From assembly GCF_000020225.1 (NCBI RefSeq), contig NC_010655.1, forward strand, positions 1,650,001-1,682,000: a stretch of DNA of 32,000 bases. The letters run 5' to 3'. Below, piece after piece: positions 1-32,000 of the stretch. The notes under the pieces were generated by a model. It did no database searches. It saw only the letters and a list, made by a program, of their open reading frames with translations, and was not told the DNA's origin. Positions within the stretch are counted from its first letter, which is position 1, and each line of letters starts with the position of its first letter. Both the position numbers and the translations under genes were made by a program. Origin of the DNA: Akkermansia muciniphila ATCC BAA-835 (GTDB lineage: Bacteria; Verrucomicrobiota; Verrucomicrobiia; Verrucomicrobiales; Akkermansiaceae).

Positions 1-1
1 C

Positions 2-1966
2 GCGGACGTGTATCCGGCGCCCGGTTCCAAAAGGGTGGATGCGGAGGACGGGACCCTTCAGGAGGCGATTGCCTTCCGCGTGATTGCCGATCATCTGCGC
101 ACGCTCAGTTTTTCCATTGCGGACGGCATTCTGCCGGGCAACAATGGCCGTAATTACGTGCTGCGCCGCATTCTGCGCCGTGCCGTGCGCTATGGGCGCC
201 GCCTGGGCTTTACCCAGCCGTTTTTGGCGGAACTGGTGGATACGCTGGTGGAGTCCTTCGGACAGGTGTTCCCGGAACTGGCCGCCCGCGCCACTACCGT
301 GAAGGAGGTTTTGAACCGTGAAGAGGCCAGTTTTAATGAGACGCTGGACCGCGGCCTGGAATTGTTTGACGCGGAAACGGCTTCCGCCGGAAAGGTGAGC
401 GGCGAGTTCGCCTTCAAGCTGTATGATACGTACGGGTTCCCCATTGACCTGACCGCCCTGCTGGCGGAGGAACGCGGCCTGGATATTGATATGGAGCGGT
501 TCAACAGGCTGATGGAGGAACAGCGGGAACGCGCCCGGGCCGCCCGCAAGAGCGAGGTGGTGCGCGCCCTGGATTTGAAGACGGACGCCGTGACGGAGTT
601 TACGGGGTACGATGTGGACGAATGCGCCGCTACGGTGCTGGAAGTGAGCCGCCAGGGGGATTCCCTGTTCATCATCACGGACAAGACTCCGTTTTACGCG
701 GAAATGGGCGGGCAGGTGTCCGATGCCGGGTTGATTGAAATCGGCGGGGAAAGCTACCATGTGATGGCCGTCCAGCAGATAGGGAATGCCCGAGCCCATG
801 TGGTGGAGGCCCGTCCCGGGCTGGAGGTGAAGCCCGGCGACCGCGTGCATTTGAGCATTGACGCGGAACGCCGCCGCCGCATTGAGGCGCATCACACCGC
901 CACGCATCTTCTTCACTGCGCTCTGCATCAGGTGGTCAGCCCGGATGCGGCCCAGCAGGGGTCCTTTGTTTCGGAAGACCGGCTGCGCTTTGACTTTAAC
1001 AGCAGCGCCGTTTCTCCGGACCAGCTCCGCCTGATTGAAGAGAAGGTGAACGGCTGGATTGAGGAGTCTCTTCCCGTGCACTGCACGGAACGCGCTTATG
1101 CGGACGTGAAGGGCAATGCCGCGATTGCCCAGTTCTTCGGCGACAAGTACGGGGATGTGGTGCGCGTGGTTCAGGTGGGCGGATGCAGGGATGGGCTGGA
1201 CGGGGTTTCCATGGAATTCTGCGGCGGAACTCATATTGCCAATACGAAGAATATCGGCCTGTTCAAGATTAAGAGCGAGGGTGCCATCGCTTCCGGCGTG
1301 CGCCGCATTGAGGCGATGACTGGGGACGCTGCTCTGGAAATGATACGGCAGCATGTTGTTGCCAAGAGCCTGGAAATCGCCAAGGCGGTGGAGAAGATCA
1401 AGGAAGTTAATTACGAGTTGGCGGACATGGGGCTGGAACAGGTGCCTGTCCCCACGATTGAAGGCAAGCCGGGGCTGACGGCCCTGGGGGCTTCCGATAT
1501 CCGGACGGTAAATGATTCCCTGGCGCGTTTCGACGCCTCCGTGGAGCATTTCAAACAGACGGCTCTGGATGCGGAGAAGAAGCTTAAAAAAGCCCGCGCC
1601 GGGCAGTCCGCCGCCAAGGCAGACGCCCTGCTGAATGAGTGGCTTTCCGATGCGCCTTCTTCCCTGATCCAGGTGGCGGAGGGCGCCGGGGAATTGCTTC
1701 AGGAACTGCTGAACGGGTTGAAAAAGCGCCAGTATGCGGGCGCCGCCTTCCTGCTGTGCGTGGACAGTTCTTCCTTGCTCCTGGGCGCTTATTGTGGCAA
1801 AGATGCCATTGCGGACGGATTGTCCGCCGGAGATATGATCCGCGAGGTTGCCGCTCTTGCCGGAGGCAAGGGAGGCGGCCGTGCGGATCAGGCCCGCGGT
1901 TCCGCTCCGCAGGATGCCGATCCTCAGGCCCTGGCTGCCGCCGCCCGCAATATTATTAACGGATAA
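2..1966 (+). CDS. alaS: alanine--tRNA ligase, C-terminal ~650 aa (5' end lies upstream of the window)
   Basis: The reading frame is open from the window edge. The translation carries the editing-domain motifs HHTATHLLH and CGGTHI and a C-terminal GGKGGGRADQARG (DHHA1-type) segment. The stop codon is at 1964-1966. Confidence 0.95.
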   Translation, partial: ADVYPAPGSKRVDAEDGTLQEAIAFRVIADHLRTLSFSIADGILPGNNGRNYVLRRILRRAVRYGRRLGFTQPFLAELVDTLVESFGQVFPELAARATTVKEVLNREEASFNETLDRGLELFDAETASAGKVSGEFAFKLYDTYGFPIDLTALLAEERGLDIDMERFNRLMEEQRERARAARKSEVVRALDLKTDAVTEFTGYDVDECAATVLEVSRQGDSLFIITDKTPFYAEMGGQVSDAGLIEIGGESYHVMAVQQIGNARAHVVEARPGLEVKPGDRVHLSIDAERRRRIEAHHTATHLLHCALHQVVSPDAAQQGSFVSEDRLRFDFNSSAVSPDQLRLIEEKVNGWIEESLPVHCTERAYADVKGNAAIAQFFGDKYGDVVRVVQVGGCRDGLDGVSMEFCGGTHIANTKNIGLFKIKSEGAIASGVRRIEAMTGDAALEMIRQHVVAKSLEIAKAVEKIKEVNYELADMGLEQVPVPTIEGKPGLTALGASDIRTVNDSLARFDASVEHFKQTALDAEKKLKKARAGQSAAKADALLNEWLSDAPSSLIQVAEGAGELLQELLNGLKKRQYAGAAFLLCVDSSSLLLGAYCGKDAIADGLSAGDMIREVAALAGGKGGGRADQARGSAPQDADPQALAAAARNIING

Positions 1967-1998
1967 ACCCCTTACCTGGGCCCTATCGGACACCAATC

Positions 1999-2823
1999 AT
2001 GGATAAGAAGATTTTCCCGGACGAACCTGAGATTCCCATTTTGCCTAATTTGTTTACGGCAGGGAACCTGGTGTGCGGTTTTTTCGCCATTCTGACGATT
2101 TTTGAGGGAATCAACCAGGCGGACAGCGACGCTGTGGCTGCTTTTTCCTATTATCAGAATGCCACTTTTTTAATCTTCGCGGCATGTTTGTTTGACTTGT
2201 TTGACGGCCGTATTGCCCGCATGCGCGGGCAGGACGGCCCGTTCGGGCGGGAATTCGATTCTCTGGCGGATATTGTCTCCTTCGGCATTGCCCCGGCGCT
2301 GCTGGTAGCCAAGGCCGTCCTGTTCCAGCTGTCCCCTCCGGAGGTGGGTTGGGGCATCGGCATCCTGTATCTGCTGTGCGCCGCGCTGCGCCTGGCGCGG
2401 TTTAATTGCATGGCGGCCGCTCCCCGGAAGGAAGGCCAGAGCAGCGATTTTGTGGGTCTGCCCGTTCCGATGGCGGCGGGAGCCGTGGTCTCCACCATGT
2501 ACCTGGTGATGTATCTGGCAGGCAGGGTTCCGGACGGGGCCATGGACCTGGGCGTCTTCAAATACGTGATTGCGCTGGCAATGGCGGGAGTCTCCATTCT
2601 GATGATGAGCCGGGTGGTCTATCCCAGCTTCAAGCATATCAACATGCGCACGCGGGGGACGATGTACGCGATTGTGTTCATCGTGCTGGCGGTCATCTGC
2701 ATTTTCAAATTCCCGTGGGTGATGCCCGCAGTCATTTTTTCCATTTATCTGCTTTACGGGCTGGTGCGGCCCTGGGTGGCCCGCCGCTGGCGGAACAGGC
2801 TGGAAGCCCGTGATGGAGAATAG
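1999..2823 (+). CDS. pssA: CDP-diacylglycerol--serine O-phosphatidyltransferase (CDP-alcohol phosphatidyltransferase family)
   Basis: ATG at 1999. The translation contains the CDP-alcohol phosphatidyltransferase signature DGRIARMRGQDGPFGREFDSLADIVSFG (D-G-x2-A-R-x8-G-x3-D-x3-D). The protein is hydrophobic with multiple predicted membrane spans. It starts 32 nt after alaS. Confidence 0.9.
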   Translation: MDKKIFPDEPEIPILPNLFTAGNLVCGFFAILTIFEGINQADSDAVAAFSYYQNATFLIFAACLFDLFDGRIARMRGQDGPFGREFDSLADIVSFGIAPALLVAKAVLFQLSPPEVGWGIGILYLLCAALRLARFNCMAAAPRKEGQSSDFVGLPVPMAAGAVVSTMYLVMYLAGRVPDGAMDLGVFKYVIALAMAGVSILMMSRVVYPSFKHINMRTRGTMYAIVFIVLAVICIFKFPWVMPAVIFSIYLLYGLVRPWVARRWRNRLEARDGE

Positions 2824-2906
2824 GAAGACTTTCAGAAAACTGTTCCTGCCTCTTCTTTGAACAGACCATGCTGCGCCGGATTGGTGCCGGGCGGCGGTGT
2901 CTCCGC

Positions 2907-2945
2907 AGCCCGGTTCCGGGAATGTCCCTGGGTCCGGCTTTTTTA
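2907..2945 (+). terminator. putative intrinsic terminator downstream of pssA
   Basis: The sequence AGCCCGGTTCCGGGAATGTCCCTGGGTCCGGCT has AGCC/GGCT outer, CGG/CCG middle and GGGA/TCCC inner pairings. It is followed directly by a T run (TTTTTT). The stem is imperfect. Confidence 0.4.
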
Positions 2946-3093
2946 AGGGCGGGAACGCAGCCCTCCCTTTCAGGACCGTCCGCAATTTTCCTGCGCGGAG
3001 CGTGCGCCGGACCGGACGGGGGATAAAGATTTGGCGTCCGGAGGAAAGACGGAGAAGGAGGGAAGGGGGGGAATCGTGCCGAAGGACCGGAGC

Positions 3094-3609
3094 TTATTTG
3101 TTTTTCTTTTTAAAATCGTCCGCAAAGGGGTCTTTTTCCGGGGCGGTGGGCACGGCGTGCGTTTCAATATCCTTGGTGCTCTTGACCAGCGTGATGCATA
3201 CGGGCTTGCTGCGGTTGCCCATGGCGTCATAAGTGTAAAGGAAGCGGCGCACGAGTTCCTTGGTGCGGGAATCGAACATTTGCTCTTCTCTCAGGTTGGC
3301 GTTGCCGTCGTAGCCGTAACGCACGAAAAAGAGTTCGTTTTTCTGCCCGTCAAAGATCAGGCAGGAGCGCAGCTCTCCAAAAGGCCCTCTTTTGTACAGG
3401 GTTACGGAAACGAGGACATTGCGGATGTTGTAAGTGGTTTTTTTCATCCCTTTGCCGTCCCCTGTTTTTTCAAAGTAGCTGCGGGAACCGTCTTCATGTT
3501 TGACCATGCGGGAAGAAGCTGTCTGGACATTGAAATCGTCCTGGCCGGCGGCCAGGGCTCCGGACGTCATGAGCAGGGGGATGAAGAGAAGCAGGGGCGT
3601 TGTTTTCAT
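3094..3609 (-). CDS. hypothetical secreted protein (171 aa)
   Basis: This is an ATG-initiated ORF with an N-terminal signal-peptide-like segment MKTTPLLLFIPLLMTSGALAAGQ. I recognise no family motif in it. The antisense ORFs overlapping it are low-complexity shadows. Confidence 0.6.
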   Translation of the reverse strand: MKTTPLLLFIPLLMTSGALAAGQDDFNVQTASSRMVKHEDGSRSYFEKTGDGKGMKKTTYNIRNVLVSVTLYKRGPFGELRSCLIFDGQKNELFFVRYGYDGNANLREEQMFDSRTKELVRRFLYTYDAMGNRSKPVCITLVKSTKDIETHAVPTAPEKDPFADDFKKKNK

Positions 3610-3632
3610 GGTGAAAAAAGAGTTTCTGACTT

Positions 3633-3661
3633 ATTAAAGTGATGTATAGTGGCTTTGACAA
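3633..3661 (-). promoter_or_regulatory. possible sigma-70-type promoter for the 3094-3609 gene
   Basis: On the minus strand the sequence reads TTGTCA-N17-TTTAAT. It ends about 24 nt upstream of the ATG at 3609. This is sequence match only. Confidence 0.35.
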
Positions 3662-3673
3662 GAACGTAATTAG

Positions 3674-4513
3674 ATGAACTGGCTTGTAAGGAGAGACGTA
3701 TTGGAGGTGGCGCGCGGAGGCGTGCTGATGGGAATTGTGAACGTTACTCCGGATTCCTTTTCCGACGGAGGGCGTTTTTATGCGACGGAACGCGCTGTCT
3801 CCCATGCAAAAGAGCTTGAACGGCAGGGCGCCCTTATTCTGGACATTGGGGGGGAGTCCACCAGGCCGGGGGCCGCGGAGGTTTCCGCGGAGGAGGAATT
3901 GGACAGGGTGCTGCCCGTGGTGCGGGAACTCCGTTCATGCACGGATGCCGTGATTTCCGTGGACACGCGCCATGCCGCCGTAGCGGCGGCTGTGCTGGAA
4001 GCGGGTGCGGACGTCATTAATGATATTTCCGGATTGCGGGAGGCGGGGATGGCGGAATTGTGCGCTGCGGCGCGCTGCGGCGTGGTGGCGATGCACATGC
4101 AGGGACGGCCTGAAACCATGCAGGACGCTCCTTCTTATGGGGATGTGGTGCGGGAAGTGCGCGGCTATTTTGAGGAACGTTATGATTTTCTGCTGGGGCG
4201 GGGGCTGGAACCGGAGCAGATCTGCTGGGATCCCGGCATCGGCTTTGGCAAAACGGCGGAACACAATCTGGCCCTGCTGTCCAACATGGACAAGCTTCAG
4301 GTGGCAGGCCGCCCGGTGCTGCTGGGCCTTTCCCGCAAGCGCATGCTGGGCGCCGTCCTGGGGGATGCGGAGCAGGGACGCGCGCCGCTGAGCACCGCCG
4401 TGATGACGGTGTGGGGGCATTTGCACGGCGCGCAGATTCACCGTGTCCATGACGTGGCGGAATGCGCCCGCGCCCTCCGGCTGATCCGGGCCGCTGAACC
4501 GTTTGTCCGCTGA
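3674..4513 (+). CDS. folP: dihydropteroate synthase
   Basis: The translation contains the DHPS motifs GIVNVTPDSFSDGG, DIGGESTRPG, SVDT, INDISG, WDPGIGFGK and GLSRKRM. The ATG is at 3674. Confidence 0.93.
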   Translation: MNWLVRRDVLEVARGGVLMGIVNVTPDSFSDGGRFYATERAVSHAKELERQGALILDIGGESTRPGAAEVSAEEELDRVLPVVRELRSCTDAVISVDTRHAAVAAAVLEAGADVINDISGLREAGMAELCAAARCGVVAMHMQGRPETMQDAPSYGDVVREVRGYFEERYDFLLGRGLEPEQICWDPGIGFGKTAEHNLALLSNMDKLQVAGRPVLLGLSRKRMLGAVLGDAEQGRAPLSTAVMTVWGHLHGAQIHRVHDVAECARALRLIRAAEPFVR

Positions 4514-4520
4514 TTGAGCC

Positions 4521-7112
4521 ATGGAATCCGCTTCTTCCCGTCCGGTATTGACGTCCCTGGCGTCCATTGCATTTTCCCTGGCGGTGGTGTTCCTTTTTCT
4601 GGCGGTACGGGGGATCTGGCCTTTCGGAGGCCGCTTCCTGGAGTATATGGATAACGGGCAGCTGGTTTATCCTACCTTGAAGTATTATGCCTCCGCCCTG
4701 ATGTCCGGAGCGTTTGACGGAGCTTTTTTTTATGATGTCAATGGAGGCGCGGGAATCCGGGTGAGCCCTACGCTGCCGCATCAGCTGCTGATCCCCTCCA
4801 CCTGGATTGCCGTGGCGATGGGGGATTCCTTCCTGTTGAAGGACATGGTCTGGGTGATGCTGGCGGATGTGGCCTGCATCTGCGTGACGGCTTCCTGGTT
4901 CCTGAGACGCGTGTTTCCCTCCCTGCCCGTATGCTGGACCGTGCTGCTGACGGCGGGTTATGCCGTGGGGGGCTTTTTCCAAACCAAGTACGGGTTCATG
5001 CAGTTCCTGGACCATGCCGCCATGTTCCCCCTGTTTGCCCTGGGCCTTTACCGGCTGGTGAACGGGGGAAGGGGCTGGCTGTATGCCGCCGGCCTCTTCC
5101 TGCTGGCTACCTCCCTGTACAGCGCTTTCATGGCCGTCGTCACCGGCTGGCTGTTCGCGTGGGCCTTTACGCTGCCCCTGAAGGGGACGCGGGAACGCCG
5201 CGTGCGCCTGGCCCGCGTGTTCTGGTACACGGCGGCGGTAACGCTGGCCACTTGTTATTACTGGCTGCCGATGGCGGAAATGAGCCGGGATTCCATGCGT
5301 TCCCTGTTTATGACGCCGCCCACGTTTTTTGAATTGTCATGGCCGTTTGACCCTCCCAAATTCCTGGAACGCCTTTACGCCTGTTTGCCGGGGATGTCAT
5401 TTGCCGCTCTGGCGGCGGTTTATCTGGCTTGCGGGAAGAAGGCGTCCCCGGCGCCGGACAGAGGGAGGCGCCTGTTTATCCTTCTTCTGGCGGCGTCCGT
5501 TTTGCCCGCGTTTGTCGAACCCATCCACCGCGCCGCCCATTTATGGAGCTACGTGGATTTTCCCGTCCGGTTCGGTTTTATTCCCAATCTGGCGGTAATG
5601 TCGTTCTGCGCCTGGATTTTGTCCGGCGGCAGGCTTCCGGGGCCGGCAGGACGGCCATGGGGGTGGGGATGGAGCCTGGGGTTTCCCATAGCGGCTTTTT
5701 TCTTTTCCCTGTTTGTCCTGAAGATGACGGCTGCGGATCTTGCGGTGCGTCTTCTGCCTTTGCTGTTTTTTGCATGCGCATGGCTGTGCTGGAGGCATGT
5801 GGAGGGCAAAAGGCTGGCGTGGTCCATCGCTTCCGTGATGATGCTGGGGCTGCCCATAGGGGCTGCCGCGTTCTGGAGGCAGGGGGAGGAGGAGAAAGCC
5901 TCCGTCCAGGCGCTCAATGCGGAATGGCTGGCGCGCGGCATGAAGGGGTATTCAGGCTTGCTGCGCGTGAAGGACAGGGATCGCCTGATGGTGGAAAACG
6001 CGGATTGCCTGGGGCCTGTCCCGGGCATTGGCAATTTCCGGCATACGACGAGCATCGGTCATTTCCGTTTTCTGAAAAACCTGGGGTACCGGGATGAATT
6101 CACGCGCACGTACAGCCAGGGAGGCACTCTGTTTTCCGATTTGCTGCTGGGCCACGGTTTTGTGCTGGCGTCCCGGCCCATGGAGGGAATGGAGTGCGTG
6201 CTTTCCCGGGAAGGCATGTATTTATACAGGCTTCCGGGCGCCCGCTGGGGGCTGGTGGTTCCCCAGGGCGCGCTGGGGCTGCGTCTGGATGGGAACGCTG
6301 ATGTGTTCAGCAATCTTAATGCCCTGCACGCCGCGCTCTGCCCATCGGCGGAAGGCCCCCTTTATGAGGCCGTAATAGTGAGGACGGAGATGAGCGGCCC
6401 CTTTTACCGGGCGGGCATTCCGGAATATCCCGGTGCGGTGTACGGGTTCCCGCAGACGGATACGGCGGAACTCCGTATCAATGGATGTGCGGTGCCCGTC
6501 ATGGCGGAGGCGCAGAAGACATCCGGAGGAACGAGCCGCACCTATAACGGGGTTTTGGAATTGAAGCGTGCGGCCGTTGCCGGGGAAACTGTGGTGGAGG
6601 GGAGGATGCTGCGGACCGTGGAGACGCCCCTTCTGGCGGCTGCGGCGCGTACGCCGGAGCAGGATGTTCCGGTTCTGGGGAAAGAGCAGGATAAGTACGG
6701 GATGGAGGCGAAAGGAAGCGGTGGCCATGTGGAGGTGGCGCTGAATGCCGGGGAAGGGGAGGCTCTCATGGTGCCGGTCGTGTATGACCGGGGATGGAGA
6801 GCCCGGCGGAACGGGATGGAGGCGCCTGTGGAAAAGGTGGGGGAATTGATGGCGGTGCGCCTTCTGAAAGGGCAAAACCGGGTGGTGTTTGATTATTATC
6901 CGCCTTTATTGAAAGGGTCCCTGCTGTTTTCCTCCGGCGCGGCCGCCGTCTTCCTGCTGTATGCATGGTGGGCGCGGCGGCATCCGGAATCCACGCTCAG
7001 GAGGATTGTTCTGGCCTGCGGATACAGGCTGTTTCAGTGCTGCGCCGCCGTGGTGCTGGCGGCTGTTTATATGGGGTCAATCGTGTTGTTTATCGTGCAG
7101 TCCGTGTTGTGA
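4521..7112 (+). CDS. YfhO-family polytopic membrane protein (GT-C-like glycosyltransferase candidate)
   Basis: The product is 863 aa with many hydrophobic spans in the N-terminal ~450 aa. The N-terminal segment GIWPFGGRFLEYMDNGQLVYPTL resembles the conserved YfhO N-terminus. It also has a large soluble domain and one C-terminal span. The family assignment is made from memory of the family pattern. Confidence 0.7.
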   Translation: MESASSRPVLTSLASIAFSLAVVFLFLAVRGIWPFGGRFLEYMDNGQLVYPTLKYYASALMSGAFDGAFFYDVNGGAGIRVSPTLPHQLLIPSTWIAVAMGDSFLLKDMVWVMLADVACICVTASWFLRRVFPSLPVCWTVLLTAGYAVGGFFQTKYGFMQFLDHAAMFPLFALGLYRLVNGGRGWLYAAGLFLLATSLYSAFMAVVTGWLFAWAFTLPLKGTRERRVRLARVFWYTAAVTLATCYYWLPMAEMSRDSMRSLFMTPPTFFELSWPFDPPKFLERLYACLPGMSFAALAAVYLACGKKASPAPDRGRRLFILLLAASVLPAFVEPIHRAAHLWSYVDFPVRFGFIPNLAVMSFCAWILSGGRLPGPAGRPWGWGWSLGFPIAAFFFSLFVLKMTAADLAVRLLPLLFFACAWLCWRHVEGKRLAWSIASVMMLGLPIGAAAFWRQGEEEKASVQALNAEWLARGMKGYSGLLRVKDRDRLMVENADCLGPVPGIGNFRHTTSIGHFRFLKNLGYRDEFTRTYSQGGTLFSDLLLGHGFVLASRPMEGMECVLSREGMYLYRLPGARWGLVVPQGALGLRLDGNADVFSNLNALHAALCPSAEGPLYEAVIVRTEMSGPFYRAGIPEYPGAVYGFPQTDTAELRINGCAVPVMAEAQKTSGGTSRTYNGVLELKRAAVAGETVVEGRMLRTVETPLLAAAARTPEQDVPVLGKEQDKYGMEAKGSGGHVEVALNAGEGEALMVPVVYDRGWRARRNGMEAPVEKVGELMAVRLLKGQNRVVFDYYPPLLKGSLLFSSGAAAVFLLYAWWARRHPESTLRRIVLACGYRLFQCCAAVVLAAVYMGSIVLFIVQSVL

Positions 7113-7183
7113 AGGAATCCCCGGAAGGCGGGGAAATAGGCCAGGGACTGCGTGCGGGGGGATGCTGGCGTGGAACAATATCC

Positions 7184-7209
7184 GCGGGGCGGTACCGCTC
7201 CCGTTTTTC
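7184..7209 (+). terminator. putative intrinsic terminator after the YfhO-family gene
   Basis: GCGGGGCGGTACCGCTCCCG contains the palindrome GCGGTACCGC with flanking GGG/CCC pairing. It is followed by TTTTT. Confidence 0.5.
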
Positions 7210-7254
7210 CGGTTACCGGATTGGCGGGAAAAGGCTTTCCGTTTTGAAGGATTG

Positions 7255-7282
7255 TTGACAGGGGAATCTGGCGCGGTAGAGT
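7255..7282 (+). promoter_or_regulatory. possible sigma-70-type promoter for ispG (TTGACA-N16-TAGAGT)
   Basis: A consensus -35 TTGACA lies at 7255-7260. After a 16-nt spacer there is a TAGAGT -10 at 7277-7282. The -10 ends 6 nt before the ispG ATG at 7289, which would imply a leaderless or near-leaderless mRNA. Confidence 0.4.
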
Positions 7283-7288
7283 GGTTTC

Positions 7289-9046
7289 ATGCAGTCTTCC
7301 TATTGTCCGAGTCCTTATCGATATACGCGCCGCGTAACCCGTGAAGTCATGGTGGGGAATGTGGGGGTGGGCGGATCCAATCCCATCCGGATCCAGTCCA
7401 TGCTGACGTCCGATACGCGGGATACGGATGCCTGCGTGAAGGAGGCTTTGGAGCTGGCGGAGGCAGGGTGCGAGATTATCCGCCTGACCGCCCAGACCAA
7501 GGCGTATGCCGCCAATTTGGAGAATATTGCCCGGGAATTGCGCGCTGCCGGCTGCCATGTGCCTCTGGTGGCCGATATCCACTTCAAGCCGGATGCCGCG
7601 ATGGAGGCTGCCAAATGGGTGGAGAAGATTCGTATTAATCCGGGCAATTTCGTTGATAAGAAGAAGTTTGAAGTGCGGGAGTATTCCGACGCCGAATACC
7701 GCGAGGAGCTGGACCGCCTGAAGGAAGAATTTACGCCCCTGGTTCTGTTTTGCCGGGAGCATGGCCGCGCGATGCGCATCGGTTCCAACCATGGCTCCCT
7801 GTCCGACCGCATTCTGAACCGCTTTGGCGATACGCCGGAGGGGATGGTGGAGAGCGCGATTGAGTTTGCCCAGATTGCCCGCGACCTGGATTACCATTCC
7901 CTGGTGTTTTCCATGAAGGCTTCCAACGTCAAGGTGATGGTGGCCGCTTACCGATTGCTGGTGGAGCGCATGAACGCCCTGGGGCCGGATTGGAATTATC
8001 CCATTCATCTGGGGGTGACGGAAGCCGGGGGCGGAGAGGACGGCCGCATCAAGAGCGCCGTGGGCATCGGCTCCCTGCTGACGGACGGCATTGGTGATAC
8101 CCTGCGCGTTTCCCTGACGGAGGACGCTGTGAGGGAGGTGCCCGTGGCTTACCGCCTGTCCAATCCTTTCCAGCCGTCGGAGCGTTCCGATGACCCGGTT
8201 TCCTTCCCTGAACCGGAGTTGAGCTATGATCCCCTGAAGTTTTCCAAAAGGCAGGGTGGGCTGGCGATGTATTATGGCGTACGCCTGGGCTGGGAACAGC
8301 CTGTGCGCGTGGCGGTTCCTGACGCCGGGTTTTACGCCCTGCAGACAGAACGGGAGGCGATGGGGGACATGATGCCTGAATTATCCCTGGGGCAGCTGGA
8401 TGCCATTGAGGTGGATCCCCGGTGCGATGCCGATCTGGAGCCGTTGAAGGAGCTGGCGGAACCGTCTATTGTTACTGTGAAGAACGGGCTGGCTATGGAG
8501 CCTGTATATGCGTTCCGCCTTCTGGCTGCCCGTATTGAGGACAGGCATCTGATCCTGCTGAAGGATACGCTGGTGCCCGGTTCCGTTTCCGGGGAAGACG
8601 TGCCGCTGACGGCTGCCCGCAATATCGGCTCCCTGCTGTGCGACGGGATTGGAGACGCCGTGCTGATTCAGGGCGAGTCGGACCCCCGTTTGGCTTCTTT
8701 CCTGGGATTCAATATTTTGCAGGCTACGGGAACGAGGCTGACGCGGGCGGATTACGTTTCCTGCCCGTCCTGCGGGCGTACCCTGTACAATATCCAGGAG
8801 GCGACGGCCCGCATCCGGAAAGCCACGGAACATCTGAAAGGGGTGAAGATTGCCGTGATGGGATGTATTGTGAATGGCCCCGGCGAGATGGCGGATGCGG
8901 ATTTCGGTTATGTGGGCGGCGCGCCGAACAAGATCAACCTGTATGTGAAGCATACGCCTGTGAAGTTCAATATTCCCCAGGAGGAGGCTGTGGAACGGCT
9001 GGTGGATCTGATCAAGGAGTATGGGCGGTGGGTGGACCCCAAGTGA
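7289..9046 (+). CDS. ispG: 4-hydroxy-3-methylbut-2-en-1-yl diphosphate synthase, long form with inserted domain
   Basis: The translation shows VGNVGVGGSNPIRIQSM, RINPGN and IGSNHGSL in the TIM-barrel part. The [4Fe-4S] domain motifs CPSCGRT and GCIVNGPGE are present. At 585 aa it exceeds the ~370 aa enterobacterial form, consistent with the long insert-containing IspG class. Confidence 0.95.
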   Translation: MQSSYCPSPYRYTRRVTREVMVGNVGVGGSNPIRIQSMLTSDTRDTDACVKEALELAEAGCEIIRLTAQTKAYAANLENIARELRAAGCHVPLVADIHFKPDAAMEAAKWVEKIRINPGNFVDKKKFEVREYSDAEYREELDRLKEEFTPLVLFCREHGRAMRIGSNHGSLSDRILNRFGDTPEGMVESAIEFAQIARDLDYHSLVFSMKASNVKVMVAAYRLLVERMNALGPDWNYPIHLGVTEAGGGEDGRIKSAVGIGSLLTDGIGDTLRVSLTEDAVREVPVAYRLSNPFQPSERSDDPVSFPEPELSYDPLKFSKRQGGLAMYYGVRLGWEQPVRVAVPDAGFYALQTEREAMGDMMPELSLGQLDAIEVDPRCDADLEPLKELAEPSIVTVKNGLAMEPVYAFRLLAARIEDRHLILLKDTLVPGSVSGEDVPLTAARNIGSLLCDGIGDAVLIQGESDPRLASFLGFNILQATGTRLTRADYVSCPSCGRTLYNIQEATARIRKATEHLKGVKIAVMGCIVNGPGEMADADFGYVGGAPNKINLYVKHTPVKFNIPQEEAVERLVDLIKEYGRWVDPK

Positions 9047-9073
9047 GGTTTTAACGTTGAGGGAACTTTTTTG

Positions 9074-9724
9074 ATGCGGAGAGTGTTCATCAGCGGCGGT
9101 CACGGCGGTTTGGCGCGGGCCATCGTGGAATGTTTTTCCGCTGCGGGATGGGAGACGGATGCCCCGAGCCATGCCGTACTGGATGTGGGAGACCGTTCCG
9201 CCGTACGCCGCTGGTTTGATTGCCATGCCGCGTATGATTTGGCGGTTTGCGCCGCCGGAATTACCAGGGACAGGCCGTTCCTGAAGCAGACGGAGGAGGA
9301 GTGGGACGAGGTAATGAATGTGAATGTGACGGGAGCCGCCTGGTGCGGCCGATGCGCCGCCGCCGCCATGGTGCGGGAGAAGAGGGAGGGGCAGGTGGTG
9401 ATGATCGGTTCTTATGCGGCGCTCCGTCCGGCTTCGTCCCAGGCGGCTTATGCCGCTTCCAAGGCTGCTCTGGCGGGCCTGGTGAAAAGCCTGGCGCGGG
9501 AATGGGGAAAGGATGGGATTCGCGTGAATCTGGTGTTGCCGGGGTTCATGCTGACGGAGATGACGGCCGTGCTGCGGGATAGCGTGAAAGAGGCGGCTTT
9601 GTCCCGGCATGTTTTGAGCCGGTTGAATACGCCGGAACAGGCTGCGGCGTTTATCCTGTTTTTACAGGATGTTCTTACGGCGGCTTCCGGCCAGGTGTTC
9701 GATCTGGACAGCAGGATTGTTTAA
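9074..9724 (+). CDS. short-chain dehydrogenase/reductase (FabG-like, compact 216 aa)
   Basis: The ATG is at 9074; the ORF-track start at 9071 is TTG. The translation has the Rossmann motif ISGGHGGLARAI, NVNVTGA, the catalytic YAASKAAL (YxxxK) and PGFMLTEM. It lies 27 nt downstream of ispG. Confidence 0.8.
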   Translation: MRRVFISGGHGGLARAIVECFSAAGWETDAPSHAVLDVGDRSAVRRWFDCHAAYDLAVCAAGITRDRPFLKQTEEEWDEVMNVNVTGAAWCGRCAAAAMVREKREGQVVMIGSYAALRPASSQAAYAASKAALAGLVKSLAREWGKDGIRVNLVLPGFMLTEMTAVLRDSVKEAALSRHVLSRLNTPEQAAAFILFLQDVLTAASGQVFDLDSRIV

Positions 9725-9733
9725 TAATGGACA

Positions 9734-9754
9734 GCGGATTTATTATCCGCGTTC
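9734..9754. repeat. site 1A: GCGGA-TTTATTA-TCCGC plus GTTC; left arm of an inverted pair
   Basis: Positions 9735-9754 (CGGATTTATTATCCGCGTTC) are the exact reverse complement of 9990-10009. The site is itself a palindrome with an asymmetric centre. Confidence 0.85.
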
Positions 9755-9989
9755 TCCTCTGTTGATGCTATATTTTCCAAAAAATCATTTTTTTAATAAA
9801 AATGATTGCCTGCGATGGTGCTGAAAGCAGGAAATCTTGAGAAACAAGGTTTTTCCTGTCTTTTGGGAAGCAGGAAAACATGGACAGATTCCTCTTTCCG
9901 TGTTTGGAATTCCATGTTTTCAACGGGAACCGGATGTCCCTCGTGTATCAAATTTTTTCTTAAATTATTCTTCTTCAATATTAAGGCTT

Positions 9990-10010
9990 GAACGCGGATA
10001 ATAAATCCGT
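9990..10010. repeat. site 1B: GAAC plus GCGGA-TAATAAA-TCCGT; right arm of an inverted pair
   Basis: This is a perfect 20-nt inverted copy of 9735-9754. It ends 15 nt before the acyltransferase ATG at 10025. Confidence 0.85.
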
Positions 10011-10024
10011 AGAAATGTTTCTCC

Positions 10025-11212
10025 ATGAGTTTGCCGCTGGCTGATGATGAAGAGAAAGGAAAGCGTTTTTCCTGTGGTTGTCCGGAATATATTTCCCCGT
10101 CCCGGAATTATGGAATAGATGCCTTGCGCATTGTCGCCATGATGATGGTTTTAATTCTTCATCTTTTGGCTTCCATTGATGTTTTGTCTTTGGAGAACCA
10201 TGGGTCCGCTTCCTATAATGTCGGGTGGCTGCTGGAGATTGCCGCTTATTGCGGTGTGAATTGTTATGCGTTAATTACAGGATATGTGTGCTGCGACGGA
10301 ACGTTCAGGTATGAACGTGTGGTTTCCTTATGGTTTCAGGTTGTTTTTTATACATGGGGCAGTTTGCTGCTGGCTCTGTTGTTTTTCCCCCAGGAGGTTC
10401 AGTTGAGTAATATTCTGCATTCCCTTTTTCCGGTTTTATCCGGCCAATATTGGTATGTGACGGCGTATGTGGGGCTGTTTTTCTTCATTCCGTTTCTTAA
10501 CGCCCTGGGGAACAGGCTGACCAAATTACAGTTCCAGTATCTTCTGGTTACCGTTTTCATGCTGTTTTCCATTATTCCCACCCTGCTTCACACGGATGTG
10601 TTCCCGGTGGAAGAAGGGTATAGCATCTGGTGGCTGGGCATCCTTTACATGCTGGGGATGTATGTTAAAAAGCATGGCTTGCTGACGGGAATGAAAACGC
10701 GTCCGTTATGGATGTTTTATGCCGGATGCGTATGTTTTGCCTGGGTTTTCAAGATGGTTCTGAATGTGGTGTCTCCATACCTGATTGGGCAGATCAAGGG
10801 CGGTGGAATGTTTATTCGCTATAATTCTCCTTTTATTGTAGGGCCGGCGGTTGCCCTGTTGCTGATTTTTTCCCGGATGCATTTTTCATCCCGAAGGGCT
10901 GTCTCCTGTATTTCATGGCTGGCGGCAGCGTCGTTCAGCGTTTATGTGCTGCATTGTAATGCTTTGATAGGAAAATGGTTTTTGTGGGATGTCTTTGAGT
11001 GGACAGCGTCTTCTTCCTCAGCCCTGATGGTTGTGAACGTGTTGGCAATAGCCGCCGTGGTTTATGCCGGATGCGCCTTGGTGGACTCCGTGCGGCGTTA
11101 TTTATTTAAGCTCATGAACGTGGAAAGGGGCGCCCGGGCGGTGACGGGCTTTTGCGGAAAGCTGGGGCATGCGTTCCGGAAGATGTGCCGCCGGATAGAT
11201 TCGCATCCCTAA
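10025..11212 (+). CDS. acyltransferase family 3 (OafA/YrhL-like) integral membrane O-acyltransferase
   Basis: The product is 395 aa and polytopic. The N-terminal segment NYGIDALRIVAMMMVLILH matches the acyltransferase-3 pattern (D-x-L-R ... H). GC content is clearly lower than in the flanking genes. Hand counts gave 21/60 and 29/60 G+C on two lines of this gene, against 38/60 on one line of the neighbouring SDR gene. Confidence 0.8.
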   Translation: MSLPLADDEEKGKRFSCGCPEYISPSRNYGIDALRIVAMMMVLILHLLASIDVLSLENHGSASYNVGWLLEIAAYCGVNCYALITGYVCCDGTFRYERVVSLWFQVVFYTWGSLLLALLFFPQEVQLSNILHSLFPVLSGQYWYVTAYVGLFFFIPFLNALGNRLTKLQFQYLLVTVFMLFSIIPTLLHTDVFPVEEGYSIWWLGILYMLGMYVKKHGLLTGMKTRPLWMFYAGCVCFAWVFKMVLNVVSPYLIGQIKGGGMFIRYNSPFIVGPAVALLLIFSRMHFSSRRAVSCISWLAAASFSVYVLHCNALIGKWFLWDVFEWTASSSSALMVVNVLAIAAVVYAGCALVDSVRRYLFKLMNVERGARAVTGFCGKLGHAFRKMCRRIDSHP

Positions 11213-11267
11213 GGATGAGGGAATGCCCTGTTCCGGCGGTTCCGGGCGGTTTTTGTCTGGAGCTGGG

Positions 11268-12551
11268 CTAGTTTTTATTATCGCTTTTATCCAGGAGGGT
11301 TTTAAGCCAGGGAATGACCAGGTCTTTTTTGAAGAAATGGTTGCGCGGGTCCACATTGGCGAAACGGAAAAAGGCGTCCCTGTCCAGACCTGCGGGCAAT
11401 TGGCTGCCGTGCCAGCGTTGGGCAGGGTCCGCAAACCGGGGCTGGTGATGGTACTGGAAATGATCCGGCGCCCCGGCCATACGGTAGGCTGCGGAGATGA
11501 GCTGGAAGTCCCTGTCCAGGCCGCCTTCCGTGCAAATGACAGGGCGCGGAGCGAGAGCCGCCACGATGTCCGGGAAGTCGAATTGTTTCCAGAAGCCCGG
11601 AATGAGGTGGCGGATGGAGTTGGGAGCGGAACGCACGCCCCTGCCGTTGGGCATGGTCATGGTTTTGGCGCGTTCCAGCGTGCGGCACAGAAAGTCGTTA
11701 TATACGAAGGCAAAGATATCCGGGTTCAGGCTGCCCAGAACCATCATGGGTTCCGTTCCCAGGGAGAAGCCGCTGAGGATAATATGGTTTTTTTGCGCCC
11801 AGGGTCGTGTTTTCACCCAATCCAGAATACATTGGTCCGCGTAGGAGGTGTAGCCCAGCCAGCTCCAGTCCATTTCCAGCAGGAAGCGGGCCAGGTTTTC
11901 ATAATCGTGTGAAGAACGGCCTGCGGCGTGTTCCGCGTCTCCTTCTTCACCCGTTCCGGCATTGTCCACCACAATGGCCGCCCATCCCTGCCTGACATAA
12001 TGGAAAGCCATGGCGTTGTTGCCCGGCTGCTGTACGGAAGGCTGGTCCAGATCCGGTGATGTTTCCCCCGCCAGCTCTTCCTTGGTCTGGTCTGACCCGG
12101 GAATGCAGAATAGCACGGGAACCGGATTTTTGTCTGAAGCGTTGTCCGGCAGGAGCACCAGGAACGGTACGGCGGCTCCCGGGAAGGGATAGGCTTCCCA
12201 TTTTTCCACCCGGTAGTGTTCTCTTGGCACGGTTTTTACCAGAACGGGGGCGGGGATATCCGCCTGGGGGGGGAATTTCATCAGTTGTTGCATGGCTTTC
12301 CGGACTTTTTCCCGCCAGGCGGGGAAATCCTTCGGAGCCATATCCGGGGAAAATTCGCATGCCGGACGCAGTTTTTCCAGCATGGTCTGGACGATGCCCC
12401 GGGAGGAAACATGCCGCTGGTCGCTCCGGGATGAATGAAGCACCGCCCAGTCTGCCGCCCGGAATTTTTCACTGGGCGGGGTAAGGGAGAAGGAGGGAAG
12501 AGAAAGGGATGCCAATAGAAGAGAGAAAAAAACGGCGGGCTGAATAGTCAT
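11268..12551 (-). CDS. secreted alpha/beta-hydrolase-fold esterase (427 aa)
   Basis: I place the start at the internal ATG at 12551. This gives the signal-like N-terminus MTIQPAVFFSLLLASLSLPSFSL. A GxSxG nucleophile elbow is present in HIILSGFSLGTEP. The 185 codons upstream of it in the ORF track (to 13106) are low-complexity and overlap the KAS gene on the other strand. Confidence 0.7.
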   Translation of the reverse strand: MTIQPAVFFSLLLASLSLPSFSLTPPSEKFRAADWAVLHSSRSDQRHVSSRGIVQTMLEKLRPACEFSPDMAPKDFPAWREKVRKAMQQLMKFPPQADIPAPVLVKTVPREHYRVEKWEAYPFPGAAVPFLVLLPDNASDKNPVPVLFCIPGSDQTKEELAGETSPDLDQPSVQQPGNNAMAFHYVRQGWAAIVVDNAGTGEEGDAEHAAGRSSHDYENLARFLLEMDWSWLGYTSYADQCILDWVKTRPWAQKNHIILSGFSLGTEPMMVLGSLNPDIFAFVYNDFLCRTLERAKTMTMPNGRGVRSAPNSIRHLIPGFWKQFDFPDIVAALAPRPVICTEGGLDRDFQLISAAYRMAGAPDHFQYHHQPRFADPAQRWHGSQLPAGLDRDAFFRFANVDPRNHFFKKDLVIPWLKTLLDKSDNKN

Positions 12552-12672
12552 GAAGCCAGATTGCCATAAAAGAAGCTTCCATTGCAAGGTTGCAGCGGTG
12601 GTCTTTTCAGGTTGTTCCTGACGCATCGGAAGCTTGAGTTTTTCCGGGCAGGGCGGTAGTCTGGCCGCCGTC

Positions 12673-13848
12673 ATGATGGCGGGGGGTAAGAGTCCTGGAA
12701 GCCCGGAACCGCGGGTATGCGGCCTGGGCCTGGCTTCCGGCTTCGGCATGGGGGCGGCAGTCCATCTTGCCGGGGTAAGGGAAGGGCGCAGAGTGTTGAA
12801 GCCGTTGAGCGAATTGTGGGGCGAAGGTAATCCCTGGGGCGATGTATTGAGCGGATGGATTCCAGACAGGGAATTGTTATGCAGCCGCAGGAACGGCCCT
12901 GCTTCCCAGCTGGCGCTGCTGTTGGCGCGCCAGGCCGTGGAGGATGCCGGATGGGGAAGGAAGGAATTGAGGGATGCCGCCCTGATTGTGGGCAGTTCCC
13001 GCGGGAATGCTTCCGGATGGCTGAGCCCGTGGCCGGGACGGCGGCCCATGAAAATTTTGGCCGTTCCCAATTCCCTGCATAGCGAACTTGCTTCCTGCGT
13101 CAGCATCGAATTGGGAATTTGCGGGCCTTATCACGTGCTGGCGAGCGGCTGTGCCGCCGGCCTGGATGCCGTAGGCATGGCCGCCATGCTGATGCGGCAG
13201 GGAGTTGTTAAGAGAGCGCTGGCTATCGGTCTGGATTTGCCTTTGTGCCGGGAGCTGCTGGGGACGTACTGGGCCTCCGGCATGCTTTCCCGCAATGGTT
13301 TGAATGATCCCTACGGCCCTCTGGCCGACGGCATGTGCATTTCCGAGGGAGGGGCGGCCATAGCCCTGGAATTGTCTTCTGCTCCAGGTATTTATGTGAA
13401 GGATTATCTGGTGAATTCCGATGCCTATAGCCCGCTGGGCATGCCGGAGGACGGAAAGAGCATAGCCGCCCTGCTGGAGGCTGCTTTGAAAAGTCGGGAT
13501 GGAGCGGTTCCTCTGACCGTTTGTCCCCATGCCAGCGGCACGGCGGGGAATAGCGTGTCCGAACGGGCTGCTTTGAAAAGGGTTTTTAAAGACGGACTGC
13601 CGGATTTGAGGATGATGAAGCCGTGGACGGGGCATGCCATTGGAGGCAGCGGAATTTTGGAACTGGCCCTGATGCTGGTCTTTGCCAGGGAGGGGGTATT
13701 GCCTCCCAATCCTCCCTGGGCCACCTTCCCGGAAGGCGGCGCCTGTTCTGCGGAGGAGTTGCCGTTGGCCGGGGGGCGGATGCTGGTCAAATCCGCCGCT
13801 TCCATGGGCGGCCATAATGTGGTGCTGAGTCTGGCTGTGGACGGTTGA
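12673..13848 (+). CDS. beta-ketoacyl synthase family protein (divergent KAS I/II-like condensing enzyme)
   Basis: The ATG is at 12673 (MMAGGK...). RVCGLGLASGFG resembles the KAS N-terminus. The catalytic Cys context is ASGCAAGLDAV, and the two His contexts are CPHASGTAGNS and KPWTGHAIGGSG, so a Cys-His-His triad appears intact. Confidence 0.8.
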   Translation: MMAGGKSPGSPEPRVCGLGLASGFGMGAAVHLAGVREGRRVLKPLSELWGEGNPWGDVLSGWIPDRELLCSRRNGPASQLALLLARQAVEDAGWGRKELRDAALIVGSSRGNASGWLSPWPGRRPMKILAVPNSLHSELASCVSIELGICGPYHVLASGCAAGLDAVGMAAMLMRQGVVKRALAIGLDLPLCRELLGTYWASGMLSRNGLNDPYGPLADGMCISEGGAAIALELSSAPGIYVKDYLVNSDAYSPLGMPEDGKSIAALLEAALKSRDGAVPLTVCPHASGTAGNSVSERAALKRVFKDGLPDLRMMKPWTGHAIGGSGILELALMLVFAREGVLPPNPPWATFPEGGACSAEELPLAGGRMLVKSAASMGGHNVVLSLAVDG

Positions 13849-13871
13849 ATATTGTTGAATAGTGAACGCTT

Positions 13872-15035
13872 ATGAAGAATCCTGAACAGTTTTTGTCAGA
13901 GTTGAAGTCTGCGGGGCTGCTGCGCGTCCTGCGGGATGTGGAATGCCTGCCCGGAGGAATGGCCCGTCTGGCGGATGGCCGGGAAGCGGTCAATCTGGCA
14001 AGCAACGATTATCTGGGGCTGGCCCACCATCCGTCCCTGGCGGAGGCTTTTTCCCGTGCGGTGCGGGATGAAGGGGTCGGAGCCATGGCATCCCGCCTGG
14101 TGACGGGGACGCGGCGGGAACATTCCTGTCTGGAAGAGGCCCTGGCCGCTTTGAAGGGGACTGAAGCGGCGGTCAGTTTTTCCTCCGGTTATGCTACCTC
14201 CCTGGGAGTGATTGCTTCTATTGCGGACCGGGAGGATACGGTGCTGATGGATAAGTTGTCCCATGCCAGCCTGATTGACGGGGCGCGTTTGTCCGGGGCG
14301 CGTTTGTCTACGTTCCTGCATAACGATATGGAGTCATTAAGGAAAAAACTGCAGCATTTGCGGGACGCGAATCCTTCCGGCGGGATTCTGGTAGTGACCG
14401 AATCCGTTTTCAGCATGGATGGAGACCGTGCCCCCCTTCGGGAAATTGTGCGTCTGAAGGATGAATTCGGCGCGTTGCTGCTGGTGGATGAAGCTCACGG
14501 ATTCGGTGTGCTGGGAGAACACGGGGCCGGACTGGCGGAAGAGCTGGGTGTTTCCTCCCGGATAGATTTTCAAATGGGGACTTTGAGCAAGGCTGCCGGG
14601 GTAAGTGGTGGATATGTGGCCTGTTCCCGCGCCTGGGCGGATGTAATGGTTAATTCCGCCCGGTCCCTGATTTATTCCACGGCTCCGCCTCCCGCTTTGG
14701 CCGCCGCCGCCCTGGCCGCGGTGGAAGTGATCCGCAGCGGGGAGGGAAAGGAATTGCGCCGCCGTGTTTCCGTGCTGGCAAACAGTTTGTCCGCCGCACT
14801 GGGGATGCCGGGAAGGCCTCTTTCTTCCATTTTCCCTGTTGTGGTGGGAGAAAACGATGCTGCCCTGGCTGCGGCGGATGCCCTGCTGGAACAGGGCTTT
14901 CTGGCTCCCGCCATCCGTTATCCTACGGTTCCCCGCGGAACGGCCCGGTTGCGCATTACGGTAACGGCTGCGCATGAATCCGGGCAGGTCACGCGGCTGG
15001 GGACGGCGTTGAAGGAGCTGCTGCATGGGAAGTAA
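13872..15035 (+). CDS. bioF: 8-amino-7-oxononanoate synthase (alpha-oxoamine synthase family)
   Basis: SNDYLGL, HASLIDG, SVFSMDGD and VDEAHGFGVLG are present, along with the PLP-lysine context GTLSKAAGVSGGYV. IYSTAPPPALAAAALAAVEVIRSGEG and IRYPTVPRGTARLRITVTAAHE closely parallel E. coli BioF as I recall it. The gene starts 23 nt after the KAS gene. Confidence 0.87.
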   Translation: MKNPEQFLSELKSAGLLRVLRDVECLPGGMARLADGREAVNLASNDYLGLAHHPSLAEAFSRAVRDEGVGAMASRLVTGTRREHSCLEEALAALKGTEAAVSFSSGYATSLGVIASIADREDTVLMDKLSHASLIDGARLSGARLSTFLHNDMESLRKKLQHLRDANPSGGILVVTESVFSMDGDRAPLREIVRLKDEFGALLLVDEAHGFGVLGEHGAGLAEELGVSSRIDFQMGTLSKAAGVSGGYVACSRAWADVMVNSARSLIYSTAPPPALAAAALAAVEVIRSGEGKELRRRVSVLANSLSAALGMPGRPLSSIFPVVVGENDAALAAADALLEQGFLAPAIRYPTVPRGTARLRITVTAAHESGQVTRLGTALKELLHGK

Positions 15036-15170
15036 CGCAGGCGTTGTTTTTGGTTCTCCGCATTGGAGCCGGTTCCTGTTTTTATGCGGGGCCTGCCGGA
15101 AATGGGATTATCCTCATTGATGCCGCCATAAAAAAGGAAGAAGGATATCTGATGCCTGGCGGAACGGAAT

Positions 15171-15184
15171 GACATCCGGATGTC
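15171..15184. promoter_or_regulatory. perfect 14-bp palindrome GACATCCGGATGTC upstream of the 15288 gene
   Basis: The palindrome was read directly from the sequence. It shares the CCGGATGTC core with sites at 9929 and 20852. It lies about 105 nt upstream of the ATG at 15288. Confidence 0.3.
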
Positions 15185-15287
15185 CTGAATAGCAGAGCTT
15201 GCATCTTGACAGGGAAGTTTTCTTCCAGTAAGGGGAAAGAATGAAGGTTCCCAAAGGAATTTTCACTGAACCCTATAAAATAACGTC

Positions 15288-15743
15288 ATGATGAATACTT
15301 CTGATTCTTCTTCCCCTTCGTCCTGCTGCAGCGGTTCTCCTTCCTGCACGGCCGCTCTTGTTCTCGGCATTATCGCCCTGGTATTGGCATTGATCGGTTT
15401 TTTCCCGTGCCTGGGCTGGATTACTCTGATTCCTGCGGGGCTGCTTGCCATTATTGCACTGATCATGAGCATTGTGGCTGTCAGTAAAGGTTCGCCCAAA
15501 GGGGCTCTTGTTGTTGCCATTATCGCGTTGGCCCTGTCCGCCGTTGCGGGAATTGTCCAGGCATGGATGGCCAGCGCTACCGTGACTTACATGGAACAGC
15601 ACCAGGATTATGTGGAAAAGAAGGCTCTGGAAATTCAAAAGGAGCTTCGGCAGATGGAGCAGGAAAACAGGGAGTCATTGAGGCGGTTCGGGGAGGCGGA
15701 TGGAATGTCCCCTGCGGATGGAACAGGCTCCCAGGATTTGTAG
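15288..15743 (+). CDS. small membrane protein, DUF4190-like N-terminal half plus charged coiled-coil-like tail
   Basis: The N-terminus is Ser/Cys-rich. Three hydrophobic spans follow (LVLGIIALVLALIGFF, LIPAGLLAIIALIMSIVAV, ALVVAIIALALSAVAGIV). The tail is KKALEIQKELRQMEQENRESLRRF. The family call is from memory of the pattern. Confidence 0.55.
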   Translation: MMNTSDSSSPSSCCSGSPSCTAALVLGIIALVLALIGFFPCLGWITLIPAGLLAIIALIMSIVAVSKGSPKGALVVAIIALALSAVAGIVQAWMASATVTYMEQHQDYVEKKALEIQKELRQMEQENRESLRRFGEADGMSPADGTGSQDL

Positions 15744-15771
15744 TTCCTGAACCTTTTTAGGAAGATCGGCG

Positions 15772-16149
15772 ATGAATGGCGGGCGCTCTTCATGGCGTTC
15801 ATGCCGTGATAGCTGGGTAGTCAGGAAAGTATGGCTGCCTGTATGGGCTGTTCTGTCCTGCCTGTTGCTGGCGCCCTCCCTCATGGCTCTGGCAATTAGC
15901 CCTGACAGGATGAATTCTCTGGCGGTTTCTGTTGCCGTGCCGCATCGTGAATGCCCGTTGTGCGGCATGACGCGAGGGTATGCGGAAATGGCCCGTGGGG
16001 ATATACGCGCTGCCTGGGGATGGAACCGAGGAGCTCCGGTCTTGTTTATGGCAGGACTGCTCAATGGAGGGGCTGCCGCGGTTTATTTGGCATGGTGCTG
16101 GCGGAGAAGGGCGGGAAGCCGGGAAAAGGAAAATAGTTCTCCCGCGTAG
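15772..16149 (+). CDS. DUF2752-like small membrane protein
   Basis: The CPLCGMTRG motif, typical of DUF2752 (CPxCGxTR), lies between hydrophobic spans. The product is 125 aa. The gene starts 28 nt after the previous gene. Confidence 0.6.
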   Translation: MNGGRSSWRSCRDSWVVRKVWLPVWAVLSCLLLAPSLMALAISPDRMNSLAVSVAVPHRECPLCGMTRGYAEMARGDIRAAWGWNRGAPVLFMAGLLNGGAAAVYLAWCWRRRAGSREKENSSPA

Positions 16150-16646
16150 CATGCCGCAAGGGGGGAACCGGCATCCCCTGTCCCCGGTAAATGACACGGC
16201 GGAAGTTTTGAAGCAGGGCCTGGGAAGTTCTTCTGCCTCCTGTTTATTCCCTGTAACGGGGCTGGCGCCTGGTGGGGGGGGACGGAATGATGTTGAGTTT
16301 TTATTGAATGAATTCCATGCCAAATTCCTCGTAGTGCCGAAGATGAAGTTCCCCTGCCCAGGTTGAGCGTTTTGCCGGAGGGAGCTGCGTTGTTCCTGAA
16401 AAGGAGAGGGGTATGCGGCGCCGGTGTTTCATGCCTTAGGATTATTTTTTGTCAGGAAGGGGAATAGCTTTTCTGGGAATGGCCGGTATTGCCGTTCATG
16501 AAAGGAGTGTTCGTGGTGTGGAATATTTTGATTTTTCTTTATTCCGGTATTTTGTTGATAATGTTGTTTTCTATTAAGTTGTGTAATTTTCTAACATTTT
16601 TATTCTAGGCCCGGTTGATTTTATATATATAGTTTTTGGATATTGT

Positions 16647-17210
16647 ATGAATATTTGCATGTCCATCTATAGATCAATCGAATTGCGGAAGAATACATCC
16701 GGAAGTTATAAGGTCCGGCTGACTATCGACCGGGGAAGCAAGTTCTGCGGCGCCAGGAAATCTCTCGGTCTCGGCACCCATCGGGAGGATTGCGCCCTAA
16801 GACGTGCCTACCTGATGCGATGCCTGCTGTTTCATATGGGATGGTTTCCCGGCGGAAAGATTGCCGTCAGGAATTCAGCCGAATGCGGTATCAAGGATGT
16901 GGTTTGGGACAGCATGGAGTGTTCGGAGGATTCCGGAATGTTCAAGCTTGCCGGCAGGGGAGGCCGCATGGCTGCGGATGAGACCATGGCCATCTGGTTC
17001 CAGACGAATGAAGACGGGAAGGTCCAGTGCCTCCGTCTGCTCATTTCCGGATGGAGGAAGCATGACCGGGCGGATGATTTGAGGGTGCTGATTCAGGGAA
17101 TGCGGCATTGCGCCTCGGAACAGCGCCAGCATCCCTGCCGGATTTTGAATATTGAAATCGGCGCCGGCTCTTTCGCGGCATCCCGGGATGAATGTGTGCT
17201 GAAAGGATAG
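16647..17210 (+). CDS. hypothetical protein (187 aa)
   Basis: This is an ATG ORF directly downstream of a very AT-rich stretch (about 16500-16646). The N-terminal segment SIELRKNTSGSYKVRLTIDRGSKFCGARKSLGLGT loosely resembles integrase arm-type/AP2-like DNA-binding N-domains. No recombinase catalytic motifs are present. Confidence 0.4.
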   Translation: MNICMSIYRSIELRKNTSGSYKVRLTIDRGSKFCGARKSLGLGTHREDCALRRAYLMRCLLFHMGWFPGGKIAVRNSAECGIKDVVWDSMECSEDSGMFKLAGRGGRMAADETMAIWFQTNEDGKVQCLRLLISGWRKHDRADDLRVLIQGMRHCASEQRQHPCRILNIEIGAGSFAASRDECVLKG

Positions 17211-17219
17211 GAAAACGGA

Positions 17220-17447
17220 TTGTCCCAGATACCAGTTTATCCTGGTTTTATTCTGAAGACGCCACATTCCGGTTGGGAAATCCGGCTGTATGTCCGGCAT
17301 GCCTGGCCCGGAGTTTTTTTGGCCGTCATTGACGACGGGAAGGTTGTCCGTATTCCGGGCGAGGCGAAGGCGCGGGAGGAATGGTGCGCTGCCTGCCGGG
17401 AAAGGGAGTTTTGTTTTTCCTGCATGAAAAAACCCCGGATGGAATGA
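17220..17447 (+). CDS. possible small protein (75 aa, TTG start)
   Basis: This ORF has only a TTG start and no recognisable motif. It ends inside the terminator hairpin. Coding status is doubtful. Confidence 0.2.
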   Translation: MSQIPVYPGFILKTPHSGWEIRLYVRHAWPGVFLAVIDDGKVVRIPGEAKAREEWCAACREREFCFSCMKKPRME

Positions 17448-17468
17448 TTGCCATCCGGGGGTTTGTTT
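17433..17468. terminator. bidirectional intrinsic terminator between the 17220 ORF and aspS
   Basis: A perfect 10-bp stem, CCCCGGATGG / CCATCCGGGG, encloses an 8-nt loop. It is preceded by AAAAAA and followed by GTTTGTTT. It sits between convergent genes. Confidence 0.8.
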
Positions 17469-17479
17469 AAGGGATCCGG

Positions 17480-19273
17480 CTATTTTTTAGCGGGCAGTTT
17501 CACCTGAATGTGAATGTCGCGCAGCTGACGGTCTTCCGCGGCGGCGGGGGAGTCGCTCATCAGATCCGCTCCCCGGTTGTTTTTCGGGAATGCGATGACT
17601 TCGCGGATGGATTCCGCGTTGCAAATCATCATGACCAGGCGGTCGAGGCCCAGCGCAAGGCCTCCGTGGGGTGGAGCGCCGAAGCTGAAAGCGTCCAGAA
17701 TGTGGCCGAATTGTTCGCGGGCCTGTTCTTCCGTGATGCCGAGCGCCTTGAACATGGCGGACTGCAGGTCGCGTTCATGGATGCGGATGGAACCGCCTCC
17801 CAGCTCCGTGCCGTTGAGCACCACATCGTAGGCCTGCGCGCGAAGGTCTGCGGAGAGTTCCCCGCTGAGCAGTTTTTGTTCGTCTTCCTTGACGGGGCGG
17901 GTAAAGGGGTGGTGGATGGCGACCCAGCGCTGCTCTTCCTCATCCCAGCCCACCAGCGGGAATTCAATAACCCACAGGAAGTCGCGTTCCTTGTTGTCCT
18001 TGAGCAGTTCCATGAATTCGGCGCATTGCAGGCGCACGCGGCCCAGGATATCGCAGGAGGGTTCCCACGGGCCGGCGGCAAAGAGAACGAGGTCTCCTGT
18101 TTCGATGTCCAGGGCTTCCGTGAGTTTTTGTTTTTCTTCGTCGGAAAGGAATTTGGAGATGGGGCTTCTCCAGTCTTCCTCGCGCACCTTGATGTAGGCC
18201 AGGCCTTTGGCTCCGGCTTCCACGGCAGTTTTCGTCAGGGCGTCAATCTGGCCAACGGAGGCGGAACCGAATCCCTTGGCGTTGATGGCCTTGACCACGC
18301 CGCCGTTGCTTACGGCTGAGGCGAATACCTTGAAGCCGCTGTTTTCAAAGATGGAGGAGACGTCCGTTAGCTTCATGCCGAAGCGGCGTTCCGGCTTGTC
18401 GGAACCGTACTGATCCATTGCTTCCTTCCAGGTCATGCGGGGGAAGGGGGTGGGAATGTCCACGCCCAGGGATTCCTTGTACACGCGTTTGAGCAGGCCT
18501 TCCACCAGGTTGTAGATGTCTTCCGGCGTGATGAAGGAAGCTTCAATGTCCACCTGGGTGAATTCCGGCTGGCGGTCCGCGCGCAGGTCTTCGTCACGGA
18601 AGCAGCGGGCAATTTGGAAATAGCGTTCCATGCCGGCTACCATGAGCAGCTGCTTGTATTGCTGCGGGGCCTGGGGCAGCGCGTAGAATTTGCCGGGCGC
18701 CAGGCGGGAGGGCACCAGGAAGTCCCGTGCGCCTTCCGGCGTGGATTTGGAGAGGATGGGCGTCTCAATTTCCAGAAAGCCGTGCTCGTCCAGATAGTCG
18801 CGCGTGGATTTGGTGACGCGGTGGCGGATCTGCATGTTGCGGGCCATGGTCGGGCGGCGCAGGTCCAGAAAGCGGTATTTGAGGCGCAGGTCTTCGTTGG
18901 AGAGGGCCCGATCCAGCTGGAAGGGGAGCACGTCAGCCTTGTTGATGACGTTCAGGGTGTCTGCGGAGACTTCGATTTCCCCGGTGGGGAGGTCCGCATT
19001 GGTCGTGTCCACCGTATCCGTTTTCAGGCGGGCGGCCACGGTGCCGGAAATCTGGATCATGTCTTCGGAGCGGAGCTGCTGGGAGGCTTTCGCCACATCC
19101 TGATTGACTTCCGGGTGAAAGACTACCTGCGTGATGCCGGAGCGGTCGCGCAAGTCGATAAATATGACGCCGCCATGGTCCCGGACGGAATCTACCCAGC
19201 CGATGAGGGTGGTCGGCTTGCCGATGTTCGCAGCGCGCAATTCGCTGCAGGTATGAGTGCGGTATGAGTTCAT
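17480..19273 (-). CDS. aspS: aspartate--tRNA ligase
   Basis: I place the start at the ATG at 19273 (MNSYRTHTCSELR). FRDEDLRADRQPEFTQVD (motif 2), GGGSIRIH and GLDRLVM (motif 3 region) are present. The 13-codon extension in the ORF track would overlap the end of hisS. Confidence 0.96.
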   Translation of the reverse strand: MNSYRTHTCSELRAANIGKPTTLIGWVDSVRDHGGVIFIDLRDRSGITQVVFHPEVNQDVAKASQQLRSEDMIQISGTVAARLKTDTVDTTNADLPTGEIEVSADTLNVINKADVLPFQLDRALSNEDLRLKYRFLDLRRPTMARNMQIRHRVTKSTRDYLDEHGFLEIETPILSKSTPEGARDFLVPSRLAPGKFYALPQAPQQYKQLLMVAGMERYFQIARCFRDEDLRADRQPEFTQVDIEASFITPEDIYNLVEGLLKRVYKESLGVDIPTPFPRMTWKEAMDQYGSDKPERRFGMKLTDVSSIFENSGFKVFASAVSNGGVVKAINAKGFGSASVGQIDALTKTAVEAGAKGLAYIKVREEDWRSPISKFLSDEEKQKLTEALDIETGDLVLFAAGPWEPSCDILGRVRLQCAEFMELLKDNKERDFLWVIEFPLVGWDEEEQRWVAIHHPFTRPVKEDEQKLLSGELSADLRAQAYDVVLNGTELGGGSIRIHERDLQSAMFKALGITEEQAREQFGHILDAFSFGAPPHGGLALGLDRLVMMICNAESIREVIAFPKNNRGADLMSDSPAAAEDRQLRDIHIQVKLPAKK

Positions 19274-19308
19274 CTTTATTGAAAATGGAAGAAGGGGAAA
19301 GAACGGTG

Positions 19309-20583
19309 TCAATTGCTTCCGGTGAGTGAAGCCACGGCGTCAAACAGGTCGTCCATGGCGACGGGGGATGAGGTGCGCGCGCCCAGGTCGCGAAGTTCCA
19401 TGACCGGGAATTCATCTCCCACGATCAAGGCCGCGCGGGCGCCGGATTTGACGGCCTTCTGGAGCTGTCCGTTGACTTTGGTGAGCGTGAGGGGAAGGTC
19501 CACACTGTATCCCTGGTCCCGGAGGGCGGAGACGATGGCAAGAACTTCCGCGCGGCGGCTTTCAGATGCCTGAACCATGAAGATGTCGCAGCCTGCGGAG
19601 GCCAGCGCCGCATCTTTCAGCGCCCTGGCATGGGGCGTCTGTTCAATAAGGTGGGTGATGACGGCATCCCCCATGGCAAAACCGGTTGCCGGCATGTCCA
19701 CTGCGTTGTTGGAAAGGGCGCCTACCAGCGTGTCGTAACGTCCTCCACCGGCTACGGCGCGCAGGCTGCGCTGTGTGTCAAAGATTTCAAAAACCAGACC
19801 GGTGTAGTATGCCAGTCCGCGCACTACGGATAAGTCCAGCTTGACATAGCCGTCCAGCCCGCGGGCCGTCAGGTCTTTCATCAGGATGTCATAGCGTTCG
19901 GACGCTCCGGCGGGCGGGTTTTCAATGAAGGCCACCAGATCGCCGCGGCTGATATGAAAGGCGTCCAGCTTGCGCTGGCATTCTTCCGGGCGGTCACGTT
20001 CAAATTTGTCCACGATGCCGAGGAAAGCGGGAATATCCTGTTCCTGCACGCCGTGTTCCGAAGCAAACCTGATCCAGGCTTCCCGGTCAGAGACGCGCAC
20101 AATGAAGTCGTTTTGCGTAAAGCCCAGTTCCCTCATGCAGTCGATGGCCAGGGCTATCAGTTCGGAATCCGCCCACGCGGAGGCTTCTCCCAGAATATCC
20201 GCATTGAATTGATAAAATTCGCGCAGACGCCCTTTCTGGGGTTTTTCATAACGGAAGCATGAGCCGATTTCAAACCACTTGAGCGGTTTGGTGTATTCGC
20301 GCTGATAAGCGGCTGCGATGCGTCCCAGGGAGGCGGTGAGTTCCGGGCGGATGGTGATGTCCCGGTCCCCCTGGTCCGTGAAGCGGAAGAGCTGGGTGGG
20401 CAGCTCGCCTCCGCTCTTTTTAAGATAAAGCTCCGTGGCTTCCACAGTCGGGCCCTCCCATTCCAGGAATCCGTAACGATGCGCCACCTTCTTCCATGCG
20501 TTGAAAAGATAGTTGCGCACGGCGCAATCCGCCGGTGCAAAATCGCGGAATCCGGGAAGTGGTTGAAAGCGAGCGTCTGGCAT
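19309..20583 (-). CDS. hisS: histidine--tRNA ligase
   Basis: I place the start at the ATG at 20583 (MPDARFQPLPGFRDF). FRYEKPQKGRLREFYQFN (motif 2) and AVAGGGRYD (motif 3) are present. The gene ends 35 nt upstream of the aspS start, which suggests a hisS-aspS operon. Confidence 0.95.
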   Translation of the reverse strand: MPDARFQPLPGFRDFAPADCAVRNYLFNAWKKVAHRYGFLEWEGPTVEATELYLKKSGGELPTQLFRFTDQGDRDITIRPELTASLGRIAAAYQREYTKPLKWFEIGSCFRYEKPQKGRLREFYQFNADILGEASAWADSELIALAIDCMRELGFTQNDFIVRVSDREAWIRFASEHGVQEQDIPAFLGIVDKFERDRPEECQRKLDAFHISRGDLVAFIENPPAGASERYDILMKDLTARGLDGYVKLDLSVVRGLAYYTGLVFEIFDTQRSLRAVAGGGRYDTLVGALSNNAVDMPATGFAMGDAVITHLIEQTPHARALKDAALASAGCDIFMVQASESRRAEVLAIVSALRDQGYSVDLPLTLTKVNGQLQKAVKSGARAALIVGDEFPVMELRDLGARTSSPVAMDDLFDAVASLTGSN

Positions 20584-21072
20584 AACCTGGAAAAAAGGAT
20601 GTTGTCTGAGGACGAAACAGTTTACAGAATTCCTATGCCTTGGCAAGTCCACATGCTTATGATGAAGGAATTTCGGTGGAAACCAGATGAATGACCCTAT
20701 GCAGGAGGATGGGGACGGTTATTCCGGTTTTACATGAAGTGAGGGAAATGGGAAAAGGATTAATTATTGGCGATTTTAGTGTTTTTTATAATGATCCGGA
20801 TTTTTTGCGCGGGCTATGGGGAATGAAGGTTTAAGTGCCTGCGGATTTGTAACCGGATGTCAAACAATGATATTGAACAGCAAGGGGAAATGATAAGAAG
20901 GTGTTCTCAAAAGTTTTTTTGCGTATGGAGCATTTCATCTTTCCCTTTATAGAAAAATATTTTCCTCCCGCTTTAAAAAGAAAACCGGGGCAGTTTTGTT
21001 TGATTTCATAGGAGTATGACGTGAAACGAATGAGTTTTTTTTCTCTTTGGGAATCTAATATCAGTATTGATT

Positions 21073-21813
21073 ATGTGTAAAGAATGTGGATGCGGGGGGG
21101 AGCTCTCCCATGAAAGTCACGGCCACGGCATGGATGTCCATGTTCCGGTGTTGGATGCCAATGACCGGCTGGCAGAGCGCAACAGAGGTTTTTTTGCTGC
21201 AAAAAACCTTTTGGTTATCAATGTTTTTTCTTCTCCGGGGTCAGGAAAGACTTCTCTGTTGCAGAAGACGGCGGAGATGCTCCGCGGCCGTGTGCGCATG
21301 GGGGTTATCGTAGGGGATTTGGCGACGGATAATGATGCGGAACGCCTGAGCCGAGCGGATATCCCCGTGGTGCAGATTACAACGGGCACCATGTGCCATC
21401 TGGACGCCCGCATGATTGCGGAGGCCATGAAGAAAATGCCTCTGGACGATCTCGACGTTTTGATTATTGAGAATGTGGGCAATCTGGTTTGCCCGGCTTC
21501 CTATGACCTGGGGGAAGGCGTGCGCGTGGTGCTGCTTTCCGTGACGGAGGGTGAGGACAAGCCGTTGAAATATCCTCCCATGTTCCATTCTGCGGATGTT
21601 GCCCTGGTGACCAAGTCCGATCTGGCGGATGCCGTGGATTTTAACCGTGACGCCGCCCTGGCCGCGCTGAACAAGGTGGCTCACCATGCGCACGTGATTG
21701 AGGTTTCTTCCAAGACCGGCGAAGGAATGGAGGCCTGGTGCGAGGAGATTGTGGAACGTGCGCGCCGCGCCCGGGAAGGCACGATTCAGCATCATGGCCA
21801 TCACCACCATTGA
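21073..21813 (+). CDS. hypB: hydrogenase nickel-incorporation GTPase HypB
   Basis: The ATG is at 21073. The translation has an N-terminal MCKECGCGG metal-binding motif, the P-loop SSPGSGKTSLL, ENVGNLVCP, and a His-rich C-terminus QHHGHHHH. Confidence 0.93.
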   Translation: MCKECGCGGELSHESHGHGMDVHVPVLDANDRLAERNRGFFAAKNLLVINVFSSPGSGKTSLLQKTAEMLRGRVRMGVIVGDLATDNDAERLSRADIPVVQITTGTMCHLDARMIAEAMKKMPLDDLDVLIIENVGNLVCPASYDLGEGVRVVLLSVTEGEDKPLKYPPMFHSADVALVTKSDLADAVDFNRDAALAALNKVAHHAHVIEVSSKTGEGMEAWCEEIVERARRAREGTIQHHGHHHH

Positions 21814-24121
21814 ACAGGCCGCCGCGGCATTGAAATTTGAGATAGCCGGCATGGTTCAGGGGGTCGGCTTCCGTCCCCATGTGTACCGTTTGGCGGTACG
21901 GCACGGATTGAAAGGGTTTGTGCGCAATACGGAGTCCGGCGTGGAGATTCATGTGGAAGGGGAGCCCGGCGCTCCGGAGCGTTTCTGGACCGCGCTGATG
22001 GACGGCCTGCCGGAGCATGCCCGGGTTTATGGAGTGGAGCGGACCGTATGCGAGCCTGCCGGTTTTGAGGAATTCCGCATTGAGGAAAGCGATTCCACCC
22101 CCGGAGGCGTTCCGGTGATGCTGCCGGATCTGGCTCCGTGCCCAGAGTGCCTGGAAGAAATGCACGACCCGTCTTCCCGCCGGTATCATTATCCGTTTAC
22201 CAACTGCACGCACTGCGGTCCCCGCTATTCCATTATTGAGACAATGCCGTATGACCGAGCGAGAACCAGCATGAAGGGGTTCCGAATGTGTCCGGAGTGC
22301 CGGAGGGAGTACCAGGATGTGGAGGACAGGCGTTTTCACGCACAGCCTATCGGCTGCCCGTCCTGCGGTCCTTCCGTGAAGGTGCTGTTTTCAGATGGTT
22401 CAGAACTGGGGTTCGGCCATGGGTTTGATACCCCCGCGGCACAGGTGGCATGGGTGCTGGCGGACGGTTTGATTGTGGCCCTGCTGGGCGTAGGAGGTTT
22501 TCAATTGCTGGCAGATGCTTCTTCGGAAGCTGCCGTCAGGCGTCTCCGGCGGTTGAAGGAGCGTGACGCCAAGCCTTTTGCCGTGATGGTGCCGGATGTG
22601 GCTGCGGCGGAGAGGCTGTGCCGCCTGTCGGAGGAGGAAAGGCGCCTGCTGACTTCTCCGGCCGCCCCCATTGTACTGGCCCGGGGGGGGAAGGATGTGG
22701 ATCTGGCTCCTTCCGTGTGCATGTTCAGCCGTTTTGTGGGGATAATGCTTCCGTCTTCCCCTCTTCATGCGCTGCTGATGGATGTGTGGGGAAAGCCTCT
22801 GGTGGTGACCAGCGGGAACCTGAGCGGCGAGCCCCTGTGCGTCTCCGTGGAGGAGGGGCTGGAGAAACTGGGCCATGTGGCGGATGTGTTTTTGGTGCAT
22901 GACCGTCCGGTAGTGCGGCCCGTGGACGATTCCGTGGTCCGCGTTACGGACGGCAGGGCCATGATGGTTCGCCGCGCCCGCGGATATGCCCCGCGGCCTG
23001 TGTGGCGCACATCTGCGGCGGCTCCCGACATGCTCGCCTTGGGGGCCGGACTGAAGAATACCATCTGCTGGCTGAAAAGGGGCGTGGCTGTCATGAGCCA
23101 GCATCTCGGTGACCTGAGCAGTGCGGCTTCTCTGAACGCTTTTGAGCGGACGGTGGAGGCGCTGGGCAGAACCCTGGATGCCGTTCCGCAGGTAATTGCC
23201 GTGGACGCCCATCCGGACGGCCCCACTTTTGCCCTTGGCCGGCGTCTGGCGCGGAAGTGGAATGCAACGGTTGTCCCTGTGCAGCATCATCAGGCTCATG
23301 TGCTGGCCTGCGCCGTGGAAAATGAAACGCCGTTTCCCGCTTTGGGCATAGCTTGGGACGGGACGGGGTTCGGTACGGACGGAACGGTATGGGGAGGGGA
23401 ATTTTTTGTGTTGGAGGAAGAGGGTGAGCCGCGCAGGGTGGCCCGCCTCAGGCCGTTTCTTCTTCCTGGTGGGGACGAAGCGGTTCGGGAACCTTCCCGG
23501 TGCGCCTGTTCCCTGGCCCGTCAGATGGGGCCGTGGCGTACGTACGGGCTTGATAAGCGTCTGGAGAGGGGGATGCCTGTGCGGAAACGCGAGGTTCTGG
23601 AGGCGATGATGGCCCGGAATATCCATTGTCCGTCCTCCTCGTCCATGGGGCGGTTGTTTGATGCCGTGGCTTTCTGGTGCGGTTTTGACGGTGCGGCGGG
23701 GTGTGAGGGCCATGCCGCCATGATGCTGGAATCATGGGCCGCGGAAGCTTCCGGGGAAAAAATGCCGGGGGACGCGTATGAATGGGTCATGCATGAAGAA
23801 GGGGGATTGCTGGAACTGGATTGGCGGCCGCTGATGAAGTCTGTGGATGAAGATTTGTTGGAAGGCGTTTCCCGCGGCTGCATCGCCCGCAAGTTTCATG
23901 AGAGCCTGGTGAATCTGGTTTTTGACGTGGCGGAGCGTTTCTGCCTGGATAGGCTGGTGCTGGGCGGCGGATGTTTTCAGAATGCCTTTTTGCTTGAAGG
24001 ACTGGCGGGGATGGCCCAGTCTAGAAGGTGCCAGTTGTCTCTGCCCCAGCGGGTGCCGTGCAATGACGGGGGAATTTCCCTGGGGCAGGTTGCGGCGGTC
24101 GTACGCCAATGGAAAGGATAG
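21794..24121 (+). CDS. hypF: [NiFe]-hydrogenase maturation carbamoyltransferase HypF
   Basis: I place the start at the ATG at 21794 (MAITTIEQ), which overlaps the 3' end of hypB by 20 nt. An acylphosphatase-like VQGVGFRPHVYRLA segment is present. Two zinc-finger pairs are CPECLEE...CTHCGPRYS and CPECRRE...CPSCGP. YrdC-like and Kae1-like regions follow. Confidence 0.95.
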   Translation: MAITTIEQAAAALKFEIAGMVQGVGFRPHVYRLAVRHGLKGFVRNTESGVEIHVEGEPGAPERFWTALMDGLPEHARVYGVERTVCEPAGFEEFRIEESDSTPGGVPVMLPDLAPCPECLEEMHDPSSRRYHYPFTNCTHCGPRYSIIETMPYDRARTSMKGFRMCPECRREYQDVEDRRFHAQPIGCPSCGPSVKVLFSDGSELGFGHGFDTPAAQVAWVLADGLIVALLGVGGFQLLADASSEAAVRRLRRLKERDAKPFAVMVPDVAAAERLCRLSEEERRLLTSPAAPIVLARGGKDVDLAPSVCMFSRFVGIMLPSSPLHALLMDVWGKPLVVTSGNLSGEPLCVSVEEGLEKLGHVADVFLVHDRPVVRPVDDSVVRVTDGRAMMVRRARGYAPRPVWRTSAAAPDMLALGAGLKNTICWLKRGVAVMSQHLGDLSSAASLNAFERTVEALGRTLDAVPQVIAVDAHPDGPTFALGRRLARKWNATVVPVQHHQAHVLACAVENETPFPALGIAWDGTGFGTDGTVWGGEFFVLEEEGEPRRVARLRPFLLPGGDEAVREPSRCACSLARQMGPWRTYGLDKRLERGMPVRKREVLEAMMARNIHCPSSSSMGRLFDAVAFWCGFDGAAGCEGHAAMMLESWAAEASGEKMPGDAYEWVMHEEGGLLELDWRPLMKSVDEDLLEGVSRGCIARKFHESLVNLVFDVAERFCLDRLVLGGGCFQNAFLLEGLAGMAQSRRCQLSLPQRVPCNDGGISLGQVAAVVRQWKG

Positions 24122-24124
24122 AAT

Positions 24125-24367
24125 ATGTGTTTGGCCGTTCCCGGAAAGATTGTGAGCGTCAATGAGACGGACCCTTTGTTCAGATTGGGGGTGGTGGATT
24201 TTGGCGGCGTGACCCGTGAAGTGAACCTGGCCTGTGTGCCGGAAGCCGTGCCGGGGGATTACGTCATCGTTCACGTGGGCATGGCCCTGAGCGTGCTGGA
24301 CGAGGAGACCGCTCTTCAAACCCGCAGGGAAATGAGAGAAATTGTGGAAAATACGGATCCGCTGTAG
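24125..24367 (+). CDS. hypC: hydrogenase assembly chaperone HypC
   Basis: The product is 80 aa with the canonical N-terminus MCLAVPGKIV. It starts 3 nt after the hypF stop. Confidence 0.9.
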   Translation: MCLAVPGKIVSVNETDPLFRLGVVDFGGVTREVNLACVPEAVPGDYVIVHVGMALSVLDEETALQTRREMREIVENTDPL

Positions 24368-24400
24368 GGAGGGGCGTTTTCCGAATTCAATTAATGATTT

Positions 24401-25468
24401 ATGCAGGAGGAAGTTCGGCAGCTGATTGAAGAATTGCGCCACGCTGTGACGCGTCCGTGGGCGGTAATGGAGGTATGCGGAGGCCAGACGCATGCGATTG
24501 CTTCTCTGGGGCTGGAGGAGTTGCTGCCTCCCGGCCTGCGCCTGATTCATGGCCCCGGCTGTCCGGTCTGCGTTACGGCGGTGGAGTTGATTGACCAGGC
24601 CGTGGAATTAAGCCTGAGGCCCGGCGTGGTTTTGTGCAGCTACGGGGATATGATGCGGGTGCCGGGCTCCCGCGGGGATTTGTTTTCCGCCAAGGCCGGG
24701 GGAGGGAACGTGTTTTTGATGTATTCTCCGCTGGAAGCGGTCGCTTATGCCGGAAGCCATCCGGATACGGAAGTGGTGTTTTTCGCCGTAGGTTTTGAGA
24801 CGACGGCCCCGGCTACGGCTCTTGCCCTGCAGCAGGCCCGCATGCTGGGGTATGCCAATTTTTCCGTTCTCTGCGCCCATGTGCTGGTCCCCCCGGCTCT
24901 GGAATGGCTGATGGACCAGGATGAGGGAAGGCCGGACGCTTTTTTGGCTCCCGGCCATGTCTGCGCCGTCACGGGGGAAATGGATTACGTGCGTTTGGCC
25001 GCCCGTTACCGGACGCCCATGGTGGTGACGGGGTTTGAGGCTCCGGACCTGCTCCGCGGCATTCTGATGTGCGTCCGCCAGCTGGAAGCCGGGGAATATG
25101 TAGTGCGGAATGCGTACGGACGTTATGTGAAGCCCGGAGGGAACAGGGCGGCACAGGAAAGAATGAATGAAGTTTTTGAGCCGGAAGACCGCCGTTGGCG
25201 CGGTCTGGGGCTGATTCCCGGCGGCGGCATGAGGCTGCGCCGTGAGTGGAATGACATGGATGCCGTTCTGCGTTTTGAATGCGGAAAGGGGAGGCCGGGA
25301 GCAGATGAAGCTTCCGGATGCCTGGCCGGGCAGGTGCTGAGGGGGCTGATTCGTCCTGGAGAATGCCCTTTTTTCGGATCGTCCTGCACGCCGCTGGCCC
25401 CGCTGGGGGCTCCCATGGTGTCCGGGGAAGGGGCTTGCGCCGCTTATTATCATTATAAAAGAAGTTGA
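24401..25468 (+). CDS. hypD: hydrogenase formation protein HypD
   Basis: MEVCGGQTH, GPGCPVCV and FETTAP motifs are present, and the C-terminal region is Cys-rich. Confidence 0.93.
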   Translation: MQEEVRQLIEELRHAVTRPWAVMEVCGGQTHAIASLGLEELLPPGLRLIHGPGCPVCVTAVELIDQAVELSLRPGVVLCSYGDMMRVPGSRGDLFSAKAGGGNVFLMYSPLEAVAYAGSHPDTEVVFFAVGFETTAPATALALQQARMLGYANFSVLCAHVLVPPALEWLMDQDEGRPDAFLAPGHVCAVTGEMDYVRLAARYRTPMVVTGFEAPDLLRGILMCVRQLEAGEYVVRNAYGRYVKPGGNRAAQERMNEVFEPEDRRWRGLGLIPGGGMRLRREWNDMDAVLRFECGKGRPGADEASGCLAGQVLRGLIRPGECPFFGSSCTPLAPLGAPMVSGEGACAAYYHYKRS

Positions 25469-25472
25469 TGCC

Positions 25473-26507
25473 ATGTTTGAGTGTCCTGTTCCGGAGCCTG
25501 TTTCCGACCGTATCCAGATGGCTCATGGCGGCGGAGGCCGCTTGATGAATGAGCTGATCCGTTCCGTGTTTCTGAGCGCCTTCGGGTGCCCTTCCGGAGG
25601 CGTGCAGAATGACGCCGCCGTATTGGAGATTCCTCCGGGGAGGCTGGCGATGACGACGGACAGCTTTGTGGTGCAGCCTTTGGAGTTTCCCGGCGGCTCC
25701 ATCGGTTCACTGGCGGTGCACGGAACGGTGAATGATCTCGCCATGAGCGGCGCGGAGCCGTTGTATTTGACGGCGGGCTTTATTCTGGAAGAAGGGCTTC
25801 CGCTGGAAGTTCTGGCCCGCGTGGCACAAGATATGGCTGCCGCGGCCCGTGCGGCGGGCGTCCGTATTGTGACGGGGGATACAAAAGTGGTGGAGCGCGG
25901 AAAGGGGGACGGCATTTACATTAATACTGCCGGGGTTGGCATCGTGCGCCATGGGTTGGAGATCAGCCCTTCTTCCGTTCGTCCGGGGGATTCCGTGCTG
26001 CTCAGCGGGGATTTGGGGAGGCACGGCATGACGATTATGAGCCTGCGCGCCGGGCTGTCTTTCGGAGACGGCCTGGAAAGTGATTCCGCTCCGTTGCATG
26101 AATCCGTGGCCGCCGTCATTCGTGCCGGCATTCCCGTGCATTGCCTGCGTGACGTGACCCGCGGCGGGTTGACCGCCACTCTTTCGGAGATTGCGGAATC
26201 TGCTGGCCTGACAGTGAAGCTGAATGAAATGTCCATTCCCGTGCGTGAGGATGTCAGGGCGGCGTGCGGGCTGTTGGGGCTGGACCCTCTTCAAGTGGCC
26301 TGTGAGGGACGTTATCTGGCTGTTCTTCCACGGGAGCATGAGGAAGAGGCCCTGAACCTGATGCGCGGCTGCGGCGTATCTGCCGGAGCCTGCGTCATAG
26401 GCCGGGTGGAGGAATTGGGGACGGCGCCCCTGCTGATGACGGGACTTCTTGGAGTGGAGCGGGTGTTGACGATGCCTTCAGGAATGCAGCTTCCCCGCAT
26501 CTGCTGA
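25473..26507 (+). CDS. hypE: hydrogenase expression/formation protein HypE
   Basis: The architecture is PurM-like (GTVNDLAMSGA, GDTKV). The diagnostic C-terminal PRIC motif is present. It starts 4 nt after hypD. Confidence 0.93.
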   Translation: MFECPVPEPVSDRIQMAHGGGGRLMNELIRSVFLSAFGCPSGGVQNDAAVLEIPPGRLAMTTDSFVVQPLEFPGGSIGSLAVHGTVNDLAMSGAEPLYLTAGFILEEGLPLEVLARVAQDMAAAARAAGVRIVTGDTKVVERGKGDGIYINTAGVGIVRHGLEISPSSVRPGDSVLLSGDLGRHGMTIMSLRAGLSFGDGLESDSAPLHESVAAVIRAGIPVHCLRDVTRGGLTATLSEIAESAGLTVKLNEMSIPVREDVRAACGLLGLDPLQVACEGRYLAVLPREHEEEALNLMRGCGVSAGACVIGRVEELGTAPLLMTGLLGVERVLTMPSGMQLPRIC

Positions 26508-26536
26508 TTCCTGGTGCTGCATGATTGGCGTTTTGT

Positions 26537-26568
26537 GGCAGGGAAGCGGTGGAACCCGCTTCCCTGCC
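26537..26568. terminator. strong hairpin between convergent hypE and the Sel1-repeat gene
   Basis: A perfect 13-bp stem, GGCAGGGAAGCGG / CCGCTTCCCTGCC, encloses a 6-nt loop. Only a weak T tract follows (GGTCCGGTGTTT), so intrinsic-terminator function is plausible but not certain. Confidence 0.5.
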
Positions 26569-26664
26569 GGTCCGGTGTTTCATAGGGGTGCCGGAGCGGC
26601 TCTGTGCGCTTCCGGGGGAAAGCGCAGCCGGCTTGATATGGGGAACTGGTTGTTGGGAGATGGT

Positions 26665-27786
26665 TCAGGAGGGAGTGTCTTTACCTGTCCCGGCATCGGG
26701 CAATGCTTTTAATGCCGCTTTGGCCTGTGCATGGTCCTGGGAGGCTGCCTTTTCCAGCCATTCCCGGGCAGTTTCTAGGTTTTTTTCCACGCCGAATCCG
26801 TACAGGCAGATGATTCCCATGTTGTATTGCTCGGAGGCGTAGCCGGCTCTGGCGGCGCGAAGATTCCTGTTTTGCCATTCCCTGGCTTCCGCTTCCGTGA
26901 AGTCCTGGCTCTTGCAGAATTGGTCCCACGTTTTTCCGAATTTCATGGCAGCCCTCGCAAATCCCGACAGGGCGGATTTTCTGGTGTATTCATCCGCCAG
27001 GCGCATGTTTTTTTCCACTCCGTCGGGTCCCAGCCTGTACAGGTGGGCCAGTCCCCAGTATCCGTTGGGGCTGCCCAGATCCGCCGCTTTTTGGAAGAGC
27101 TGCAGCGCGTCCGGGTATTTTTTATGGGACATGGCGAATACCGCATTGGCCAGGAAGCGTTCCGCTTTGATGAATTCGTAAAATTCGGGAATAGCCGCCC
27201 ATTCGGATTTAAGTTTGTTCCTATCTTTCCTGGATTTTGGAGGCATGCCGGAAGGCGGGGATATTCGGAAAACGGGAATGTAGCCGGAAGCGCCCATATT
27301 GGCCAGCCCGGCCATCAGAAAGCAGCCCGGCTGGAGGCGCCACATGTGCATGTACAAAACGCGCTCTGCTGGCAGAGATTCCTTCTCAATCCAGTCCGGC
27401 AGGTTCATGGGGGGGCCGTAAATTCCCGTCAGGCCGTTCAGCATGCGCTTGTACAGGGATTTCAGGCGCGTATCGTATTCCTCTTTACCCGCTTTGGTGG
27501 TGGAGTAAAAGGAAACGGCTTTCAGACCTCCATCCTTTCCGTACTCGAAATGCAGGGAGAAGAAAAGGCCTCCAATAGGTTTTTTCGTCTTGTAGGCTCC
27601 GTTCAGCCCTGTACGGCTCAGGTAGGCGTCTGTTTCCGGCCCTTCCAGGGATTTGCAGGTTTTCAGGGAATTCAGAAGCTGGGATTCCTGCAAACCTGTT
27701 TCCAGGGGGCCGTAAAGAGGCGAGGCGGCGCCGCAGGAAGCTGTATAAAGCACAGCCATGTAGCGATAGCAATTGGTCAATTTCAT
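26665..27786 (-). CDS. Sel1-like repeat (TPR-related) protein
   Basis: The C-terminal half contains Sel1-type repeats (LFQKAADLGSPNGYWGLAHLYRLGPDGVEKNMRLADEY; AARAGYASEQYNMGIICLYGFGVEKNLETAREWLEKAA). I prefer the ATG at 27786 (MKLTNCYRYMAVLYTASC...) as the start. The ORF-track start at 27822 is a TTG. Confidence 0.72.
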   Translation of the reverse strand: MKLTNCYRYMAVLYTASCGAASPLYGPLETGLQESQLLNSLKTCKSLEGPETDAYLSRTGLNGAYKTKKPIGGLFFSLHFEYGKDGGLKAVSFYSTTKAGKEEYDTRLKSLYKRMLNGLTGIYGPPMNLPDWIEKESLPAERVLYMHMWRLQPGCFLMAGLANMGASGYIPVFRISPPSGMPPKSRKDRNKLKSEWAAIPEFYEFIKAERFLANAVFAMSHKKYPDALQLFQKAADLGSPNGYWGLAHLYRLGPDGVEKNMRLADEYTRKSALSGFARAAMKFGKTWDQFCKSQDFTEAEAREWQNRNLRAARAGYASEQYNMGIICLYGFGVEKNLETAREWLEKAASQDHAQAKAALKALPDAGTGKDTPS

Positions 27787-27824
27787 GGGATAGATAGGGC
27801 AGGGATGGAAGTGGTGCTTCAATA

Positions 27825-27841
27825 GCGGATTAGGAATCCGA
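27825..27841. repeat. site 2A: GCGGA-TTAGGAA-TCCGA; left arm of an inverted pair
   Basis: This is the exact reverse complement of 27997-28013 (17 nt). It lies 39 nt upstream of the ATG at 27786 of the Sel1-repeat gene on the minus strand. Confidence 0.85.
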
Positions 27842-27996
27842 ATGAAGTGTTCAAAGATGTTTCTGTGAAAAGCAAGTATATTACAATCAATAATTTATAT
27901 TTTGTTCCAACAAATTTATTCTGTTGATGGTTGTATCCGGGGAAATGATGGATGATTTTGGAGAAATGCATTTGGTATGAAAAACTGATATTGACG

Positions 27997-28013
27997 TCGG
28001 ATTCCTAATCCGC
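27997..28013. repeat. site 2B: TCGGA-TTCCTAA-TCCGC; right arm of an inverted pair
   Basis: This is the exact reverse complement of 27825-27841. The two arms bracket 155 bp of AT-rich DNA. Confidence 0.85.
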
Positions 28014-28234
28014 AGTGTTTAAAATAGGTTGAAAAATGTTGGTTAATCTTTTTGTTATCAGCATATTAAAAATATGCATCCTGTTTTTCTGAAGTGAAAA
28101 AGGCGGAAAGGCGCGTCTGTTGTCCCGCCTCATTCTTCCGTTTTTTTTACATGGGAATCGTTATTATTTTTATTAAAAGTCTTTCTGAATATTCATTCAT
28201 TTCCGTTTTGTGTATCCCATATGCATGCATTGTG

Positions 28235-28251
28235 GCGGATTTCAAATCCGC
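28235..28251. repeat. site 3A: GCGGA-TTTCAAA-TCCGC; left arm of an inverted pair
   Basis: The reverse complement of 28404-28420 matches it at 16 of 17 positions. The inner flank CATGTCA corresponds to CAGTCA on the partner. Confidence 0.8.
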
Positions 28252-28403
28252 ATGTCAGCGAAAAAAGGAATTGGTGCTTCCTTATTGATTTTATTATCAA
28301 TGGATAAAATCAATATTGGGGATTGTTTCTTTCAGGATGCGTTGTGATTTTTTTCTTTCTCTATACGATGAAAGTCCTTTTTTCTCAAAAAATTTGATTG
28401 ACT

Positions 28404-28420
28404 GCGGATTTGAAATGCGC
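28404..28420. repeat. site 3B: GCGGA-TTTGAAA-TGCGC; right arm of an inverted pair
   Basis: This is an inverted copy of 28235-28251 with one arm mismatch. The pair brackets 152 bp of AT-rich DNA. It lies 265 nt upstream of the ATG at 28686. Confidence 0.8.
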
Positions 28421-28685
28421 AGATGAATACGCATGGATTGAGAGCGTTTGATATTCAATGGGCTGTTTCTTTTTTTGCAGTAATACGCAGTTTTGGAAGA
28501 TGTCCTGATAAAAAAAGAGGGCTCATGATACGTACCCGTACGGGAAAAACGGGAAGGCCGTGGCGGAATTGCTCCGGAGCGGCTGTTGATTCTGCCGGGG
28601 CTGCGAGCATAACCGGATGTTTGTGACGGTTTCGTTTCCGGCCGCATCTTGTTTGAGGAAGCCATTCCGCTCATGGTACCGGTAC

Positions 28686-30653
28686 ATGAGAATTGATGTG
28701 GTAACGGATACGTATGAACCTGATGTAAATGGAGTGGCCCTGACGCTGGGGCGTCTGGTCGGCGGCCTCCGGATGCGCGGGCATCTGGTGCATGTGATGA
28801 GGGCTTCTGAACGGAACGACTCTTTCGACCCTGGGGAGACGGCTATGCCGTCCCTTCCCCTCCCCATGTACCATGAGGTGAAGATAGGGCTGCCTTCTGC
28901 AGACAGGTTCCGCGCCAGATGGATGAAAAAAAGGCCGGATGTGGTATACGTGGCTACGGAAAGCCCCATGGGAGCGTCTGCCGTGAAGGCCGCCCGTACG
29001 CTGGAGGTTCCCGTGGTGATGGGATTCCATACCAATTTCCACCAGTATATGAAGGATTACCATTTCTCCAGACTGGAAACGGCCGCCGTGAATTACCTGC
29101 GCAAACTCCACAACAGGGCAGGGATGACAGTGGTTCCCACGGAGGAAATGCGCCGTACGCTGGAGGGGATGGGGTTTGAACGCCTTTCCGTCATGGGGCG
29201 CGGAGTGGATGCCGTCCTGTTTGATCCCGCCAGGAGGGATGCTTCCCTGCGCCAGTCATGGGGCGTCTGGCGGGATGAAGTGGTATTTGGCGTCGTGGGG
29301 CGTCTGGCGCGGGAAAAGAACCTGGTGACGGCCCTGGGGCTGTACACGCGCTTGCAGAGGGAGTTTCCGGATTGCGGCATGAAAATGGTGGTGGTAGGGG
29401 ACGGCCCCATGATGAACAGCCTGCGCAGTGAGTTTCCTGATGCCGTTTTTTGCGGAATGCGCCGTGGGGAAGACCTGGCGCGCCATTATGCCGCCATGGA
29501 CGTTTTGCTGTTCGCCAGTGAGACGGAAACTTTCGGGAACGTTTTGCTGGAAGGCATGGCCAGCGGTTTGGCTACGGTCAGCTACCGGTATGCCGCTTCC
29601 GCGGATGTGGTGCTGGACGGCATCAACGGCCTTCAGGCGGAGAAAGGGGATGAAGAGGGGTTTTATTCCGCCATGCGCCGTCTGCTGGAAGACGGGGAGA
29701 TGATTCGGAGGCTTGGGAAACAGGCCCGTAGGACGGTGAATTCCAGAACTTGGGATTCCATCCATGACAGGTTTGAAGAACTGCTGGCTTCCGTGACTCG
29801 GGAGGAAAACGGGACCGGCTGCGCCCGTCCCCCGCGGGATGCCGTGCTGGAATGCCGCACGGTTTTTTTGTCGGACCTTCATCTGGGAACGAAAGACTGC
29901 AAGGCGGACGAATGCCGGAAGTTTCTGAAACATGTCCGGGCTGGAAAAATTGTGCTGGTGGGGGATATTGTGGATGCTTGGGCTTTGTCCCGCGGCAGCC
30001 GCTGGCGGCGGAGGCATACGCGCTTTGTCCGCACCTTGTTGAAAAAGATGGAACAGGAGGATGTGGAAGTCCTGTACCTGCGCGGAAATCACGATGATAT
30101 TCTGGAAAAATTCCTGCCTTTTCATCTGGGCGGTTTGAAAATTGCCAGGGAGTACGTGCACCAGGCTGCGGATGGAAGACGCTACCTGTGCGTGCATGGG
30201 GACGGTTTTGACGCCATTTCCACCAATCACCGGTGGCTGGCGATGCTCGGCTCTCTGGGTTATGACGTTTTGCTGATGGTCAACCGGTTTTACAACAAAT
30301 ACCGCGCCTGGCGGGGCAGGGAATATCATTCCGTTTCCCGCGCCATCAAGGGCCGCGTGAAATCCGCCGTCAATTTTATTGGAAAATATGAGGAACAGCT
30401 TCAACGCCTGGCGGTAAAGAGGCAGTGTGACGGCATCATCGCCGGGCATGTGCATCATCCGGCGGATACCATGGTGGGAAAGGTGAGGTATCTGAATTGC
30501 GGGGACTGGGTGGAAACCATGAGCGCAGTGCTGGAATACGGCGACGGCCGTATGGAAACGGTGCTTTACAAGGATTTTATGAAGCGCCTGGCATATGGCA
30601 AATGCGGAACCATGGAGGACGCGGAAACTTCTCCCGGCACGGGGGATTCATGA
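28686..30653 (+). CDS. fusion protein: N-terminal GT4-type glycosyltransferase plus C-terminal PlcP/LpxH-like calcineurin-type metallophosphoesterase
   Basis: I place the start at the ATG at 28686 (MRIDVVTDTYEPDVNGVALT, a typical GT4 N-terminus). The GT-B C-lobe has FASETETFGNVLLEGMASG (E-x7-E). From about residue 400 the metallophosphoesterase motifs appear: FLSDLHLG, VGDIVD, RGNHDD, VHGDGFD and AGHVHHP. The GNHD motif is not the GNRD typical of bona fide LpxH. Confidence 0.8.
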   Translation: MRIDVVTDTYEPDVNGVALTLGRLVGGLRMRGHLVHVMRASERNDSFDPGETAMPSLPLPMYHEVKIGLPSADRFRARWMKKRPDVVYVATESPMGASAVKAARTLEVPVVMGFHTNFHQYMKDYHFSRLETAAVNYLRKLHNRAGMTVVPTEEMRRTLEGMGFERLSVMGRGVDAVLFDPARRDASLRQSWGVWRDEVVFGVVGRLAREKNLVTALGLYTRLQREFPDCGMKMVVVGDGPMMNSLRSEFPDAVFCGMRRGEDLARHYAAMDVLLFASETETFGNVLLEGMASGLATVSYRYAASADVVLDGINGLQAEKGDEEGFYSAMRRLLEDGEMIRRLGKQARRTVNSRTWDSIHDRFEELLASVTREENGTGCARPPRDAVLECRTVFLSDLHLGTKDCKADECRKFLKHVRAGKIVLVGDIVDAWALSRGSRWRRRHTRFVRTLLKKMEQEDVEVLYLRGNHDDILEKFLPFHLGGLKIAREYVHQAADGRRYLCVHGDGFDAISTNHRWLAMLGSLGYDVLLMVNRFYNKYRAWRGREYHSVSRAIKGRVKSAVNFIGKYEEQLQRLAVKRQCDGIIAGHVHHPADTMVGKVRYLNCGDWVETMSAVLEYGDGRMETVLYKDFMKRLAYGKCGTMEDAETSPGTGDS

Positions 30654-30686
30654 CGGAACGGCCTTTATCCGGTTTCCCCCGGAAGT

Positions 30687-30743
30687 GGGACAAAATGACT
30701 TTGTGTGACATTTTGTCTCTTTTCTGGTGTGACATTATGTCCC
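30687..30743. repeat. three copies of a ~13-17 nt motif (GTGTGACATTnTGTCyC) upstream of dnaK, one inverted and two direct
   Basis: The copies are 30687-30699 GGGACAAAATGAC (inverted), 30703-30719 GTGTGACATTTTGTCTC and 30726-30743 GGTGTGACATTATGTCCC. The two direct copies start 24 bp apart. A partial fourth copy, TGACATTTGCG, is at 30805-30815. Confidence 0.6.
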
Positions 30744-30842
30744 GTTTTCCTTTGTCGGGAAAATAGAGGAATGAAAGGAAAAACAGCGTAATATGATTAT
30801 AATATGACATTTGCGTTTATTTTTCAGTATGCCTTGCCAGAT

Positions 30843-30858
30843 TGGCATGCCATTTGCA
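30843..30858 (+). promoter_or_regulatory. sigma-54 (-24/-12)-type promoter candidate upstream of dnaK
   Basis: TGGCATG-CCAT-TTGCA has one mismatch against the consensus TGGCACG-N4-TTGCW. The GG-N10-GC spacing is exact. It lies about 100 nt upstream of the dnaK ATG. Confidence 0.4.
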
Positions 30859-30957
30859 ACAAAAGAGGCAAGAATATGAGTTTGCCTGCATGATGCTTCA
30901 GGTCATGAGGAAATCAAATCTCAACGAAATCCATTCAAAACAATCTAAAATAACGAT

Positions 30958-32000
30958 ATGGCTAAAATATTAGGAATCGACCTTGGCACGACCAACTCGT
31001 GCATGGCTGTGATGGAAGGCGGTCAGGGTACCGTACTTGAAAACAGCGAAGGTGCGCGCACCACTCCCTCCATTGTTGCTTTCACCAAAAGCGGTGAACG
31101 CCTCGTGGGGCAGGCCGCCAAACGTCAGGCGGTAACCAACCCGAAAAACACCGTGTTTTCCTCCAAGCGCCTCATCGGCCGTAAGTACAGTGAACTGACG
31201 GAAGAAGATAAAAAGGTGCCGTACGAAATTGTGGAAGCTCCCAACGGAGATGCCTACATCCGCGTGGATGTGGGCGGTGAAAAGAAGACCTTTTCCCCCC
31301 AGGAAATCGCTTCCATGGTGCTGGCCAAGCTGAAAGCCGATGCGGAATCCAAACTTGGCGAAACGATTACGGAGGCCGTGATTACCGTCCCCGCCTATTT
31401 CAATGACGCCCAGCGCAACGCGACCAAGGCCGCCGGTGAAATCGCAGGCCTTAAAGTGCGCCGCATTATCAATGAACCGACGGCGGCGGCCCTGGCCTAC
31501 GGCTTGGACAAAAAGTCCAATGAAAACATTGCCGTATATGACCTCGGCGGCGGCACCTTTGATATTTCCGTGCTGGAAATCGGCGACGGAGTGTTTGAGG
31601 TGAAGGCTTCCGACGGCGACACCCACTTGGGCGGCGATGACTGGGACAACGCAATCATCAACTGGATTATAGGCGAGTTCAAGAAAGACTCCGGCATGGA
31701 TCTTTCCAACCAGCCTGACGCCATTCAGCGCATCAAGGAAGAAGCGGAAAAGGCCAAGATCGCCCTTTCCTCCACCCAGAGCTATGACATCAGCCTGCCG
31801 TTCATCACGGCGGACGCTTCCGGTCCCAAGCATATCCAACTGACGCTGAGCCGCCCCAAGCTGGAACAGCTCACGGAAGACCTTCTGGACCGCACCCGCA
31901 AGCCTGTGCTGGACTGCATTGCTGCGTCCGGGTTGAAAACCGGGGACATTGACGAGCTGGTGCTGGTGGGCGGCATGACCCGCATGCCCGCCGTGCAGGA
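30958..32000 (+). CDS. dnaK: molecular chaperone DnaK (Hsp70), N-terminal ~347 aa; 3' end beyond the window
   Basis: This gene is not in the ORF track because no stop codon falls within the window. Translation from the ATG at 30958 gives [22 protein letters not shown]...[23 protein letters not shown]. Further on it gives [16 protein letters not shown] and [14 protein letters not shown]. The 289-aa minus-strand ORF at 30970-31839 is its antisense shadow. Confidence 0.97.

What the first reader, a model, noticed from the sequence alone, without database searches (positions are those of the whole stretch)
28686..30653. GT4 glycosyltransferase fused to a PlcP/LpxH-like metallophosphoesterase: candidate single-polypeptide phospholipid-to-glycolipid remodelling enzyme
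The N-terminal ~390 aa have GT4/GT-B hallmarks (MRIDVVTDTYEPDVNGV; E-x7-E in ETETFGNVLLEGMASG). The C-terminal ~270 aa carry the full calcineurin-type motif set (DLHLG, GDIVD, GNHDD, HGD, GHVHH) and an inserted cap region like the LpxH family. Genuine LpxH has GNRD at the third motif, whereas this protein has GNHD.

In Sinorhizobium and in marine heterotrophs, an LpxH-family phospholipase C (PlcP) releases diacylglycerol from phospholipids under phosphate stress. A neighbouring GT4 enzyme (Agt) then glycosylates the diacylglycerol. In those organisms the two activities are encoded by adjacent genes. Here they appear as one polypeptide, downstream of a putative phase-variable control region.

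I infer substrate channelling from membrane phospholipid to glycosyl-diacylglycerol. The alternative is modification of a lipid A precursor.
Basis: partly seen in the sequence, partly recalled or inferred. Interest (0 to 1): 0.65.

Follow-up and report, generated by a model that had tools for sequence, protein, structure and literature searches.

The report
Fused glycolipid synthase–phospholipase C in Akkermansia
An Akkermansia gut bacterium encodes, as one protein, the two enzymes that other bacteria use in turn to convert membrane phospholipids into sugar lipids, and the gene lies behind DNA switches of a type known to flip in this genus; nobody appears to have studied it.

Summary
ORF 28686-30653 (+) encodes a 655-aa protein: a GT4 glycosyltransferase (aa 1-375), a short linker, then a calcineurin-type phosphoesterase with an LpxH-like cap (aa 391-627).

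The C-half is 44% and 39% identical to the characterised phospholipase C PlcP of P. aeruginosa (PA3219) and S. meliloti (SMc00171). It matches true LpxH only weakly (27 bits; GNHD, not GNRD). The N-half is 43% identical to P. aeruginosa Agt2 (PA0842, glucuronosyl-diacylglycerol synthase) and 32% to Agt1. Both catalytic residue sets are conserved in at least 95% of 122 fused homologues from Akkermansiaceae. A Limisphaerales genome carries the same genes unfused, in the same order.

Enzyme activity, substrate channelling and control by phosphate are unproven. No proteobacterial-type Pho box precedes the gene. Instead, the 860-bp upstream gap holds two elements with the published Akkermansia inverton motif (CGGATT..AATCCG). 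One was found flipped in a metagenome contig.

I found no paper describing the fusion or its probable A. muciniphila orthologue (Amuc_1405, inferred by synteny). It is a new variant of a known pathway, of moderate interest.

The parts
28686..30653 (+). Coding sequence of the 655-aa Agt-PlcP fusion protein (stop codon included)
   Evidence: ORF. Start confirmed by gene calls in relatives and by alignment to Agt2 from residue 1.
28686..29810 (+). N-terminal GT4 (retaining GT-B) glycosyltransferase domain, aa 1-375, Agt2-like
   Evidence: Pfam GT4 and Glycos_transf_1. 43% identity over 390 aa to P. aeruginosa Agt2/PA0842 and 32% to Agt1/PA3218. Foldseek top hits are BshA, MshA and PimA. G16, H115, R206, K211, E281 and E289 are conserved in at least 95% of 122 fusions.
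29811..29855 (+). Inter-domain linker, aa 376-390
   Evidence: Part of the poorly conserved stretch aa 326-400. pLDDT drops at 377-379.
29856..30566 (+). C-terminal PlcP/LpxH2-type metallophosphoesterase domain, aa 391-627
   Evidence: 44% identity to P. aeruginosa PlcP and 39% to S. meliloti PlcP. PlcP HMM 368 bits against 56 for LpxH. PlcP-specific motifs present. Metal ligands D397, H399, D427, N468, H469, H504, H588 and H590 are conserved in at least 98% of fusions.
30204..30419 (+). Helical cap insertion of the phosphoesterase (aa 507-578), the presumed lipid- and membrane-binding lid
   Evidence: Three helices inserted between the HGD and GHxH motifs, at low pLDDT. Carries the PlcP-specific S-x-S...K-x-VK-x-AV-x-F motif that LpxH lacks. 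Aligns with the LpxH cap in Foldseek.
28235..28420 (.). Inverton-like element B: IRs 28235-28252 and 28403-28420 around 150 nt, 265 nt upstream of the start codon
   Evidence: 18-nt IRs, 94% complementary. Published Akkermansia motif CGGATT..AATCCG (PMC13343947). Conserved in position across Akkermansia species. The centre trinucleotides co-vary in three states: TCA/TGA, ATA/TAT and CTA/TAG. No flipped copy was found.
27825..28013 (.). Inverton A: IRs 27825-27841 and 27997-28013 around 155 nt, 39 nt from the start of the divergent Sel1 gene
   Evidence: 17-nt IRs, 100% complementary. Found cleanly inverted, IR to IR, in metagenome contig L020.
26665..27786 (-). Divergently transcribed Sel1-repeat protein gene, a conserved neighbour that shares the inverton-bearing intergenic region
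   Evidence: Pfam Sel1. Called as 373 aa in relatives. Conserved synteny hypE - Sel1(-) - fusion - dnaK.

Best explanation
The gene encodes a bifunctional, membrane-peripheral cytoplasmic enzyme that carries out both steps of the known PlcP-Agt lipid-renovation pathway.

**Step 1 (inferred from family membership).** The C-terminal PlcP domain is a di-metal phosphoesterase with a lipid-binding cap. It cleaves the phospho-headgroup from a glycerophospholipid (PE or PG in Akkermansia) and leaves diacylglycerol in the membrane.

**Step 2 (inferred).** The N-terminal GT4 domain is of the Agt2 type. It transfers a hexose or hexuronic acid from a UDP-sugar onto that diacylglycerol. The product is glucuronosyl- and/or glucosyl-diacylglycerol; the sugar cannot be read from the sequence.

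**What the fusion does.** It guarantees 1:1 co-expression and places the diacylglycerol producer next to the consumer. Channelling is plausible but unshown.

**Origin (inferred).** The fusion probably arose in the Akkermansiaceae lineage by loss of the stop codon in an agt-plcP operon like the one still split in Limisphaerales.

**Regulation (partly shown).** In Akkermansia, expression is likely tied to genus-specific invertible DNA elements in the upstream gap rather than to a PhoB box. The lipid swap may therefore be phase-variable.

**Shown versus inferred.** Shown: the domain architecture, family membership, conservation of both active sites, the split orthologues, the inverton motif, and one inversion event. 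Inferred: the activities, substrates, products, channelling and promoter logic.
For: **C-half.**
- Matches characterised PlcPs at 44% identity (E 2e-70) and 39% (E 5e-65).
- The loci are identified as PA3219-PA3218-cyaB and as the gene next to sinR/sinI (PMC8528852). The protein sizes, 270 and 281 aa, match 'Pa/Sm LpxH2' in PMC3087551.
- PlcP-family HMM scores: window 368 bits, P. aeruginosa 411, S. meliloti 400, E. coli LpxH 56.
- Shares PlcP-specific motifs.

**N-half.**
- Matches Agt2/PA0842 at 43% over 390 aa, E 3e-104. Agt2 makes GADG and Agt1 makes MGDG when expressed in E. coli (PMC8528852).
- The residues equivalent to those targeted by site-directed mutagenesis in the SAR11 Agt (PMC8231724) are conserved.

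**Both halves.**
- Both active sites are conserved in at least 95% of 122 fusions.
- In six genera, the best matches of the two halves are adjacent genes. Compare the coordinates for Pseudomonas, Roseomonas, Sphingomonas, Methylobacterium and Ralstonia.
- A Limisphaerales MAG has separate GT, PlcP and GT ORFs in a row.
- Agt2-like genes sit next to other diacylglycerol-generating enzymes: plcH-plcR in P. aeruginosa and PAP2 phosphatases in Ralstonia and Acinetobacter.
- Fold matches are GT4 for the N-half and LpxH for the C-half.

**Regulation.**
- The inverton motif and geometry match published Akkermansia invertons (PMC13343947; PMC11892184).
- Inverton A was found flipped.
- The centres of pair B co-vary.
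Against: - No biochemical or lipidomic data exist for this protein. I found no report of glycosyl-diacylglycerols in Akkermansia.
- No proteobacterial-type Pho box lies within 500 nt upstream in any verrucomicrobial locus. The same scan finds the boxes of P. aeruginosa and S. meliloti plcP.
- The domain order (GT then PlcP) is the reverse of the usual plcP-agt operon order.
- The best NCBIfam hit of the N-half is the GlcNAc-phosphatidylglycerol synthase model. The score is far below cut-off, and Agt2 itself has the same profile.
- The model's pTM of 0.60 gives no confident inter-domain geometry, so nothing supports channelling.
- Inverton B, the one nearer the gene, was never seen flipped in about 20 assemblies and one metagenome scan. 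No promoter has been mapped.
Confidence: 0.65

Rival explanations
1. The glycosyltransferase half does not act on diacylglycerol. It acts on another membrane acceptor, for example phosphatidylglycerol as GpgS does (giving GlcNAc-PG), or on a polyprenyl-linked glycan. The PlcP half would then have a separate or trimming role, so the protein is not a phospholipid-to-glycosyl-DAG converter.
For: The top NCBIfam model for the N-half is GlcN_PG_synth at 149 bits. GpgS is a GT4 of P. aeruginosa (PMC12713373). GT4 acceptor specificity cannot be read reliably from 43% identity.
Against: - The score of 149 is far below the model's cut-off of 480.
- Agt2, shown by expression in E. coli to make GADG, gives the same profile: 135 and 96 bits on the same two models.
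- The N-half is 43% identical to Agt2 along its full length.
- No gpgD- or gpgF-like deacetylase or flippase is nearby.
- Covalent linkage to a diacylglycerol-producing enzyme, and repeated linkage of Agt2-like genes to diacylglycerol-generating enzymes, favour a diacylglycerol acceptor.
Confidence: 0.15
2. The C-half is the organism's UDP-2,3-diacylglucosamine hydrolase, meaning LpxH function in lipid A synthesis, fused to an envelope glycosyltransferase.
For: - Databases label this family 'UDP-2,3-diacylglucosamine diphosphatase', and JGI labels the fusion 'LpxH/glycosyltransferase'.
- LpxH is the nearest solved fold.
- I could not search the whole genome for lpxH, lpxI or lpxG.
Against: - NCBIfam LpxH models give 48 bits against a cut-off of 134, and 35 against 190. 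Real PlcPs score the same way.
- Block 3 reads GNHD, not GNRD (PMC3087551).
- P. aeruginosa lpxH2 (= plcP) does not complement E. coli lpxH, as cited in PMC3087551.
- The two Verrucomicrobia in that study have LpxI and no LpxH.
- The gene sits behind invertible elements and is interrupted upstream by a mobile element in one strain. That is odd for an essential lipid A gene.
Confidence: 0.04
3. One half is catalytically dead, so the protein is effectively monofunctional. For example, a glycosyltransferase might use a degenerate phosphoesterase domain only as a membrane anchor or regulator.
For: Fused domains sometimes decay. The cap region is modelled with low confidence.
Against: All eight metal-binding residues and the GT4 donor-binding and catalytic residues are conserved in 95-100% of 122 fusions spanning about 50% sequence divergence. 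The C-domain is on the whole at least as conserved as the N-domain.
Confidence: 0.04

Closest known systems
PlcP-Agt lipid-renovation pathway (S. meliloti SMc00171; Phaeobacter MED193; SAR11 HTCC7211; P. aeruginosa PA3219 with PA3218/Agt1 and PA0842/Agt2)
   Same: The same two enzyme families are involved: an LpxH2-type phospholipase C and a GT4 diacylglycerol glycosyltransferase. Identities to characterised members are 39-44%. The C-half matches as well as the characterised PlcPs match each other. The two genes are genetically linked in many bacteria.
   Different: - Here the two enzymes are one polypeptide, with the GT at the N-terminus. This is the reverse of the common plcP-then-agt operon order.
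- The GT is closest to Agt2, which in P. aeruginosa is not next to plcP.
- No Pho box was detected.
- The host is an anaerobic gut mucin degrader, not a phosphate-starved marine or soil organism.
- Genus-specific invertons lie upstream.
LpxH (UDP-2,3-diacylglucosamine diphosphatase of lipid A synthesis)
   Same: Same metallophosphoesterase fold with an inserted helical cap. It is the nearest solved structure: the top 23 Foldseek hits are LpxH.
   Different: - Only about 20% identity.
- Below both NCBIfam LpxH cut-offs.
- GNHD instead of GNRD, and GHVH instead of GHTH.
- Carries PlcP-specific cap and C-terminal motifs (YLNxGDWVE).
GpgS (GlcNAc-phosphatidylglycerol synthase, P. aeruginosa gpgSDF)
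   Same: A GT4 lipid glycosyltransferase, and the best NCBIfam model hit for the N-half.
   Different: The score of 149 is far below the cut-off of 480. Agt2 scores alike on this model. No gpgD or gpgF partners are present.
Akkermansia invertons (IR motif CGGATT..AATCCG; Jiang et al. 2019 as cited in PMC13343947; 'group 138' in PMC11892184; cps1 capsule switch)
   Same: Same IR motif and same geometry: 17-18-nt IRs about 150-160 nt apart, intergenic, upstream of envelope-related genes. One of the two elements here was observed in both orientations.
   Different: This locus (Sel1 gene / Agt-PlcP) is not mentioned in the main text of any inverton paper I read. The supplementary inverton tables were not available to me. 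Two elements sit in tandem in some species and only one in others. The promoter direction and the ON/OFF states are unknown.
OlsF (natural fusion of the two acyltransferases of ornithine-lipid synthesis; mentioned in PMC9239053)
   Same: A precedent for two consecutive enzymes of a phosphorus-free membrane-lipid pathway fused into one bifunctional protein in some lineages and split in others.
   Different: The enzyme families and the product are unrelated.

Membership tests
PlcP / LpxH2 phospholipase C family | Five-block metallophosphoesterase signature with GNH(D/E) in block 3 (His, not the Arg of LpxH) | tested here: met
   D397-x-H399, GD427, GNH469D, H504, GH588-x-H590. Conserved in at least 98% of 122 fusions. 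The criterion comes from PMC3087551.
PlcP / LpxH2 phospholipase C family | Closer in sequence to experimentally characterised PlcPs than to LpxH | tested here: met
   44% and 39% identity to P. aeruginosa and S. meliloti PlcP, against 27 bits to LpxH PDB chains. PlcP HMM 368 bits against 56 for E. coli LpxH. Caveat: the HMM's training set was chosen by similarity to this domain.
PlcP / LpxH2 phospholipase C family | Family-specific cap and C-terminal motifs (S-x-S..K-x-VK-x-AV-x-F; Y-L/I-N-x-GDWVE) | tested here: met
   Alignment with P. aeruginosa, S. meliloti and P. distasonis PlcP-like proteins and E. coli LpxH.
PlcP / LpxH2 phospholipase C family | Phospholipase C activity releasing diacylglycerol from PC, PE or PG | not testable with these tools
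   Needs an enzyme assay or lipidomics.
PlcP-Agt lipid-renovation system | Induction by phosphate starvation through a Pho box upstream | tested here: not met
   No match of at least 10/14 to CTGTCAT-N4-CTGTCAT within 500 nt upstream in Akkermansia, Luteolibacter, Haloferula or Limisphaerales loci. The P. aeruginosa and S. meliloti plcP controls do score. The verrucomicrobial PhoB motif is unknown, so this does not exclude phosphate control.
Agt-type GT4 diacylglycerol glycosyltransferase | GT4 retaining GT-B fold with donor-binding and catalytic residues (G16, H115, R206, K211, E281-x7-E289) | tested here: met
   Pfam, Foldseek and conservation. These are the equivalents of the residues targeted by site-directed mutagenesis in the SAR11 Agt (PMC8231724).
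Agt-type GT4 diacylglycerol glycosyltransferase | Best characterised homologue is an Agt | tested here: met
   43% over 390 aa to Agt2/PA0842 and 32% over 319 aa to Agt1/PA3218. An unrelated GT next to the P. distasonis plcP-like gene gives no match.
Agt-type GT4 diacylglycerol glycosyltransferase | Transfers Glc or GlcA from a UDP-sugar to diacylglycerol | not testable with these tools
   Needs heterologous expression with lipid MS.
LpxH (bona fide) | Reaches the NCBIfam equivalog cut-off and has GNRD in block 3 | tested here: not met
   48.1 bits against 134 and 34.7 against 190. Block 3 is GNHD.
GpgS (GlcNAc-PG synthase) | Reaches the NF053787 equivalog cut-off and has gpgD/gpgF neighbours | tested here: not met
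   149 bits against 480. The neighbours are a Sel1 gene and dnaK.
Akkermansia inverton (CGGATT..AATCCG type) | Pair of inverted repeats with the motif, bracketing a short intergenic segment | tested here: met
   Pairs A and B. The motif is enriched in the window: 6 matches against 0.09 expected. The motif is as given in PMC13343947.
Akkermansia inverton (CGGATT..AATCCG type) | Both orientations occur in nature | tested here: inconclusive
   Element A was found flipped in L020. Element B was never found flipped, but its IR centres co-vary in three states.

The most novel reading that the evidence does not exclude
Akkermansia uses a single fused enzyme, switched by DNA inversion rather than by phosphate sensing, to convert part of its phospholipid membrane into glucuronosyl- or glucosyl-diacylglycerol in a subpopulation of cells. 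This would be a phase-variable membrane-lipid composition, not just a phase-variable capsule or protein. It could serve as bet-hedging against host cationic antimicrobial peptides or phages, and as a variable source of host-visible glycolipids.
Probability: 0.2. Interest if true: 0.75.

Novelty: new variant of a known kind. Interest (0 to 1): 0.5.

Why it matters
**Mechanistic test case.** The PlcP-Agt route is the main known way heterotrophic bacteria replace phospholipids with glycolipids. In P. aeruginosa the products alter resistance to polymyxin (PMC8528852). A natural single-chain version would allow a clean test of whether diacylglycerol is handed directly from the lipase to the glycosyltransferase.

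**Gut biology.** The fusion occurs in Akkermansia, a gut commensal whose membrane lipids are reported to be immunomodulatory (ornithine lipids, PMC9981464). It points to an unstudied gene, probably Amuc_1405, that could make an unreported class of Akkermansia lipids.

**Regulation.** The position behind genus-specific invertons suggests that bulk membrane-lipid chemistry might be phase-variable. This is directly testable with existing transposon libraries, lipidomics and inverton-calling software.

Tried and rejected
- **LpxH identity.** Rejected on the NCBIfam cut-offs, the GNHD motif, the HMM scores and the literature on LpxH2 (PMC3087551).
- **GpgS-like reading of the N-half.** Considered because of the top NCBIfam hit. 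Down-weighted because Agt2 has the same sub-threshold profile.
- **Pho box.** Searched for in the window and in eight related loci. None was found, although the controls were detected.
- **L016 as a fusion.** I first took the Limisphaerales locus L016 for a fusion, from the joined tblastn match. ORF listing shows three separate genes.
- **Flipped inverton B.** Looked for in about 20 assemblies and with a validated flipped-junction pattern in the metagenome collection. None was found; only element A was flipped.
- **Sigma-70 promoter across the repeats.** I tried to read one, with the -35 TTGAC inside the element, the IR as a 17-nt spacer and the -10 outside. It is plausible for the third inverton at 9988-10016 and for flipped A facing the Sel1 gene. 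It is not convincing for B facing the fusion gene, so I left it as speculation.
- **Literature.** Searches for a reported PlcP-glycosyltransferase fusion, for Akkermansia glycosyl-diacylglycerols and for Amuc_1404/1405 found nothing.
- **Inverton catalogue.** The supplementary tables of the inverton catalogue were not held as text.
- **Rfam and tRNA.** Scans of the window found nothing.
- **Strict monophyly of the fused C-domains.** Not supported in a rough NJ tree, because one standalone protein and two fragments nest inside. The enlarged clade gets 72/100.
Full report
**1. The observation**

The window has an uninterrupted ORF at 28617..30653 on the + strand. Gene callers in related contigs start the protein at the ATG at 28686 (MRIDVV..., 655 aa). 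The ATG at 28617 is not conserved in a 72%-identical relative. Pfam places GT4 N- and C-domains at aa 14-175 and 189-349, and a calcineurin-like phosphoesterase at aa 391-592, all above the gathering scores.

The fusion is not an assembly artefact. Full-length homologues occur in many independent assemblies. They run at 78-97% identity in unnamed gut-type clusters, one with 1,958 member sequences, and at about 55% in Luteolibacter and Haloferula. A scan of species-representative genomes names the closest ones as Akkermansia (95%, 93%, 90%). The window therefore comes from an Akkermansia species.

**2. The C-terminal half**

A tblastn search against the plasmid collection hit records that are really chromosomes or chromosome fragments.
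- One is the S. meliloti gene next to sinR and sinI, which is SMc00171.
- Another is the P. aeruginosa gene followed by a GT4 gene and an adenylate cyclase gene. This is PA3219-PA3218-cyaB, the arrangement described by Jones et al. (PMC8528852).

The fusion's C-half is 44% identical to the P. aeruginosa PlcP (E 2e-70) and 39% to the S. meliloti PlcP (E 5e-65). Those two characterised enzymes share 47% with each other. That agrees with the 46% quoted in PMC8528852.

True LpxH matches only weakly:
- 27 bits to PDB chains.
- 48 and 35 bits on the two NCBIfam LpxH models, whose cut-offs are 134 and 190. The real PlcPs score the same way on these models.
- An HMM built from 129 standalone family representatives plus the two PlcPs scores the window domain at 368 bits and E. 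coli LpxH at 56. The training set was picked by similarity to the query, so the informative point is that the characterised PlcPs sit inside this family and LpxH sits outside it.

The alignment shows shared PlcP-specific motifs that LpxH lacks: SDxHLG(T/S), GDI(V/I)D(A/G)W, GNHD, a cap motif S-x-S..K-x-VK-x-AV-x-F, and YLNxGDWVE. Opiyo et al. (PMC3087551) defined this paralogue as 'LpxH2'. Their P. aeruginosa protein is 270 aa and their S. meliloti protein 281 aa, the sizes found here. They noted His instead of Arg in block 3, and they cite the finding that P. aeruginosa lpxH2 does not complement E. coli lpxH. Their table shows LpxI and no LpxH in the two Verrucomicrobia they examined.

The AlphaFold model of the domain (pLDDT 79, pTM 0.74) has a helical cap insertion. 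Its first 23 PDB neighbours are all LpxH, followed by a gap to other metallophosphoesterases. No PlcP structure has been solved.

**3. The N-terminal half**

It is 32% identical to Agt1/PA3218. Its best P. aeruginosa match is a different GT4, which lies right after cerN-plcH-plcR. That gene is PA0842 = Agt2. The match is 43% identity over 390 aa, E 3e-104. Expressed in E. coli, Agt2 makes glucuronosyl-diacylglycerol and Agt1 makes monoglucosyl-diacylglycerol (PMC8528852).

The top NCBIfam hits of the N-half are GlcNAc-PG synthase (149 bits, cut-off 480) and the Mgs glucosyl-DAG synthase (105 bits, cut-off 400). Agt2 itself gives the same profile, 135 and 96 bits. These hits therefore show only that all of them are GT4 lipid glycosyltransferases. 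Fold search gives retaining GT4 enzymes: BshA, MshA and PimA.

**4. Are both halves functional and functionally coupled?**

In 122 full-length fusions, the eight metal ligands of the phosphoesterase are conserved in 98-100%. The GT4 residues G16, H115, R206, K211, E281 and E289 are conserved in 95-99%. These are the equivalents of residues targeted by site-directed mutagenesis in the SAR11 Agt (PMC8231724). The stretch around the domain junction (aa 326-400) is among the least conserved parts.

Several lines link the two halves:
- The best matches of the two halves are adjacent genes in Pseudomonas, Roseomonas, Sphingomonas, Methylobacterium and Ralstonia (coordinates).
- Sebastián et al. report agt downstream of plcP in more than 25% of marine isolates (PMC4796936).
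- A Limisphaerales MAG has three separate ORFs in a row: GT, PlcP, GT, separated by gaps of 44 and 14 nt. The GT-then-PlcP order of the fusion thus exists unfused in another order of the same phylum.
- An Akkermansiaceae MAG has a standalone PlcP.
- Agt2-like genes in Ralstonia and Acinetobacter are followed by a PAP2 phosphatase, another possible diacylglycerol supplier.

Among 1.84 billion cluster representatives the C-domain family has 614 members at E below 1e-30. Only five of the best 150 are fused. The named ones are Akkermansia, annotated merely as 'glycosyltransferase'. In a rough NJ tree the fused domains, apart from one outlier, group with the Akkermansiaceae standalone gene at 72/100. 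The Limisphaerales split gene lies next to them.

**5. Mechanism**

The best-supported reading is a bifunctional enzyme. The PlcP domain removes the phospho-headgroup from PE or PG, and the Agt2-like domain glycosylates the resulting diacylglycerol.
- The protein has no signal peptide or transmembrane segment visible in the sequence or the model. It would therefore work at the cytoplasmic face of the inner membrane, with the amphipathic cap as the likely lipid entry. This is inference.
- The full-length model (pLDDT 81, pTM 0.60) does not fix the relative position of the domains. Channelling remains a hypothesis.
- The sugar (GlcA or Glc) cannot be decided from sequence.

**6. Regulation and surroundings**

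Synteny in Akkermansia is hypB-F-C-D-E, a Sel1-repeat gene on the minus strand, a gap of 400-900 bp, the fusion gene, then dnaK, groES and groEL. Amuc_1406-1408 are DnaK, GroES and GroEL (PMC11480725). The A. muciniphila type-strain orthologue is therefore probably Amuc_1405. This is inferred from synteny and not verified. No paper in the library mentions Amuc_1405 or Amuc_1404.

No Pho box of the proteobacterial type is present, although the same scan detects those of P. aeruginosa and S. meliloti plcP.

The AT-rich gap contains two inverted-repeat pairs:
- Pair A: 27825-41 and 27997-28013, 100% complementary.
- Pair B: 28235-52 and 28403-20, 94% complementary.

Each pair brackets about 150 nt. 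The repeat core CGGATT-N3-AATCCG is the motif published for Akkermansia invertons (PMC13343947, citing Jiang et al. 2019; 'group 138' of PMC11892184). A published example has 17-nt repeats 157 nt apart. The motif occurs six times in the window against 0.09 expected by chance.

The sites are conserved in position across Akkermansia species; some species have one element and others two. The centre of pair B takes three states (TCA/TGA, ATA/TAT and CTA/TAG) that always stay reverse-complementary. This is what recombination sites that must pair would show.

I built a flipped-junction pattern and validated it on simulated inversions. It found one metagenome contig in which element A is cleanly inverted from repeat to repeat. 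Element B was never seen flipped. A conserved TTGAC(G/T) box abuts the fusion-proximal repeat in every element. Which orientation is ON, and for which of the two divergent genes, is unknown.

**7. Comparison with what is known, and novelty**

Both domains pass the sequence-based membership tests for PlcP/LpxH2 and for Agt-type GT4. They fail the tests for LpxH and GpgS. The pathway is known. What differs is:
- the covalent fusion;
- the GT-first order;
- the Agt2-type partner;
- the host, an anaerobic gut mucin degrader;
- the replacement of Pho-box control by genus-specific invertible elements.

I found no description of the fusion in the searchable literature. This is a new variant of a known kind. 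Fusions of consecutive enzymes are common, and the function is predicted, not shown. The value lies in a clean system for testing diacylglycerol hand-over, and in a concrete, unstudied candidate for glycolipid synthesis, possibly with phase-variable membrane chemistry, in Akkermansia.

Noticed in passing
window 27825-28013 and 28235-28420: Two tandem elements with the published Akkermansia inverton repeat motif (CGGATT..AATCCG) lie between the divergent Sel1 gene and the fusion gene. Element A was found inverted in a metagenome contig. The repeat centres of element B co-vary in three states across strains. A conserved TTGAC(G/T) box abuts the fusion-proximal repeat.
   Followed up: partly
window 9735-9749 and 9995-10009: A third pair of the same motif, exact reverse complements 245 nt apart, sits just upstream of an Acyl_transf_3 family gene (10025-11212). 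The sequence TTGAAC, 17-nt repeat, TAGAAAT ends 15 nt before the ATG. It is probably another inverton controlling an envelope acyltransferase.
   Followed up: partly
L020 1-5193 (metagenome contig VOFJ01003888.1); breakpoint corresponds to window ~28114: In the strain with flipped element A, homology to the window stops between elements A and B. It is replaced by mobile-element-like genes: an N6/N4 DNA methylase, an HTH repressor-like ORF and DUF3102. The breakpoint falls inside a GC-rich hairpin (window ~28103-28131) that looks like a minus-strand terminator.
   Followed up: partly
L016 8562-12003 (Limisphaerales MAG): An unfused agt-like, plcP, agt-like operon: three same-strand ORFs separated by 44 and 14 nt. 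This is the likely ancestral state of the fusion. The joined tblastn match had first suggested a fusion.
   Followed up: yes
L018 4001-5687 (Ralstonia) and L019 3854-5728 (Acinetobacter baumannii): Agt2-like GT4 genes are immediately followed by a PAP2-family phosphatase gene. This suggests a second, PlcP-independent pairing of a diacylglycerol supplier with this glycosyltransferase type.
   Followed up: no
L003 4977-6898 (Parabacteroides distasonis): A gut Bacteroidales genome has a PlcP-like gene (44% identical to the fusion's C-half, annotated as LpxH). It overlaps by 4 nt a downstream glycosyltransferase that is unrelated to Agt. This may be a different glycolipid branch fed by the same lipase.
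   Followed up: no
L001 (CP090106.1), L002 (NZ_CP137508.1), L017 (NZ_CP131792.1): Records in the plasmid collection labelled as plasmids carry core chromosomal loci. Examples are a 3.7-Mb 'pSymB' with sinI/sinR/SMc00171, and P. aeruginosa 'plasmids' with plcP-agt1-cyaB or cerN-plcH-plcR-agt2. They are mislabelled or chimeric records, which happened to be useful here.
   Followed up: no
L004 16608-18839 (A. muciniphila-type contig): A 743-aa PHO4-family phosphate transporter gene lies about 4.6 kb downstream of the fusion, after dnaK-groES-groEL, and is followed by exopolysaccharide-type genes. The link to the fusion is probably coincidental.
   Followed up: no
window 15035-17480: A lower-GC stretch (51-53%) with only short ORFs of up to 187 aa. 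None has a Pfam match, and there is no tRNA or Rfam hit.
   Followed up: partly
L023 6191-7876 (Haloferula helveola): In Haloferula a 561-aa protein with a weak Metallophos match sits directly upstream of the fusion on the same strand. In Luteolibacter luteus a PstS-like PBP_like_2 gene lies 2 kb downstream. These are faint hints of a phosphorus-scavenging context in free-living relatives.
   Followed up: no
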